A stretch of 64,000 nucleotides of DNA from contig OZ245046.1 of assembly GCA_965224245.1 (NCBI GenBank), positions 5,952,001-6,016,000 on the forward strand. The letters are read 5' to 3'. How positions within the stretch are numbered: the first letter of the stretch is position 1; each line of letters opens with the position of its first letter. The position numbers were made by a program, and so were the translations under genes. The notes beneath the pieces are model-generated. The model searched no databases and was not told the DNA's origin. It saw only the letters and a program-made list of their open reading frames with translations. The DNA is from Candidatus Eiseniibacteriota bacterium. Its GTDB lineage: Bacteria; Eisenbacteria; RBG-16-71-46; CAZAMP01. Shown here in pieces: positions 1 to 64,000 of this stretch.

Positions 1-43
1 GCGCGACCTCCCGGGCCCAGAGGGCGAGCATGAGTGCATCCAT
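1..43 (-). CDS. 5' end of a gene running off the left edge (MDALMLALWAREVA...), product unknown
   Basis: ATG at 43 on the - strand, open to the window edge; a TACCCT -10-like hexamer lies 8 nt upstream. Too short to assign. Confidence 0.3.
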   Translation of the reverse strand, partial: MDALMLALWAREVA

Positions 44-242
44 GGCGCGCGAGGGTACACCGCGCCTGCCGTCGGCGTCAGCCTCGAACGCCGGCCGGAC
101 GTCTCCGCGGCGAAGGCCGGTGCGGGCGCCGCGGGATCGTGTCCCGCTCCGGTGGACTCGGCGGTGCCCGGCAGTGCGCGGTGTAGTATCGTGATCGGCT
201 CGCTCACGCACGTCACAGTCTGCTCACGCGGGATGGAATGCC

Positions 243-3032
243 GTGAAGACCTCAGTCCGCCATGTCGCCACGCGCGCGCACACGTCCGCGCGCCGGGCCG
301 TTGCGCCCGTGTTCGCCGCCCTCTCGCTCGTGCTCGCCTGCGCTCCGGCCGAGGAGCCGGTCGCCGTCGAACTGCCCGATGAGGACTTCGTCGCCGAGAC
401 CACGCTCGAGAACGGGCTCCGGGTTCTCGTGGCCGAGGTGCCCGGAAGCGGGATGTTCGCGTCCAACGTGTTCATCCGCGCCGGCGCGATGCGCGAGACG
501 CCGGAGCTGAGCGGGGCCGCGCACTTCCTCGAGCACCTTCTCTTCAATGGCACGACCTCGCGCACGCAGGAGGAGCTCTACGACGACGTGGATCGGATCG
601 GCGGCTACAACAACGCGTCCACCCGGCCGGACTACGCGGTGTTCATGTTCGTGGCCGGCACCGATGTGATCGCCGACGCGCTCGACATCCAGTCCGACAT
701 GCTCTTCCGATCGACGCTGCCGCCCGCGAAGTTCGAGAAGGAGCGCGGCATCGTGCTGGAGGAGATCGCGAAGGACCGCTCGAATCCCTCGTACGCGGCC
801 TCCCTGGTGACCGACGAGATCCTGTACGCGGGCACGCCGTACGCCCGTCCCGTGCTCGGGACAGAGGCGTCCATCAAGGGGCTCTCGTACGACGGAGTCG
901 AGGCGTACTACCACCGGTACTACGTGCCGTCGAACATGACGCTCCTCTTGATGGGCGATCTCCCTCGCGAGGAGCTCCTGGCCCAGGCGCGGACGACGTT
1001 CGGGGCGGTCGAGGCCGACGCGCATCCGGAGGCCCCCCAGCCCCTGCCGCCGCTGGCGGAGACCCGGATCGTGGCCCGCAAGGTGGACGACACCACGAAC
1101 CGGGTCACGGTGCGCCTTCCGGCGCCCGGCCCGGGGGACGACGCGTTCGCCGCGGTGGAGCTCCTGACCGACATCGTCGCGTCCGGCGACGGCTCACGGA
1201 TCCGTCGGGCCATGGACGCCGACCCCGCAGTCGGCGTGCAGGGTGTGGGAGGCGGTCTCGTCCACGTGGGCGGTCGGACGTTTCTGGACGTCTCGATCGA
1301 GCTGAGCGATCCCGGGATGATCGAGCCCGCGGTCGCGCGCGTGCTCGGCGAGCTCCATCGCGTTCGCGACGGCGGGGTGACCGCGGCCGAGCTGGCGGCG
1401 GCCAAGGTGTCGCGTCGCACCGAAGAGGCGTCGCTCCGCGAGCAGATCCACTACTACGGGTTCATGCGCGGCGACCTCGTGCGCACGGCGCCCGAGGGCT
1501 ATCTGAACTCGCAGCGGAGCCGCTACGCCGCGCTGACCACGGCCGACGTGGCCGGGGCCGCGCGCGCGTGGCTGGCCGCGCCGGTGGTGGAGGTCGTGGC
1601 CACCGGACCGGAGGTGGCCGAACGCGACGAGGCCGTCACCGCCGAGGCGCTGGGCTTCGCCACGCCGCCGGTGACGATCGAGATCTCCGACGGCGAGGTG
1701 GCCGCTGCCCCGCGCGTGCCTCCGCGCGCGAGCGAGGCGTCGGGGCCGACGATGACGACGCTCGAGGGCGGGCTTCGCCTGGTGACGGTGTCGAATCCGG
1801 CGTCGGACGTCCTGGCCGTGCACGTGATGGCGCTCGGTCGGTCCTACCTCGAGCCCGAGGGAAAGGACGGCATCACCGACTTTCTGCACCGCCTCCTGAC
1901 CCGCGGCGCGGGTGAGCTCTCGAAGCACGAGCTGGCCACGCGCCTCGACGCGATCGGGGCCACGATCAAGACGCACGACGCGGGCTTCATCCCGTACGAC
2001 GACTACTACACGACGCCCGAGTTCTCCTACGTGCGCATGGGCGCGCTGGACGAGTTCCACGAGGAGGCGTTCGCCCTGCTCGGCGACATGATCGCCCGGC
2101 CGCGGCTCACGGCCGACGAGATCGAGCAGGCCCGGTCCGAGCTCCTGGCGCAGGCGGAGAAGGACGCGCGCTCCCCGAACACGATCGCGTCCCGGGCGTT
2201 TCGCCGGGCGCTGTGGGGCGATGACGATCGCGGGGCCCGGCCGATCGGGGGCACCGCCGAGACGATCGCGTCGATCACCCGCGAGGATCTCGTGGCCCAT
2301 CACGCGCGCGTGATGGCACCGTCGAACCTCGTGGTGACCGTGGTCACCGGGATGCCGAGCGACGTCGTCGAGTCGGCCGTGTCGTCCTGGTTCGACGGGA
2401 CCGGCGGAGCCGGGGCGGGTGCTGGTGGGGCGTCGGGGGACCCCGGCACGCCGTGGTCGCGTGAGACGAGCACGCGTCCCCCGGTGGGTGGCGAGCCCAC
2501 GACGGTTCGGCTGGCCGTGGATGCCCAGCAGAGCTCGATCTACCTCGGGTACGCGATGCAGGTGGCCCCGGACGATTTCCCGGCGCTCCGCGTGGCCACG
2601 ATGCTGTTGTCGGATCGGATGGCGTTTCAGCTCCGGGAGCGCCAGGGGCTGGCCTACTCGATCGGGGCGTCCCTGACCACGTGGAAGGACCGGGGCGTCC
2701 TCACCGCGCGCATGGGCACGCGCGCCGACAACGTGGATCTCGCCCTGCGCGGGATGGCGGCCCAGCTGGATTCGCTGGCGGTGACTCCGGAGGACGACGC
2801 CAAGGTGGCGCTCGCGGTGAACGCGCGCATCGGGCGCACGCGGATGCGCGGGATCACACGGATGGGTCAGGCGTACGCGCTGGCGATGGACGTCCTGATG
2901 GATCGGGAGCTGGGCACGCGCACGGAGCGTCTGATGAGTCTGGACGAGGTGAGCGCGGACGACGTGAGGCGGGTGGCGGAGACGTACGTCGCATCGGATC
3001 GAGCCGACCGGGTCATCGTGACCCCGGAGTAG
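243..3032 (+). CDS. M16 (insulinase/pitrilysin) family zinc peptidase, fused two-half architecture, probable lipoprotein
   Basis: Inverted zinc motif HFLEH in G-A-A-HFLEHLLF. The second half has degenerate DFLHRLL and the C-terminal R/Y pair LRERQGLAYS. Hydrophobic N-terminus ending LSLVLAC is lipobox-like. Confidence 0.92.
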   Translation: MKTSVRHVATRAHTSARRAVAPVFAALSLVLACAPAEEPVAVELPDEDFVAETTLENGLRVLVAEVPGSGMFASNVFIRAGAMRETPELSGAAHFLEHLLFNGTTSRTQEELYDDVDRIGGYNNASTRPDYAVFMFVAGTDVIADALDIQSDMLFRSTLPPAKFEKERGIVLEEIAKDRSNPSYAASLVTDEILYAGTPYARPVLGTEASIKGLSYDGVEAYYHRYYVPSNMTLLLMGDLPREELLAQARTTFGAVEADAHPEAPQPLPPLAETRIVARKVDDTTNRVTVRLPAPGPGDDAFAAVELLTDIVASGDGSRIRRAMDADPAVGVQGVGGGLVHVGGRTFLDVSIELSDPGMIEPAVARVLGELHRVRDGGVTAAELAAAKVSRRTEEASLREQIHYYGFMRGDLVRTAPEGYLNSQRSRYAALTTADVAGAARAWLAAPVVEVVATGPEVAERDEAVTAEALGFATPPVTIEISDGEVAAAPRVPPRASEASGPTMTTLEGGLRLVTVSNPASDVLAVHVMALGRSYLEPEGKDGITDFLHRLLTRGAGELSKHELATRLDAIGATIKTHDAGFIPYDDYYTTPEFSYVRMGALDEFHEEAFALLGDMIARPRLTADEIEQARSELLAQAEKDARSPNTIASRAFRRALWGDDDRGARPIGGTAETIASITREDLVAHHARVMAPSNLVVTVVTGMPSDVVESAVSSWFDGTGGAGAGAGGASGDPGTPWSRETSTRPPVGGEPTTVRLAVDAQQSSIYLGYAMQVAPDDFPALRVATMLLSDRMAFQLRERQGLAYSIGASLTTWKDRGVLTARMGTRADNVDLALRGMAAQLDSLAVTPEDDAKVALAVNARIGRTRMRGITRMGQAYALAMDVLMDRELGTRTERLMSLDEVSADDVRRVAETYVASDRADRVIVTPE

Positions 3033-3104
3033 CAAGCGCGCGAACGGCGGTGGCGAGCGCGAGCCCGCGGCCCGCGTCGCCACCAGCCTGGATGCGCGGA
3101 ACGA

Positions 3105-3602
3105 CTATCCTTCCGCGTAAACGCCCTCCATCATCGCGACCATCTCGCGCCACATCATCTCCATCTTCGCGATCTCCGCCTGCACGGCCGGATCCTCGGA
3201 CGTCACGGCCATGATGTCGCCCATCGAGGTGTTGCCCATGTGCATGGTCCCGCCGGCGGCCATGATGTTGCGGAATGCCTGACATCGCGTGCAGAGGTGC
3301 GCGGCCGCGTCGGCGTCGGACATCTTCATCGCCTCCATGCCCGCCGCCTCCATCTCGGCGCCGACCGCGTGGTACTCCTTCACGAGGTCCGCCGAGTCGA
3401 CGGTGCAGACGACCGCCATGCCGTCGTTGAGCGTGACCACCTCCGACGAGACGTGCGGACCGAGCGTCTCCATGTGCGGGACCATGTGGCTGCACACGGC
3501 GCACTTCTGCATCTCGGCCATCATGCCTTCCATGGTCGGCCCCGCCTGTGCGGAGACCGAGACCACGAGCGCGGTCGCGAGGAGTGCAACAATCCTTTTC
3601 AT
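3105..3602 (-). CDS. Secreted Met-rich protein with two CxxC motifs, 165 aa, function unknown
   Basis: ATG at 3602 with GGAGG upstream (the ORF-track start at 3923 is too far upstream). Signal peptide MKRIVALLATALVVSVSAQA; CAVCSH and HLCTRC motifs; 23 Met counted. Confidence 0.8.
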   Translation of the reverse strand: MKRIVALLATALVVSVSAQAGPTMEGMMAEMQKCAVCSHMVPHMETLGPHVSSEVVTLNDGMAVVCTVDSADLVKEYHAVGAEMEAAGMEAMKMSDADAAAHLCTRCQAFRNIMAAGGTMHMGNTSMGDIMAVTSEDPAVQAEIAKMEMMWREMVAMMEGVYAEG

Positions 3603-3671
3603 CGGCGTCCTCCGGTTGACGTCCTGAAACCGTTTGTGACCCGCCACGCTCGCCGAGCGGGTGTGTACGGT

Positions 3672-3687
3672 GTGCAATCGATAGCAC
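3672..3687. promoter_or_regulatory. 16-bp near-palindrome, candidate operator upstream of the Met-rich gene
   Basis: GTGCAATCGATAGCAC is self-complementary at 14/16 positions and lies about 70 nt upstream of the 3602 start. Confidence 0.3.
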
Positions 3688-3894
3688 GGGCGGGCGCGCT
3701 CGTCACACGGGAACGTCCAGTATCTCGGGAGTCGAATATGCAGAGACCTGCAGGTCGTGATCTCCTGCGCGACCGTTGAGGCGGCATCGGGCGAGTCCCG
3801 AGGCCGGCTTCTCGCCCGCCGCCGGTCATCCAGCGATCGATCTCCCCGCCCACATCCGTGAGCACCGCTGACCGTGCCAGGGAGACCACGCACG

Positions 3895-3940
3895 AATGAT
3901 CTTCTACTCATTTTCAGATTCATAGTATTCTAATTTCGGA
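3895..3940 (+). promoter_or_regulatory. AT-rich promoter-like tract at the left end of the lower-GC cassette
   Basis: atgatcttctactcattttcagattcatagtattctaatttcgg is the most AT-rich stretch I saw. It has TAGTAT/TATTCT -10-like hexamers upstream of the 4065 gene. Confidence 0.45.
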
Positions 3941-4064
3941 TGTCGACGGTAGAGGGCCGGACGATCTGGCCACGATGCCGGGACGCTCCGCGGGCGGCCG
4001 CCATCGCCTAGCCGTGGCCGACCCGAAGTCGAGCCGTTGCCATGCCTGCGGAGGGGGAGTTCGG

Positions 4065-5063
4065 ATGAAGCTGGGGATCGTCGTTGCCACGCTGATCATG
4101 ATGGGCGGCCAGCCGTGCCTGGCCGGAACCGATCGCGTTCCTGGGCGCGAGTTCACGGCGCACACCCGGTCGTACGCGGACCTCACCGAGCATCTCGACT
4201 TTCGGCTGCTCCTGGCACACTGGCGATCGGAGCTGCCCGATCGCATGGGAACCAATCGCGATGATCTCCTGCTGGCGAGTCCCTTCCTCCGATGGCGCGC
4301 ACGACAGGACCTGCTGTCCCACATCCGGCGACAGCCCGGAGCGAGCCGGGACGATGCCTGGCTGAGGCGAGCACACGAGCTCGCGGAATGGACGTTCACG
4401 GCCATCCGGATCGCATCGCGTCCGATCTACGCCGACGGCCGGACGATCGACTGGGCGGCGCGATACCCCGATGGCTGGCCCCTCGTGATCGGTCCCCAGG
4501 AAATGTACGACCTGGTCGAGATCGAGGACGTTTTCCGGAGCGCCCGGAGGGACTGGATCGAGAGGTTCGAGCACGAGGGAGAGCTCCCCGCCGGAACCGC
4601 CGATCTCGTGACCTCGGCCAGAACCGACGACGAGATCCGGCGAGGGTTCGCGGCCCTCATGGCCGCCGAGTTCACGTTCACTGCACACGTTCGATCCTAC
4701 GAAGGCCTTCGGTCCTACGTGATCGCGATCGGCGACTCCACGCTGACGAACGCGCAGCGCTGGAAGAATCGACTCGGAGCCCTCGAGCTCGCGTGGGCCG
4801 CGCACCGCTACCCGATCCGGCGCGATCGGATCGGTGAGAAGCGCATCACCGCACGCGATCTGCCCTGGATCCTCCGCGCGATCGAGCTCGTGAAGTGGAA
4901 ACGTCTCCGGATCTCCGACGATCCGGTGGATGCGGTCTGGGCGTCGACCGTGGTGCTCGGCCCTCAGGAGATCGCCGATCTCGATGAGATCGAGCGCGTG
5001 TTCACGGCCGAGGAGGAGGAGATGAAGTGCCCGGAGTCCAGCGCCAATCGACCATGCCCATGA
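4065..5063 (+). CDS. Secreted hypothetical protein A with an internal two-fold domain repeat
   Basis: ATG 4065 after GGAGGGGGAG; signal peptide MKLGIVVATLIMMGGQPCLA. Repeated motifs FTAHTRSY/FTAHVRSY, RAHELAEW/RAIELVKW and GPQEMYDLVEIEDVF/GPQEIADLDEIERVF. Confidence 0.8.
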   Translation: MKLGIVVATLIMMGGQPCLAGTDRVPGREFTAHTRSYADLTEHLDFRLLLAHWRSELPDRMGTNRDDLLLASPFLRWRARQDLLSHIRRQPGASRDDAWLRRAHELAEWTFTAIRIASRPIYADGRTIDWAARYPDGWPLVIGPQEMYDLVEIEDVFRSARRDWIERFEHEGELPAGTADLVTSARTDDEIRRGFAALMAAEFTFTAHVRSYEGLRSYVIAIGDSTLTNAQRWKNRLGALELAWAAHRYPIRRDRIGEKRITARDLPWILRAIELVKWKRLRISDDPVDAVWASTVVLGPQEIADLDEIERVFTAEEEEMKCPESSANRPCP

Positions 5064-5072
5064 TGGAGCACC

Positions 5073-6149
5073 GTGCTCGTGAAGACTGACACACCATCAC
5101 TCTCGAGGAGAAGTCGCAGGTGCGTCGCAGGGATTACGGTGATTGTCATCGGGGGGATCCTCTCGGTTCAAGCCCCGGTCTTGGGAGCCGACCTCGGCCT
5201 GTTCCCGGACGGGACCTTCACGCCACACTCCCGTCCCTATGAAGACCTTGCCCCGTTCGCGGACTATCAGCTGGCCGCGGATGCGCTGTCGTCCGCGTGG
5301 ACGCATTGCGCACTGGGTGAGCGTCTCGACGAGCTGTTCCTGACCGATCCGATCGTCTGCTGCCGCAGTCGCCGGACACTGCTGGCCATGGTGCAGCTGC
5401 CCGAGGGCTCCGAGAACCGTGACTGGATCAAGCGAGCGCACGAGCTCCTTTCGTGGATGTGCACCACGGTAGGCGTCGCGACACGGCCGCGACACGACGG
5501 AGCCAGCGCGATCGATTGGGGTCGCTTCCCCGGGGATTGGCCCGCCTCGATCGAGCCGCAGGATCTGTTCGATCTCCTGGAGATCGAGCGGGCGATGGAC
5601 GCCGCGAAGTGGGCCTGGGTCGACGAGAGCGAGGCGTCGGGGACTCTCCCGGCAGGTACGCGATACATGCTCGACACGGCCCGTGATGACGAAGAGATCC
5701 GTCGAGGGCTCGCCGTGCTTCTCGCCCGCGACTTTCGGTTCACCCCGCACACACGTCCGTATGCGGACATCGCTGACTACGTGTCGGTCGAGGGTTGCGA
5801 ATGGGACCAAACGGAAACACAACGGTGGAGCCGACGCCTCTCCGCGTTGATGCGCGCTCGAGCCGTCCCTCGCTTCCCGTTTCTTGCGCAGTTCGCGCCC
5901 GCGGCGAAGCTCCTCGCGCCGGAGGACCAGAGCTGGATGGACCGAGCAGTCGAGCTCGTCACGTGGCAGGGGATGCAACTCACAAATGATCCGGTCAGTG
6001 AGATCTGGATCGAGATGGTCACGCTGGGTCCGGGTGAGTCTCACGATCTCGATGTGATCGAACAAGTCTTCACAGCAGCTGAATCGATTCAACGCAATGC
6101 CTCGAATGGCTCTAGCCATACGAATCTCCGCTCTTCTTCTCATGACTAA
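5073..6149 (+). CDS. Secreted hypothetical protein B, paralog of protein A with the same two-fold repeat
   Basis: GTG after GGAG; basic n-region plus hydrophobic stretch. Motifs FTPHSRPY/FTPHTRPY, RAHELLSW/RAVELVTW and EPQDLFDLLEIERAM/GPGESHDLDVIEQVF. Linker LPAGT..ARDDEEIRRG is shared with protein A. Confidence 0.8.
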   Translation: MLVKTDTPSLSRRSRRCVAGITVIVIGGILSVQAPVLGADLGLFPDGTFTPHSRPYEDLAPFADYQLAADALSSAWTHCALGERLDELFLTDPIVCCRSRRTLLAMVQLPEGSENRDWIKRAHELLSWMCTTVGVATRPRHDGASAIDWGRFPGDWPASIEPQDLFDLLEIERAMDAAKWAWVDESEASGTLPAGTRYMLDTARDDEEIRRGLAVLLARDFRFTPHTRPYADIADYVSVEGCEWDQTETQRWSRRLSALMRARAVPRFPFLAQFAPAAKLLAPEDQSWMDRAVELVTWQGMQLTNDPVSEIWIEMVTLGPGESHDLDVIEQVFTAAESIQRNASNGSSHTNLRSSSHD

Positions 6150-6151
6150 GG

Positions 6152-8941
6152 ATGACAGACATGAAGACAGGTCATCTCGTTGCAACTTTGGGGTTCATCA
6201 CTTCGCTCGGATTCGCCAGGTCTTCCGACGCCGACATCGGGGTGGGCATTGCAGGGTATGAGGTTGACTATGTACGGCTGGACGAGCAGGAGTCCAGCTG
6301 CGTGGCCGGATGCGATCAGTGCGTACCCGAGACGATCTCCTCGTTCTCGGGAGTGACGGCATGTGGGCCAGGCTATCCCTGCGGATTTCTTGGAGATTGC
6401 CGAGCGTGCAATGGCTTATGTAGCAGGTCGTTGTCATTCGAGAAGCGTGACGGTGGCTTGTCTGTGCCCACGTGGGGGATCTTCTTCGTGCACAGCCCCG
6501 ACGACTTCGACGGAAACCTCGAGGCCTGCAGGCAACGCGTGCTCGACGTGTACTGCACCGCTGGGGTAATCCCCATCCACGGTGCATACAAGAAGTTCCT
6601 GGATCTGGAAGTCGACGCAATCCCCGGCGATGGAGCGGAATCGTACGCCGACCTGGGCCGGGATCCCCTCTTCATGGGAGAGGCCGCGACACAGGAACCG
6701 CTCTCGGGCGCTTTCGCAACCGCCATGCAGCAGCGAATGGGGGTCCTTGCAAAGATCGTTCGCGACCTCGGGGTGCCGGCGCGTCGAGCAGATCCCGGGA
6801 CACTGGAGTACTACGAGCGTGCATTGACGATTTGCTGTTGGGCGTGGGTGAACGACTGGAGTCCGTATGGGAGCATTACGCCAACGGACATTGGCTTTGA
6901 GTCTGATCTCCCGTCTCAGGCAGCACGTCGACAGATTCGTGAAATCCTCGTGGCGACGTGCGGCGATCCTCTCTTCGGCGACTGCGACGCGATCCCATCC
7001 GACGACGACCCCGCGGCCAGCGTCGGCGGCTTCGACGTGGCCGACGACGAGACCGCGCGCTTCTCCGTGCTCGACGAGTACGACACCGCCGGCTACGTCC
7101 TCCGCGGCGTCGGCGACGCCGGGGAGACCCTGCACGAGGTCGACGTCCCCGCCGGCGTCGGACGCCGCGTCGTCGATCTCGAGGGACTCGAGGCCCCGAT
7201 CTGGACGCTCCACGAAATCGAAGGGAACGGAGACGAGCGCCTCGTCGACCGCGTGACGCCCCAGCCGCTCGTGTCGCCGCCGCCGGCCGACCCGCTCGAC
7301 GCGACGCGACTGCGGACCCGGGTCGACTCGCTCCTCACGCTGCACCTCCAGACGTGGGGGCACACCGAGCCCAGCCCCGCCGAGCGCGTGGCCGTTTATG
7401 CCCGGCAGTCGCTCACCGCCGATCTCGAGGCGTTCTACGCCGCGTTCTGGGAGTCTCCACCCTGGGGCTACGACGTCGACGTGGTCCCGGTCGAGCCATT
7501 CGGCTCCGTGGTGCCCTTCGAGGATCCGATCGCATTCCGAGAAGCGTTGGGAGACGACATCGCCGCACGCTACGCCGCGGGCACGCGCCACTTCATGCTC
7601 GTCGGCGACGCCAACGATCACGTCGCGTTCGCGCAGTCGGGCGAGCGCCACGACGAGACCTGGGGCGTGGGGGAGTGGCCGTCGATCTGGGCGGGCCAGG
7701 TGGCGGCCGGCGCATCGCCGGACGGTCAGCCCGAGCGCGACGTCATCCCGATGTGGCTCGTGCCCGATACGGCGCCGCGGGGCGAGGGCCTCGCCTGGGT
7801 CAGCCCATACTTCATGAGCGACGCCCCGTATCGCCCGGCCGACGATGCGGTCCTGACGCGTCTGCCGGTCGTCACCAGCGAGGAGCTCCTCGCGTGGCTG
7901 TACAAGGAGCTCGTGGTCGCCGATCGCTTCCTCGCGGTCGGAAACGACTCGCGTCCGAGCCGGGTCACGCTGCTGGTCGGGGACCGCAATCACGGAGACC
8001 CCGACGAGCACGAGTGGGCCCGACAGATCGGTGACGACGTGGAGACGAGTCTCGCCGCAGAGGAGGTCGTGCGGCTGAACGAACGCGACTTCCCGGCCAC
8101 GTGCGATCGGACGACCGCGCTCCTGACCGACTGGAACTACGCTCGGCCCGAGCTCGTCGTGATCCCGGCCGCGACTCTGAGCAACCGGTACTTCCCGGGC
8201 AACTTCATGAGCACGCTCGACGAGACGTGCCCGTTCGGCGTCTCGCTGCTGGAGCCGTACGTGCTGCCGCCGCTCTTCCTCCAGACCTGCGACGTCGGCG
8301 ACCTCGCACGCACCGAGCAGACGCTGGAGGGCACGCCCGGCGGCACGATCCTCTCCCCGGTGACCGAGCAGATGCTGCTCGCCGATCCCGAGCGGGGCAC
8401 CGTGTTCGCATGGGGGCCCACGGCCGGCACGGTGCAGAGCCAGACCGAGATCCTGGCGCCGCTCGTGGTCGGCGAGCTCTTTGCCGGCGATCGATCCCGG
8501 ACGATCGCCGAGGTGGGGACCGCCGCCCTCGCCGGGTACACGGCCGAGCACGGCGCCGATCCGCTCACCGCTCGCGTGGCCTCGTCCATCGTGATGCTCG
8601 GGAGCCCGCTCACCCACTTCGCGTTCGACGAGGCGCTGACCGCGGGCACGCCGGACGGCGGCGTCGGGCCGCGCCGCATGCGGGTCGCGCCGAATCCGTT
8701 CAATCCCCGGGTACGCATTCGCGTGCACGTTCCCGCCGACGGTCGCGGCCGGCTGACCCTCTTCGACGCCGCCGGTCGCGAGGTCCGCTCGTTCGTCGCC
8801 GACGGCGCTCACCCGGGATCCAATCAGTTCGTGTGGGACGGGCTGGATCACGCGGGGCGCCGCGTGCCGTCCGGACGCTATTTCGCCCGATGGAAGACCA
8901 CCTCGGGATCGGAGACCGAGACGATCGTTCTGATCAGATGA
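6152..8941 (+). CDS. Secreted multidomain protein: Cys-rich N-terminal domain + Ig-like spacer + gingipain (C25)-like domain + C-terminal FlgD-Ig/T9SS-like sorting domain
   Basis: Signal peptide. C25-like motifs FMLVGD, SDAPY, TRLPV, LQTC..G.L, RGTVFAWGPT and MLGSP. C-terminus PNPFNP...LFDAAGREVR...WDGLDHAGRRVPSGRYF. About 14 Cys in the first ~275 aa. Start may be 6161. Confidence 0.8.
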   Translation: MTDMKTGHLVATLGFITSLGFARSSDADIGVGIAGYEVDYVRLDEQESSCVAGCDQCVPETISSFSGVTACGPGYPCGFLGDCRACNGLCSRSLSFEKRDGGLSVPTWGIFFVHSPDDFDGNLEACRQRVLDVYCTAGVIPIHGAYKKFLDLEVDAIPGDGAESYADLGRDPLFMGEAATQEPLSGAFATAMQQRMGVLAKIVRDLGVPARRADPGTLEYYERALTICCWAWVNDWSPYGSITPTDIGFESDLPSQAARRQIREILVATCGDPLFGDCDAIPSDDDPAASVGGFDVADDETARFSVLDEYDTAGYVLRGVGDAGETLHEVDVPAGVGRRVVDLEGLEAPIWTLHEIEGNGDERLVDRVTPQPLVSPPPADPLDATRLRTRVDSLLTLHLQTWGHTEPSPAERVAVYARQSLTADLEAFYAAFWESPPWGYDVDVVPVEPFGSVVPFEDPIAFREALGDDIAARYAAGTRHFMLVGDANDHVAFAQSGERHDETWGVGEWPSIWAGQVAAGASPDGQPERDVIPMWLVPDTAPRGEGLAWVSPYFMSDAPYRPADDAVLTRLPVVTSEELLAWLYKELVVADRFLAVGNDSRPSRVTLLVGDRNHGDPDEHEWARQIGDDVETSLAAEEVVRLNERDFPATCDRTTALLTDWNYARPELVVIPAATLSNRYFPGNFMSTLDETCPFGVSLLEPYVLPPLFLQTCDVGDLARTEQTLEGTPGGTILSPVTEQMLLADPERGTVFAWGPTAGTVQSQTEILAPLVVGELFAGDRSRTIAEVGTAALAGYTAEHGADPLTARVASSIVMLGSPLTHFAFDEALTAGTPDGGVGPRRMRVAPNPFNPRVRIRVHVPADGRGRLTLFDAAGREVRSFVADGAHPGSNQFVWDGLDHAGRRVPSGRYFARWKTTSGSETETIVLIR

Positions 8942-8946
8942 AGGAG

Positions 8947-9056
8947 ACGACCATGACGGGAACGATGACGGAAACGACGATGGCGGGTACGTCGATGACG
9001 AAGGCGAGAACGGCGAAGGCCACGATGACGAAGGCGATGACGAGAGCGACGATGCG
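8947..9056 (+). repeat. Degenerate 12-15 nt tandem repeat (core ACGATGACG) encoding T-M-T units
   Basis: In-frame ATGs at 8953, 8965, 8980, 8995, 9025, 9037 and 9052, spaced 12, 15 or 30 nt apart. Confidence 0.7.
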
Positions 9057-9279
9057 ATGGGTGTCGTGTCTCGTGGTGCTGCTCGTGCTCGGCGCGTGCG
9101 ACTCGAGCCCGACCGAGCCGGCGCTTCGGTTCGAGCGCTGGGACCCGGACAACGAGCACCACGTCGAGGCCAAGCCGGACCGTCCGATCCGCGTGTGCAC
9201 GCAGGCCCAGATTCGCGAGTGCTACGCCGGCGGGACGAACGAGTGCTGCCCGGAAGAGGAGCCACCGAAGGACCGCTGA
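8953..9279 (+). CDS. Small Cys-containing lipoprotein with a Met/Thr-repeat leader
   Basis: AAGGAG 6 nt before ATG 8953 (in-frame ATG 8938 overlaps the upstream stop as ATGA). Lipobox VLGAC; 4 Cys near the C-terminus. Confidence 0.65.
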   Translation: MTGTMTETTMAGTSMTKARTAKATMTKAMTRATMRWVSCLVVLLVLGACDSSPTEPALRFERWDPDNEHHVEAKPDRPIRVCTQAQIRECYAGGTNECCPEEEPPKDR

Positions 9280-9321
9280 CGGGTCTCCCGCTCGGGCACG
9301 CGCCGCCCGACGGGGGCCGCG

Positions 9322-10530
9322 CTAGCGTCCCTGTCTGTCTCGCAGGAGAACGTCCGGCCCCCGGAAGTTCGCCAGGTAGACGACTCTCTGATCCCCCAGC
9401 GTCAGGACCTCGACGTCGATGACGTCCACCGCGAGATCGGCCGGCACGAACCCCGAGCTCCGATCCTCCAGCCGTCCCGATCCGTCGTTCACGAGCACGC
9501 GGACCGGGCCGCCGAACGCGTTCCCGATCACGAGGTCGAGGTCCCCGTCCCGGTCCAGGTCGGCGAAGTCACCGTCCACCGAGTGCTCCTCGAGCACGGG
9601 GAGGTGCGTGGCCGAGACGTCCGTGAACACGCCCGACCCGTCGTTCAGGAGCAGCCGGTTCGCGTTCTCGGAGCCGCCCTGGAAGTCGACGTTCGCGAAG
9701 AAGAGGTCGAGATCGCCGTCGCCGTCGACGTCGCCGAGGTCCGCCTCGCGGGTCTCCTCGCGCACCCCGGATGGAACGGGGAGGCGCGCGGACGACTCGT
9801 CCGTGAAGTGCCCCCCGCCGCGATCGATCAGGATCCGGTTGTCGTCCTCGTTCGCGACCACGAGGTCCAGATCCCCGTCCGCGTCGAGATCACCGAGCTC
9901 CAGATCCTGCGTGACGTCGATGCGGTGGGGGAGGCGGTCGGCCGTCTCGTCCGCGAAGCGGCCGGTGCCGTCGTTGACGAGGAGCACGTTCTGGCCGGCG
10001 TTCCCGAGGATCAGGTCCAGGTCGCCGTCGGCGTCGAGGTCGGCGGCGACGACGGCGTTGGTGGTCCCCGCCGCCGGGAGCCGGTCGCTCGCGTTCTCGA
10101 AGTGCGCCGTGCCGTCGTTCAGGTAGTACTCGTTCCGCTGGTTGTCCTCGGTGACGAACACGACGTCGACGTCTCCGTCGCCGTCGAAGTCCGCGAGCGC
10201 GATGTCCTCCGAGTCGAGGTTCTCGTCGGGCAGACGATCGCTGGCATCCACGAAGCGGCCGGTGCCGTCGTTCAACATGAGAATGTTGGGTGCCCATTCG
10301 TTGGCGCCCACGAGATCCAGATCGCCGTCCGCGTCGAGATCGGCGGCCTCGACGTCCATGGTCCGGCCGCCCAGGGCGGTGAGGGGGAGTCGGTCGGCGG
10401 ACACGTCGGTCCACGCCGTCGCCGCCTCGTGCTCGTGGGTCGGCGCCGGCGCTCCGTCGGTCTCGCTCGCCTCGGCTCCGGCGCCGGTGCTGACGAGCAC
10501 CAGCACCGCGACGAGATCATGAACGCGCAT
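9322..10530 (-). CDS. Secreted FG-GAP/VCBS repeat beta-propeller protein
   Basis: About six D-[LFV]-D-x-D-G-D-[LV]-D repeats, each followed by L.NDG.G.F.D; signal peptide; GGAGG before ATG 10530. Confidence 0.88.
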   Translation of the reverse strand: MRVHDLVAVLVLVSTGAGAEASETDGAPAPTHEHEAATAWTDVSADRLPLTALGGRTMDVEAADLDADGDLDLVGANEWAPNILMLNDGTGRFVDASDRLPDENLDSEDIALADFDGDGDVDVVFVTEDNQRNEYYLNDGTAHFENASDRLPAAGTTNAVVAADLDADGDLDLILGNAGQNVLLVNDGTGRFADETADRLPHRIDVTQDLELGDLDADGDLDLVVANEDDNRILIDRGGGHFTDESSARLPVPSGVREETREADLGDVDGDGDLDLFFANVDFQGGSENANRLLLNDGSGVFTDVSATHLPVLEEHSVDGDFADLDRDGDLDLVIGNAFGGPVRVLVNDGSGRLEDRSSGFVPADLAVDVIDVEVLTLGDQRVVYLANFRGPDVLLRDRQGR

Positions 10531-11830
10531 CCGCACCTCCTCGCGTGATCGCCTCGGCCATCGCTTCGACCATGATCCGGTTTCCCTCCCCGTTGAAGTG
10601 ACAGCAGGTGTCCACGTACAGCGTCGCGTTCGACCCCGAGAACACGCCGCTGAGGTCGTGGAACTCGACGCCCTCGGCCATCAGGCGTTGCCCCGCCTCC
10701 CGGAGGAGCGGATACCCGGCCTCGACCGCCGGCTTGTAGGGGCTCTCGACGTCGAACGCGAGCGCCTCCTCGTCGGACGACAGGGGCTTCGAGCCCGGGT
10801 CGTACTGGTTCGGCTGAAGCACGTGGACGTACCGGATGCCGTGTGCCTCGCAGATTGCATGCAGCTGCATCGAGCATCGCTCCCAGACCGCCACGCACTC
10901 GGGCACGAGCTCCTCGGCCGGCAGGTGCATCCGCGCGGACGAGCGGATGAACCACGGGACCTCGTCTCCGGAGAGATCCTGCAGCGCCCAGGCGTACTCG
11001 GAGATCCGGCGCTCGAGCTCCCGGTCGTCGGCTCGCCGGATCAGCTTCGCGATCGGGGAGAACGACCAGAAGGACCGGTGAAACCGCTCGAGCCTCACCG
11101 CGCGCTCGTCCTTCAGATACGCGATCGCGCCGAGCGCGTTGCGCACACGCGCATCGGGAACGTCCAGCGCGACCATGCTCCAGTTCATCGGGAAGAGCGG
11201 GTGAAGGCCCTGGGGGGCGTTCAGCACCGCCGGCACCGCCACCTCGTTGAAGCCGTCGAGGTTGATCACCAGGTCGAACTCGCCGCCCTGAGCCAGCACG
11301 TACGCCAGCTGAATGACCTGCTGCGGCTGGTGATAGCCGGGCATCCCCAGCCACACGAAGTCCAGCTCCAGATCCTCGAAGCCGGGCTGCCGCCCGAGCG
11401 CATCGGCCAGGAGCCGGGTGTGCCACGTCCCGAGCTGCCCGGCCACGGAGCCTCCGGTGACCCCGACCACGAGCCGTCCCTCGGCGCGCTCTCGCAGCGC
11501 GGGCTTCGCGTCGAGGAAGCCGTCCTCGCTGACCGGGATCGCCGCCGGCCCCGGCGTCTCCCGCTCCTCGTTCGGCCAGAAGACGTAGCCGAGATAGGGA
11601 TGGAGCGCCATCGACGGGTCCCGGAAGCCGAGCCCCGCCCGCTCGCGTCCCGGCTTCATGTCGGGGGTGCCGAGCGAGTCGGTGAGACTGTCGGCCGGTG
11701 CGGGCGTCTCGTCGGTGGACCGCGAGGGGAGCGGCACCTCCGGCCGGTAGAGGAGCTGGACGCTCGTTTCGAGAAGGACGTACGCGGCGAGCAGCACCGC
11801 GATCGCCAGGCCGATCCCCTTCGTGGACAT
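10517..11830 (-). CDS. Membrane-anchored SGNH/GDSL-hydrolase-like protein
   Basis: N-terminal TM; blocks GVTGGSVA, NLDGFNE, LQPNQY and YVDTCCHFNGEGN; GGAGG upstream of ATG 11830. Confidence 0.7.
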   Translation of the reverse strand: MSTKGIGLAIAVLLAAYVLLETSVQLLYRPEVPLPSRSTDETPAPADSLTDSLGTPDMKPGRERAGLGFRDPSMALHPYLGYVFWPNEERETPGPAAIPVSEDGFLDAKPALRERAEGRLVVGVTGGSVAGQLGTWHTRLLADALGRQPGFEDLELDFVWLGMPGYHQPQQVIQLAYVLAQGGEFDLVINLDGFNEVAVPAVLNAPQGLHPLFPMNWSMVALDVPDARVRNALGAIAYLKDERAVRLERFHRSFWSFSPIAKLIRRADDRELERRISEYAWALQDLSGDEVPWFIRSSARMHLPAEELVPECVAVWERCSMQLHAICEAHGIRYVHVLQPNQYDPGSKPLSSDEEALAFDVESPYKPAVEAGYPLLREAGQRLMAEGVEFHDLSGVFSGSNATLYVDTCCHFNGEGNRIMVEAMAEAITRGGADARS

Positions 11831-11918
11831 CACCCGTGCCTCCGTGTTCTCGGGGTCGTGGGACTGTGTGGCCACGGCGATGTCGCGAGGATCGGTCGGA
11901 CTTCGTCGCGGCTGATTG

Positions 11919-11963
11919 TGACCATGGTCATTTATTGACTACGGTCATAGTAGACGGTAGGGT
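11919..11963. promoter_or_regulatory. Tandem TetR-type operators TGAC-N4-GTCA overlapping a sigma70-like promoter
   Basis: TGACCATGGTCA (11919-11930, perfect palindrome) and TGACTACGGTCA (11936-11947). TTGACT(11935)-17 nt-TAGGGT(11958) points at tetR. Confidence 0.75.
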
Positions 11964-12081
11964 TTCACGCATCAACCGGGCCCGCGGGGGATCGCCCCCG
12001 GGCCGAGCACCCCGGGATCCTCGTCGTGGCCGGGCGGAGGGCCGCCGTCCGGTCGGCCGGACACGAAGGGAGGACTCCGAC

Positions 12082-12744
12082 ATGGCGCCGAACGATCCCG
12101 ACCGCTCCGACCGCTCCGACCGCCCCGACACGGCGCCCGACGCCCCGGGCGCCCGGCGCCGCCGGCGACGAGCGAAGCTCAAGGCCGAGATCTTCGAGGC
12201 GGCCATGACCCTCTTCGCCGAGAAGGGCTACGACCACGTCACCGTGGACGAGATCGCGGCGGCCGCCGAGATCGCCAAGGGGACGTTCTTCAACTACTTC
12301 CCGACCAAGGAGCACGTGCTCGTGGAGTACCGCCACGCGCTCCTGGACGACGCTCACGCCTACGGCGCGTCCCTCGACGGCGACTCCGCGCGTGAGCTCG
12401 TGAAGGCGTTCCATCGCCGGCTCGCGCGCAACGTGTGCGCGGAGGGCTCGCGCTACGACATGGTCCTCAGGGAGGTCGTGGCCCGGCCGCATCTGATCGC
12501 GCACGACCGGGAGTACCAGGGGCGGTATCGACCCTACTTCGAGCGCTTCATCGCGATCGGAAAGCGATCCGGCGAGATCCCGGCGGACTGCGACCCGGGG
12601 CTGTTGATGGAGACGCTGCGCGACCTCTGGACCGGCACCAGCATCACGTGGATGCTGGAGGCGCCCGACGAGCCGCTGGAGACGCTCGTCGACCGCAAGA
12701 TCGACTTCGTCTTCGACCTTCTCGACACCCGCGCGCGGAAATGA
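12082..12744 (+). CDS. TetR/AcrR family transcriptional regulator
   Basis: HTH signature LFAEKGYDHVTVDEIAAAAEIAKGTFFNYFPTKE; GGGAGG before ATG 12082. Confidence 0.93.
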   Translation: MAPNDPDRSDRSDRPDTAPDAPGARRRRRRAKLKAEIFEAAMTLFAEKGYDHVTVDEIAAAAEIAKGTFFNYFPTKEHVLVEYRHALLDDAHAYGASLDGDSARELVKAFHRRLARNVCAEGSRYDMVLREVVARPHLIAHDREYQGRYRPYFERFIAIGKRSGEIPADCDPGLLMETLRDLWTGTSITWMLEAPDEPLETLVDRKIDFVFDLLDTRARK

Positions 12745-12873
12745 CCGATCCTGCCGCCGGCGCGCGCGATCGACGCGGCCGGATTCCGCACCGTGATAGA
12801 GTGACCGCGCGGTCCACGATCGTCGACCGTGGCCCCTCGGTCCTCGAGGAGACGCAGCGGATGGAGGTGCGCG

Positions 12874-13824
12874 CTGACGCACGCTCGCAGAATCTCGACC
12901 CGCGCCACGCGGGTGGTCGTCGTCGCCATCGGGCTCGTGGGTCTGGTCGTGGCATCGCCCTCGTCGCCGGTGCGGCATCCGCCCGCCGGGCGCATCGTGG
13001 CCATCGGCGACCTCCACGGCGACCTGGACGCGACGTTCCGCGCGCTGAGGCTGGCCGGCGCCATCGACGATCACTGGCGCTGGATCGGCGGGGAGCTGGT
13101 CGTGGTTCAGACCGGCGACCAGCTCGACCGCGGAGGCCAGGAGCAGGAGATCCTGGACCGGCTCGACACGCTGGCCAGCGATGCCCGCGCGCACGGTGGC
13201 GCGGTGCACGTGCTCAACGGCAACCACGAGCTCATGAACGTCGCGCTCGATCTACGCTACGTGACCCCCGAGGGCTTCGCCGACTTCGAGGACGCCGTAT
13301 CGGTGGGCGACGCGGACTCGACCCTCGCGGCGTTCGAGCCCGACCAGCGGGCGCGGGTGGTGGCGTTCCGGCCCGGCGGGCCCTACGCCCGGCACCTGGC
13401 GAACCAGCCGATCGCGATCATCGTCGGGCGAAGCCTCTTCGTGCACGGGGGCATCGATGCCGAGAACGTGGCCCACGGCCTGGATCGCATCAACGCCGAG
13501 TCTCGGCGGTGGCTCCTCGGCGAGGGACCGAAGCCGGAGTGGGTGAACGGTGAGCACAGCCCGGTCTGGTCGCGCCGCTTCTCGGACGAGGTCGACGACG
13601 AGGACTGCGATCGGCTCGCCGACGTCCTCGAGCTCCTCGACGTCGATCGGATGATCGTGGGGCACACGGTGCAGGAGGAGGGCATCAACTCCTTCTGTGG
13701 CCGGCGTGTCTGGTGTATCGACGTGGGGCTCGCCGCGGCATACGGCGGGCGCCTCCAGATTCTCGAGATCGTGGGGGACGAGGTGCGGGTGATCGAGGCC
13801 GCCGAGAACGAGTCCGGACACTAG
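12874..13824 (+). CDS. Calcineurin-like metallophosphoesterase, Shewanella-like phosphatase (Shelph) type, probably exported
   Basis: Motifs GDLHGD, TGDQLDRG, GNHE, FVHGG, VGHT and IDVG. Start uncertain: GTG 12829, or CTG 12874 behind GGAGGTG. Confidence 0.88.
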   Translation: MTHARRISTRATRVVVVAIGLVGLVVASPSSPVRHPPAGRIVAIGDLHGDLDATFRALRLAGAIDDHWRWIGGELVVVQTGDQLDRGGQEQEILDRLDTLASDARAHGGAVHVLNGNHELMNVALDLRYVTPEGFADFEDAVSVGDADSTLAAFEPDQRARVVAFRPGGPYARHLANQPIAIIVGRSLFVHGGIDAENVAHGLDRINAESRRWLLGEGPKPEWVNGEHSPVWSRRFSDEVDDEDCDRLADVLELLDVDRMIVGHTVQEEGINSFCGRRVWCIDVGLAAAYGGRLQILEIVGDEVRVIEAAENESGH

Positions 13825-13923
13825 CCGAGCGCTCGCCCGTCCCCGGCACGACCTCGCGCGGACGACGGGCACGCTCTGCGTTCGCGCGCCCCGGTTCGTG
13901 CGGGGCGGAAGGGAGCGAATCAC

Positions 13924-14097
13924 ATGCAGACGTCGACGTTTCTCGTGCTCTGGGGGAGCCCGGTGGGGCTCGCGCTGTTCTTCGCCGGCCTCGGCGTGCT
14001 CCTGTGGGGCGTGAGCAAGCTGAAGCAGAGTGAGATCGCCGAGGCGCGCATGAAGCACGAGCAGCACGCGACCGGCTCGGGCGGCTCCGGAGCCTGA
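13924..14097 (+). CDS. 57-aa single-pass membrane protein, absent from the ORF track
   Basis: GGAAGGGAG then ATG 13924; MQTSTFLVLWGSPVGLALFFAGLGVLLWGVSKLKQSEIAEARMKHEQHATGSGGSGA*; host-like codon usage; fills the intergenic gap. Confidence 0.75.
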   Translation: MQTSTFLVLWGSPVGLALFFAGLGVLLWGVSKLKQSEIAEARMKHEQHATGSGGSGA

Positions 14098-14105
14098 GGC
14101 GACCG

Positions 14106-14975
14106 GTGGTCAGCATCGACGCACCGCTCGTCCGTCGACTGGTGGCGTCGCAGTTTCCCCGGTGGGCCGATCTGCCGGTCACGCCCGTCGAGCCCGGCGG
14201 CTGGGACAACCGGACGTTCCGGCTCGGCCGGGAAATGTCGGTGCGGCTGCCGAGCGCCGAGCGCTACGCGGCACAGGTGGCGACGGAGCATCAGTGGCTC
14301 CCGCGTCTGGCGCCCTCGCTGCCGCTCCCGATCCCGGTTCCGATCGCGCACGGGACGCCGGCGGAAGGCTACCCGTGGAGCTGGTCGGTGTACCGCTGGC
14401 TCGACGGCCGGAGCGCGGCGATCGCCCCCGTCGGCGATCTCACCCGGCTCGCGAGGGCGCTCGCCCGGTTCCTGACCGCGCTTCGGCGAATCGACGCCAC
14501 CGGCGGCCCGCGTCCGGGACCCCGCAACTTCCACCGTGGCGGGTCCCTGTCCACCTACGACGCCGAGGCCCGGGGCGCGATGCGCGCGCTCGGCGGATCC
14601 CTCGACACGACCCGCGCGCGACGGATCTGGGACGTCTCGCTCGACTCGTCTTGGAGCGAGCCTCCGGTCTGGGTTCACGGTGACGTGAGCCCCGGAAACC
14701 TGCTCGTGCGAGGAGGGCGACTGAGCGCGGTCATCGACTTCGGGTGTCTGGGCGTGGGTGATCCCGCGTGCGATCTCGCGATCGCGTGGACGTTCCTGAC
14801 CCCCGAGAGCCGGCGCGCGTTCCGGGCCGCGCTGGCGGTGGACGATGCCACGTGGCGTCGCGGGCGGGGGTGGGCGCTGTGGAAGGCAATGATCACGCTG
14901 GCCGACCCGTCGAGCTCCCGCACCGGCGCCGAGCAGGCCCGGCACACGATCACGGCCGTGCTGGCCGCGAGCTAG
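14106..14975 (+). CDS. Aminoglycoside phosphotransferase (APH/choline kinase)-family protein
   Basis: GWDNRTFRLG, VRLP, Brenner motif WVHGDVSPGNLL, VIDFG, GDPACDLA. Confidence 0.9.
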   Translation: MVSIDAPLVRRLVASQFPRWADLPVTPVEPGGWDNRTFRLGREMSVRLPSAERYAAQVATEHQWLPRLAPSLPLPIPVPIAHGTPAEGYPWSWSVYRWLDGRSAAIAPVGDLTRLARALARFLTALRRIDATGGPRPGPRNFHRGGSLSTYDAEARGAMRALGGSLDTTRARRIWDVSLDSSWSEPPVWVHGDVSPGNLLVRGGRLSAVIDFGCLGVGDPACDLAIAWTFLTPESRRAFRAALAVDDATWRRGRGWALWKAMITLADPSSSRTGAEQARHTITAVLAAS

Positions 14976-14990
14976 GATCGGGGAGCTCGG

Positions 14991-16031
14991 CTACGCGGAC
15001 GCGCCGCGCTCGCCGTCGTCCTCGGGGTGCAGCTCCTCCACCTCGGGACGCTCGCGCTCGGCCGAGAAGAAGATCACGATCTCGCCGATGAGCCCGGTCG
15101 ACGTCACCTGAACGCCCAGCAGCACCAGCAGCACCCCGAGCAGCAGCAGCGGGCGATCGGCCAGCGCGTTCTGCCCGATCAGGCGGCTGTAGGCCAGGTA
15201 GGCACAGATCACCGCACCCACGATCCCCACCGTCATGCCGATGAGCCCGAAGAAGCGGAGCGGCTTCGACGTGAACCGGGTCAGGAAGAACAGCTGCAGG
15301 ATGTCGAGCAGCCGCCGCGCATAGACGCCCGGTGGGAACACGCGCGCGCTCATGTCCGCCTGCTGCTGGGCGCCGGGGATCTCGGTGATCCGGAAGCCCT
15401 TGCGAGCCGCGAGGATCGGAATGAAGCGGTGGAGATCTCCGTAGAGGTCGAGCTTCCGGGCGGCATCACGGGTGAAGCCGCGCATGCCGCAGCTCATGTC
15501 CTTGAACGTCTGGTCGTAGATGTTTCGGCTCAGCAGGTGGAAGAGCGCGGACTGCAGCCGGTTGACCATCGCGTCACGCCGCGGGTGCCGGTGCGTCAAG
15601 ACGACCTCGTGCCCCTCGTCGAGCTTCTCCAGGACCGCGCCGGTGATTCCCGGGTCGATCTGGAATCGATCGGGGATGGTCAGCACGTAGGCGCCGCGCG
15701 CGTGCTCGAAGGCGTACTGAAGCCCCGCCGCCTCGTCATAGCCGCGCGGCATGCGCAGGATGCGCACCGGAAACTCCGGCTCGTCGATGCGCGCGATGCT
15801 GGCCTCGGCGTTCGCGTCACGGCCGTTCAGCACGTACAGGAACTCGGCCTTGCGGCCCGAGCTCGAGATCTCCTCGCGGTACGCCGCGTGCACGGCGGCC
15901 AGATCGCCGGCGTAGCGACCCGGAGAGCAGACGACGCTCACGTCGATCCGCTCGGCGGCGTCGGTCAATGCCCGCGGCGACTTCGACCCGTCGGGCATGT
16001 TGGTCTCGGCCGACGACGCGGAGGCGCTCAT
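14991..16031 (-). CDS. GT2 ArnC/GtrB-like glycosyltransferase paralog with degenerate catalytic motifs
   Basis: Retains D..CG.RGF.R, LYGDLHRFIP, KPLRFFG and GLIGE with two C-terminal TMs. DDGS is replaced by LNGR and the DxD by IPDRF. Confidence 0.8.
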   Translation of the reverse strand: MSASASSAETNMPDGSKSPRALTDAAERIDVSVVCSPGRYAGDLAAVHAAYREEISSSGRKAEFLYVLNGRDANAEASIARIDEPEFPVRILRMPRGYDEAAGLQYAFEHARGAYVLTIPDRFQIDPGITGAVLEKLDEGHEVVLTHRHPRRDAMVNRLQSALFHLLSRNIYDQTFKDMSCGMRGFTRDAARKLDLYGDLHRFIPILAARKGFRITEIPGAQQQADMSARVFPPGVYARRLLDILQLFFLTRFTSKPLRFFGLIGMTVGIVGAVICAYLAYSRLIGQNALADRPLLLLGVLLVLLGVQVTSTGLIGEIVIFFSAERERPEVEELHPEDDGERGASA

Positions 16032-17023
16032 GATGCCTCCCGATCGTCATGCGGGCGCATCAGCCGCTCGGATGCGGCCAGGACCGTGGACAGGCGCTTC
16101 AGGCTGCGTCGATCGGCTCGCGCCAGCAGCAGCTCGCCCAGCGTGGACAGCGCCATCAGGTGCCCGAAGAGATAGAGGAACATGACGGCGAGCGACGGCG
16201 CGACGATCGACGGCGCGGCGGTCTCGTCGAACCACCGTCCGCTGACCCACAGAAGCGCCGTGATCACGCCGAGCATGAGGAACGGTCCGGCCAGGATGGC
16301 GAACCAGAGGCCGGGATGGCTGGAGAACCGCGTCAGCATCTTGATCACGACCATGTCCGCGAGGACCTTGAACGTGCGCGAGATCCCGTATTTGCTGCGG
16401 CCGTGCACGCGTGCGTGATGCCGTACCACGACCTCGTCGATCCGCGCCCCGGCCATCGACGAGAGCGCCGGAAGAAAGCGATGCATGTCCGAGTAGAGCT
16501 TCACCGACTGGATCACCGACGCGCGATACGCCTTCAGCGAGCACCCGTTGTCGTGGATGTTCACGCCCGTCATCCACGCGATGAGTCGGTTCGCGATCAT
16601 CGACGGGAGCTTCCGGTTGAGAAACGTGTCCTGCCGAGACTTGCGCCAGCCGCAGACGACGTCGAAGCCGCCATTCAGCCGATCGACGAGCATCGGGATG
16701 TCGCGGGGATCGTTCTGCAAGTCGCCGTCCATGCTCACGATCACCTCGCCGCGCGACCGGGCGAAGCCGACGGCCATCGCCTGGGTCTGGCCGGCGTTTC
16801 GCTTCAAGCGGAGCACGCGGACCCGCGGGTCCTCACGTGCCGCCTCGAGCGCCGCGGGCACGGTGCGGTCCCGGCTTCCGTCGTCGATCAGAAGGAGCTC
16901 GTACGTGCGGGACCATCCGTCGAGCGCCGTCCGGACGGCCTCCACCAGCGGGCGCACGTTGTCCTCTTCGTTGTACATCGGGACGACGATGGAGACGTCG
17001 GGTGTCGGTGTCGTGCTGGACAG
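16028..17023 (-). CDS. GT2 ArnC/GtrB-like polyprenyl-phosphate glycosyltransferase
   Basis: VSIVVPMYNEE, IDDGSRD, MDGDLQNDP, HDNGCSLKAYR, MHRFLP, SKYG; two C-terminal TMs. The conserved first strand lies upstream of ATG 16978, so the start is placed at CTG 17023. Confidence 0.9.
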   Translation of the reverse strand: MSSTTPTPDVSIVVPMYNEEDNVRPLVEAVRTALDGWSRTYELLLIDDGSRDRTVPAALEAAREDPRVRVLRLKRNAGQTQAMAVGFARSRGEVIVSMDGDLQNDPRDIPMLVDRLNGGFDVVCGWRKSRQDTFLNRKLPSMIANRLIAWMTGVNIHDNGCSLKAYRASVIQSVKLYSDMHRFLPALSSMAGARIDEVVVRHHARVHGRSKYGISRTFKVLADMVVIKMLTRFSSHPGLWFAILAGPFLMLGVITALLWVSGRWFDETAAPSIVAPSLAVMFLYLFGHLMALSTLGELLLARADRRSLKRLSTVLAASERLMRPHDDREAS

Positions 17024-17253
17024 AGTCGGCCTCTCGGATCGGCGTTGGCGAGACGACGCGCCCGGTCACCCGATTCCGCGGTGGGGCGATCGGGACGAAA
17101 TCGACATGGACCTTCGTGCCACCTTGGGGTAGACGAAGAGTAGCCCGTCGGCTCCAATCCCGTACATCGGTCCGGTGCCGAGCGTTGCCGAGGATTTTCG
17201 GCCTTGCCGCGCGCGAAGGTCACCGGCGAAAGGGGACCGGAGGAGCAGCGAGC

Positions 17254-18075
17254 GTGACCAGAATATTCGCCGATGGGCACGTTCATGTGTACCCCGAATA
17301 TGATCCGCGGTCGTTTGGTCGCGCTGCGGCGGCCAGGGCCGCCGAGTACGGGGGTCCGCTCCTGCTGTGTCTCGCGGATGTTCATGGGGCGAAAGCGTTT
17401 ACGGAGCTGGACGCGACGCTGTGGGAGCCCGCGGGGGAGTCTCGATCCCGGCGCATGCGGTCGGGCGTCGCCGGCGAGTCGACCGCGGGACGGGACGCCC
17501 ACCCCGTGCACGTGGTGTGCGGCCGTCAGCTCGTATCGGCCGAGGGGCTGGAGGTGCTGGCGCTGGCGCTGGACCCCACCGACCCGTTGAACGAGGAGCC
17601 CGCCCGCGAGAGAGGGGCGCGGGATCTGGCCCGGGCCGGCCTCGAGCGGGGCGCGATCGTCGTCCTGCCGTGGGGCGTCGGCAAGTGGATCGGCGCGCGC
17701 GGGCGTCTCGTCGAGCGGCTCGTCGCCGACGCGGATCTTCGGCGGCATCCGAGGTTCTTCCTCGGCGACATCGCGCATCGCATCGGGTCGTGGCCACACC
17801 CCGGCGGAGAGGAGGCCGTGCGCGTCCTGCCCGGGTCCGACGTGCTCCCGTTGCCGGGCGACGAGGCGCGTGTCGCCCGATACGGCTTCTCGATCGACGT
17901 GCGCTGGGATCCCGACCGTCCGGCCGCCGCCCTGCTCGAGGCACTGGAGGAGGGACGCGACGTCGTCCCGGTGGGTCGGCGCGAGCCGCCGTGGCGCGTC
18001 GTTCGCGATCAGCTGCGTTACCGGCGGCACCGCGCCCGCTCGCGCGGCCGGGAACGGAGGCGATCGGGTGCCTGA
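17254..18075 (+). CDS. Hypothetical protein with an N-terminal D-x-H-x-H (PHP/amidohydrolase-like) metal motif
   Basis: GGAGGAG then GTG 17254; FADGHVHVYP, EGLEVLAL, LPWGVGKW, LPGSDVLP; overlaps the next gene. Confidence 0.65.
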   Translation: MTRIFADGHVHVYPEYDPRSFGRAAAARAAEYGGPLLLCLADVHGAKAFTELDATLWEPAGESRSRRMRSGVAGESTAGRDAHPVHVVCGRQLVSAEGLEVLALALDPTDPLNEEPARERGARDLARAGLERGAIVVLPWGVGKWIGARGRLVERLVADADLRRHPRFFLGDIAHRIGSWPHPGGEEAVRVLPGSDVLPLPGDEARVARYGFSIDVRWDPDRPAAALLEALEEGRDVVPVGRREPPWRVVRDQLRYRRHRARSRGRERRRSGA

Positions 18076-19471
18076 GCGCGTGGACGTATTGATCGTCGGC
18101 GGTGGCATCCAGGGCGTCACCGCGCTCATCGAGGCGGGGCGCCGCGGACTGTCGGCGTTGCTCGTGGAGCGGGCCGACTTCGGATCGGGCGCGTCGTCGA
18201 ACTCGATGAAGATCGCGCACGGCGGCCTTCGCTACCTCCAGTCGCTGGATCTCGCGCGGAGCACGGAGTCGGTCCGCGAGCGCCGGCGATGGCTCCGGCT
18301 CGCGCCCGACCTCGTGCGCCCGCTCCCGTTCCGCATGGACCTCGGCGGACGGAGCGGCCTCTACCGGCTCGCGTTCCGGATCGGTCTCCGCGCGAACGAC
18401 GTCTTGACCGCCCACCGGAACGACGGCGTCCGTGACGACGCCCGGCTCCCGGACTCTCGCCATCCGATCTGGTACGACGCGTTCGTCACCGATACCGAGC
18501 GGCTGCTCTTCGACGTCCTGTACACGGCCACCACGCGGTTCGGGGATCGCGTCTCCGCCCGGAACTACACGTCGATCGTCGAGACCGAGCGCGCGGCCGG
18601 ACGCGTCGCGGCGGTCCGGCTCGACGACGGCACGCGTGTCGAGACGCCGTGCGTGCTGTCGTGCGTGGGTGCGCATCGGCGCAGCTCGTCCCCGATCCTG
18701 TCGATGAACCTGTGCGTGCCCCGGCTGGAACTGGTGGCCGACGGGGTCGGAATCGGCATGCGGCATCCGACCGACGGGCGAAACGTGTTCGCGGTGCCGT
18801 GGCGGGACGTCACGATCGTGGGCACGATCAACCGGCCGTATCCGTTTCCGCCCGAGGAGCCCTTCCGACTCGAGCCGTCCCGGATCGACGAGGTGCTGGC
18901 CTGGCTCCGACTGGTACACCCCGAGCTCGCCGCGCTCGACCGGCGCGACGTGCGCTTCGTGCATGCGGGCATCCTGCCCGGCGGCGGTCGGGGTGACGAC
19001 CCGTCGGACGATGCGAGCGTGGAGGATGCCGGCGACGGGCGTGTCGAGGTGTCCGGCGTGAAGTGGACGACCGCGTGGGCGGTGTCCGAGCGGGCGTTGG
19101 ATCTCGTGTGTCGCCGGCTGGGACACCGCGGTGCCGCGGATCCGGTGATCGACCTGGTGGACGTGCACGAGGCTCGGCAGGCCGCGGTCGGCCCCGCGGC
19201 CGCGGGGCCCGACGAGGACCCCTCGCCGGCCGATCTGCGCTTCCTGGTCGACTCGCTCTGGGCCCGGACCCTCTCGGACGTGCTCCTCCGGCGGCTGCCC
19301 ATCGCCACCACGGGCCATCCGGGGCGGGCCCGCGTCGAGGCGATCGCGCGCGATCTCGCGGCGTGCCGGGGCTGGTCGGATGCCGCCCGCGAGGCGGAGA
19401 TCGCCGCGTTCGACGCCGAGCCTCGCTTCGCCGGGAACACCGGCGATCCGGCGGCCGCATCGCACCCCTGA
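18068..19471 (+). CDS. FAD-dependent oxidoreductase, glycerol-3-phosphate dehydrogenase (GlpD)-like
   Basis: DVLIVGGGIQG; ERADFGSGASSNSMKIAHGGLRYL; GVKWTTA; ARTLSDVLLRR. Confidence 0.85.
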   Translation: MPERVDVLIVGGGIQGVTALIEAGRRGLSALLVERADFGSGASSNSMKIAHGGLRYLQSLDLARSTESVRERRRWLRLAPDLVRPLPFRMDLGGRSGLYRLAFRIGLRANDVLTAHRNDGVRDDARLPDSRHPIWYDAFVTDTERLLFDVLYTATTRFGDRVSARNYTSIVETERAAGRVAAVRLDDGTRVETPCVLSCVGAHRRSSSPILSMNLCVPRLELVADGVGIGMRHPTDGRNVFAVPWRDVTIVGTINRPYPFPPEEPFRLEPSRIDEVLAWLRLVHPELAALDRRDVRFVHAGILPGGGRGDDPSDDASVEDAGDGRVEVSGVKWTTAWAVSERALDLVCRRLGHRGAADPVIDLVDVHEARQAAVGPAAAGPDEDPSPADLRFLVDSLWARTLSDVLLRRLPIATTGHPGRARVEAIARDLAACRGWSDAAREAEIAAFDAEPRFAGNTGDPAAASHP

Positions 19472-19531
19472 CAACACCCGCGCGCGGTGCGTAGAATGTC
19501 GGGCCGATACTCGAGACCCGAGGAGACCGTC

Positions 19532-20857
19532 ATGTCCGCACCGTCCGTGAGTGCCCACTTCGAGAGCCGAGCGCCGTCGGTCATCCGGCTCGCCCAGATC
19601 CGATTCGCGGCCCGAGACGACGGCACCCGCGCGATCAACGTGGCGATCGGCAACGTCTCGCTGCCGATGCACCCGGCCATGCGCGCGCGGCTGACCGCTG
19701 CGGGGACCCCCGGGCACGCCTTCGCCGACGGACGGGTCATGTACACCGAGACCGTCGGGACCGCCGAGGCCAACCGGGCGGTGCTGAACGTGATCGCGGC
19801 CAGCGGGCTCGACACGCGGTCGCTCCGCACGCAGATCACCGACGGCGGCTCCCAGGCCATGGAGCTCGTGATCGTGGGGCTGTGCGGGCCGGCGGGGTCC
19901 CGCGAGCGTCCGCTCCTGGTCATCGACGCGGCCTACACGAACTACACCGCGTTCGCGGCACGCCTCGGACGTCGGACCGTGTCGATCCGCCGGTCGCTCT
20001 CGCCGTCGGGCAAGTTCTCGCTGCCGCCGCTCGACGAGATCGAGCGGGTGATGGACGACGAGAAGCCCGGCGCGATGGTCGTGATCCCGTACGACAACCC
20101 GACCGGCCACTACTACGATCGAGAGACGATGCTCTCGCTGGCGAGACTGTGCGTGACCCACGACGTCTGGATGGTCAGCGACGAGGCATACCGGGAGCTC
20201 TACTACGTCGGCGGTCCGCCCACGAGCATCTGGAGCATCACCGACGCCGACGTACCCGGGATCGAGGGACGCCGCGTCAGCATCGAGACCACGTCGAAGG
20301 TGTGGAACGCGTGCGGCCTCCGCATCGGCGCATTGGTGACCGACAACCCGACGCTGCACACGCGCGCGGTGGCCGAGAACACGGCCAGCCTGTGTCCGAA
20401 CGCGATCGGTCAGCACATCTTCGGTGCGCTGGCCGAGGAAACGCACGAGGACCTCCAGGCCTGGTTCGCGTCCCAGCGATCGTACTACGCGGACATGCTC
20501 GCGGGCTGCCACGCCGACATGACCGCGGCCGTGCCCGGGATCATCATGTCGAGCCCCGATGCGTCCATCTACTCGGTGGTCGACGTCCGTGACGTCGTCG
20601 ACGATCGCTTCGACGCGCTCGACTTCGTCCTGTACTGCGCCGAGTCGGGTCGCCTCGACGTGGACGGCGTCCCGACGACGCTCCTGACTGCACCCATGGC
20701 GGGGTTCTACTCGGTGCCGCCGGGGACGCCCAACCCGGGGCGCACGCAGATGCGGATCGCGTACGTGGTGCCGCCGGCCGACATGCGCAAGGTGCCGGCG
20801 CTCTTCGCGGGGCTGCTCGAGGCATACCTGGCCAGGCGGGGCCGCGGTACGGCGTAG
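19532..20857 (+). CDS. PLP-dependent aminotransferase class I/II
   Basis: TDGGSQA, PYDNPTG, SDEAY, TSKVWNACGLRIG (PLP lysine), MRIAY; AGGAG RBS. Confidence 0.9.
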   Translation: MSAPSVSAHFESRAPSVIRLAQIRFAARDDGTRAINVAIGNVSLPMHPAMRARLTAAGTPGHAFADGRVMYTETVGTAEANRAVLNVIAASGLDTRSLRTQITDGGSQAMELVIVGLCGPAGSRERPLLVIDAAYTNYTAFAARLGRRTVSIRRSLSPSGKFSLPPLDEIERVMDDEKPGAMVVIPYDNPTGHYYDRETMLSLARLCVTHDVWMVSDEAYRELYYVGGPPTSIWSITDADVPGIEGRRVSIETTSKVWNACGLRIGALVTDNPTLHTRAVAENTASLCPNAIGQHIFGALAEETHEDLQAWFASQRSYYADMLAGCHADMTAAVPGIIMSSPDASIYSVVDVRDVVDDRFDALDFVLYCAESGRLDVDGVPTTLLTAPMAGFYSVPPGTPNPGRTQMRIAYVVPPADMRKVPALFAGLLEAYLARRGRGTA

Positions 20858-20956
20858 CAACGGCTCCTCCACCGCGTCGGCGCCGTGCTACCATCCCGGG
20901 TCGTAAAGCCAATTTTCTGGTTACGATCGGTAAGCCGATCATGTGAGGAGATCCCG

Positions 20957-21430
20957 ATGATTCCCGTAACCGCGAAGCGAGTCGCGGCGGTCCTGGCCGT
21001 CGGCGCCGGAGTGCTGGTCCATCATGCCTGCGGGGGTGGGAAAGAGGAGCCGCCCGTGGATCTCGGCGAGCCGGAGAGCTACCGCGTCACGCTGATCGTG
21101 CACGACGTCGCCGGCTCGAATCTGTGCGAGAACATCCAGATAGAGGCCAGCGTCACGGGGAGGACCTTCGAGGACGTGCCCTACTCGGCACGCAATGCGT
21201 GCGACGTCGAGTTCGAGGCGTGCGAGTTCTCAAAGGTATGGAGCAGCGTCGAGGTGCCCTCCGGCAGCATGATGACCATCGAGGTGAGAGCCACCGAGGC
21301 GGGCGAGGAGCTCTGGTCTCTCGACGACACCGTCACGCCCACCGCGAACATGACCCTGTGCTACGAGCGTCCCGAATCCGCTCGGGATCTCGGGCACTCG
21401 GGGTGCTGGAACGAGCATGGCTGTCCCTAG
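20957..21430 (+). CDS. Cys-rich secreted protein or lipoprotein, function unknown
   Basis: GAGGAG then ATG 20957; KR + hydrophobic stretch + VHHAC|GGG; six further Cys. Confidence 0.65.
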   Translation: MIPVTAKRVAAVLAVGAGVLVHHACGGGKEEPPVDLGEPESYRVTLIVHDVAGSNLCENIQIEASVTGRTFEDVPYSARNACDVEFEACEFSKVWSSVEVPSGSMMTIEVRATEAGEELWSLDDTVTPTANMTLCYERPESARDLGHSGCWNEHGCP

Positions 21431-21442
21431 ACGGGGAGTCGT

Positions 21443-22285
21443 GTGTGTGATCCCCGTGTGAACCCGTACCTCGTCGATCTGGGAACGGTCGCCGTGCCCG
21501 GCGTGGGCGAGATCCGTCTCTGTCTGCCGGCCTACGGCACGCTGTTGATGACGGCTCTCCTCGTCGGTCGTTGGTGGTTCCTGCGATCGATCCGGCGTGC
21601 GGGGTTGGATGAGCACCGCGCGCGTCGGATCGTCGTCGCCTCCCTGGTGGCCGCCCTCCTCGGCGCGAAGGTCCAGCCCCTCCTCACGGAGATACCCGCA
21701 CTCACGCGCGATCCCGGATCGCTGGCGTCGCTCGACCATCTCCTGACCGGCGGCTCGGTCTGGGCGGGCGTCGTGACCGGCATCGCCGTCATGGCGTGGC
21801 TTTCCCGCCGGTACGGGCTGGGTGCGCTGCGAGTGCTGGACCTCGCTGCGGTTCCGCTTCCCGTCTGCCAGGCGCTGGGCAGACTCGGTTGTCTCCTCGC
21901 GGGCTGTTGCTACGGAGCGCCCTGCGAGGTTCCCTGGGGGATCACGTACCGGTCGGCGACCGCCCACGCCTTGACCGGAGTGCCGCTCGGCGTTCGCGTT
22001 CACCCGAGCCCCGTCTACGATGCGCTCTGGTCGCTCGGCATCGTGCTTCCCGGGGTGATTCTCGCGCGACGGCTCGGGGGGCGGGCGGGGATCACCACCG
22101 CGGTCTACGTCTCGCTCTACTCGCTCGGACGCCTGCTGCTGGAGACGGTGCGCGGTGATCCGGGGCGTGGAGCGTGGATCGGCATCCTCTCGACGAGCCA
22201 GGTGATCTCGATCGGGGGACTCGCATCGGCAGCCGTGCTCGTCGTGGTGATTCGGAGCTCCCTGGTGTCGCCGGCGAACCGTTGA
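21443..22285 (+). CDS. lgt: Prolipoprotein diacylglyceryl transferase (Lgt) family protein
   Basis: AYG, LGAK, LGRLGCLLAGCCYG, PWGITY, HPSPVY, GRLLLETVRGD, STSQVIS; multi-TM. Confidence 0.88.
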   Translation: MCDPRVNPYLVDLGTVAVPGVGEIRLCLPAYGTLLMTALLVGRWWFLRSIRRAGLDEHRARRIVVASLVAALLGAKVQPLLTEIPALTRDPGSLASLDHLLTGGSVWAGVVTGIAVMAWLSRRYGLGALRVLDLAAVPLPVCQALGRLGCLLAGCCYGAPCEVPWGITYRSATAHALTGVPLGVRVHPSPVYDALWSLGIVLPGVILARRLGGRAGITTAVYVSLYSLGRLLLETVRGDPGRGAWIGILSTSQVISIGGLASAAVLVVVIRSSLVSPANR

Positions 22286-22435
22286 GGCAACGCGAATCCG
22301 CGCGCACGGTTCTCAGCGCCGAGATGAACGAGACGCTCTCGCGGCGATCCCGTCCTCGTTCGAATGGGTGGGTGATGGCTCTGGAGTATGAGAGGATCCC
22401 GGCGTTGGACCGATTCCATCTCACCGAGGGAGCCA

Positions 22436-23617
22436 ATGTCACTACCGTCCACCCACGCCGCGTCCGGCGTGACGTGGCCGGTCACCACCACCGTGGGGGC
22501 CGGGCTGCGCGGCGCCATCGCGACCACGAGTCGCGTCGCCTGGCTCGACCCGTCGGGGCGGCTCCTCTATCGCGGCGTGCCGATCGAGTCGCTCGTTCAC
22601 GGTCCGAGCTTCGAGGAGATCGCGTTTCTCCTCCTGTGCGGCCGCCGACGCACCGACGACCCGTCCGGATGGTCACGATTTCGCGAGGATCTGCGCGAGA
22701 CGATGGTCATTCCCGATCGCGTCCGCTCGCTGATCATCGCGATGGGGCGGGACGCGGCTCCCCTCGATCGACTGCGCGCCGGCGTCTCCGAGCTCGGCGC
22801 GATCGGCGGCGCCGAGCGTGAGGAGACGTCGTCGCGTCTACTCGGTCGTCTCGCCGCGCTCCTGATCGGGATCGCCGCCGACGAGCGGGGCCTGGGGCTC
22901 CGGATCTCGACCGGCCGTGCCACGATCAGCGAGCGCTTCCTCCACGAGATCCTGGGCGCGCGTCCGGACACGACCGCGCTGGCCGCCCTCGATACGACCC
23001 TGATCGCGTATGCCGACGACGGCCTCGCCCCGCAGACCTTCGCCACGCTGGTCGTGGCCAGCTGCCTCGGCGATCGGTGCTCCGCGCTCGTGGCCGGACT
23101 CAGCGCGGCCAGCGGCTCCCGCGCGTCCGGGGCCGCGGTCACGCTGGCCGAGGCGATCGCCGGCCTGGGCGGCGCCTCCGAGGTCGAGGCGTGGATCGAC
23201 GGAATCCTCGCGCGCGGCGAGCGACTCCCCGGCTTCGGTCACCGGGTCTTCGGCGCGCGCGATCCACGGCTCTCCTTGCTGCGCGGGGCGGCCGAGCGGC
23301 TCGTGGAGCGCGGCGTGACCGCGTTCGATCGCGACGAGGGGCGGCGGATGCTGGACGTCGCGCGCGCCCTCGAGACGGTCGGGACGTCTCGACTGGAGTC
23401 GCGGGGGATCGGCGCGAACGCCCACATCTATGGCGCGCTCGTCCTCTCGCTCCTGGGCGTCCGGCCGCGCGTCATCCCCTTCATGGTCGCGTTCGCGCGC
23501 TTCGCCGGGGCGCTGGCCCGCGTCGACGAGTACCTCTCGCACAACCGGATCTTCCGCCCGCTGGACCGGTACACCGGGCTCGATGCGCGTCCGTTCGCGC
23601 CCCTGGAGGCGCGTTGA
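22436..23617 (+). CDS. Citrate-synthase-fold protein 1, catalytic His/Asp substituted
   Basis: GRLLYRG, SFEEIAFLLL, GFGHRVF..RDPR and NRIFRP..YTG. However AEH>ADD, GPLHGGA>GSRASGA and NVDF>NAHI. Confidence 0.85.
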   Translation: MSLPSTHAASGVTWPVTTTVGAGLRGAIATTSRVAWLDPSGRLLYRGVPIESLVHGPSFEEIAFLLLCGRRRTDDPSGWSRFREDLRETMVIPDRVRSLIIAMGRDAAPLDRLRAGVSELGAIGGAEREETSSRLLGRLAALLIGIAADERGLGLRISTGRATISERFLHEILGARPDTTALAALDTTLIAYADDGLAPQTFATLVVASCLGDRCSALVAGLSAASGSRASGAAVTLAEAIAGLGGASEVEAWIDGILARGERLPGFGHRVFGARDPRLSLLRGAAERLVERGVTAFDRDEGRRMLDVARALETVGTSRLESRGIGANAHIYGALVLSLLGVRPRVIPFMVAFARFAGALARVDEYLSHNRIFRPLDRYTGLDARPFAPLEAR

Positions 23618-24747
23618 GGCCGGGTGACTGGCAGCCCGGCCGCCAGACGTACGAGCGGGGGCTGGCCGATCTCGTGATCGGAGACAGCTCGATCAGCCGC
23701 ATCGACGGCGCGAACGGCCGACTCTGGTATCGCGGTTACGCCATCGAGGACCTGGCCGCGCACGCGAGCTTCGAGGAGGTCAGCTACCTGATCCTCGAGG
23801 GGGAGCTTCCGGACGCGCCGGCGCTCGCCGCATGGCGAGACGAGCTCGCCGGGTGGCGTGAGCTGCCGGAGGAGGCTCTGAAGGCGATCGCCGCGCTGCC
23901 GTTCGGACACGATCCGTTCGATGGGTTCCAGACCGCCATGGCCGTCGCCGCGTCGGTGGCCCCCGAGCGCGACGCGCGCGATCCGGTGGTGCTTCGCCGA
24001 CACGCGGCGCGGATCCTGACCTGGACCGCCGGACTCGCGGCGGCGTGCATTCGGAAGCTCCGCGGCCAGTCGCCGGTGTCGCCACGCGAGGACCTCGACT
24101 ACACATCCCACTTCCTGTGGCTCGCGAACGGACGGGAGCCCGACGACGTCGAGCGGAGCGCGCTCGAGGTGACGATGATCGTGAAGGCCGAGCACGGCGT
24201 TCACGCCGCCGCGCTCACCGCGCTCGTGGTGGCCTCGGCCGGCGCCGATCTCGACAGCGCGGTGCTGGCCGGCATCGGCGCGCTCTCGGGCTCGCTCCAC
24301 GCCGGCGCGAACCGGGCCGCGTACCGCATGGTCCTCGAGCGACGCGATCCAGACGACGCACGGACGTGGGCACGCGCGCGACTGGCCGAGCGGTACCGCT
24401 TTCCGGGCTACGGTCACCGCGTATACAAGAGCCACGACCCGCGGGCGATGCTGATGGCGCCCCACGCCGAGCGACTCCTCGCGCGCGCCGGCCGTGCCGA
24501 CGAGTGGGCGCGTTTCGTCGCCATGCGCGACGAGATCGAGACCGCGCTCGGGCCTCGCGGTATCCGCGGGAACGTGGACGCGCTGACCGGCTTCATCTAC
24601 GAGCCCCTCGGGCTGCCCGAGGAGGCGTTCACGATTCCGTTCTGTCTGGCCATCCAGACCGGCTGGATGGCGCACTGCCTCGAGTACCTCGAGCACCTGG
24701 GGCCGGTGATCGAGCCCACGTCGCTGTACCTCGAGGAGCCCTCCTGA
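23614..24747 (+). CDS. Citrate-synthase-fold protein 2, catalytic residues intact but substrate arginines substituted
   Basis: TTG start overlapping the upstream stop (TTGA). GRLWYRGY, KAEHG, GSLHAGAN, GYGHRVYKSHDPR and NVDA. ARxxGW>AIQTGW and IRP>IEP. Confidence 0.88.
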   Translation: MRPGDWQPGRQTYERGLADLVIGDSSISRIDGANGRLWYRGYAIEDLAAHASFEEVSYLILEGELPDAPALAAWRDELAGWRELPEEALKAIAALPFGHDPFDGFQTAMAVAASVAPERDARDPVVLRRHAARILTWTAGLAAACIRKLRGQSPVSPREDLDYTSHFLWLANGREPDDVERSALEVTMIVKAEHGVHAAALTALVVASAGADLDSAVLAGIGALSGSLHAGANRAAYRMVLERRDPDDARTWARARLAERYRFPGYGHRVYKSHDPRAMLMAPHAERLLARAGRADEWARFVAMRDEIETALGPRGIRGNVDALTGFIYEPLGLPEEAFTIPFCLAIQTGWMAHCLEYLEHLGPVIEPTSLYLEEPS

Positions 24748-24921
24748 CGCCGGACACCCTCGCGGTCGTACGGTCCTGCCTTCCTCGCCACCGCCTCCCG
24801 ATCGAGCCGGGTACGTAGAACCCACGACTGCGCCGGGTGCGATCACACCCGTATCCTCGGCTCGGGAATCTGTCCGAACGCAAACCGTCCGTACGTGGAG
24901 GATCAGGACAAGGAGAGACCC

Positions 24922-25971
24922 ATGGTTGGCATCGTCGGCTACGGCGCGGACATGCCGCGCTACCGGATCAAGGTGGAAGAGATCGCCAAGGTCTGGGGAG
25001 CCGATGCCGCGGCATTCAAGCGCGGGCTGCGGCTACAGGAGAAGTCCGTGCCGGCGCCGGATCAGGACGTGATCACGATGTCGGTGGAGGCCGCGCGCCG
25101 CGCGATCCGTCGGGCCGCGATCGATCCCCAGAAGATCGGGGCGCTGTACATCGGATCCGAGTCACACCCCTACGCCGTGAAGCCCAGCGGCACCGTCGTC
25201 GCCGAGGCCATCGGCGCCACCCCGGACGTTCACACCGCCGACTACGAGTTCGCGTGCAAGGCGGGATCCGAGGGGATGTTCGTGGCCGCGAGCCTCGTCG
25301 AGGCGGGGGCCGTCGAGTACGCGGTGGGCATCGGGGCCGACACGTCCCAGGGCGCGCCGGGTGACGCGCTCGAGTACACGGCTTCGGCCGGCGCCGCGGC
25401 GTTCATCTTCGGCTCCGAGCACGTCGTGGCCAGCGTGGACGCGACGCACAGCTTCATGACCGACACCCCGGACTTCTGGCGGCGCGAGCATCAGTTCTAC
25501 CCGCGCCACGCCGGGCGCTTCACCGGCGAGCCGGCGTACTTCAAGCACGTCCGGGGCTGCGCGACCGCGCTCCTCGACAAGACCGGCACCCGGCCCGAGG
25601 ACTTCCGGTGGGCGGTGTTTCACCAGCCCAACGGCAAGTTCCCGATGGCGGTCGGGAAGTCGCTCGGCTTCACCACCGAGCAGATCGAGCAGGGCTGGCT
25701 CGTGCCGCTCCTCGGCAACACGTACTCGGGCTCGTCCCCGATGGGTCTCACGGCGGTCCTCGACGAGGCGTCGCCGGGTGATCGCATCTTCATGGTCTCG
25801 TACGGATCCGGCGCCGGAAGCGACGGCTTCGTGTTCACGGTGACCGACGAGATCGAGCGCGTGCGACCGCGCGCTGAGAAGACACGCGACCTGTTGACGT
25901 CGAATCGCCGGCACCTCGAGTACGGCGAGTACGCGAAGTTCCGCGAGAAGATCCGCAAGCTCCAGGTGTGA
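24922..25971 (+). CDS. mvaS: Archaeal-type hydroxymethylglutaryl-CoA synthase
   Basis: MVGIVGYG, GSESHPYAVKP (Glu), EFACKAG (Cys), DTPDFWRR, FHQPNGKFP (His), GNTYSG, SYGSGAGSD; AAGGAG RBS. Confidence 0.92.
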   Translation: MVGIVGYGADMPRYRIKVEEIAKVWGADAAAFKRGLRLQEKSVPAPDQDVITMSVEAARRAIRRAAIDPQKIGALYIGSESHPYAVKPSGTVVAEAIGATPDVHTADYEFACKAGSEGMFVAASLVEAGAVEYAVGIGADTSQGAPGDALEYTASAGAAAFIFGSEHVVASVDATHSFMTDTPDFWRREHQFYPRHAGRFTGEPAYFKHVRGCATALLDKTGTRPEDFRWAVFHQPNGKFPMAVGKSLGFTTEQIEQGWLVPLLGNTYSGSSPMGLTAVLDEASPGDRIFMVSYGSGAGSDGFVFTVTDEIERVRPRAEKTRDLLTSNRRHLEYGEYAKFREKIRKLQV

Positions 25972-26022
25972 GCGCGTGCCCCTCGCGGGGTGACGCCGGC
26001 GATTTTGGCAAGGAGTACCGTC

Positions 26023-27180
26023 ATGAGAGATGTCGCCGTCATCGGTGTCGGCATGCGGAAGTGGGGCGAGCTGTGGGAGGAGTCCCTCCGGCAGATGTTC
26101 ACCCGCACCGCGCTCGACGCCCTCGACGATGCCGGCGTCGATCACATCGACGCCATGTACGTGGGATGCATGTCCTCGGGTCTGTTCGTCGGTCAGGAGC
26201 ACCTGTCCTCGGTGCTGAGTGACTACCTCGGATGCAATCCGATCCCGGCGCTGCGGGTGGAGGCCGCCTGTGCATCGGGTGGGATGGCCGTCCGCCAGGC
26301 GATCCTCGACGTCGCGAGCGGCGCCAGCGAGATCGTCCTGGCCGGCGGGGTCGAGAAGATGACCGACGTGGACGGTGGCGGCGCGACGTTCGCGCTGGCC
26401 ACGGCCGCCGACCAGGAGTACGAGGCCTACAACGGCATCACGTTCCCGGGTCTGTACGCGCTGATGGCTCGTGCCCACATGGAGCGCTACGGCACGACGC
26501 GCGACCAGCTCAGCGCGGTCGCGGTCAAGAACCACGCGAACGGGGCCCTCAACCCGCACGCGCAGTTCCCGACCCCGATCACGCCGGAGACGGTGTCGTC
26601 GTCGGTCATGGTCGCCGACCCGCTCCGGCTGTTCGACTGCTCGCCGATCACCGACGGCGCGGCCGCCGTCGTGGTGTGTCCGCTGGATCGGGCCGCCAAG
26701 CTCGGGAAGGGAACACCGGTCCGCGTGACCGGGATGGGGGCGGCCAGCGATACGATCGCACTCCACGACCGTTCCGACCTCACCGAGATCGCGTCGACGC
26801 AGCGGGCGGCCGAGATGGCCTACGGCATGTCGGGAAAGGGACCGGGAGACCTCGATCTCGTCGAGGTGCACGACTGCTTCACGATCGCCGAGCTCATGGT
26901 CGTCGAGGCGCTCGGGCTCGTGGATCGAGGCCACGGTGGACCCGCGACCCTCGCCGGTGAGACGAGCCGGGATGGCCGGATCCCCGTGAACCCCAGCGGT
27001 GGGCTCAAGTCGAAGGGACACCCGGTCGGGGCGACGGGCGTGGCGCAGATCGTCGAGCTCGCCACGCAGCTCCGCGGTGATGCCGGCGATCGACAGATCG
27101 CGAACGTACGGTGCGCGCTGGCGCAGAACATGGGCGGCACCGGAGGAACCTCCGTGGTGCACATCCTGGAGGTGGTGTGA
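26023..27180 (+). CDS. Archaeal/SCP2-type acetyl-CoA acetyltransferase (thiolase)
   Basis: [55 protein letters not shown]. Confidence 0.92.
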
Positions 27181-27578
27181 TGTCGTCTCCGAGATACTGG
27201 CGCGAGGTGCCGCAGCGCTACCGGTACGAGGCGACCCGGTGCTCGGGCTGCGGCCGCGTGCACTTTCCGCCGCGGCCGGTGTGCCCCAAGTGCCGCTCCC
27301 GGGAGGCCACGCCGACGAGGCTGGCCGACGAGGGGCACGTGGTGTCGTACACGATGATCCACATCGCCCCCACGGGCTTCGAGGATCAGGCACCGTATCC
27401 GATGGCCGTCGTGGAGACCGACGACGGCGCGCGTCTCCTGGCCCAGATCGCCGACTGCGACGAGGAGAACCTGGAGACCGGGATGCGGGTTCGCATCGCG
27501 TTCCGGAAGATCCAGGAAGAGGGCAAGTCGGGAATCATCTGCTACGGGTACAAGTTCGTACCCGCCTCGACCACGTGA
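27180..27578 (+). CDS. DUF35 Zn-ribbon/OB-fold protein (thiolase-HMGCS scaffold)
   Basis: CSGC...FPPRPVCPKC rubredoxin-like ribbon, SYT.IH, PY..AVVE, GMRVRIAFRK, YGYKF; start overlaps the thiolase stop. Confidence 0.93.
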   Translation: MSSPRYWREVPQRYRYEATRCSGCGRVHFPPRPVCPKCRSREATPTRLADEGHVVSYTMIHIAPTGFEDQAPYPMAVVETDDGARLLAQIADCDEENLETGMRVRIAFRKIQEEGKSGIICYGYKFVPASTT

Positions 27579-27584
27579 TCGTAT

Positions 27585-27610
27585 GGGGCGGCTCGTCGTG
27601 GAGCCGCCCC
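27585..27610. terminator. GC-rich hairpin between convergent genes
   Basis: GGGGCGGCTC-gtcgtg-GAGCCGCCCC, perfect 10-bp stem; no U-tract. Confidence 0.55.
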
Positions 27611-27614
27611 GCTC

Positions 27615-29129
27615 TCACCGGAGGATCCGCACCGGTGCGGTCCACGTGACGTGCGACCCGGTCACCCGCACGTAGAACGTCCCCGGTGCGACCACTCGTC
27701 CGGACTCGTCCTCGGTATCCCAGCGAACGGTGGCCTCGCGACCGAGCGGCGGCACCGGTCCGAGGTCGCGCACACGGCGACCGGTCACGTCCAGCACCTC
27801 GACGCGGACGTCCGAGGAGCGATCCGGGAGTCGCAGCGTGATCGCCACCGAACGGCGCGCGGGGTTCGGCGTCACGCCGAGCGCCGGGGTGTCCGGCACC
27901 GTCGGAGGTGAGTCCGCCCCGATCGGGCTCCGGTACGTACCGTGCCGCGCCATGATGAACGGCCCCTCGGGTGTCGATTCGTCCCACAGGACGAGGATCC
28001 TCGCACGAGGCTCCGAGACGGGGTTCTCTCCGCCGACCGCCACGTGGCGGATGCCCGACGGCGTGAGCGTCATCACGTCACCGAACCCGAGGTCCCCGAT
28101 GCTGTGGGCGAACGTGTGGACGGGCTCCCCGCCGGGGGGAAGATCGGTCCAGGTGCCGAGCCAGTCCCATTCGAACGCCGGCCATCCCAGATCGACGAAG
28201 AAGCCGTCGAGATTGGGCGACACCGACGGCACGCCGTCCTCCGGAGACACCGGAACGGCGCCGCCGACGAGAAGCGTGCCGCTGTGGTTGCACTCCCAGA
28301 TCTCGGACACGCTCTCGGGGTCGGGCGGCGTGAACTCGAAGAGCGTCCGGAAGTGCGGATAGGCGAGGTCGGGGCAGCAGAAGTTGGCGTGCACCGATGG
28401 GCTCGTGCAGTTGCCGGAGAGATCGGTCAGCTGCTCGATCGAACCCCAACCGTCGTCCGGTGACAGCGTTCTCGCGAAGAGCTGCGTGAGCGGTCCGTCG
28501 AGATCCTCGTAGACGACCGTGAACCAGCCGAACGCGGGATAGTCGGTGACCGAGGGCACGTGCGCGGACCCCGGCGTGCCGGAGACGTCGAACACGTCGT
28601 CCCACGAGCCGTCGTCGTGGAGTCGGCCGCGTATCGACGAGCCGGACGCCGTCTCGTCCTCCCAGACCACGAGCGCGCGGCGCGCGCCGTCGTCGGTGCC
28701 CGCGACGACCGGACCCGAGGAGGGGTCGGGGCTGTCGCAGCTCACGCACTCGGGTGCCGACCAGCTCGTCCCATCGCCCTGGGCGACGAACACCTCCGTG
28801 GATGCGAACGCATCGGCTTCGTAGACGACGAAGAGATCGTCGTCGTGGTGGGCGAGGTGCGCGCTCCGGGCCCCGGAGAACTCCGCCACCCGGGACCATG
28901 CGCCGCCGGCTCGAACGCAGTGAACGACGGACGAGGGCTTCTGGTACACCACGTGCCAGTCACCCGCGAAGTAGACGATGGACGTACCCGCCGGTGTCGA
29001 GACCTCGAGCCCCTCGCGATCCACGACCTCCGGCGGGTCCCACTCGATCATGCCGGTGGCCAGTCCGGGGATGATCGACAGAAGGGCTGAGGGGACGAGT
29101 GCGGCGAGCCCGGCTCGTGTCTCGAGCAT
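27615..29129 (-). CDS. Secreted beta-propeller-like protein with a C-terminal FlgD-Ig/T9SS-like sorting domain
   Basis: Signal peptide; repeated 'VV[YW]E/D...W...VS...S..P' blades; C-terminus TPNP...VLDVTGRRVRDL...WDTEDESGRVVAPGTFYVRV; AGGAGG RBS. Confidence 0.78.
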   Translation of the reverse strand: MLETRAGLAALVPSALLSIIPGLATGMIEWDPPEVVDREGLEVSTPAGTSIVYFAGDWHVVYQKPSSVVHCVRAGGAWSRVAEFSGARSAHLAHHDDDLFVVYEADAFASTEVFVAQGDGTSWSAPECVSCDSPDPSSGPVVAGTDDGARRALVVWEDETASGSSIRGRLHDDGSWDDVFDVSGTPGSAHVPSVTDYPAFGWFTVVYEDLDGPLTQLFARTLSPDDGWGSIEQLTDLSGNCTSPSVHANFCCPDLAYPHFRTLFEFTPPDPESVSEIWECNHSGTLLVGGAVPVSPEDGVPSVSPNLDGFFVDLGWPAFEWDWLGTWTDLPPGGEPVHTFAHSIGDLGFGDVMTLTPSGIRHVAVGGENPVSEPRARILVLWDESTPEGPFIMARHGTYRSPIGADSPPTVPDTPALGVTPNPARRSVAITLRLPDRSSDVRVEVLDVTGRRVRDLGPVPPLGREATVRWDTEDESGRVVAPGTFYVRVTGSHVTWTAPVRILR

Positions 29130-29296
29130 GGGGACCTCCTGATGAATCGGCGACGACGGTCGGGAGGGCGGACCGGGTCAGGAGTCCAGGGCACACGGGA
29201 AGCATAGCGCATGAGGCGCGGACCGTGCGCATCTCGATCCGAGCAGCCCACGCTGACGCGGCTCAGCCGATTGCCGCGATCGAGGAGGCGGGGCCG

Positions 29297-30493
29297 TCAG
29301 GCGCCGCTGTGCGCGCCGACGACGCTCGCCACGTGGTCGTACAGGGCGTCGACGCGCCGCTTGTGCGCGTCGAACGTGTGGGTCGCCTCCACGAACGCCC
29401 GTCCGTTCCGGCCCAGGCGTGCCCTGAGCTCGGGGTCCTCGACCAGCCGCACGATGGCCGTGGCGAACCCCTCGGGCTCGGCCGGCGCCAGCATGGCCAC
29501 GTCTGACGTCAGGATCTGCGAGTGCGTGGGAAGGTCGGTCACCAGCACCGCCCGTCCGGAGTGGAGGTACGGGAACACCTTCATCGGCGTATTGATGCCC
29601 GTGATCCGGGGCGCGACCAGCACGTCGGCGTCGGCCAGATACGCCTCGAGCTGGTCGAACGGTCGGGGCCCGAGGAAGTGGGCGCGTCCGGCCAGTCCGA
29701 GCCCGTCGATCTTCGTTCGGTACGCGGTGACGTCGTCGGGATCGCCGCCGATCACGACCAGATCCACGGCCTCGGTCCGCGATGCGGCGATCGCGAAGGC
29801 CTCCACGAGAAGATCGACTCCCTGGTACGTCTCCAGGTTGCCCACATAGAGAAGGAGCCGTCGCCCGGCCGAGGCGGGAGAGACGTCGGCCAGCTCGGCG
29901 CGGAGGCGGCCGCTGGGTGGGGCCCCGGGCTCGTCGAGCTGCGAGATGTCGTGCAGCGTCACGACGTGCCGGCTGCCGCGCGCGCGGCACAGGTCGGCGA
30001 GCGCGTTGCAGACCGGTGCCGTGGCCACGGCGCTCCGGATCGCACGCGACTCGAGCGCGTCGAGCACCGGGGCGATCGGACGGAGCCACGGATACTTCTC
30101 GACCATCTGCTGCGCGATCGACGAATCGAGGTCGTACACGAACGGGACGCCGTGAAGCCGCTGGAAGATCATCGCCATGAAGACGGCTTCCTCGCCGGCG
30201 TGGACGACGTCGTAGCGGTGCTCGCGCACGAGCGTCCACGCGACGTGGAACATCGCGGCGTCGCAGGCCAGCTTCCTCAGGCTGAAGCCCGGCTTGACGC
30301 CCCGGGTCAGCGCGTTCGCCGCGGTGCGGAAGGTTCTGACGTTGGGATACTCGCGGTCCTCGCCTTCGCCGTAGACGACCAGGTCGATCGACACGCCGGG
30401 GCGCGTCGACAGCGCGCGCAGGAGAATGTCCACGTCGATCGGCGTGCCGCGGAGCTGGAAGAACGGGTGTGGGGCGAGAACGAGAATACGCAT
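29297..30493 (-). CDS. Glycosyltransferase family 4
   Basis: MRILVLAPHPFFQLRGTP, VVHAGEE, LLYVGNLETYQGVDLL, ADVLVAPR..G.NTPMK.F.YL.SG. Confidence 0.9.
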   Translation of the reverse strand: MRILVLAPHPFFQLRGTPIDVDILLRALSTRPGVSIDLVVYGEGEDREYPNVRTFRTAANALTRGVKPGFSLRKLACDAAMFHVAWTLVREHRYDVVHAGEEAVFMAMIFQRLHGVPFVYDLDSSIAQQMVEKYPWLRPIAPVLDALESRAIRSAVATAPVCNALADLCRARGSRHVVTLHDISQLDEPGAPPSGRLRAELADVSPASAGRRLLLYVGNLETYQGVDLLVEAFAIAASRTEAVDLVVIGGDPDDVTAYRTKIDGLGLAGRAHFLGPRPFDQLEAYLADADVLVAPRITGINTPMKVFPYLHSGRAVLVTDLPTHSQILTSDVAMLAPAEPEGFATAIVRLVEDPELRARLGRNGRAFVEATHTFDAHKRRVDALYDHVASVVGAHSGA

Positions 30494-30558
30494 CGGCGCT
30501 CTCTTCGCTTCTCGGGACGTGGACGACGGATCCGGCTCGCGCGCGACGTGGGCCAGGC

Positions 30559-31545
30559 TCACGCCAGGTACCCGTGCGCACGATACCAGTCGGCGGTGCG
30601 CTCGAGTCCCTCCTCGAGCCCGATGCGGGGGACGTAGCCCAGGTCCCGCCGCGCCTTGTCGATCCGGAACGCGCGAACCTGGCGGAACCAATCCACGCGC
30701 CGGGGAAAGATCGGCGGGTTGATGCCGAACGGCTTGCAGAGCTTCTCGCAGACGTGACCGGCCACGATCAGGGGACCGATCGGGAGCGTGGGGATGGACA
30801 CCTTCACACCGAGCGCGTCTCCGACCTTCGCCACCAGCGTCCGGATCGGCACGTACTCCGCGTCGGCGATGATGTACGCCTCGCCTGCGCCCTTGCCGGG
30901 CTCTGTGGCCAGCACGAACGCGTCGATCAGGTTGTCGATGTACACCGGGTGATAGAACGTCTCGCCGGACCCGAACATCAGAAAGCGCCCGCGCGCCGCG
31001 CGCCGGTAGATCATCACGAAGCGCTCCGGATCGCCGGGGCCGTAGATCGCCGTCGGGCGGATGATCGTGTACTCGAGGCCGCGATCCCGGTACTCGTGGA
31101 CGACCTCCTCGCCGAGGTACTTGGTCCTCTGGTAGTGATCCTCGGGCTCGATGGGCGACGTCTCGTCTCCGGGCGGATTCTCGATGTGCCCGTGGACGCC
31201 CTGCGTGCTGCAGTAGATCAGCTTGCGCGCGCCGGCGGCCAGGGCGGCCTCGACGACGATGCGGGTGCCGTTCACGTTCACGTCGTCGTACAGGGCATCG
31301 GGCGCTCCGGTCTCGCGAAACGCCGCGGCGACGTGCATGACGACCTCGGCGCCGGCCGAGCACCGGGCGACGGCCTCGGGATCGGTGACGCTGCCGAGGG
31401 TGATGTCCGCGCCCATCGCGGCCAGCTCGTCCTTCACGAGACCGGGTTGCTTGTCGAGGACGGTCACCTCGTGACCGTCCTCCAGAAGTCGACGGGTGAG
31501 GGCGGCGCCCGTGAAGCCCAGGCCGCCGGTCACGAATGCGCGCAC
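30559..31545 (-). CDS. NAD-dependent epimerase/dehydratase (extended SDR)
   Basis: VTGGLGFTG, HVAA, VNVNGT, CSTQGVHG, YQRTK (YxxxK), RPTAIYGPGD. Confidence 0.92.
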   Translation of the reverse strand: MRAFVTGGLGFTGAALTRRLLEDGHEVTVLDKQPGLVKDELAAMGADITLGSVTDPEAVARCSAGAEVVMHVAAAFRETGAPDALYDDVNVNGTRIVVEAALAAGARKLIYCSTQGVHGHIENPPGDETSPIEPEDHYQRTKYLGEEVVHEYRDRGLEYTIIRPTAIYGPGDPERFVMIYRRAARGRFLMFGSGETFYHPVYIDNLIDAFVLATEPGKGAGEAYIIADAEYVPIRTLVAKVGDALGVKVSIPTLPIGPLIVAGHVCEKLCKPFGINPPIFPRRVDWFRQVRAFRIDKARRDLGYVPRIGLEEGLERTADWYRAHGYLA

Positions 31546-31865
31546 GGGTGGTGTCACCTCGGGTTCGGGGATCGCCGCGCCGGCGATCCGGTAACCGGTT
31601 CTCGGTGAATGGACTTGGAGCGCCGAGGAGCCTACTGCCAACGCCGGTGGATGTCCATCGCGCGCAGACGCTCCCGAGTCTTCGTATCGGCCCCGGCCCG
31701 GGCTCGGGCCGCCCGTGCCTGCGGGCGCGGGCGCGGTGGTCGAGTTCATCCACCCGATGCACGGTGCGGCATCGTCCTCGCCGACGCCATCGCCGTGGCG
31801 CCAAAGGGGTTCGCCACTGCGACCGAAAGCAATACCATTGGCCAACCCTGGACTGGGAGTCGCTC

Positions 31866-33779
31866 GTGTGTGGCATCGCCGGTTTCACCGGACAGAGTGA
31901 GCACGTCGTCCGGAACATGATCGCCAGGCTCGAGCATCGGGGACCCGACGATGCCGGAGTCCACGTCGAGCCGGCGATCTCGCTCGGGCACCGCCGTCTC
32001 AGCATCATCGATCTGTCCGAGCGCGGGCACCAGCCGATGGCGAACGAGGACGGCACGGTCTGGATCGTCTTCAACGGAGAGATCTACAACGCCCCGGAGT
32101 TGCGCCCGCAGCTCGAAGCGAAGGGGCACGTGTTCGCCAGCCGGTGCGACACCGAGGTGATCATCCACGCCTACGAGGAGTACGGGCTCGACTGCGTGGA
32201 TCTTCTCCAGGGCATGTTCGCGTTCGCGATCTGGGACGCGAGCCGGGCGCGGCTCGTGCTGGCCCGCGATCGGATCGGCATCAAGCCGCTCTACTACCAC
32301 GTGCAAGACGGGCTGGTCGCGTTCGCGTCGGAGATCAAGGCGCTGCTCGAGCATCCCGAGGTTCCGCGCGCGCTCGACGAGCAGGCCCTGTTCGAGTACC
32401 TGGGATACGAGTTCGTGCCAGCCCCTCGAACGCTGTTCCGGGACATCCGGAAGCTCCAGCAGGGACACCTGCTGATCGTCGAGGGCGGCCAGGTTCGCGA
32501 GCAGCGCTACTGGAAGCTCGACTTCGACGTCCGGGAGCGGAGCCCCGAGGAGGAGTCGCGAGCGATCCTGGAGCTCCTGGACACCGCGGTGGATCGCCGT
32601 CTGCTGTCCGATGTGCCCGTCGGCGCGTTCCTGTCGGGCGGGGTCGATTCCAGCGCGCTGGTCGGGCTCATGCGACGTCACCGTGACGACGCGTTCGACA
32701 CGTACGCGATCGGCTACGAGGATCCGACGTTCTCGGAGCTGCCGTACGCCGCGGACGTCAGCCGCCTGTTCGGCACGACGCATCACGTGCTGATGATCGA
32801 TCCCTTGACCCCCGAGCGCATCCGGAAGGCCGTCTGGCACCTGGACGAGCCGATGACCGACCTCTCGTCGATCCCGTTGATGCTGATCTCCGAGCGCGCG
32901 CGGCGCGAGGTGACGGTCTGCCTCAGCGGAGAAGGGGGCGACGAGCTCTTCATGGGCTACGATCGCTTCCGGGCCAGCGCCTTCGACCGGAAGCTCGCGT
33001 TCGTGCCGGGACCGCTCCGGCGATTCGGATACCGGCTGGCCACGCTCCTGCCCGATCAAGCGCAGAAGAAGGGTGCGATCAACATCCTCAAGCGCGTCGC
33101 CGAGGGCGGGCTCCATCCGCGGGTGGGCGGACACATGCGCTGGCAGTACTTCCTGTCCACCGATCTGATCCAGGGCCTGTTCGCCTCCGACCTCCTGGAG
33201 CGGATCGACACCCGGATGTTCGCGCCGGTGGAGCGGCGTGCGCTCGAGTGCAGCTCCTCGGTCCGGGGTGATCGCGAGGTGTACGTCGACCTGACGCTGA
33301 CCATGGTCGACTCGATTCTGATGAAGGTCGACAAGATGTCGATGTCGACGAGTCTCGAGGTGCGGGTACCGTTCCTGGATCACGAGTTCGTCGAGCTGAC
33401 CGCGACCATCCCCGCGTCGCGCAAGCTGGACGGGTTCAGGACGAAGGCCGCTCTGCGTCGCGCGATCGCCGATCTGCTGCCGCCGCGGATCACCGAGCGC
33501 GGGAAGCAGGGCTACAGCATCCCCATCAAGAACTGGCTTCGCGAGGACATGCGCGAGTTCATGATCGACACGATCACGTCGTCGGCGCTGGTGCAGAAGC
33601 ACCTCGTCGCCGACACGCTGGACCGTCTGATTCGCGAGCACGTGTCACGCCGCCACAACCACAACCACGTGCTCTGGGCGCTCATCAATCTGGCCGTGTG
33701 GGAGGACACGTTCCTCCGCCCGCGGACGGCGGCGGGTGACGGCGCCGCCGTGAACGTCACTGCCTCGACGGGCGCCTGA
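31866..33779 (+). CDS. asnB: Asparagine synthase (glutamine-hydrolysing) / AsnB-family amidotransferase
   Basis: (M)CGIAG Ntn cysteine, HRGPD, HRRLSIID, FNGEIYN, RDRIGIKPLYY, LSGGVDSS, SGEGGDELF.GY, EVRVPFLD. Confidence 0.95.
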   Translation: MCGIAGFTGQSEHVVRNMIARLEHRGPDDAGVHVEPAISLGHRRLSIIDLSERGHQPMANEDGTVWIVFNGEIYNAPELRPQLEAKGHVFASRCDTEVIIHAYEEYGLDCVDLLQGMFAFAIWDASRARLVLARDRIGIKPLYYHVQDGLVAFASEIKALLEHPEVPRALDEQALFEYLGYEFVPAPRTLFRDIRKLQQGHLLIVEGGQVREQRYWKLDFDVRERSPEEESRAILELLDTAVDRRLLSDVPVGAFLSGGVDSSALVGLMRRHRDDAFDTYAIGYEDPTFSELPYAADVSRLFGTTHHVLMIDPLTPERIRKAVWHLDEPMTDLSSIPLMLISERARREVTVCLSGEGGDELFMGYDRFRASAFDRKLAFVPGPLRRFGYRLATLLPDQAQKKGAINILKRVAEGGLHPRVGGHMRWQYFLSTDLIQGLFASDLLERIDTRMFAPVERRALECSSSVRGDREVYVDLTLTMVDSILMKVDKMSMSTSLEVRVPFLDHEFVELTATIPASRKLDGFRTKAALRRAIADLLPPRITERGKQGYSIPIKNWLREDMREFMIDTITSSALVQKHLVADTLDRLIREHVSRRHNHNHVLWALINLAVWEDTFLRPRTAAGDGAAVNVTASTGA

Positions 33780-33906
33780 GCGCCGCTCGGATCCGCCGTC
33801 GGCTTCCCATCCGCTCCCGGCGTTGTTCGCGCCCGGCGCCGCCGCTACACTCGCGCGCGTCCTGCTCTTCTCCGACGAGACTCGAACCGGTGATCGCCGA
33901 GAGCCG

Positions 33907-36207
33907 ATGACACGTTCCCCAGACCACGAGCCCGCTCGCCCGGCGGCGGGACGGCGCGCCCTGTTTCGCGCCACGGCCCTCCTCCTGCCCCTCGCGCTCC
34001 TGATCGGGGTGGAGTGCGCCTTTCGCGTGGTGGGCGTCGGGCACGACCCGAGCTTCCTCGTGAACGGGCCGCGTCAAGGCACCGTGGTCACGAACGAGCG
34101 CTTCGGCTGGCGCTTCTTTCCGCCTGAGGTGGCCAGGACGCCGGCGCTCGTGGAGGTGACCCGCGACAAGCCGGCCGACGTGTACCGCGTGCTCGTGGTC
34201 GGGGGCTCCGCGGCGATGGGAACGCCCGACGCGATGTACGGCCTGGCGCGGCAGCTCGAGGCGATGTTCCCCGACGGGATCGGCGGTCGTCGCGTCGAGG
34301 TCATCAACGCGGCGATGACGGCGATCAACTCGCACGTCGTGCTCCCGATCGTGCGCGATTCGATGGTGCTCGATCCCGACCTGGTCGTGGTGTATCTCGG
34401 CAACAACGAGGTCGTCGGGCCCTACGGCGCGGGCACCGTATTCACCGGCTTCACGGGCAACCTGCGCGTCGTTCGCGCCGGCATCTGGTTCCGTGCGACC
34501 CGCGTCGGACAGCTCGTGGGCCGGTTGACGCGGGGCAAGGGTGCCGCCGGCGGGCGCTGGCGGGGCATGGCCGCGTTCGAGAACCGCCGGGTCGCCGCCG
34601 ACGATCCGCGGCTCGCGACGGTCTACTCGCACTTCGAGGCGAATCTCACCGACATCGTTCGCGCCGCCACGTCGGCGGGTGGGGACGTCATCCTGTCCAC
34701 GGTGATCACGAACCTCGCCGACTGTCCGCCGTTCGCATCGATCGATCCGCCGGCGCCGAGCCCGGCCTGGCGGTCGGCGTGGGCGGCCGCGCGCGACGCG
34801 TTCGAGCGGGACGACCTCGCCGGGGCGGGCGCGGCGGCGGAGCGCGCGCAGACGGAGTACGACGCCCACGCCGAGCTCGCGTACATCGACGGACGGGCAA
34901 AGCTCGACGCCGGCGTCCGGGGTGCCGCGGCCAGGCTCGCCCGAGCCCGCGACCTGGACGCGCTCCGCTTTCGCGCGGACTCGTCGATCAACGCGGTGAT
35001 CCGGCGTGTCGCGGAGAGGGCGGGCCGCGGCACGAGCGCGGGCGGCGGCCGGGTCGTGCTCGTCGACGCCCTCGCGCAGTTTCCGGAGGCGCCCGGATCG
35101 GAGGTGCTGTTCGAGCACGTGCACCTGACCTTCGAGGGCAACTTCCGTCTGGCGAGCCTCGTCGCCGATGCGATCCGATCTCGAAACGACCTGCCGCCGG
35201 CGGATGACGTGTCGCCGGCGGACGTCGCGGCTCGGATCGGTTTCACGTTTCGCGACGGGGCCGAGATGGTGTCCACGATCACGCGCACGATGAGCGGGCC
35301 GCCGTTCACCGGGCAGCTCGACCACGAGCGACGCGACGCCGTGCGGCGCCGCCGGGTCATCGCACTCCTGGACTCCGCGCGCACACCGGCGGCCTCGCGC
35401 CTGGCTCTGGCGGCGTACGCGCGAGCCCGATCGCTCCGGCCCGACGATCCGTACCTCGCCCACAAGGTCGCGAGCGTCCATCTGGACGAGGGCCGCGCCG
35501 CGGAGGCCGAGGCGATCTGGCGTCAGCTGGTCGATCGCTACCCCTGGAAGACCGACTGGCTCGAGCGGCTCGCGACGGCCGAGCTGGCGAACGACGAGCC
35601 CGACGCGGCCGTCCGGACGCTCCGGCGCCTGCTCGAGCTGAACCCGTACCTCGTCGACATCCACGCGCGAATCGGCGCGATCGAGCGGGATCGCGGGCGA
35701 CCCGACGAGGCGATCGCGTGGCTCGAGCGCGCGATCGCGCGCGTGCCCGACGACGGCGCCTGGCGGATGGAGCTCGGACGAGCGCAGCGAGAGGCCGGGC
35801 GGTTGGAGGCCGCCGACGCCACGTTCGCGTCGATCCCCCGCGAGGACGCGGCCTACCCCGACGCGGCGTTCGAGAGGGGCGCGATGGCGCTCGACGCGGG
35901 CGAGGTCGCGACCGCCGAGCGGCTGTTCCGGACGGCCCTGACGGCACGCCCGTCGTTCGGGCCGTGCCGGTCCCGCCTCGCCCTCCTGCTCCTCGGGGCG
36001 GGTCGCTTCGACGAGGCCCGGCACGAGCTCGAGACGCTCGTGGCCCAGGATCCCGACGACGTCCGCGCCCTCAACAACCTGGGGTCGCTCGCGTCGCGCC
36101 GCGGCGACGTGGCGGCCGCACGCGCCTACTTCGAGCGGGCGCTCGCGATCGACCCCGACTACGAGGAGGCGCGCCGCAACCTGGAGCGACTGTCCGCTCG
36201 ACGCTGA
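33907..36207 (+). CDS. Membrane-anchored SGNH-like + tetratricopeptide repeat protein
   Basis: N-terminal TM; GGSAAMG, INAAMTAINS, YLGNNE, FEHVHLTFEGN; C-terminal TPRs (e.g. ALNNLG...A...FERALAIDPDY). Confidence 0.85.
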   Translation: MTRSPDHEPARPAAGRRALFRATALLLPLALLIGVECAFRVVGVGHDPSFLVNGPRQGTVVTNERFGWRFFPPEVARTPALVEVTRDKPADVYRVLVVGGSAAMGTPDAMYGLARQLEAMFPDGIGGRRVEVINAAMTAINSHVVLPIVRDSMVLDPDLVVVYLGNNEVVGPYGAGTVFTGFTGNLRVVRAGIWFRATRVGQLVGRLTRGKGAAGGRWRGMAAFENRRVAADDPRLATVYSHFEANLTDIVRAATSAGGDVILSTVITNLADCPPFASIDPPAPSPAWRSAWAAARDAFERDDLAGAGAAAERAQTEYDAHAELAYIDGRAKLDAGVRGAAARLARARDLDALRFRADSSINAVIRRVAERAGRGTSAGGGRVVLVDALAQFPEAPGSEVLFEHVHLTFEGNFRLASLVADAIRSRNDLPPADDVSPADVAARIGFTFRDGAEMVSTITRTMSGPPFTGQLDHERRDAVRRRRVIALLDSARTPAASRLALAAYARARSLRPDDPYLAHKVASVHLDEGRAAEAEAIWRQLVDRYPWKTDWLERLATAELANDEPDAAVRTLRRLLELNPYLVDIHARIGAIERDRGRPDEAIAWLERAIARVPDDGAWRMELGRAQREAGRLEAADATFASIPREDAAYPDAAFERGAMALDAGEVATAERLFRTALTARPSFGPCRSRLALLLLGAGRFDEARHELETLVAQDPDDVRALNNLGSLASRRGDVAAARAYFERALAIDPDYEEARRNLERLSARR

Positions 36208-36219
36208 CGTTGCGAGACG

Positions 36220-36390
36220 TCAGAAAATCCGATACAGCTCGGGCGACAGCGCGCCGCCCCCCAGCGCAACCGCGAGCACGATCAGCACCGCGATCACGAC
36301 GAGGGGCGCGAGCCACCAGCGTTTCTGATGGCGAAGGAAGGCGAGAAACTCGCCGAAGAGTCCTCGGGGAGGACGCGATGGGTCACTCAT
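36220..36390 (-). CDS. 56-aa DUF5989-like small membrane protein, absent from the ORF track
   Basis: GGAG then ATG 36390; MSDPSRPPRGLFGEFLAFLRHQKRWWLAPLVVIAVLIVLAVALGGGALSPELYRIF*, matching the E..F...KxWWLxP...P..Y..F pattern. Confidence 0.82.
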   Translation of the reverse strand: MSDPSRPPRGLFGEFLAFLRHQKRWWLAPLVVIAVLIVLAVALGGGALSPELYRIF

Positions 36391-36496
36391 GGACGGCTCC
36401 GTGGAGTCGAACGGTCCCGACCGGTGCGGTCGCCGGCCGCGAGGGAGAACCTAGCGCGGCCCTCGAGGTCGCGTCCATCCGCATCGGGAGCGTCGC

Positions 36497-38104
36497 GTGC
36501 TGATCCGTCAGACCTCCATCGCCTGGATGCTCGCCACCGCGGTCGGGTGCACCGCCGAGGCTCCGTCCGCGTCGTCCGACGCGCCCGGGCTCCCGCCGGA
36601 CTCCCTCGTGCGCCGCGACGTGGCGATCGACGCGATGCGCGGCGGCGAGACCCCGGTCGTCCCGCGTCACGCGACCGCCGATCTGGTCTTCCGGGCCGAT
36701 CGCGTCTACGACGGCGATCGGGGAGCGCCCAACCCGTTCGTCGACGTCTCGCTGACCGTGCGCCTGACCGATCCCGGCGGCACGGCGCGAACCGTGCGCG
36801 CGTTCTTCGACGGGGACGGCGAGGGCGGCGCCGAGGGCTCGACGTTCGTGGCGCGGGTGTGCCCGGACTCGCCGGGGATCTGGCGCTGGAGCGCATCGGG
36901 CGACGTGCCGGGCGTGGACGGGCTCGACGGTCGCTTCGAGTGTGCCGGCGTTCTCGAGGGGGCGTTCGGCCGGGGACCGATCGTCACCGGCGCCGAGGAT
37001 CCGACCCACGTGGCCCACGCCGACGGGACGCCGGTGTATCTCGTGGGCAAGTTCCTCGATCGCGGTGCGCCCGAGCCGATCCGGTTCAGTCACACGCTTC
37101 TGTCCGAGCGACTGTCGGCCGAGGATCGCCGGGCGCTCATCGACCGGCACGTCGCGCTCGGGCTGAACAAGATGAACGTGTACGTGGCCAACCGCGGCGA
37201 CTACGGCGGGATCTCCACCACGCCGTGGCGCGGCGAGGCCGACGACCCCGATCGGTCCCGGTTCGATCTGGCCCGGTGGCATCGCTACGAGCACTGGGTG
37301 CGCGAGCTGCGCGAGGACGGCTTCTTCACGATGATGTGGTTCTTCGCCGACGACTCCGGCTTCGGGCATCTCCCCACCGTCGACCGCGATCGTCTCATCC
37401 AGTACGGCATGAGTCGGCTCTCGGGGTACGCGCACACGGCCTTCGTCCTGTGCCTGGAGTGGCAGGAGGGGTGGACGCCCGCGGAGGTGACGCACCACCT
37501 GGGTGTGATGCGAGCGGAGAACCCGTGGGATCGGCTGACCAGCGTGCACGGCACGACCGGCGACGTCGCGTTCGCGAACGAGCCCTGGAACGATCTCCTG
37601 ATCCTTCAGGCCGGCAACCAGGCCAGCGCCGACACCGTGCTCGCGATGACGCTGCGCAACCGGGTCGCCGCGCCCAAGCCGCTCCTGGTGGAGGAGTTCG
37701 GCTGGGGCAAGCCCTCCGACGAGCTCCGCGTGAAGACGTGGACCGCGCTCCTGGCCGGCGCCGCCGGCATCGGGACGGGAACCACGTTCGAGATCGTCAC
37801 GCCGATCATCTCGCGCTGGCCGATGACGACCTTCGAGCCTGCGCCGGCGGTGGCGTCGGGAGACGGCGTGGTCACCGCCCGGGGACGGGACGGGCTCACG
37901 GTCGTCCTGGCTCCGCGCGGGGGATCGATCGAGGTCAACCTGCCCGCGGGCGTGACCGAGGGCGCGACCGCCACGTGGATCGACCCCAGAACCGGCGAGC
38001 GGCGCGACGCGATCGCCTCCGGCGACACCCGACGTCACTACGAGGCACCGTCCACGGAGGACTGGCTGCTCGAGCTGGTCCCCGGCGCGAGGACGTCCCG
38101 ATGA
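36497..38104 (+). CDS. Lipoprotein with DUF5060 + DUF4038 (apiosidase-like glycoside hydrolase barrel) + C-terminal collagen-binding-like domain
   Basis: ATAVGC lipobox; NPFVDV...AFFDGDG...PG.WRW; ADGTP.YL; CLEWQE and PLLVEEFG (two candidate catalytic Glu); WIDPRTGE...P..EDWLL. Confidence 0.78.
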   Translation: MLIRQTSIAWMLATAVGCTAEAPSASSDAPGLPPDSLVRRDVAIDAMRGGETPVVPRHATADLVFRADRVYDGDRGAPNPFVDVSLTVRLTDPGGTARTVRAFFDGDGEGGAEGSTFVARVCPDSPGIWRWSASGDVPGVDGLDGRFECAGVLEGAFGRGPIVTGAEDPTHVAHADGTPVYLVGKFLDRGAPEPIRFSHTLLSERLSAEDRRALIDRHVALGLNKMNVYVANRGDYGGISTTPWRGEADDPDRSRFDLARWHRYEHWVRELREDGFFTMMWFFADDSGFGHLPTVDRDRLIQYGMSRLSGYAHTAFVLCLEWQEGWTPAEVTHHLGVMRAENPWDRLTSVHGTTGDVAFANEPWNDLLILQAGNQASADTVLAMTLRNRVAAPKPLLVEEFGWGKPSDELRVKTWTALLAGAAGIGTGTTFEIVTPIISRWPMTTFEPAPAVASGDGVVTARGRDGLTVVLAPRGGSIEVNLPAGVTEGATATWIDPRTGERRDAIASGDTRRHYEAPSTEDWLLELVPGARTSR

Positions 38105-39852
38105 TCGACGACGTCCCGGAGCCGGCGGGGCCTCGTGGATCGACCCCGCGCTCGCGGTGGTCCGGGGTCCGGCGATGTGGGATCGGCGGACTCGCCGGCG
38201 TCGTTTCGATCGCCGCGCTGGTCATGTGCGCGTGCGAGGTCCCGCTCCCCGGAGAGGTGGCCCCGTCCGAGACCCCGCCGCCCGCGCTCGACCCACGTGC
38301 CGCCAGCGGTACGTTGACCGTCTCGCTCTTCGGCGGGACCGCGACGTCCGCCGACGCAGACCCCGTGCTCCACCACACGACGTTCGTGAACGGTCCCGTG
38401 TACGACGGCATGGAGGACAACGATCTGCGCGGGTTCCTGGACGGCACGTTCAAGTACGCCTGGAACCAGCCGGGACAGATTCACGTGCGCCTGGGACGTC
38501 GCGATCGGTCGCCGCGCTACGGTGAGCACGAGCTGTTCCGGGTCAGCCAGCGCTGGGCCGGCGTGTCGCTGGTCCCGGGCGCGATCGTGCACGAGGCGTC
38601 GCTGGACGTGGTGCTCGAGAAGGAGCCCCCCGAGCCGGTCATGCTGATGCTGTACGAGGTGAAGAAGGACTTCGATCCGGGCGCCGGCGGAACGCTGGGC
38701 AACAACGTGAGCCCTCCCAGGCCGGGCGAGATGTGGTGGAACGAGCGCGCGCACGGCGTCGATCCGTGGGGGCTCCCCGGTCTCGGCTTCGCGTCCGACA
38801 GCGATCCCGACGCCGACACCGGCGCGATGCCGCTCGCGATGGCCCGAGCCTCGCGGGACACGGACACCGTTCGTTTCACGTCCCCGGAGCTGGCGGCCTA
38901 CGTCACCAGGCGCGTGGCCGAGCGCGCGCCGCTTCTCTTTCTGTTGAAGCTGGCCGACGAGGACGAGGACACGGTCGGATCGCTCATCTACCTGTACTCG
39001 GGCAACCACGGCGCCACGCGGAGCGTGGGACGCCGACCGGATCTGCACCTCACGTGGAGCGCCCCGACCACGGTGCCCAGCCTCGTGCGAACGATCCGTC
39101 TGGAGCACGGCCGATCCTGGTCGCCGCCGGCGCTCGATCGCCTGCGCGCGACGCACGTCGCCGCCTCGTTCGTTCCCGACGACGGATCCGATCTCGTGGA
39201 CGTGTCGATCCGGACGGTGGCCGGCCTGGAGTCGATGGCCGTGCCGCGGCCGATCCCGTTCGACTTGGTGCGACTCGAGCTCCGTGCCGCGCGCGATCCG
39301 ATCCCGCTCGGTGGCGTGTTCGAGGACCACCTGTGCGACACGTGGGTCCGGACCGCGCCACCGGACTCACAGATCGTCCGCTGGCACTTCCACGCGCCTT
39401 CCGGCGCCGAGCACACGGTGGACGCCGTGTACGACGGGCACGACACCTGGCGCGTCACGTTCTCGCCCGACGAGCTGGGGGCCTGGCGCTACGTGTGGAC
39501 CCAGAGCTTCGTCGAGGAGCCGTTCACCAGCGAGTGGGGGCGGTTCGACGTGATCGCCACCGACCTGGCCGCGGTCATGGCCGCGCTCGAGGTGCTCCGG
39601 AACGAGGCCCGTGAGGCCGGCGAGCCCCATCCGCGCCGCCCCGATCCGATCCTCCTGAGCCGCTTCCTCGGTCTCGAGCGGGCGGTGATGCAGCTTCACA
39701 CGGCACGGTCGTGGCAGTCGGCGGATGTCGTGCGCGAGCGGCTCCGGGAGGTGCGCGAGGCGATCGGCGAGCCGGTGCCCGATCCGATCCCGATGGTGCC
39801 CGACGATCCACCGGACTGGGCGAACCGGGGGAGCGGGACGAACGGCGAGTGA
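38101..39852 (+). CDS. Exported protein with a DNRLRE-like beta domain and a DUF5060-like domain
   Basis: ATGA overlap with the upstream gene; TM/lipobox (VMCAC); GAIVHEASL...LYEV..W...RRPDLHLTW; FHAPSG...YDG..TWRVTFSPDELGAWRY. Confidence 0.6.
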   Translation: MIDDVPEPAGPRGSTPRSRWSGVRRCGIGGLAGVVSIAALVMCACEVPLPGEVAPSETPPPALDPRAASGTLTVSLFGGTATSADADPVLHHTTFVNGPVYDGMEDNDLRGFLDGTFKYAWNQPGQIHVRLGRRDRSPRYGEHELFRVSQRWAGVSLVPGAIVHEASLDVVLEKEPPEPVMLMLYEVKKDFDPGAGGTLGNNVSPPRPGEMWWNERAHGVDPWGLPGLGFASDSDPDADTGAMPLAMARASRDTDTVRFTSPELAAYVTRRVAERAPLLFLLKLADEDEDTVGSLIYLYSGNHGATRSVGRRPDLHLTWSAPTTVPSLVRTIRLEHGRSWSPPALDRLRATHVAASFVPDDGSDLVDVSIRTVAGLESMAVPRPIPFDLVRLELRAARDPIPLGGVFEDHLCDTWVRTAPPDSQIVRWHFHAPSGAEHTVDAVYDGHDTWRVTFSPDELGAWRYVWTQSFVEEPFTSEWGRFDVIATDLAAVMAALEVLRNEAREAGEPHPRRPDPILLSRFLGLERAVMQLHTARSWQSADVVRERLREVREAIGEPVPDPIPMVPDDPPDWANRGSGTNGE

Positions 39853-39869
39853 CCGCCCGGGCAGCCGCG

Positions 39870-40346
39870 TCAGCCGGCCCGCTCCATCGCGCCGTCCAGC
39901 ACGTCCGACGCGAATGCGTACGCCTCGGGCTCTTCGGACACGCGCGGCCCGACCACGTTCAGGACCCGCACCTCGTTGCGCACGATGAACCGACCGGCCA
40001 CTTCCACCGGATCGGGCGTGCGGGTTCGCACGACGTGGCAGAGCGGTCGTCCGAAGAGCCGCGCCCACGCGACCGCCGCCAGGGATCCACCTTGCAGCTC
40101 GTCGCGCACGGACACCACGAGGACGCCGTCCGCGTCGAGGACGTTCCACAGGGTGCGTTCGGCGTAGACGTCCGAGGGGGTCTCGTCGAGGGCGTACGTC
40201 GACGGAATGCGTCCGTCCTCGGCGCGCCGACCTCTCGGACACCACCCGCCGTGACGGATCTCGTTTCGGATCGCCCAGTCGAGCGCGGCGCGGTCCACGC
40301 CGGTCTGTCCTCCGGTCACGATCTTCACGAGATGGTGTCTGGCCAC
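39870..40346 (-). CDS. SLOG-superfamily protein (putative molybdenum-carrier / circularly permuted YpsA type)
   Basis: KIVTGGQTGVDRAALD, GWCPRGRRAEDG, YAERT.WNV.DADG, VLNVVGPR.S; GTG overlaps the upstream TAG. Confidence 0.85.
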   Translation of the reverse strand: MARHHLVKIVTGGQTGVDRAALDWAIRNEIRHGGWCPRGRRAEDGRIPSTYALDETPSDVYAERTLWNVLDADGVLVVSVRDELQGGSLAAVAWARLFGRPLCHVVRTRTPDPVEVAGRFIVRNEVRVLNVVGPRVSEEPEAYAFASDVLDGAMERAG

Positions 40347-41623
40347 TAGCCGCCCCGCTTGCGGAGCGTCGCGCGACACATGCGGCGCTCCTCGTCCCGG
40401 AGGAACGTGATCGTGACCTCGTCGCCGGGCTCGTGGCTCTCCAGGGCGGCCTGGTAGTCGTAGAGGTTGTCGATCGCGACGTCGTCGAGCTGCACGATCA
40501 CGTCGCCGACCGCGAGGCCCGCGTCGGCCGCGGCGCTCCCGGGCAGCACGCCGGTCACGAGGATGCCGCCGGACTCGCGGGAGAAGTCCGGGATCGTGCC
40601 CAGGCTCACGCGGCGCCGGCCACGCGGCTTCTCGTCGCGGGCGGCGATCTTCTCCGCGCCCGCGGGCACGAAGCGAGGGGTCACGCTCGGGTCGGCCAGG
40701 TAGTCGAGGATCTCGATCGTGAACTCGGCGACCCGGGCGAGTCCCGGAACGTTCACCTTCTCGGCGGTGTCGGTGACGCGGTGATAGTCGGCGTGCCCGT
40801 CCGTGAACAGATGCAGCGTGGGGATGCCCGCCTTGAAGAACGGGATGTGGTCGCCGGCGTTCAGTCCCTCGGTCGCGGTGGCCAGGTCGAACCGGAACGC
40901 GAAGTTGATGCCCGTCAGCATGTCACCGAAGAGATCGCCGGTGCCCGTTCCGAACACGACGAGCCGGTCGTCACGGAGCCGGCCGATCGTGTCCAGGTTG
41001 ATCATCGCGACGCACGCGTCGAGCGGAACCGGGGGGCTCTCCACGTACGCGGTCGATCCGAGAAGGCCCGACTCCTCGCCCGTGAACGCGGCGAACACGA
41101 TCGATCGCCCGGGAGCGCCCTCGCGCGCGGCGATGACGCGCGCGATCTCCAGGAGCGCGGCCACGCCGGACGCGTTGTCGTCCGCGCCGGGGAAGACGCG
41201 CCGCTCGCCGTCCACCTCCTCGACACCCAGGTGATCGTAGTGAGCGCCCACGAGCACGTGTCCGCTCGCGGATCCGGGCACCATCGCCACCACGTTCATC
41301 GCCGGATGCGCGGGGTCGCCGGCGTTCGGTACGGACAGCCGGTAGTCGTGACCGGGCACCGGTGCGACCCCCGCCTCGCGGAGCGCGGTCTCGACGTACG
41401 CCGCGGCCGCGTCGAGAGCGGCCGTGCCGAGGCCGCGGCCCTCCAGCTCGGAGCTGGACAGATGCACGACGTGCCGCCCCAGCGCGTCGGCGTCGATCGG
41501 GTCCGCGGATGCGGTGAGGTCCGTCGCCCCCAGCGCGGTCGCCGCCGTCAGGGCGACCAGAATCGGCGCGGGGCCGACCGGGCCCGTGACCGGGCGCGTG
41601 CGAGCCTGTCGTCGGGTCGTCAC
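40346..41623 (-). CDS. M28 family aminopeptidase with a C-terminal PDZ domain
   Basis: GAHYDHLG, GADDNASG, FTGEESGLLGS, NLDTIG, DH..F, DYHRVTD; PDZ SLGTIPDF...GSAA..AGL..GDVI. Confidence 0.92.
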   Translation of the reverse strand: MTTRRQARTRPVTGPVGPAPILVALTAATALGATDLTASADPIDADALGRHVVHLSSSELEGRGLGTAALDAAAAYVETALREAGVAPVPGHDYRLSVPNAGDPAHPAMNVVAMVPGSASGHVLVGAHYDHLGVEEVDGERRVFPGADDNASGVAALLEIARVIAAREGAPGRSIVFAAFTGEESGLLGSTAYVESPPVPLDACVAMINLDTIGRLRDDRLVVFGTGTGDLFGDMLTGINFAFRFDLATATEGLNAGDHIPFFKAGIPTLHLFTDGHADYHRVTDTAEKVNVPGLARVAEFTIEILDYLADPSVTPRFVPAGAEKIAARDEKPRGRRRVSLGTIPDFSRESGGILVTGVLPGSAAADAGLAVGDVIVQLDDVAIDNLYDYQAALESHEPGDEVTITFLRDEERRMCRATLRKRGG

Positions 41624-43797
41624 TTCTCGTCCTTTCCCGAAGCGGTGTCACCGATCGTCCAGAGCAGGGGCGAGCGGGTCGCCGACCACGTGCCCTTGGC
41701 GACGTTCGTCGCCCCATCGAACACGAGGTAGCTGTACTTGCCGTAGTGCGGGATCTTCCGCGCGACCGCGGCCGCCTCGGCCGCGCTACCCAGCCGGAGC
41801 CACGACCACGAGAGCGTCTCGTCCCGCGGGTGGGCTCGCGTGCTGACGAGGTTCATCGCGCCGGGGTCGCCGACGGCGGACGCGGCGGCGAGAACCCCGT
41901 CGTCGTTTGCGACGCCCCCGACGAACGCATCCGCGAAGCGCGTGTCTCCGAACAGCCAGACGCCGTGTCCCTCGGTGTCGTCGAGGTCGATCTCGTCATC
42001 GAAGACGACGCGCACGCCGGGCGCTCTCGCCCAGTCGTCGGCGATGGCCGAGTAGGCCTCGGCGGCCGCGCCGGTGGCCGAGCGCGCGATCACGATCAGC
42101 GTCTGCTCGGCGCCCAGGGTCTGGCTGAGGAGCGGCGGGATCTCGGCCACGTCGAGTCGGCGGAACACGTCGAAGTCGGGGTCCACCGCCAGCCGTACCG
42201 CGCCGGGGAGATCGATCCGGAACGGGGTCTCGACCCCGTCCAGCTCGAGCTCGAGCCTCGCCTGGCGACCGCTCGTGTCGCTCGCGATCACGGGCACCGT
42301 CATCCGGTAGATCGGCTCGGTCTGGCGCACCATCCCGCGCACGGACGTCCCGTCCGGCGCGACGCCGTCCAGCGAGAGCGCCGGCGCCCCCTCGCGCATG
42401 ATCCACTGATCGACGAACCACTCCATCGACTCGCCGGTCGGCCCGGCGATGGCGTCCACGAGATCCCGCCAGGACGCCGCCTCGAAGCGGTACGACGCGT
42501 AGAACGCGCGGAGTCCCTCGTGGAACGTGTCGTCGCCCACGTGCCGGCGCAGCATGTGGAGGACCATCAGGCTCTTCCCGTACCCGATGGCCTGCGTCGC
42601 GCCCGAGTGGCGCTGCCGGAACGCGCTGAGCGGGATGTCGCGGCTCTCGGACACGAAGTTGCGGTACCCGGCGAGCTGGTTGCGTCGATAGTCGCGCGCG
42701 GCGGCCTCGGACTCCTCGGCCTTGAACGCGTAGTCCGCCATGTACGACGTGAGGCCCTCGCACCAGTTTCCCGCGTCGGTGTTCACGAACACGCCGTTGC
42801 CCCACCAGCAGTGGAGGATCTCGTGGCCGTAGGACGTGTGGACGATGAAGGGCAGGCGAATCACCGTGCTCCCCAGGAGCGTGAACGACGGCATGCCGTA
42901 GCCGGTCTCCCAGAAGTTCTCGACGAGCGCGAACTTCGAGAACGGGTAGGGCCCGATCAGTCGCTCGTAGCGATCGAGGTAGCCACGCGTGGCGTCGAGG
43001 TAGCGTCCGGTCAGGTCGTCGTCCTCGGCGTACGTGTAGGTCATCAGGTCCACCTCGCCGTGACGCTCGCGCCGGAGCACCCACGGGCCCGCGACCAGGT
43101 ACACGCCGTCCATCGGATACGGGCAGTCGAACGAGACGACGCGCTCGGTCCCCACGCGCTGGCGCTGAACGAGTCGACCCTGCGAGACCACGTCCCACGG
43201 GTCGGGGACGGTCGCGGTCAGCTCGAACGTGACGAGGTCGTCGGGCACGCTCGGCAGCCAGAACGTCTCGCCGCCGAGGTACGCCCCGCGCGGGTCGATC
43301 AGGCCGCTGGAGGTCTCGAAGCTGCGCCCGTACTCCACCTCCGGGGCCTCGAGGGGCTCGTACACGCGACCGCCGTACTCCAGCACGACGCGCGTGTCGG
43401 CGGTCCATCCGTCGGAGGGCGCGGCGATCTCGATCTCGTGCGCGTGTCCGTACGACGCGAGCGCCGCGTAGTCCGGGTGCGCCCAGAAGTGACGTGGATC
43501 GAACGCGACGTCCTCGACGAGATCGACCGCGCGCCCGTCGACTCGGCACGAGGTCACGTCCAGGTCGCGGTGGAGGAGAAACCGGAGCGGCTCGTGCGAC
43601 CCCGCCGCACTGGCGACCGAGAGCTCGTCCCGGATCTCGAGGTGTGCGCCGTCCGGCGAGAGCCATGCGGCGATGCGATGGTGATCGATCGAGACCGGCG
43701 CCACGTCGGAGTCGCCGGTGGCCCGGGCAGTCTCGATCCAGACCAGCCCGATCCAGGCGAGGAGCGCGAGCGTCGTGACGTGTGGGCGTCCCATCAT
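41620..43797 (-). CDS. M1 family (gluzincin) aminopeptidase, secreted
   Basis: GYGMP, HEILHCWWGN...WCEGL (HExxH-18-E), IGYGK; signal peptide; ATGA overlap with the MOSC gene. Confidence 0.88.
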   Translation of the reverse strand: MMGRPHVTTLALLAWIGLVWIETARATGDSDVAPVSIDHHRIAAWLSPDGAHLEIRDELSVASAAGSHEPLRFLLHRDLDVTSCRVDGRAVDLVEDVAFDPRHFWAHPDYAALASYGHAHEIEIAAPSDGWTADTRVVLEYGGRVYEPLEAPEVEYGRSFETSSGLIDPRGAYLGGETFWLPSVPDDLVTFELTATVPDPWDVVSQGRLVQRQRVGTERVVSFDCPYPMDGVYLVAGPWVLRRERHGEVDLMTYTYAEDDDLTGRYLDATRGYLDRYERLIGPYPFSKFALVENFWETGYGMPSFTLLGSTVIRLPFIVHTSYGHEILHCWWGNGVFVNTDAGNWCEGLTSYMADYAFKAEESEAAARDYRRNQLAGYRNFVSESRDIPLSAFRQRHSGATQAIGYGKSLMVLHMLRRHVGDDTFHEGLRAFYASYRFEAASWRDLVDAIAGPTGESMEWFVDQWIMREGAPALSLDGVAPDGTSVRGMVRQTEPIYRMTVPVIASDTSGRQARLELELDGVETPFRIDLPGAVRLAVDPDFDVFRRLDVAEIPPLLSQTLGAEQTLIVIARSATGAAAEAYSAIADDWARAPGVRVVFDDEIDLDDTEGHGVWLFGDTRFADAFVGGVANDDGVLAAASAVGDPGAMNLVSTRAHPRDETLSWSWLRLGSAAEAAAVARKIPHYGKYSYLVFDGATNVAKGTWSATRSPLLWTIGDTASGKDEK

Positions 43798-44270
43798 GAC
43801 GATGCGTCCGCGGGATCGCCGGTGACGGCGGTGACGCGGTCGCCGACGGCGATGCGTCCGCCGCGCACGATCCGCCCCCGGAGCCCGCCCTGGTGGACGA
43901 GCGTCGACATCGCGCCGGGCCCGATCGCGGTCTCCATTCGCTGGCACGGCTCGCACAGCTCGTGTCCTTCGATGACCACGTCGCCGATCCGGAGCTGTTT
44001 CCCGACGAACGCGTCGAGAGCGATGCCGCGCACCGTCACGTTGCGTCTGGAGCAGCCGGGCTCGTACGCGACGCCGATCCTCTCGCACGCGGCGCGGAGC
44101 TTCTCGTCCTCGACGAGCGTGATGTTGTGGCTCGGGGATCGGTCGACGTACCGGTCGCCCTGGAGCCCGCGCCCGGCGAGGGCCTCGACCGTGTCGAGTC
44201 GCTCGAGCGGATCACCGTCGCGCGGCGCGACGTGAATGTGGAGGACCTCGCCCGACGTCTGTTCGCTCAT
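43794..44270 (-). CDS. MOSC domain protein
   Basis: GRGLQGDRY, SRRNVTVRG, LCEPCQRM, GGLRGRIVRGGRIAVGD; GGAAGGA RBS. Confidence 0.9.
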   Translation of the reverse strand: MSEQTSGEVLHIHVAPRDGDPLERLDTVEALAGRGLQGDRYVDRSPSHNITLVEDEKLRAACERIGVAYEPGCSRRNVTVRGIALDAFVGKQLRIGDVVIEGHELCEPCQRMETAIGPGAMSTLVHQGGLRGRIVRGGRIAVGDRVTAVTGDPADASS

Positions 44271-44421
44271 GGCTTCCTTCCCGCTGGCTGAGAGAATCGG
44301 ACCGGTGGTCATCACCCCCGTCAACGCCCGCCGAGTCCACGAGTTCCCGGCGGGCGAGGGGAGGAGGATCGGTCGACGGCGGACCATTCTAGCCCCCGGG
44401 ACGCCCGCGGTCATTTTCGTG

Positions 44422-44469
44422 TTGACGGGGTGTTACAAATGTCGCACTATGCCTGCGACAGATGTCACA
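44422..44469 (+). promoter_or_regulatory. Sigma70-like promoter with two BlaI/MecI/CopY-type operators
   Basis: TTGACG(44422)-17 nt-CACTAT(44445). Dyads TGTTACAAATGTCGCA (44431-44446) and TGCGACAGATGTCACA (44454-44469) both carry the ACA-N2-TGT core. Confidence 0.8.
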
Positions 44470-44514
44470 GGCGTTGCCCCGCGGGTGAGGCGATCTCCGA
44501 CGATAAGGTGTTCG

Positions 44515-44928
44515 ATGCACGCGAAGCGAACGCTGCCCGAGCTCTCGAGGTTCGAGCTGCAGTGTCTCTCCAGGCTCTGGGAGCTGGGCGAGGCCACGGT
44601 CCGGGAGATTCACACCGGGCTCGGCGGAGCCCCCAGCTACTCGACCGTCCGCAAGATCGTCGAGCGGCTGGAGGAGAAGGGGGCCGTCGAGCGCGTGCGC
44701 CAGTCCGGGAGCGCGTGGGTGTACCGCTCCGGGGTGCCGCGCACCGACATGGTTCGAAAAGAGATCAAGCGCCTGCTGGACGCGTTGTTCGGCGGCGCGG
44801 GGGCCCCACTCGTCTCACATCTGGCCGACATGCAGGCCGTGACCCTGGACGATCTGAAGGCCGCGGAGGCGCAGCTCGACGACGAGGACGAGCGAGCCGA
44901 CGACCCGAGTCCCGGAGGTCGATCGTGA
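44515..44928 (+). CDS. BlaI/MecI/CopY family transcriptional repressor
   Basis: LSRFELQCLSRLWE.GEATVREI, SYSTVRKIVERLEEKGAV, LLDALFGG...LVSHL. Confidence 0.92.
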   Translation: MHAKRTLPELSRFELQCLSRLWELGEATVREIHTGLGGAPSYSTVRKIVERLEEKGAVERVRQSGSAWVYRSGVPRTDMVRKEIKRLLDALFGGAGAPLVSHLADMQAVTLDDLKAAEAQLDDEDERADDPSPGGRS

Positions 44929-46271
44929 GCGGCAACGTGCTCTCCATCGCGCTGGCCATCGGCGTCCACCTCTGGCAGGCCACGCTGGTCGGGGCCGCGC
45001 TCGTCCTCCTGGCGCGCGGGATCGCCGGCCGGTCTCCCTCGCTCGCGCACTGGACGCTGCGCCTGGCCGTGGTGAAGTTCGCCATCCCGACCGGTCTGAT
45101 GGCCGCGCTCCTCTCGCCGTGGCTGGAGGGTGCCGCAGCGCCTGCGTGGATCGCCGGCGCGATCTCGTCGCCGGTCGTGACCACCGCGTGGACCGGTCCG
45201 TTCGCGAACGCCCCGCGTGCGACGACCGACCTGCTCGGTCTCGCGGTCGCGCTGGCCCTCTCGATGTGGCTCGGGATCGTGCTCGTGCGGCTCGGCCGCC
45301 TGTCGCGAGATCTCTGGCGCACCCGCATCGGCGTGCTGGAGCCGCCGATCGGCTCGGCCGAGGCCCGGACCGCGATCGCGGCCGTCGAGGCATCGGTCGC
45401 CTCGGCCGCCCGCCGGGCCGGCATCCGGCCCGATTGCATCGTGCTCACCGGCGCCGACGTGATGCCGTCGGTCGTCGGGCTCATCCGCCCGCGCGTGATC
45501 GTGCCGATCGGCCTCGCGCGGACCCTCACCGCCTCCGAGCTCGAGGCGGTGCTCGCCCACGAGGCGGCTCACTGCCGCCGGCGAGACCCGATCTGGATGT
45601 TCGTCACCCGCGCGGTGGAGGCCGTCTTCGGGCTACACCCGCTGGTGCACTGGATTTCGCGGCGTCTCTCGGACACCGCGGAGATGGCCTGCGACGACGC
45701 GGCTCGCGATCACGGGATCCCATCGCGAACGCTCGCCCGGGCACTTGCCAAGACCGTGCGACACGGCCTCGTCCCGAGTCCGGCGGCCCTTGCCGTGACC
45801 GGGTCCGGCGACGGCGTGATCGCGCGTCGACTCGACCGACTACGTCAACCGAGGAGTGTGGGAATGACACGGCAGCGTGTCGCAGTGGCCCTGGCGGCCC
45901 TGTGTGTGGGGGTCATGACGGTCGTGCCGCTACAGGCCGAGACGAAGCACGCCAAGAACACCGACGGCGCCCAGGTGGCGGACGTCGTGCATCCGAAGCC
46001 GATCACGATGGTGGCGCCGGACTATCCGAAGGACGCGCGCGACGTCGAGGGGAAGCTGTACGTCCAGGTCACGATCACGGCGTCCGGCGAGATGCAGGAC
46101 GCCGAGGTCACCCGTCAGGACGAGGCGCTGGCGGCTCACGGCGGCTTCGCCGAGAACGCCCTCGCGGCGCTGGCGCAGTGGACCTTCGAGCCGGGGCGCA
46201 CCGACGGGAAGCCCACCGAGATGACGATCAGCATTCCGTTCGCGTTCAAGCTCGACGGCCACGCGAAGTAG
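44925..46271 (+). CDS. BlaR1-type M56 metallopeptidase fused to a TonB C-terminal domain
   Basis: GTGA overlap with the repressor; HLWQAT, PSVVGLIRP, LAHEAAHCRRRD, HPLVHW, EMACD; TonB_C PDYP..AR..EG...V.I...G...ALAQWTFEPG..DGKP. Confidence 0.9.
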   Translation: MSGNVLSIALAIGVHLWQATLVGAALVLLARGIAGRSPSLAHWTLRLAVVKFAIPTGLMAALLSPWLEGAAAPAWIAGAISSPVVTTAWTGPFANAPRATTDLLGLAVALALSMWLGIVLVRLGRLSRDLWRTRIGVLEPPIGSAEARTAIAAVEASVASAARRAGIRPDCIVLTGADVMPSVVGLIRPRVIVPIGLARTLTASELEAVLAHEAAHCRRRDPIWMFVTRAVEAVFGLHPLVHWISRRLSDTAEMACDDAARDHGIPSRTLARALAKTVRHGLVPSPAALAVTGSGDGVIARRLDRLRQPRSVGMTRQRVAVALAALCVGVMTVVPLQAETKHAKNTDGAQVADVVHPKPITMVAPDYPKDARDVEGKLYVQVTITASGEMQDAEVTRQDEALAAHGGFAENALAALAQWTFEPGRTDGKPTEMTISIPFAFKLDGHAK

Positions 46272-46287
46272 CCGGACGGACCTCGCC

Positions 46288-46314
46288 GCGGGTCGCCCTT
46301 CCGGGGCGACCCGC
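46288..46314 (+). terminator. Hairpin downstream of the M56-TonB gene
   Basis: GCGGGTCGCCC-ttccg-GGGCGACCCGC, 11-bp stem; weak pyrimidine tail. Confidence 0.55.
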
Positions 46315-46384
46315 CCCCTTCGAGAACGCCCGTACGGTCCCGGGGCCCCCGAGCCGGCGCGCGTCGATCGCCCCTCCCGCCGCC

Positions 46385-46413
46385 TTGACACTCCCCGGCC
46401 CCCTGCGTACGGT
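46385..46413 (+). promoter_or_regulatory. Sigma70-like promoter of the yicC-gmk operon
   Basis: TTGACA(46385)-17 nt-TACGGT(46408). Confidence 0.7.
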
Positions 46414-46472
46414 CCCCGGAATCTACCGCGCCGCACCGACGCCACGGTGCGCATATCTGCAAGAGGACGTGC

Positions 46473-47351
46473 ATGATACGCAGCATGACCGGCTACGGCC
46501 GGTCTGAGGTCGAGCACGACGGGAACCACCTCACGATCGAGGTGTCCTCGGTGAACCACCGCTACCTGGACATCAGCGTCCGGCTGCCGAAGCCGCTGGG
46601 CGCGCTGGAGACGAAGACCCGCAAGGCGGTCCAGGAGCGGGTGGCTCGCGGCAAGGTCACCGTCAACGTGAACTGGGATCTCGAGCCGGCGCTCGGGGGC
46701 GCGCTGCAGCTGAACGCGGCGCGGGTCGCGGACATCCTCGAGATCGCGCGCAACCTGAAGGAAGTACACAACATAGCGGGCGAGCTGGACGTGGCCACGG
46801 TCATGTCCATGCCCGACGTGATCACCGAGGAAGAGGCCGCCATCGATCTGGACGCGTGGTGGCGCCTCTTGTCCGAGGGACTCGACGCGGCGATTGACGC
46901 TATGATGGTGCTCAAGATGCGCGAGGGGGACGAGATCGCCAGGGACATGCTCTCGCGCGTCGGTACCATCGAGGAGCTCATGTCCGAGGTCGAGCGTCGC
47001 GCGCCCGACCGCGTCGTGGATACGCGTGAGCGCCTCCGACAGAGGATCGCCCAGATCGTCGGAAACGGTGAGGTCGATCCGTACCGGCTGGAGCAGGAGG
47101 TCGCCTTCCAGGCCGATCGCCTGGACTGCACCGAGGAGTGCGTCCGGCTCCGGAGTCACCTGAAGCATTTTCGCGGATTCGCCGGCGAGGAGAAGAACGC
47201 CGGTCGCCGGCTCAACTTCCTCCTCCAGGAGATGAACCGAGAGGCCACGACGATCGGGGCGAAGGCCAACGACGCCGAGCTGGCCATCTACACGGTTCAG
47301 ATGAAGGAGGAGCTCGAGCGGATCCGCGAGCAAGTCCAGAACGTGGAGTGA
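46473..47351 (+). CDS. yicC: YicC/YloC family endoribonuclease
   Basis: MIRSMTGYG, SVNHRYLD, RGKV, EE.VRL.SH, GRRLNFLLQEMNRE..TIG.K, REQVQNVE. Confidence 0.95.
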   Translation: MIRSMTGYGRSEVEHDGNHLTIEVSSVNHRYLDISVRLPKPLGALETKTRKAVQERVARGKVTVNVNWDLEPALGGALQLNAARVADILEIARNLKEVHNIAGELDVATVMSMPDVITEEEAAIDLDAWWRLLSEGLDAAIDAMMVLKMREGDEIARDMLSRVGTIEELMSEVERRAPDRVVDTRERLRQRIAQIVGNGEVDPYRLEQEVAFQADRLDCTEECVRLRSHLKHFRGFAGEEKNAGRRLNFLLQEMNREATTIGAKANDAELAIYTVQMKEELERIREQVQNVE

Positions 47352-48010
47352 CGGACCCGCCCATGACCGCGTTCGAAGACCGGATTCAGACACCTCCGCT
47401 CGTGTTCGTCTTGTCGGGACCGTCGGGAGTCGGGAAGACGTCGCTGTGTGATCGACTCGTGGCCGACGTGGACGACGCGGTCTACTCGCGCTCGGTCACG
47501 ACCCGTCCCAAGCGACCGGGCGAGACACACGGTGAGGAGTACTTCTTCCTGTCCGAGGAGGAGTTTCGAGAGCTGGAGTCCACCGGGCAGCTGCTCGAGT
47601 CGGCGTGCGTGCACGGTCACCACTACGGGACCCCGCGACGCTTCGTCGAGGAGCGGCTCGCCGAGGACAAGATCGTCGTTCTGAACATCGACGTGCAAGG
47701 CGGGTTGCAGTTGATGTCGAGTGTCCCCGACGGGGTCTTCGTGTTCGTGATGCCGCCCAGCATCGACGAGCTCGTGGGCCGGATCCGGAGCCGGGGTGGA
47801 GATACCGACGCCGCGATCACCGTGCGCATGAGCAACGTCGCCGGTGAGATCGCCGAGGCCGACAAGTACACGTACATCGTCGTCAACGACGATTTCGAGG
47901 AGTGCTTGCGGAAGCTCCACGCCATCCTGATCGCCGAGCGCTGTCTCCGTCGGAGATGCTATGCACCCCAGCCCGCGGCACGCGTCAGCGCGCGTCGCAT
48001 CGGCGGCTGA
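47348..48010 (+). CDS. gmk: Guanylate kinase
   Basis: SGPSGVGKT, TTRPKRPGE..G.EY.F, HYGT, IDVQG, PPS, VVNDD; start GTG 47348 or ATG 47363. Confidence 0.95.
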   Translation: MTDPPMTAFEDRIQTPPLVFVLSGPSGVGKTSLCDRLVADVDDAVYSRSVTTRPKRPGETHGEEYFFLSEEEFRELESTGQLLESACVHGHHYGTPRRFVEERLAEDKIVVLNIDVQGGLQLMSSVPDGVFVFVMPPSIDELVGRIRSRGGDTDAAITVRMSNVAGEIAEADKYTYIVVNDDFEECLRKLHAILIAERCLRRRCYAPQPAARVSARRIGG

Positions 48011-48054
48011 AGACGTACACGGCGCGCCCCGCGCGCGCCAGGGAGCTCCCCAAC

Positions 48055-48396
48055 ATGATGACCGAAGACGGAAAGACCATCGACGACGCGACCTCCGAGA
48101 CCGCCGCCACCGAGAACGGCACCACCGAGAACGGCGCCGCCGAGACGGGCGCCACCGACGAGGCGGTGTCCGGCAGCGACCCCGAGAACTCCTACGAGCG
48201 CGTGATGCTGATGGCGCTCGAGGCCCGGCGGCTGAACACGCGCCACCTCGAACGACGCATCGAGCCCAAGGAGCGCATCACGACGCAGGCCATCAATCGG
48301 GTCAAGACCGGCGAGGTGAAGCTCGTCTACCGGACGTCGAGCACCGAGAAGACCGAGTCGGAGTCCACGTTCATGGAGGTGTCGGATGACGCCTAG
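48055..48396 (+). CDS. rpoZ: RNA polymerase omega subunit-like protein with an acidic N-terminal extension
   Basis: N.YE.V..MA.EARRLN and K..TT.A..R...GE; located between gmk and coaBC. Confidence 0.7.
   Translation: MMTEDGKTIDDATSETAATENGTTENGAAETGATDEAVSGSDPENSYERVMLMALEARRLNTRHLERRIEPKERITTQAINRVKTGEVKLVYRTSSTEKTESESTFMEVSDDA
48091..48165 (+). repeat. Five degenerate 15-nt tandem units in rpoZ
   Basis: acctccgagaccgcc / gccaccgagaacggc / accaccgagaacggc / gccgccgagacgggc / gccaccgacgaggcg. Confidence 0.7.
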
Positions 48397-49867
48397 CGGC
48401 AACGGCGCGACAGCATCGTCGCCGGCGCCATCGCCGGCGGCGTTTCCGTCGGTGCTGCTCTGCGTCACCGGATCGATCGCCGCGTACAAGGCCGTCGAGC
48501 TCGCCCGGCTCTTCGTGGGGCAGGGCAGTCGCGTACGGGTGGCCATGACGCGAGCCGCCACGAAGTTCGTGGGGCCGATCACGTTCGAGGCCGTCACCGG
48601 AAACCCGGTCTTCACCGACGTCTTCGCGAGCGCCTCGGGTCCGGTGGACAGGTACGGTCCCGGATCGGGCGAATCGAGCTCCGGTTCGATCGAGCACATC
48701 GAGGTCTCCAAGCAGCCCGACCTGATCCTGGTCGCCCCCGCGTCCGCCGACGTGATCGGCCGCGTGGCCCACGGGCTCGCCGACGACGTGGTCACGACGT
48801 CGATCCTGGCCGCCGATGCGCCGGTCGTGTTCGCGCCCGCGATGAACCAGCGCATGTGGAAGAACGCGATCGTGCAGGCCAACGTCAAGACCCTGACCGA
48901 CGCGGGCTATCGCTTCCTGGGGCCGGTGACCGGCAGCCTCGCCTGCGGCGAGGAGGGGATCGGCCGCATGATGGAGCCCGAGAAGATCGTGGCCAGCCTG
49001 GGCCGTGCGCTCGGGGGCGGTCCGAGCGTCGACCTCCGGGGCAAGCGCGTCCTCGTCGGGCTGGGCCGCACCGAGGAGATGCTCGATCCGGTCCGGTTCA
49101 TCTCCAACCGATCGAGCGGGAAGATGGGCGTGGCCATCGTGGAGGCCGCGCTGGAGGCCGGTGCCGACGTCGCGTGCGTGGCCGGTCCGACGGCGGTCCC
49201 CATCCCGTCCGACGCAACCGTCACGCACGTCACCACCGCCGAGCAGATGCGCGAGGCGATCCAGGCCAGGTTCGACGACTGTGACGCGCTCGTCATGGTG
49301 GCGGCCGTGGCCGACTACCGCGCCGCCACCGAGAAGCTGCACAAGATGGAGAGCGGACAGCACCGGCCCAGCATCGAGCTGGAGGCGAACGACGACATCC
49401 TGGCCTCGCTGAAGTCACGCCGGAAGAAGCAGATCGTCGTCGGGTTCGCGCTTGAGACCCAGTCCGAGGAGCAGCGCGCCCGGCGCAAGCTCGCCGACAA
49501 GGGTCTCGACATGATCGTCGTGAACAACCCGCTCAAGGAGGGCGCGGAGTTCGGTGGAGACACGAACCTCGTGTCGTTCCTCTACCGTTCGGGCAAGTCC
49601 GTGCAGCTGCCGATGATGGAGAAGCGGGCGCTCGGGGCCGAGATCGTGCAGCAGCTCGAGTACCTCCTGGCCCATCCCGACGGCAAGCAGCCGCCGCGTC
49701 CGGGAACGGGCGCGCGAGCGGCGGCCGGCTCGCCGGCAACGCCGGCCGCGTCGGGTCAGACGGCGAGCGGGGAGGCCCGTGACGGCGGATCCCGCGGGCG
49801 CTCGCGCGGCGGACGCCGCCGGCCACCGCGCAAGAAGTCGGTGTCGAGCGCGTCGACCGGGTCATGA
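48386..49867 (+). CDS. coaBC: Bifunctional phosphopantothenoylcysteine decarboxylase/ligase
   Basis: TGSIAAYK, APAMN..MW, LACGEEG.GRM, DPVRFISNRSSGKMG, AAVADY, VGFALET. Confidence 0.95.
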   Translation: MTPSGNGATASSPAPSPAAFPSVLLCVTGSIAAYKAVELARLFVGQGSRVRVAMTRAATKFVGPITFEAVTGNPVFTDVFASASGPVDRYGPGSGESSSGSIEHIEVSKQPDLILVAPASADVIGRVAHGLADDVVTTSILAADAPVVFAPAMNQRMWKNAIVQANVKTLTDAGYRFLGPVTGSLACGEEGIGRMMEPEKIVASLGRALGGGPSVDLRGKRVLVGLGRTEEMLDPVRFISNRSSGKMGVAIVEAALEAGADVACVAGPTAVPIPSDATVTHVTTAEQMREAIQARFDDCDALVMVAAVADYRAATEKLHKMESGQHRPSIELEANDDILASLKSRRKKQIVVGFALETQSEEQRARRKLADKGLDMIVVNNPLKEGAEFGGDTNLVSFLYRSGKSVQLPMMEKRALGAEIVQQLEYLLAHPDGKQPPRPGTGARAAAGSPATPAASGQTASGEARDGGSRGRSRGGRRRPPRKKSVSSASTGS

Positions 49868-50754
49868 GCGATCGACGACTGGGTGACGTCCGCCGCTACC
49901 TCGCGCGCGAGGTGGCGGCGGGCCGCGCCCGTGTCCTGCTCCCTCACCCGACCCCGGCCCCCGGGGCGGCGGCATCCCCGTCGCCGTCCCCGGCCTCGCC
50001 GACCCCCTCGTCCAGCGCCCCGGCGACGTCAGCCGGCGCGCAGAGGGCGCCCGCGTCGCGAGCACCGGACCGCGAGTCGACCGGCCCCGGGCCGGATACG
50101 GTGTCCGCATCCGGGGCGCTCGCGCCGTTCACGAACCTCCGCGACGACGCGACCGTGGCCGCCATCGGCGACGCGCTGGCGCCGGTGGACGCGCGCGCCC
50201 AGGCGTGTGTCGCGTGTGCGCTCCACGAGACGCGGAACACGGTCGTGTTCGGCACCGGGTCGGGACGATCGGGCATCGTGTTCGTCGGCGAAGCTCCAGG
50301 AGCCAACGAGGACGAGCAAGGCGTCCCGTTCGTCGGCCGCGCGGGGCAGCTCCTGGACAGGATCCTGGCCGCGATCGGCGTGCGGCGCGAGGACGTCTAC
50401 ATCTGCAACGTGCTGAAGTGCCGCCCGCCCGGGAATCGGGATCCCAAGCCCGAGGAGGCGGCGCTCTGTGCGCCGTTTCTCCGGGAGCAGCTCGACGCGC
50501 TCGAGCCCCGCATCATCTGCGCGCTCGGGCTGCACGCGGCGCGCTGGCTCCTGCAGACGAACACCGCGATGGCCCGCCTCAGGGGCAAGGTCATGACCTA
50601 CCACGGCATCCCGACGATCGCGACGTATCATCCGGCGGCGCTCCTTCGGAACCCGAACCTGAAGCGAAACGCGTGGGAGGACTTCCAGCTCCTCCGAAAG
50701 CTGGCCGAGGAGGACCGCATCGCACCCGACGAGGATCAGCAGCTCACGCTCTGA
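49864..50754 (+). CDS. Uracil-DNA glycosylase family 4 (4Fe-4S)
   Basis: C..C.L...R...VFG, GEAPG..ED..G.PFVGRAG, N.LKCRPP.NR.P, TYHPAALLRNP. Confidence 0.95.
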   Translation: MSDRRLGDVRRYLAREVAAGRARVLLPHPTPAPGAAASPSPSPASPTPSSSAPATSAGAQRAPASRAPDRESTGPGPDTVSASGALAPFTNLRDDATVAAIGDALAPVDARAQACVACALHETRNTVVFGTGSGRSGIVFVGEAPGANEDEQGVPFVGRAGQLLDRILAAIGVRREDVYICNVLKCRPPGNRDPKPEEAALCAPFLREQLDALEPRIICALGLHAARWLLQTNTAMARLRGKVMTYHGIPTIATYHPAALLRNPNLKRNAWEDFQLLRKLAEEDRIAPDEDQQLTL

Positions 50755-50971
50755 TCACGCGTCCGCCGCGTCGAATCCGCGATCACCCGTCGTCTCCGCC
50801 GCCCGTTCCACTCACGCTCGCGCCCGCGCGGGCCGGCGAGCGTTCGCAACCGTGTGATCCGAGACCACTTGCTCTTCGCTCTTTGGAACGCGTGATCGCG
50901 CGCCTACAATGCGTCTCCCGACACGCGACGTCGGATCACGCTCCCCCATCCCCGGACCGAGGCCGCGCGAC

Positions 50972-52354
50972 ATGACGCAGACGATTCCAGGCCGTGTGCC
51001 GCCCCAAGCCCTGGATGCCGAGAAGGCCGTCCTCGCGGCCATGCTCCTGAACCGGGACGCCATCGGTGACGCGCTCGATTACCTGCACGGAGACGACTTC
51101 TACCGGGAATCGCACGGCGACATCTTCCGCGCGATCCTCGCGCTCTACGATCGGAACGAGCCCACCGATCTCGTCACGCTGCGCGGCGAGCTCACCAAGG
51201 CCGGCAAGCTCGACAAGGTCGGCGGGGTTCCCTATCTCTCCGATCTCTTCGAGTTCACCGTGACCGCGGCCAACGTGCGACACCACGCCGAGATCGTCCG
51301 GGAGAAGAGCATGCTGCGCGCGCTCATCAGCGTCAGCACCGACACCGCGGCCCGTGCCTACGATCCGACGAACGATGTCCAGGAGCTGATCGGGACCGCC
51401 GAGCAGCGGATCTTCGAGCTGGCCGAGGGACGTGTCGTGAAGGCGTTCGAGACGGTTCGCGACCACGTGAAGCCCACGATGGAGAGCTTTCTCGAGCTCC
51501 AGGAGAACCGGAAGCACATCACCGGGCTGGAGTCGGGGTTCCCCGACATCGACCGGCTCACTGCGGGCTGGCAGAAGAGCGACCTGATCGTCATCGCGGC
51601 CCGCCCGTCGATGGGCAAGACGGCCCTGTGCCTCAACTTCGCGGGGCACGCGGCGCTCGAGCTGAACATGCCGGTCGCCGTGTTCAGCCTCGAGATGTCC
51701 GCTCAGCAGCTCACGCAGCGGCTCCTGTGTTCCGAGGCCAAGGTCAACATGCACAGCGCCCGCACCGGGAAGATCCGCGACGCCGAGCTGCAGAGCCTCA
51801 CGCACGCGGCGAGCCGTCTCACGCGGGCACCCATCTACATCGACGACACGCCGGGCCTCTCGGTGCTCCAGATGCGCGCCAAGGCGCGGCGGCTCAAGGC
51901 GCAATCGGGGCTCGCGCTGGTCGTCGTCGACTATCTGCAGCTGATGCAGGCGGACGGGCGGCCCGAGAACCGCCAGCAGGAGATCGCGCAGGTCTCGCGC
52001 GGGCTGAAGGCCCTGGCCAAGGAGCTCGACGTCCCCGTCATCACCGGCTCGCAGCTCTCGCGCGCCATCGAGAGCCGCACCGACCGGCGCCCGCTGCTCT
52101 CGGACCTGCGAGAGTCCGGCGCCATCGAGCAGGACGCCGACATCGTCGCGTTCATCCACCGGCCCGAGTACTACGACAAGAGCAAGCCCGAGCTCCAGAA
52201 CTTCGCCGAGCTCATCGTCGGCAAGCACCGGAACGGGCCGACCGACTCGATCAACCTGACGTTCGTCAAGGATTACGCGCGCTTCGAGTCGTGGGCCGGC
52301 CAGTACGCGGGCGTCGAGGCCTACGGTGCGCCCGACGATGACCTTCCGGTCTGA
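50972..52354 (+). CDS. dnaB: Replicative DNA helicase
   Basis: PPQALDAE, AARPSMGKT, FSLEMS, VDYLQLM, SQLSR, LSDLRESGAIEQDAD, KHRNGP; no intein. Confidence 0.97.
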   Translation: MTQTIPGRVPPQALDAEKAVLAAMLLNRDAIGDALDYLHGDDFYRESHGDIFRAILALYDRNEPTDLVTLRGELTKAGKLDKVGGVPYLSDLFEFTVTAANVRHHAEIVREKSMLRALISVSTDTAARAYDPTNDVQELIGTAEQRIFELAEGRVVKAFETVRDHVKPTMESFLELQENRKHITGLESGFPDIDRLTAGWQKSDLIVIAARPSMGKTALCLNFAGHAALELNMPVAVFSLEMSAQQLTQRLLCSEAKVNMHSARTGKIRDAELQSLTHAASRLTRAPIYIDDTPGLSVLQMRAKARRLKAQSGLALVVVDYLQLMQADGRPENRQQEIAQVSRGLKALAKELDVPVITGSQLSRAIESRTDRRPLLSDLRESGAIEQDADIVAFIHRPEYYDKSKPELQNFAELIVGKHRNGPTDSINLTFVKDYARFESWAGQYAGVEAYGAPDDDLPV

Positions 52355-52506
52355 CGTCCGACGGTCCGATGCCGGCGCGCCGGCGCCGGTGCGCCGGACC
52401 GGCGCCGTGGACCGGCCCGCTGGATTCACGGCGTCCCCGCTCGTTCTCCCGGCGACCCCGAGCGCGTGACGGGCGACACGGACCCCGGCACGGAAAGGAC
52501 CCGCGC

Positions 52507-54102
52507 GTGGCGAAGAAGAAGACGTCCGGCTCGTTCTTCTGCAAGGAGTGCGGTGCCGAGAGCGCCAGGTGGTTCGGCCGGTGTCCAGCATGCGAGGCAT
52601 GGAACTCCCTCGTCGACGCACCCGCGGCGGCCCCCACACGATCGCACGGCGCGGCGGCTCGGGGGCGGGGGCGGGCCCGCGCCGGGTTTGCGGGTGGCGT
52701 GCGGTCCGAGCCGCCGAGGCCGCTCGGCGACGGGTCCCGGACGTCGGGCCGGCGCACCGGCGTCGGCATGCCGGAGTTCGATCGGACCCTGGGGGGCGGG
52801 CTCGTCCCCGGGTCGGTCATCCTCCTCGGCGGCGACCCGGGCGTCGGCAAGTCCACGCTGGCGCTCCAGGCCGCGGGCCGGCTGGCGGCCGGCGGAGACC
52901 CGGTGCTCTACGTCACCGGCGAGGAGTCGCGCGAGCAGGTTCAGATGCGCGCGGATCGACTGGGCGGCACCGGGCGCGAGATGCTCCTGGCCACCGAGGC
53001 CGACGTGGATCGCATCGGCGACTGGGTCGCCGAGCACCGGCCGGCGTTCGTCGTCGTCGACTCCATCCAGACCGTGCACAGCCCCGAGATCGACGGGGCG
53101 CCGGGGTCGGTGCTCCAGGTTCGCGAGTCGGGCTTCCGGCTCCACACGATCGCCAAGTCGTCCGGGGCGGCCATCCTTCTGATCGGTCACGTGACGAAAG
53201 ACGGCTCCATCGCGGGACCGCGCGTGCTCGAGCACATGGTCGACACCGTGCTGTACCTGGAGGGCGAGCGCATCGGCGGCTACCGGGTGCTGCGCGCGGT
53301 GAAGAACCGCTTCGGCTCCACCGACGAGATCGGGCTGTTCGAGATGCGAGAGACCGGCATGCACGAGGTCACCGATCCGTCACGCGTGCTCGTCGACCTC
53401 GAGTCCGGGCGGGCCGACGGCTCGATCGTCGTCCCCACCATCGAGGGCACCCGGCCGCTCCTGCTCGAGGTGCAGGCCCTCGTGACCCCCACGTCCTACG
53501 GCATGGCGCAGCGCGTTGCCACCGGCGTGGATCCGAAGCGACTGGCCGTGCTCCTGGCGGTGCTGCGCAAGCACGCGGGGGTGGACGTCTCCGACCACGA
53601 CGTCTTCCTCAACGTCGTCTCCGGCATTCGCATCACCGAGCCCGCGTCCGATCTCGGCGTGCTCCTGGCGGTGGTGTCGAGCCTCCGCGACCGGGCGCTG
53701 CCCGAGCGCATGGCCGCGGTCGGAGAGGTCGGGCTGGGGGGTGAGGTGCGCGGCGTCGCGCAGCTCGATCGCCGGGTCGCCGAGGCGGTCCGGGTCGGGT
53801 TCACCGAGGTGCTCGTGCCGGCCGTCACCGGCCGGGACCTGCCCGCACGGCTCCGCACGCATGCGCGGCTCGTCCGCAACGTCTCCGAGGCGATGACCGA
53901 GGCGCTGGCCGCCCGTGCCCCCCGCGCCTCCGCGCGCGTCCCCGCGGTCGCGCCGGCCGAGAGCTCGCCGGACGATCGGATGGAGCCCGCCGCGCTTCCG
54001 GACGATGAGTTCATCGACCCCGGCGTTGACGATCTCCTCGACGGCGACGACATTCCACCCCGTCGACCGGAGGATCCGTTCGGGCCATCCCCGACGGCGT
54101 GA
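52507..54102 (+). CDS. radA: DNA repair protein RadA/Sms
   Basis: CKECG...WFGRCPAC..WNS zinc finger, GDPGVGKSTL, VDSIQT, KNRFG, EVQAL, GEVGLGGEVR. Confidence 0.96.
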   Translation: MAKKKTSGSFFCKECGAESARWFGRCPACEAWNSLVDAPAAAPTRSHGAAARGRGRARAGFAGGVRSEPPRPLGDGSRTSGRRTGVGMPEFDRTLGGGLVPGSVILLGGDPGVGKSTLALQAAGRLAAGGDPVLYVTGEESREQVQMRADRLGGTGREMLLATEADVDRIGDWVAEHRPAFVVVDSIQTVHSPEIDGAPGSVLQVRESGFRLHTIAKSSGAAILLIGHVTKDGSIAGPRVLEHMVDTVLYLEGERIGGYRVLRAVKNRFGSTDEIGLFEMRETGMHEVTDPSRVLVDLESGRADGSIVVPTIEGTRPLLLEVQALVTPTSYGMAQRVATGVDPKRLAVLLAVLRKHAGVDVSDHDVFLNVVSGIRITEPASDLGVLLAVVSSLRDRALPERMAAVGEVGLGGEVRGVAQLDRRVAEAVRVGFTEVLVPAVTGRDLPARLRTHARLVRNVSEAMTEALAARAPRASARVPAVAPAESSPDDRMEPAALPDDEFIDPGVDDLLDGDDIPPRRPEDPFGPSPTA

Positions 54103-54220
54103 TCGGACGCGCCGGGGGACCCGGAGTCCGTGGACCGGACCCCGACCCCGATGTCGCACCGAGCGGCCCCGGCGGACGTCCGGGTCGCCGGTGCTACACT
54201 CGGTCGCGAGGGAGGCGTGC

Positions 54221-54907
54221 GTGATCTCAGTCCTGATCCCGGCGGCGGGCAGCGGTGAGCGACTCGGAGCCGATCGTCCGAAGGCGCTCGTCGAGGTGGC
54301 GGGCGCGCCGCTGATCGCCTGGTCGGTTCGGGCCCTGGCCGAGGTGTCCGACGTGATCGAGATCCTGGTCGCCGCGCCGGCGGGCCAGGAGCACGCGTTC
54401 GAGGCCGTCCGCGACCGGATCGACTGCGCCCTCTGGCGGCCCGTGCTCACCGGTGGGGCCGAGCGCGCCGACTCGGTCGCGGCGCTGGTCGCGCACGCCA
54501 CGTCCGACCTCGTGCTCGTGCACGATGCGGCCCGGCCGTGCGTCGAGGCCGCGTGGGTCGAGTCGCTGGTCCGCGAGCTCGGGTCGGCCGAGGCCGGGGT
54601 GCCCGGCGTTCCGGTGCGCGACACGCTGAAGCGCGCCCGTGACGGCGTCGTGATCGAGACCATCGACCGGGACGGCGCGTTCGCCGTGCAGACGCCGCAG
54701 CTCTTCCGGCGCGACCTGCTCGTCCGCGCGCACGCGCTCCGGGCCCGGAGCCCCGAGCTCGCGCGCGCCACCGACGACGCGATGCTCGTCGAGGCGCTCG
54801 GGGTGCCGGTGCGTCTCCTCACCGGCTCCGCGTCCAACGTGAAGGTCACGTTTCCCGACGACGTCGACCACGCCGCTCGCTTCCTGACGCGGGCGGCGCA
54901 CCGATGA
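54221..54907 (+). CDS. ispD: 2-C-methyl-D-erythritol 4-phosphate cytidylyltransferase
   Basis: PAAGSGERLG...PK, GGAERADSV, VHDAARP, DTLK, QTPQLF, TDDA, NVKVT.PDD. Confidence 0.95.
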   Translation: MISVLIPAAGSGERLGADRPKALVEVAGAPLIAWSVRALAEVSDVIEILVAAPAGQEHAFEAVRDRIDCALWRPVLTGGAERADSVAALVAHATSDLVLVHDAARPCVEAAWVESLVRELGSAEAGVPGVPVRDTLKRARDGVVIETIDRDGAFAVQTPQLFRRDLLVRAHALRARSPELARATDDAMLVEALGVPVRLLTGSASNVKVTFPDDVDHAARFLTRAAHR

Positions 54908-55398
54908 CCCGCGCCCCGCGCGTCGGCGTCGGTGTGGATTCGCACCGCTTCCGGAGCGACGGCGTGCTCGTCCTCGGTGGCGTCGAGATCCCCGGCAGCC
55001 CGGGACTGGACGGACACTCCGACGCCGACGTGCTCGTGCACGCGATCGTCGACGCACTTCTCGGGGCGATCGGCGCGGGCAACATCGGCACGCACTTTCC
55101 GAACACCGATCCGGCCTGGCGGGGCGCCGCGAGCTCGCGTTTTCTCGAGCACGCGATCGGTCTCGTCCGCGAGGCGGGCTTTCGGGTCGGCAACGTGGAT
55201 GCGACCCTCGTGGCCGAGGAGCCCGCGCTGTCCCCGCACTTCGAGGCCATGCGGCGATCGCTGGCGGGAATGCTCCACGTGCCGCCGGCCGACGTGTCGG
55301 TGAAGGCCACGACGGCCGAGAGGATGGGGGCGCTGGGCCGCCGGGAGGGCATCGCCTGCGTGGCCGTGGTCATGCTGGTCGGGGAGGACGACACGTGA
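54904..55398 (+). CDS. ispF: 2-C-methyl-D-erythritol 2,4-cyclodiphosphate synthase
   Basis: G.G.DSH, GHSDADVLVHA..DALLGA, IGTHFP, VSVKATT.E.MG..GR.EGIA. Confidence 0.96.
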   Translation: MTRAPRVGVGVDSHRFRSDGVLVLGGVEIPGSPGLDGHSDADVLVHAIVDALLGAIGAGNIGTHFPNTDPAWRGAASSRFLEHAIGLVREAGFRVGNVDATLVAEEPALSPHFEAMRRSLAGMLHVPPADVSVKATTAERMGALGRREGIACVAVVMLVGEDDT

Positions 55399-55432
55399 AG
55401 GGGATCGACATGCTCATCACAGGAGGCCCGTC

Positions 55433-56386
55433 GTGAAGGTGCTCGTGCTGGCCGGCGGCGAGTCCGCCGAGCGCGAGGTCTCGCTCGTGAGTGGACGCGC
55501 GGTGCTGGACGCGCTCGCGGCGCACGGACATCGGGCCGAGATGCTGGACCTGGCGCCCGAGGGGACGCTCGATCCCGGGACGGCGTTCCGCCTGAACGAC
55601 GCGCTCTCGCGCGTGGCGCCCGACGTCGTCTTCGTGGCACTGCACGGCGGCATCGGCGAGGGTGGCACCGTGCAGGCGTTTCTCGAGGTCAGCGGCGTGC
55701 CCTACACCGGAAGCGGCCTCGACGCGTCGGTCGTCGCGATGGACAAGATTCTCTCCAAGATCGTCATGGCGCACATCGGCGTGGCCACGCCACCGTGGGA
55801 GCGGCTGGGGGCCGAGCCCGGGCCGGACGACGTCACCCGCGTCCGATCCGTCGGCGAGCCCTGGTGGGTCGTCAAGCCCAACCGGGGCGGCTCCACGGTC
55901 GGGATCTCGATCGTGAAGGCCGACGCCGAGCTGCCCGACGCGCTCGCGCTCGCGCGGCGCTACGACTCCCAGGTCCTGGTCGAACGATACGTGGCCGGAC
56001 GCGAGCTCACCGTCGGCATCGTGTCGGGGACCACGCTGCCCGTGGTCGAGATCACGCCGCGGTCCGGCTTCTACGACTACGAGCACAAGTACACGGAGGG
56101 ACGCAGCGTCTACACGTGTCCGGCCGACGTCCCCGAGACCCTCGCGCGCACGATGCAGGCGGCGGCGAACGATCTCTACGTGGCGATCGGGTGTCGCGGC
56201 GCGGTCCGCGTCGACTTCCGTCTGGGAGAGGACGGCGTGGCGTACTGTCTCGAGGCGAACACCGTGCCCGGGCTGACGCCCATGAGCCTGCTGCCGATGG
56301 GGGCGAAGGCGATCGGTCTCGACTTCCCCGCGCTGATCGAGCGGCTCTGCACCGACGCCATCTCGGCCACGAGGTCGCCGGCGTGA
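55433..56386 (+). CDS. ddl: D-alanine--D-alanine ligase
   Basis: GGESAEREVSL.SG, LHGG.GE.G, PYTGS, MDK, VKP..GGST.G, FYDYE.KY, LEANT.PG.T..SL.P. Confidence 0.95.
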   Translation: MKVLVLAGGESAEREVSLVSGRAVLDALAAHGHRAEMLDLAPEGTLDPGTAFRLNDALSRVAPDVVFVALHGGIGEGGTVQAFLEVSGVPYTGSGLDASVVAMDKILSKIVMAHIGVATPPWERLGAEPGPDDVTRVRSVGEPWWVVKPNRGGSTVGISIVKADAELPDALALARRYDSQVLVERYVAGRELTVGIVSGTTLPVVEITPRSGFYDYEHKYTEGRSVYTCPADVPETLARTMQAAANDLYVAIGCRGAVRVDFRLGEDGVAYCLEANTVPGLTPMSLLPMGAKAIGLDFPALIERLCTDAISATRSPA

Positions 56387-59370
56387 ACGGTGCGGGGTCG
56401 ATCGCGGACGCCATCGGTCGTGGCGACGAGCGCGCGCTCGCCGACGTGCTCTCGGCACCCATCGTGCTGTCGGGTGACAACCTCGTCGAACGCCCGTGGG
56501 GCGGCCGCGCCCTCGCCGCCTTCAAGGGACTGCGCGGGAGGGCGGATGTTCGCTTCGGCGAGTCGTTCGAGGTCGCCGCCGATCCCACCGATCCCGAGGC
56601 GCGCGAGCATCCCAGCATGGCCGTGTTCGCGGACGGGTCGACGCGGCCGTTGATCGACCTGATCACCGCGGCCCCCGAGCGGCTCCTCGGCCCCGACGCC
56701 CACGCGCGATGGGGAGCCCGGTACCCGCTGTTGCCCAAGTTCCTGAACGCGGCCTCGCTCCTGTCCCTGCAGGGACATCCGGTCGGGCTTCCGGAGGCGT
56801 ACTACGTGCTCGAGGCGGCTCCCGGCGCGACGGTCCGGCTGGGGTTCTCGCGCGACCTGGATCCGCGCGAGCTACGCGACGCGGTCGACGTGTCGCGACG
56901 CGCGCACGAGACGCTGCGATCGCGGGTCGACGGCTCCGTGTCCGTGACCCGCGTGAACGCCCTCGTGGCGACGGCGACCCGGCTCCGCCTCGGTGGCGAC
57001 GCCGACGCGGAGCCCGACGCGAGACCGACGAGCACCCTCGCGGCCGCCGTCACCTCGGCCATGGATGGGCTCGGTCTGGACGGCGATCGCCGCGATCGAC
57101 TCCGAGACGCGATCCTCGACGTGGCCGCGGCCAACGCCGCCTGGCTCGATCGGCTTCACGCGGTTCCGGTCCGGGCCGGCGACGTGATCCTGAACGCCAG
57201 CGCGGAGCGCCGACGACAGGGCGTTCTCCAGGCGGACGTGCACGCGCTGGGGGACGTCGACGCGCACGAGGTTCTCCTCCTCGAGGTGCGCCGGCCGGGC
57301 AAGACGCACCGGCTCTGGGACTTCGGCCGCCTACCGGTACGCGACGTTCACCCCGAGGACGCGCTCGGCGCGCTCGTGCTCGGTCGGGTGGATCCGGATG
57401 CATACCGGCACGCGCCGGAGATCATCGCGGGACGTCCGGGCGTGTTCCGCTCCGCCGCGTGCGAGGCGTTCGTGATCGAGCACGTTCGCCCCCCGGACGT
57501 CGGTGTCCGGCTCGAGACTCACGGGCGGGCCGAGTCGCTCCACGTCGTGCGCGGCCGGGTCCGGCTGAGCGCGGGAGGCCGGACCTGTCTCCTCGAGCGA
57601 GGGCGGAGCGCCGTGGTCCCCGCCACCGTGTCGGCGTACGAGATCGGTCTCGCGCCCGACGCGCACGACGACGCGGACGCCGAGGTCGCGGGCGTCCCGG
57701 AGGTCGTCCGCGTGGTCCCCGGGCTCGACATGGACCGTCCCCCGGTGGAGACCGCGGCCTCGAACGGCCTGACGAGGGGAGACGGCGGACGGTCGGGGCT
57801 CCGGTTCGGCACCAGCGGGCTCCGGGCCCTCGTGACCGACATGACCGACCGCGAGGTGGTCGTGAACACGCGCGGCTTCCTGCGCTACCTCGTCGAGACC
57901 GGCCAGGCCCGGCCGGGCGGTACCGTCCTCGTCGCACGGGACCTGCGAGAGCGGGATCCGACGAGCGGCCTGTCGTCGAGTCCGCGCATCGCCGCCGCGG
58001 TGGTGCACGCGATCGTGGCCGAGGGCGCCCGCGTCGCCTACGCGGGACCGGCTCCGACACCCGCGCTCGCGTACGCGGCGCAGCTCGACGCGGGCGGACC
58101 GGCGCCGTCGATCATGATCACCGGAAGCCACATCCCCGCCGACCGCAACGGGATCAAGTTCTACAAGCCGGGTGGCGAGGTGCTCAAGCGCGACGAGATC
58201 GGCATCGCCGCCTGGGTCGCCCGCGTGCGAGCCGAGGCCGAGCGCGGCGCGCCGGCGGGTGGCGCCACGTTCGGTCCGGACGACATGTTCGTCGAGCCCG
58301 TGCCCGAGCCCCCGATCTCGGTCGACGTGACCCCGGCGTACCGCGAGCGCTTCATTCGGCTCCATCCCGGCCGACCGCTCGAGGGGTGGCGAGTCGTGGT
58401 CCACGAGCACTCGAGCGTGGCCCGCGACCTCCTGGCCGACGTGCTCGGTGCGCTCGGGGCCGAGGTGCGGAGCGTCGAGCGGGCCGACACGTTCGTGCCG
58501 GTCGACACCGAGAACGTCGACGCGGATGCGCAGCGGCACTACGCACGGCTCGTGCGCGAGGAGGGGGCGGCGGCGCTGGTGAGCACCGACGCGGACGGCG
58601 ACCGCCCGCTGGTCGTGGACGATCGCGGTCGCTTCGTCCGCGGAGATGGGCTCGGCGCGCTCGTGACCGAGATTCTCGGCGCCCGCGTCGCGGTCGTTCC
58701 CGTCAGCTCGTCGGACGTGGTCGACCGCCACCTGGAGGCGCACGCGGCGAGGTGTCGGCTCGTGAAGACGCGGATCGGATCCCCCCACGTCATCGGCGCG
58801 ATGGGCGCCGCGGCCTTCGCCGGGGACGATCGCATCGTGGGCTGGGAGGCCAACGGGGGATACCTCGTGGGAACGGGGCTGGCCGTGAACGGCGAGTCGC
58901 TGGATCCGTTGCCCACCCGGGACGCCATCCTCCCCATCGTGACCGTGCTGGCCGCGGCGGCGCGCGGTGGGATCACGGTGTCGGCGCTGGTGGATCGACT
59001 ACCGGCCCGGGCGAGCGCGGGCGGGCTCATCGACGGCGTCGATCCCACGCACGCGGCCGAGCTGATCGCGCTGGTGACCCCCGGCCCGGATCGGCCGATG
59101 TCGACCGTTCGGGCGCGGCTGGACGAGCTCGCGTCCGGCTTCCCCGGACGCGGCGGCATCCTCGGGGTCGACTGGCGCGACGGCGTTCGCATCACGTTCT
59201 CCGGCGGCGACGTGCTCCACGTCCGACCGTCGGGAAACGCGCCCCAGCTCCGGATCTACGTGGTCGGCGACGACGCCGCCGGCGCCGAGTCCCTGCTGGC
59301 GCAGGCACTGGACCCGCGCTCGGGTATCCTGTCCGCGCTGGAGGCGATCGCGACGCGCGCCCGACGATGA
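56383..59370 (+). CDS. Fusion of type I phosphomannose isomerase-like cupin and phosphomannomutase
   Basis: N-half: RPWGG, GESFE, PLLPKFL, LSLQGHP..PEAYY, HALG..LLEV. C-half: FGTSGLR, ITGSHIP..RNGIKFY, TDADGDRP, GWEANGG, RPSGNAP. Single open frame from GTG 56383. Confidence 0.88.
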   Translation: MNGAGSIADAIGRGDERALADVLSAPIVLSGDNLVERPWGGRALAAFKGLRGRADVRFGESFEVAADPTDPEAREHPSMAVFADGSTRPLIDLITAAPERLLGPDAHARWGARYPLLPKFLNAASLLSLQGHPVGLPEAYYVLEAAPGATVRLGFSRDLDPRELRDAVDVSRRAHETLRSRVDGSVSVTRVNALVATATRLRLGGDADAEPDARPTSTLAAAVTSAMDGLGLDGDRRDRLRDAILDVAAANAAWLDRLHAVPVRAGDVILNASAERRRQGVLQADVHALGDVDAHEVLLLEVRRPGKTHRLWDFGRLPVRDVHPEDALGALVLGRVDPDAYRHAPEIIAGRPGVFRSAACEAFVIEHVRPPDVGVRLETHGRAESLHVVRGRVRLSAGGRTCLLERGRSAVVPATVSAYEIGLAPDAHDDADAEVAGVPEVVRVVPGLDMDRPPVETAASNGLTRGDGGRSGLRFGTSGLRALVTDMTDREVVVNTRGFLRYLVETGQARPGGTVLVARDLRERDPTSGLSSSPRIAAAVVHAIVAEGARVAYAGPAPTPALAYAAQLDAGGPAPSIMITGSHIPADRNGIKFYKPGGEVLKRDEIGIAAWVARVRAEAERGAPAGGATFGPDDMFVEPVPEPPISVDVTPAYRERFIRLHPGRPLEGWRVVVHEHSSVARDLLADVLGALGAEVRSVERADTFVPVDTENVDADAQRHYARLVREEGAAALVSTDADGDRPLVVDDRGRFVRGDGLGALVTEILGARVAVVPVSSSDVVDRHLEAHAARCRLVKTRIGSPHVIGAMGAAAFAGDDRIVGWEANGGYLVGTGLAVNGESLDPLPTRDAILPIVTVLAAAARGGITVSALVDRLPARASAGGLIDGVDPTHAAELIALVTPGPDRPMSTVRARLDELASGFPGRGGILGVDWRDGVRITFSGGDVLHVRPSGNAPQLRIYVVGDDAAGAESLLAQALDPRSGILSALEAIATRARR

Positions 59371-59418
59371 CGGCTCCGGTTTCCCGGGGAGACGGGGCTG
59401 GCTTACACTCGACGTGAC

Positions 59419-60789
59419 ATGATGAAACGTTGGATGGGCTCCATCACCATCGGGATGCTGGCCCGGGCCAGCGGGTTGCGTTTCGATCGAGAGCTCACGA
59501 GGCTGCGCGAGGAGATCCACCTCCCGCGAGCCGAGCTGGAGGCCAGACGCGACCGGCGTCTCCGGCGGCTGGTGCATCACTCGCATCGCGACGTTCCCCT
59601 CTACCGGCGCCTCATGGACGAGGCCGGGGTCGAACCCGACGCCGTGCGGTCCTGCCGTGACCTGAAACGACTGCCGATCGTGGACAAGGCCACCCTTCGA
59701 GACGCGTTCGGCGACGGTGCGGTGGCGCGCGGCGCGACCGGGTTGATTCCCAAGTCCACGTCCGGGACACAGGGCATGCCCCTTCGGATGGTCGTGGATC
59801 GGCCGCAGCGCGCCGTGCAGATGGCGCGAACCACGTTGATGTTCGAGATCTCCGGGGCCCCGTTCGGCACGCCGGTGTCCGTGATCGCGGCAAGGTCCGA
59901 CACCCGATCGCCGGAGCGGCGGCTGTACGAGTGGATCAAGCGCGAGCGGCGGTTCCACGTCGCGTCGTTCGATCCCGGGTCGGTCGCCCGGCTGTACACG
60001 GACCTCGTGGCCGCGCGCGGGGTGCTCCTCCAGGGCGGCGTGACGCCGCTCCTCGTCGTGGCCGAGTACATGGAGCGGGTCGGGGATCGGCGGCTCCGTC
60101 CTCGTGTCGTTCACGCGATCGGTGAGCAGCTCTTCGACGCCGACCGCGCGCGACTGGCGGGCGTGCTGGGTGCTACCGTCGTCTCCGTGTACGGCTCGAA
60201 CGAGATCTACGGGATCGCGCAGGAGTGCACGGCCGCGGGCCGGATGCACGTGTTCCCCGACGTGGTCGCCGAGATCGTCGACGACGACGATCGGCCCGTG
60301 CGCCCGGGCCGGCCGGGACGGATCATCTTGACCGATCTGACGAACACGGCGATGCCGTTCATCCGATACGACATCGGAGATCTGGGACGCACCGTCGAGG
60401 AGACCTGTACCTGCGGCAGCCCGATGCCGCTGATCGAGCTGGGAGAGGGGCGGATCTCCGATCGTCTCGTGACACCGGGAGGCAAGGTGCTGAGCGCGCC
60501 ACATTTCTCACAGCTCGTGCTCGAGCATCCCTGGGTCCGCGCGTTTCAGGTCGCTCAGACCGCCCCGGATCGGTTCGTGCTGCGCGTCGAGGCAGCGGGC
60601 GGCGTGGACGGCGAGGTCGTGTCCGCGCTGCGCGCCGACGCCACGCGGCTGGTCGACGAGACCGCCGTGCTCGACGTGGAACCGTACCGGCACCTCCCGG
60701 TCTCCCGGAACGGCAAGCGCCGGGTCTTCGTCTGCGAGACCACGCCCCACCGCGCGCGGCCGGCCCGGACCGCCGGCACGGACCGCTGA
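59419..60789 (+). CDS. Phenylacetate-CoA ligase (PaaK/CapK)-like AMP-forming enzyme
   Basis: VPLYR, LPIVDK, STSGTQG.P, YGSNE, TDL.N.AMPFIRYDIGDLG, EGR..D, NGKRR. Confidence 0.88.
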   Translation: MMKRWMGSITIGMLARASGLRFDRELTRLREEIHLPRAELEARRDRRLRRLVHHSHRDVPLYRRLMDEAGVEPDAVRSCRDLKRLPIVDKATLRDAFGDGAVARGATGLIPKSTSGTQGMPLRMVVDRPQRAVQMARTTLMFEISGAPFGTPVSVIAARSDTRSPERRLYEWIKRERRFHVASFDPGSVARLYTDLVAARGVLLQGGVTPLLVVAEYMERVGDRRLRPRVVHAIGEQLFDADRARLAGVLGATVVSVYGSNEIYGIAQECTAAGRMHVFPDVVAEIVDDDDRPVRPGRPGRIILTDLTNTAMPFIRYDIGDLGRTVEETCTCGSPMPLIELGEGRISDRLVTPGGKVLSAPHFSQLVLEHPWVRAFQVAQTAPDRFVLRVEAAGGVDGEVVSALRADATRLVDETAVLDVEPYRHLPVSRNGKRRVFVCETTPHRARPARTAGTDR

Positions 60790-60794
60790 CCCGC

Positions 60795-61676
60795 ATGCGC
60801 AGGCCCACGAGGCGCGCCGTCGGGCGCATGCTGGCCGCTCTCGTGCTGCTGGCGGCCGCGCTCGTGGCCTATGCGAGATGGATCGAGCCCCGGCGCCTCA
60901 CGGTCGAGCACGTGACGCTGACGATTCCGGGGCTCTCGCCGGCGTTGGAGAGCCTCCGCATCGTGTTCCTCTCCGACCTCCAGGTGGACGATCCCGGCTC
61001 GCACGAGACGCGCCTGCACGACACACTCGTCGAGCTGGACCCCGACCTGCTCCTGATCGGCGGGGACTTCGCGAACGTGCCGTACTGGATGATCGACTAC
61101 ATGCGGCACGCGAGCGCGGCGTGCTCCGTTCTCGCGGTCGCACCCGCGCGCATGGGCAAGATCGCGGTGTGGGGCAACAACGACATCCCCGAGGCCATCG
61201 GGCCCCTCGCACGCGACGCGGGGATCCGCGTCCTGGAGAACGAGTGGACGACGCTCTCGTTGCCGGGGGGCGAGCTGACGATCGTCGGGCTGGACGATCC
61301 CGTCTCCGATCGCGACGACTGGGACGCCCTGTACGCCGATCCGCCGCCGAGCCCGATGCTGATGCTGGCACACTCGCCGGACGCGTTCGCCGAGGCGGCG
61401 CGCCGGGGGGTGCCGGCGCTCCTGGCCGGCCACACCCACGGTGGACAGGTCGTCCACCCGCTGATCGCGCTCTGGCCTCACATCTTTCTGTGCCTCGAGC
61501 CGGGGACGCCCGCGTACCGCGCAGGTCGGTATCGAGCGCCGGATGGGGGACCGAGCGTGCTCTACGTCAGCCGGGGGATCGGCACCTCGCGGTTTCCGTT
61601 CCGCTTCCTGTGTCCACCCGAGGTGACGGTGGTGCGCCTGGTGGCCGCGCCGCTCGCGACGGCATCCGTCGACTGA
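60795..61676 (+). CDS. YkuE/YaeI-like membrane-anchored metallophosphoesterase
   Basis: N-terminal TM + ARWIEP; FLSDLQ, GGDF, WGNND, LAHSPD, GHTHGGQV, VSRGIG..P.R..CPPE. Confidence 0.88.
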   Translation: MRRPTRRAVGRMLAALVLLAAALVAYARWIEPRRLTVEHVTLTIPGLSPALESLRIVFLSDLQVDDPGSHETRLHDTLVELDPDLLLIGGDFANVPYWMIDYMRHASAACSVLAVAPARMGKIAVWGNNDIPEAIGPLARDAGIRVLENEWTTLSLPGGELTIVGLDDPVSDRDDWDALYADPPPSPMLMLAHSPDAFAEAARRGVPALLAGHTHGGQVVHPLIALWPHIFLCLEPGTPAYRAGRYRAPDGGPSVLYVSRGIGTSRFPFRFLCPPEVTVVRLVAAPLATASVD

Positions 61677-61686
61677 GCCGCGCAAC

Positions 61687-62820
61687 CTAGCGGGCGGTCG
61701 CCTGCCAGGTCGTGAAGGTCTCACCCCGTGTGTGCGCCCAGATGCCCCGGAGCGCGGCCAGGTTCAGCAGACAGAAGTAGAACGGAACCGACAGGATCGC
61801 CGGTACCCGCCCACGACGCTTCATGAGGGCACCCAGAAGCCCCGCGGCCACGAACGCCACCTGCGCGCCGAACGTGATCCGGTAGAAGGTCGCATCGAGA
61901 AGAAACGCGTTGGACACCAGCATCGCCACGAGCGGAATCGGCAGGTACCACTTCAGGAGTCGCAGGAACACGATTCCGAGCGCCAGCATGGGATGCTTCA
62001 GGACGTTCAGCGACTCGGGGATCTCGTAGACCCCCCGGAGCGCCTGCGCGACGATGCGCGTCCGGCGTTTCAGCTCGTCCTCGTCGGCGAGCGGCCGGGG
62101 CAGGAACGCCTTCGCATCCGGCACGAACACGGTGCGCTTGCCCTGCATGAGGGCCAGGATCGGCGCGGCCCAGTCGTGATTGAGCCCCTTTCCGACCTGC
62201 TGCACGTACCGCTTCGGCATCGCCATGTTGCACCCGGCGGCGCCGAGCATCGAGTAGAGGACGCCCATGCGGCGCCGGAGCAGAAGCTCGTAGGCGAGCC
62301 GGACCCCGACGCCGGTCGCGCCGGCCCCGGACGGGTTCGTGAAGCCGTGCCACCCGGTCGCGCAGCCCACGTTCCCGTCCGCGCAGTGGGCGACGAGAAG
62401 CCGGGCCGCCTCGGGGTTGTGGTAGGCGGTCGCGTCGGTGAAGTAGATGATCTCGCCCCGGGCCTCGGTGGCCGCGGCGTCCTGAACGGCCGTCTTGCCC
62501 AGGCGGGGGTAGCGGATCACGCGAATGCGGTCGTCGCCGAACGCCTCGGCGATCTCGGCGGTGCGGTCGGTACAGCCGTCGAGCGCGATCAGGATCTCGA
62601 GACGTTCGGGGGGATACTCGAACGCCAGCGTGTTCCGGATCTTCTCGGTGATGTGCTTCTCCTCGTTGTGCGCGGTGATGAGGACGGTGAGGGGCGGCCG
62701 ATGGGCCGGGTCCACGGCGACGGGACGACCGAAGACGTAGGACAGCCCGATGATGGCGGCGGGTAGCACGACGAGGTTCAGGAGAACGAGCCCCGCGGCG
62801 ACCCAGAAGATGATCTCCAC
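61687..62820 (-). CDS. Glycosyltransferase family 2 (IcaA/PgaC-like, membrane-bound)
   Basis: ITAHNEE, DGCTDRT, GKT, FTDA, R..RI; N- and C-terminal TMs ending TWQ..R. Confidence 0.9.
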   Translation of the reverse strand: MEIIFWVAAGLVLLNLVVLPAAIIGLSYVFGRPVAVDPAHRPPLTVLITAHNEEKHITEKIRNTLAFEYPPERLEILIALDGCTDRTAEIAEAFGDDRIRVIRYPRLGKTAVQDAAATEARGEIIYFTDATAYHNPEAARLLVAHCADGNVGCATGWHGFTNPSGAGATGVGVRLAYELLLRRRMGVLYSMLGAAGCNMAMPKRYVQQVGKGLNHDWAAPILALMQGKRTVFVPDAKAFLPRPLADEDELKRRTRIVAQALRGVYEIPESLNVLKHPMLALGIVFLRLLKWYLPIPLVAMLVSNAFLLDATFYRITFGAQVAFVAAGLLGALMKRRGRVPAILSVPFYFCLLNLAALRGIWAHTRGETFTTWQATAR

Positions 62821-62973
62821 CCGCCGAACTCCCGGTCGATTGAACGCTTACAGCCGTTGGCCACCAGATCGAGCGCCCGCTATAGTACACTACTTCGCGA
62901 TCGACGTGACCCGGGGCGTCGCGGTCTCCGCGCGCGTCGGCCCATACGAACCTCCCGGTCGAACGGTGGCCAG

Positions 62974-64000
62974 GTGACCGATCTTCTGACGCCCGCGGTC
63001 TTCTTCTCCCTCAGCGCGGGCCTGATGGCGGCGCTGATCGCCGTGAGCCAGCCCATCTTCGGCCTCATCCTGCTGGTGCTGGCCGCCGTCGCGATCGACT
63101 TCGCCACGCACAACCTCGTCCTGATGGGGGCCGCCGACGGGATCATCGTGGGCATGCTGCTCCTGGCGGTGCCGCGCGAGAAGTCGGTCGCGATGCCGGG
63201 CGAGCGCCTGCGCGTCCGGACGCCCTTCGATCGCTACTTCCTCTGGCTCGCGCTCCTGGCCATCGTGTACCTGATCGTGGGGCTCGCCCGCGGAAACGAC
63301 CTGGTGTTCACGCTGGGCGACTTCTATCACGTGTTCCTCGAGATGGCCGTTCCGTTCTTCCTGATGACGATCTTCCTCCGCCGCCGGAGCCGACTCGAGC
63401 GTTTCGACCGGGCGCTCGCGTTCTGGTCGCTCGTGCTCTCGATCGTGGTGCTGATCCTGTACGCGACCGGGACGCTGCAGCGCCTGGAGGGCGCGGGCGG
63501 GTTCTACCGGCACAGCTCGATGTGGCGCATCCGCGTGAACTCGAACTTCCCGATGTTCCCGCTCGTGTGGCTGACGGCGATGTGGTTCTTCCAGGCCAGA
63601 AGTCGCGAGCGCACGATCAACGGGTTCGCCTGTCTGGCGCTGATGGTGGTGCTCGTGCTGACCCTGAAGCGCACGCTCTGGATCGGCTTCGCCGGGATCA
63701 CGCTGTTCTACTTTCTCGCGGTCGGCGCCCGTCAGAAGGCCTCGGCGGTCCGCACCGTCATGCTGGGGACCTTCGCGCTGTTCGCCGTCGGGTGGTTCCT
63801 GCTGCCCAAGGAGCGCTTCGACCCCGCCCAGGAGCTCGAGGTGTACACGCGGTCGATCCAGAAGCGCTTCTCGTCGCGCGAGAGTGACCTGAACGTCTCC
63901 TGGCAGAACCGCGTGGCCCAGCTGTCCGATTCGATGAAGGAGATCGCGGCCAACCCGCTCGGCTACGGTCTCGGCAACGAGGCGCTGGTCCGATTCAGCT
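62974..64000 (+). CDS. O-antigen ligase/polymerase (WaaL/Wzy)-like polytopic membrane protein, truncated at the window edge
   Basis: My translation from GTG 62974 stays open to the end; many TM helices; LTLKRTLWIG, periplasmic loop S...R, NPLGYGLG. Absent from the ORF track because it has no stop. Confidence 0.75.
   Translation, partial: MTDLLTPAVFFSLSAGLMAALIAVSQPIFGLILLVLAAVAIDFATHNLVLMGAADGIIVGMLLLAVPREKSVAMPGERLRVRTPFDRYFLWLALLAIVYLIVGLARGNDLVFTLGDFYHVFLEMAVPFFLMTIFLRRRSRLERFDRALAFWSLVLSIVVLILYATGTLQRLEGAGGFYRHSSMWRIRVNSNFPMFPLVWLTAMWFFQARSRERTINGFACLALMVVLVLTLKRTLWIGFAGITLFYFLAVGARQKASAVRTVMLGTFALFAVGWFLLPKERFDPAQELEVYTRSIQKRFSSRESDLNVSWQNRVAQLSDSMKEIAANPLGYGLGNEALVRFS

Follow-up and report, generated by a model that had tools for sequence, protein, structure and literature searches.

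Two adjacent genes in the window, the whole 64,000-nucleotide stretch of Candidatus Eiseniibacteriota DNA that was analyzed, encode two proteins, CS1 and CS2, that together probably form an obligate heterodimer with the citrate synthase fold, an enzyme with one working composite site, an accessory role and an altered acceptor. The active-site losses of the two proteins are complementary, and this pattern goes beyond chance because it is found again in 59 homologous pairs spread over several phyla.

Gene Structure and Family Assignment

The first gene, CS1 (22436–23617, forward strand), codes for a protein of 393 aa and begins with ATG, preceded by a Shine-Dalgarno-like GAGGGAG (start region 22426–22438, forward strand). 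Its N terminus and length agree with those of homolog P0005, which also comprises 393 aa and shares 72% identity with CS1 from end to end. The second gene, CS2 (23614–24747, forward strand), codes for 377 aa and starts with TTG, the sole in-frame start 5′ of the conserved N terminus (Q11 of the CS2 family). The assignment of CS1 rests on its translation, the PF00285 match, alignments, family residue counts and dN/dS, and that of CS2 on its translation, the PF00285 match, the 1iom alignment and family residue counts. The overlap of the two genes, reported in a first-pass annotation of this DNA, was read directly from the sequence: the coupling junction (23605–23617, forward strand) comprises GGAGG (23605–23609), a 4-nt spacer and the TTG start of CS2 lying over the TGA stop of CS1 (TTGA, 23614–23617). 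No terminator-like sites were found on the forward strand between positions 17870 and 27578.

Both proteins belong to the citrate synthase superfamily, as evidenced by full-length matches to Pfam PF00285 (gathering score 27): 211.4 bits over profile positions 1–356 of 357 for CS1 and 302.2 bits over positions 1–355 for CS2. Assignment to a particular function is not provided by the curated NCBIfam models, and neither protein reaches the cut-offs for citrate synthase, methylcitrate synthase or citryl-CoA lyase. The top-scoring model for both is TIGR01800 (284.7 for CS2 and 202.9 for CS1 versus a cut-off of 421.3). Among the citrate synthase equivalogs, such as NF010639, NF041157 and TIGR01798, the best scores are 271.1 for CS2 (cut-off 550) and 192.2 for CS1 (cut-off 590), and the best score with the citryl-CoA lyase models is 83.3 versus a cut-off of 212, the cut-offs of these models spanning 193–409. 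Linkage to methylcitrate-cycle genes together with a sufficient TIGR01800 score, the mark of 2-methylcitrate synthases, was likewise not found, and the proteins, at 393 and 377 aa, are not the short form of about 260 aa scoring above the NCBIfam cut-offs that is expected of citryl-CoA lyases.

Active-Site Residues of CS1 and CS2

In citrate synthases, both chains of the dimer contribute to the active site, to which the C-terminal region of the partner lends an arginine. Residues are given here in the numbering of pig citrate synthase (His238, His274, His320, Arg329, Asp375, Arg401, and Arg421). For CS2 they were taken from a MAFFT alignment and from HMMER alignments with two solved citrate synthases, 1iom and 1vgp. 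CS2 retains the motifs AEH, LHAGAN, GHR, DPR, and NVD, and thus combines His274, His320, and Asp375 in one chain, as citrate synthases do; this is not the case for CS1. The set of oxaloacetate arginines typical of citrate synthases, with Arg329 and Arg401 in cis and Arg421 in trans, is incomplete: the Arg401 position of CS2 is occupied by Ile (AIQTGW) and the Arg421 position by Glu (IEP), so that CS1 is the sole possible source of Arg421. In addition, CS2 carries HAAA instead of NAST, which places His at the Asn242 position, and NVDA instead of NVDF, and its tail past the Arg421 position comprises 10 aa versus 19 aa in CS1 and in the canonical enzyme of the same genome.

CS1 displays ADD at the His238 motif, RASGA at His274, where Ala replaces the catalytic residue, and NAH at Asp375, replaced by His. 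It retains GHR, DPR, the arginine at the Arg401 position (FARF), the trans-acting arginine (IFRP, R374) and the full C-terminal arm. The alignments thus bear out the changes listed in the first-pass annotation for both genes, with one restriction: the loss of His238 from CS1 is real in the window protein, but as a trait of the family it does not stand, since 58 of the 59 other homologs keep this residue. Its loss is limited to the sub-lineage of the window (the window protein, P0005, and P0006).

Conservation of the Pair

A CS1-family profile found 67 loci, three of which proved to be ordinary single citrate synthases. Four of the remaining 64 loci stop within 95 nt past CS1, and in all 60 loci with room downstream a CS2 homolog directly follows CS1 on the same strand. 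Conserved pairs with the same substitutions exist, as evidenced by this 60/60 order and by residue counts in 59 CS1 and 59 CS2 homologs, the window excluded. Judging by record titles, the carriers are Acidobacteriota, Calditrichota-like bacteria, LCP-89, Eisenbacteria-like bacteria and other uncultured lineages. A metagenome scan for closer relatives with DNA yielded four loci, the best at 32% identity.

All 59 CS1 homologs have lost His274 and 57 carry Asn in place of Asp375, while His238 (58/59), His320 (58/59), Arg329 (59/59), Arg401 (57/59), and Arg421 (56/59) are kept. The CS2 homologs show the converse: His238 is present in 59 of 59, His274 in 58, His320 in 58, Arg329 in 59 and Asp375 in 54, with Ile for Arg401 in 57 and His for Asn242 in 55. 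At the Arg421 position of CS2 the residue is Glu in 40 homologs, Ser in six, Asn, Asp, and Ala in three each, and Gly, Leu, Arg, and a gap in one each. The median tail past this position measures 9 aa in CS2 versus 19 aa in CS1. Asp375 is absent from four of the 59 CS2 homologs, replaced by Tyr in L006 and L014 and by Gly in L030 and L042, and in these lineages the base is missing from both subunits. A fifth deviant, L010, has a sequence that reads through a frameshift.

Selection and Evolutionary History

Both genes are under purifying selection. For CS1, 33 finite dN/dS values range from 0.05 to 0.59, with one above 0.35, and for CS2, 32 finite values range from 0.07 to 0.32; these values derive from 40 of 45 locus pairs, which are not independent of each other and represent loci outside the sub-lineage of the window. 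CS1 is therefore not decaying, and the neutral decay that the first-pass annotation had named as fatal to its proposal is contradicted by CS1 values mostly between 0.05 and 0.35, similar to those of CS2. That CS1 is a functionless duplicate, a pseudogene in the making, is hardly credible for further reasons as well. The loss of a third active-site residue, His238, in the window lineage and a CS1 branch that is longer there than the CS2 branch would fit such a reading, but the reading frame is intact, Arg421 is retained in most homologs, P0005 is closely similar over its full length, and the 59 homologs in several phyla share 44 invariant columns in an alignment of 31 rows.

Phylogenetic analysis places the CS1 and CS2 families as sister clades, with SH-aLRT support of 99 for CS1, 100 for CS2 and 89 for their joint split from 16 other citrate synthases. 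Both probably arose from one old gene duplication. Tree distances of CS1 and CS2 correlate across 55 loci (r = 0.86), a congruence expected of any two co-inherited neighbors. The nearest relatives of the window pair are those of loci L011 and L040, and the pair has been inherited with them. An origin from an actinomycete secondary-metabolite cluster, considered in view of the 70% G+C of the window, was rejected, since the genome was placed in a small phylum, with 206 species covered, and in an order of two genomes and the pair shares its descent with these two loci.

Predicted Mixed Dimer with One Composite Site

Structure prediction of the CS1:CS2 complex gave a score of 0.94 in three runs versus 0.00 for the best of three controls, a result for which the likeness to solved citrate synthase dimers probably suffices. 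The partners have pLDDT values of 89 or higher, and the runs agree in 94% or more of the contacts. When the method was calibrated, 58 of 80 solved complexes attained the mark, as did two of 110 mismatched pairs; it is blind to the distinction between heterodimers and homodimers. The predicted interface comprises CS1 residues 370–391, R374 among them, and CS2 residues 195–199, 222–229, and 269, positions at or next to the equivalents of His238, His274, and His320.

In the proposed arrangement, CS2 would be the catalytic subunit, supplying the equivalents of His274 as the acid, Asp375 as the base, His320, Arg329, and His238. CS1 would be a conserved non-catalytic subunit whose C-terminal arm bears R374, the equivalent of Arg421, and would lend this arginine over the dimer interface to the acceptor site of CS2. 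The working site would thus be made of the body of CS2 and the arm of CS1, and the dead site of the body of CS1 and the short, Glu-bearing tail of CS2. The earlier proposal that neither homodimer would be complete and that a 1:1 heterodimer would possess one site is, as a prediction, strongly supported by comparison, namely by the gene order in 60 of 60 loci, the complementary losses, the low dN/dS and the sister clades with congruent trees, and a mixed dimer with one composite site may be regarded as well supported at the level of sequence. The pocket of CS1 is probably not simply empty, given that His238, His320, Arg329, and Arg401 are kept family-wide, and may bind a ligand.

It is improbable that no mixed dimer is formed, in which case CS2 would act as a homodimer that dispenses with the trans arginine, such as a thioesterase or an acyl-CoA lyase, and CS1 would be a separate ligand-binding or regulatory protein. 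The CS1 pocket, with its conserved residues, could still bind a di- or tricarboxylate, the complex prediction is compatible with homodimers too, and no CS1-CS2 fusion was found among 8000 longer candidates, although the last point is weak evidence. Such a separation of roles would, however, leave the invariant adjacency and order and the overlap of the CS1 stop and CS2 start codons in the window unaccounted for, and the complementarity of the trans arginine and C-terminal arm, kept in CS1 and lost in CS2, would be hard to explain.

Accessory Role and Proposed Acceptor of the Enzyme

A further full-length citrate synthase is encoded in seven of 10 sampled pair-bearing genomes, in all seven with the complete residue set, and the genome of the window itself contains a canonical citrate synthase besides the pair. 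Among 78 genomes of one order that are at least 90% complete, three family matches were found in 27, one in 45, two in four and none in two; the third gene of the 27 genomes is of ordinary length (about 1.14 kb), its residues having been checked in G001 and G002. Most genomes that carry the pair thus also encode an ordinary, complete citrate synthase, which indicates that the pair is an accessory enzyme. The other three sampled genomes, G006 (97% complete), G211, and G212, lack another full-length citrate synthase, as do G212 and G250 in the survey of the order, and in G006, G211, and G212 the pair could be the citrate synthase of the cell.

Arg401 clamps the carboxylate of oxaloacetate next to the keto group, a role to which part of one preprint lends loose support. 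With Ile at this position and His at that of Asn242, the acceptor of the working site would be altered, differing from oxaloacetate at the end clamped by Arg401. Most likely, the enzyme condenses, or cleaves or hydrolyses, an acyl-CoA with a non-oxaloacetate acceptor; we infer such an acceptor from the conservation of Ile (57/59) and His (55/59) at these positions and from the coexistence with the canonical enzyme.

Alternatively, the heterodimer may be an ordinary second citrate synthase or an isozyme of 2-methylcitrate synthase that uses oxaloacetate, with a dead subunit serving regulation or half-of-sites economy. Oxaloacetate could be bound by the His at the Asn242 position instead of by Arg401, CS2 is canonical in its remaining catalytic and acceptor-site residues, the top family matches are models of citrate and methylcitrate synthases, and the genomes named above show no other full-length citrate synthase. 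This alternative is nevertheless rather unlikely, since the two substitutions are nearly invariant, the scores lie far under every curated cut-off (for TIGR01800, 284.7 versus 421.3), and 27 genomes of one order carry a third gene of ordinary length together with the pair. The genomes devoid of a third copy are metagenome bins, and two of the 78 surveyed show no citrate synthase at all. As for a methylcitrate function, a link of the pair to PrpD-family genes was rejected: among the 78 genomes of that order they are equally frequent with the pair (22/29) and without it (38/49), the PrpD-family gene of G001 is located on a contig other than that of the pair, and none is adjacent to the pair.

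Genomic Neighborhood

Downstream of the pair, at a distance of 148 nt from CS2 and in the same direction, are genes for an archaeal-type HMG-CoA synthase (24895–25971), a thiolase (25990–27180) and a DUF35/OB-fold protein (ORF 27111–27578), all on the forward strand and assigned by Pfam and NCBIfam, with scores in this trio of 536.7 bits for NF003274 (cut-off 244) and 527.5 for NF004720 (cut-off 420). No HMG-CoA reductase was found in the genome of the window, where the trio is present, and the same combination occurs in 28 of the 32 genomes of the phylum that bear HMG-CoA synthase. In this genome the heterodimer may conceivably, but doubtfully, be a citrate-synthase-fold lyase or hydrolase of HMG-CoA, or an HMG synthase, that handles a 3-oxoacid such as acetoacetate, with the trio forming a non-mevalonate route of HMG-CoA. 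The use of a 3-oxoacid is possible because the working site has lost Arg401 yet keeps the residues of the CH2-COO- arm.

A link with HMG-CoA synthase as a trait of the whole family was rejected. The trio is near the pair only in the window, L005, L017, and L047, it is on another contig than the pair in the sister genome G006, and G005, which possesses the pair, lacks both HMG-CoA synthase and HMG-CoA reductase. Clustering of ORFs from 62 loci revealed no conserved partner gene besides the pair; the largest co-occurring cluster, present in 18 loci, is lineage-specific and matches no Pfam family. In six related loci the pair is followed by a class I/II aminotransferase.

Significance and Comparison with Known Enzymes

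Textbooks describe citrate synthase as a homo-oligomer in which identical chains share the active site. If the proposed enzyme exists, it would represent a natural and widely distributed split of the shared citrate synthase site by duplication into one catalytic and one non-catalytic subunit, and a clean natural example of the transition from a homomer to an obligate heteromer. It would also spare the genes of about 60 species an annotation as plain "citrate synthase", a label that distorts reconstructions of the TCA cycle in uncultured bacteria. Given the conserved Arg-to-Ile replacement in the acceptor pocket, the substrate could point to a novel condensation or cleavage within central carbon metabolism. 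No description of a heteromeric or heterodimeric citrate synthase was found in the literature searched, in which the wider topics were represented by titles and the openings of abstracts, and the term "citrate synthase" occurs 0 times in a review of heteromeric enzymes (PMC12141560).

Among solved structures, the best sequence matches are the dimeric type I citrate synthases of the archaeal and Gram-positive-like kind, Thermus thermophilus 1IOM for CS2 (E 2.8e-67) and Sulfolobus tokodaii 1VGP for CS1 (E 6.1e-51), with which the pair shares fold and length (about 375–395 aa). In the known enzymes of this kind, which are homodimers (or hexamers), the two sites are complete and identical, whereas in CS1/CS2 the lent arginine lies on one gene product and the catalytic residues lie on the other, and the putative working chain, CS2, carries Ile at the Arg401 position. 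PrpC, the 2-methylcitrate synthase described by TIGR01800, is the top NCBIfam model for both proteins, yet their scores remain under its cut-off; methylcitrate synthases use oxaloacetate and keep Arg401. The citryl-CoA lyase of Hydrogenobacter (Ccl, PDB 6HXP) and the citryl-CoA-lyase module of ATP-citrate lyase belong to the same superfamily as CS1 and CS2 and show that a member may cleave a CoA thioester instead of performing the full synthase reaction. The match of CS2 to 6hxp is weak (E 7.9e-15, residues 179–359), and these lyases are truncated forms of about 260 aa, whereas CS1 and CS2 are of full length, with the N-terminal region included.

Gene pair and family assignment

A run of co-directional genes picked out on the forward strand by codon-position G+C contains two adjacent genes of the citrate synthase fold. 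The first, CS1 (22436-23617, 393 aa), begins with ATG preceded by GAGGGAG, and its length and N-terminus agree with those of its closest relative, P0005. The second, CS2 (23614-24747, forward strand), begins with a TTG that overlaps the CS1 stop codon as TTGA, with GGAGG four bases upstream; this is the sole in-frame start ahead of the N-terminus conserved in the family. Both products match Pfam PF00285 end to end (211 bits for CS1 and 302 bits for CS2), and neither reaches the curated cut-off of the NCBIfam models for citrate synthase, methylcitrate synthase or citryl-CoA lyase.

Conservation and history of the pair

A profile of CS1 relatives, run over contigs of one genome per species, yielded 67 loci. 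According to record titles, these are mostly metagenome bins of Acidobacteriota (Holophagae, Thermoanaerobaculia and Sulfomarinibacteraceae), Calditrichaeota, LCP-89, Eiseniibacteriota, Methylomirabilota and others. Three loci (L067, L068, and L071) are ordinary single citrate synthases, and in four of the other 64 the sequence ends within 95 nt past CS1. In all remaining 60, CS1 is immediately followed in the same orientation by a CS2 homologue that shares 42-60% identity with that of the window. CS1-CS2 is a conserved two-gene module rather than a local accident, and the recurrent pairs with shared substitutions for which the first-pass annotation had suggested a search do exist. One of the two genes is broken into two or more frame-shifted pieces in L010, L052, L058, L061, L062, L069, and L070, most of them in long-read metagenome bins; these frameshifts are probably sequencing errors, not pseudogenes.

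Nei-Gojobori dN/dS was calculated for locus pairs at 75-97% CS1 identity, which have a common history and are not independent. Among the 40 of 45 pairs listed, it ranged from 0.05 to 0.59 for CS1 (33 finite values, the only one above 0.35 coming from a pair with very few changes) and from 0.07 to 0.32 for CS2 (32 pairs). CS1 is not decaying: its ratios are low like those of CS2, contrary to the neutral decay raised at first as an objection.

A quick IQ-TREE search of 56 rows, including 16 other citrate synthases, recovered CS1 and CS2 as one clade each (SH-aLRT 99 and 100), split together from the other 16 (SH-aLRT 89), and FastTree with 138 rows gave the same outcome. Path distances of CS1 and CS2 are correlated over 55 loci (r = 0.86), with the CS1 distances larger by a factor of only about 1.2. 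Trees and distances fit one old duplication followed by co-inheritance, although congruence alone is expected for any linked genes. The nearest relatives of both window proteins are those of L011, located in G006, which together with the window genome makes up the order, and L040, indicating that the pair is native rather than a recent import.

Active-site residues

CS2 was aligned to 1iom (Thermus), CS1 to 1vgp (Sulfolobus), and both to the canonical citrate synthase of the genome; residues carry the numbers of the pig enzyme and the roles established for citrate synthase. CS2 of the window contains the equivalents of His238, His274, His320, Arg329, and Asp375, with Ile at the position of Arg401, Glu at Arg421 and His at Asn242 (NAST to HAAA), and a tail of 10 residues versus 19. 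In CS1, His238, His274, and Asp375 are replaced by Asp, Ala and His, respectively, while His320, Arg329 and Arg401 are present, as are the IFRP arginine and an unshortened tail. For the window proteins the residues are thus as first described.

Counts over 59 CS1 and 59 CS2 homologues, excluding the window, separate general from local features. In CS2, His238 and Arg329 are kept in all 59, His274 and His320 in 58 each and Asp375 in 54; Arg401 is Ile in 57, Asn242 is His in 55, and Arg421 is Glu in 40, Ser in 6, Asn, Asp or Ala in 3 each, and Gly, Leu, Arg or a gap in one each. CS1 keeps Arg329 in all 59, His238 and His320 in 58 each, Arg401 in 57 and Arg421 in 56; His274 is lost in 59, Asp375 is Asn in 57, and Asn242 is Asp in 59. 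The family-wide losses of CS1 are therefore His274 and Asp375, as claimed initially, and the claimed loss of His238 is confined to the window, P0005, and P0006. The CS2 proteins of four loci lack Asp375 (Tyr in L006 and L014, Gly in L030 and L042), which leaves these pairs with no obvious base in either subunit and counts against a composite site; in L006, His274 of CS2 is in addition replaced by Gln. These deviant genes lie at about 11170-12270 or 1612-2694.

Predicted complex and acceptor

The first-pass annotation proposed that a 1:1 heterodimer provides one working site. Prediction of the CS1:CS2 complex scored 0.94 in three runs, whereas the highest-scoring of three controls had 0.00; partner pLDDT was 89 or more, and the runs had at least 94% of contacts in common. 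In the calibration of the method, 58 of 80 solved complexes passed the threshold, as did 2 of 110 mismatched pairs. CS1 contributes residues 370-391, among them the IFRP arginine, to an interface with CS2 residues 195-199, 222-229, and 269, around the equivalents of His238, His274, and His320. Many structures of citrate synthase homodimers are known, so the score reflects likeness and does not distinguish the mixed dimer from homodimers. No fused CS1-CS2 form was found, which weighs little.

Arg401 presumably clamps the carboxylate beside the keto group of oxaloacetate. If so, Ile would favour an acceptor devoid of this carboxylate, such as a 3-oxoacid. Alternatively, the His at the Asn242 position could replace Arg401, leaving oxaloacetate as the acceptor. 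Passages in one preprint (10.1101/2024.11.06.622199) are loosely consistent with the clamping role. Since CS1 retains His238, His320, Arg329, and Arg401 with an invariant Asp at position 242, its sequence suggests a dead pocket that is self-occupied or still ligand-binding; the Glu on the short CS2 tail would point into this pocket.

Other citrate synthases and gene neighbourhood

The window genome encodes four family members: the canonical 424-aa enzyme, CS1, CS2, and a further divergent copy. The latter (L003:1174-2658, equivalent to G000:C1 about 3409091-3410203) is eukaryote-like (HGLAN, GYGHGVLR), and its branch in the tree is very long. Seven of ten other pair-bearing genomes sampled have another full-length copy, in all seven cases with the full canonical residue set. 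G006, G211, and G212 show the pair alone or with a short citryl-CoA-lyase-like gene, which counts against an accessory role. Of the 78 genomes with completeness of at least 90% in the order of G001, 27 have three matches, typically two adjacent genes of about 1.06 kb and a separate one of about 1.14 kb; 45 have one, 4 two and 2 none. The pair is mostly not the citrate synthase of the cell. A methylcitrate role is unsupported, since PrpD-family genes are equally common in genomes with the pair (22/29) and without it (38/49).

Beyond CS1-CS2, no gene is conserved across lineages in the neighbourhoods of the loci, and context indicates no substrate. A tightly spaced forward-strand group of four genes (17870-22285) precedes the pair by 151 nt. 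It encodes a 533-aa FAD flavoprotein similar to glycerol-3-phosphate dehydrogenase, of which only the N-terminus matches equivalog models; a 456-aa aminotransferase of class I/II; a 181-aa protein matching nothing in Pfam or NCBIfam; and a 280-aa Lgt-like membrane protein, a diacylglyceryl-transferase paralogue that scores 82 bits where TIGR00544 requires 119. In six related loci the pair is followed by a class I/II aminotransferase of about 390-400 aa, directly after CS2 in L016, L024, and L045 and one gene further in L005, L017, and L047; the one upstream of the pair in the window is different, about 25% identical.

After 148 nt, the pair is followed by archaeal-type HMG-CoA synthase, thiolase and DUF35 genes (24895-27578, forward strand), and no terminator-like site was found on this strand from the upstream genes through this trio. 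On the reverse strand, 27615-29129 encodes a 504-aa protein that matches Pfam solely in a FlgD Ig-like domain at its C-terminus (residues 427-492). No HMG-CoA reductase was found in the window genome (97.4% complete). Among 206 genomes of the phylum, 32 have the synthase, 16 the reductase (including unpublished G077) and only 4 both, suggesting that HMG-CoA serves a non-mevalonate purpose in the phylum. Apart from the window, only three related loci have the trio close to the pair; it lies on another contig in G006 and is absent from G005, which has the pair, so that its link to the pair is no more than a lead.

Comparison with known citrate synthases

Neither "heteromeric citrate synthase" nor "heterodimeric citrate synthase" occurs as a phrase in the literature searched, which comprised main texts outside subscription journals, and the titles and abstract openings returned by wider searches contained nothing relevant. 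The fold and the shared-site architecture are known from citrate synthases; the division into catalytic and non-catalytic gene products, with a remodelled acceptor pocket, would be new.
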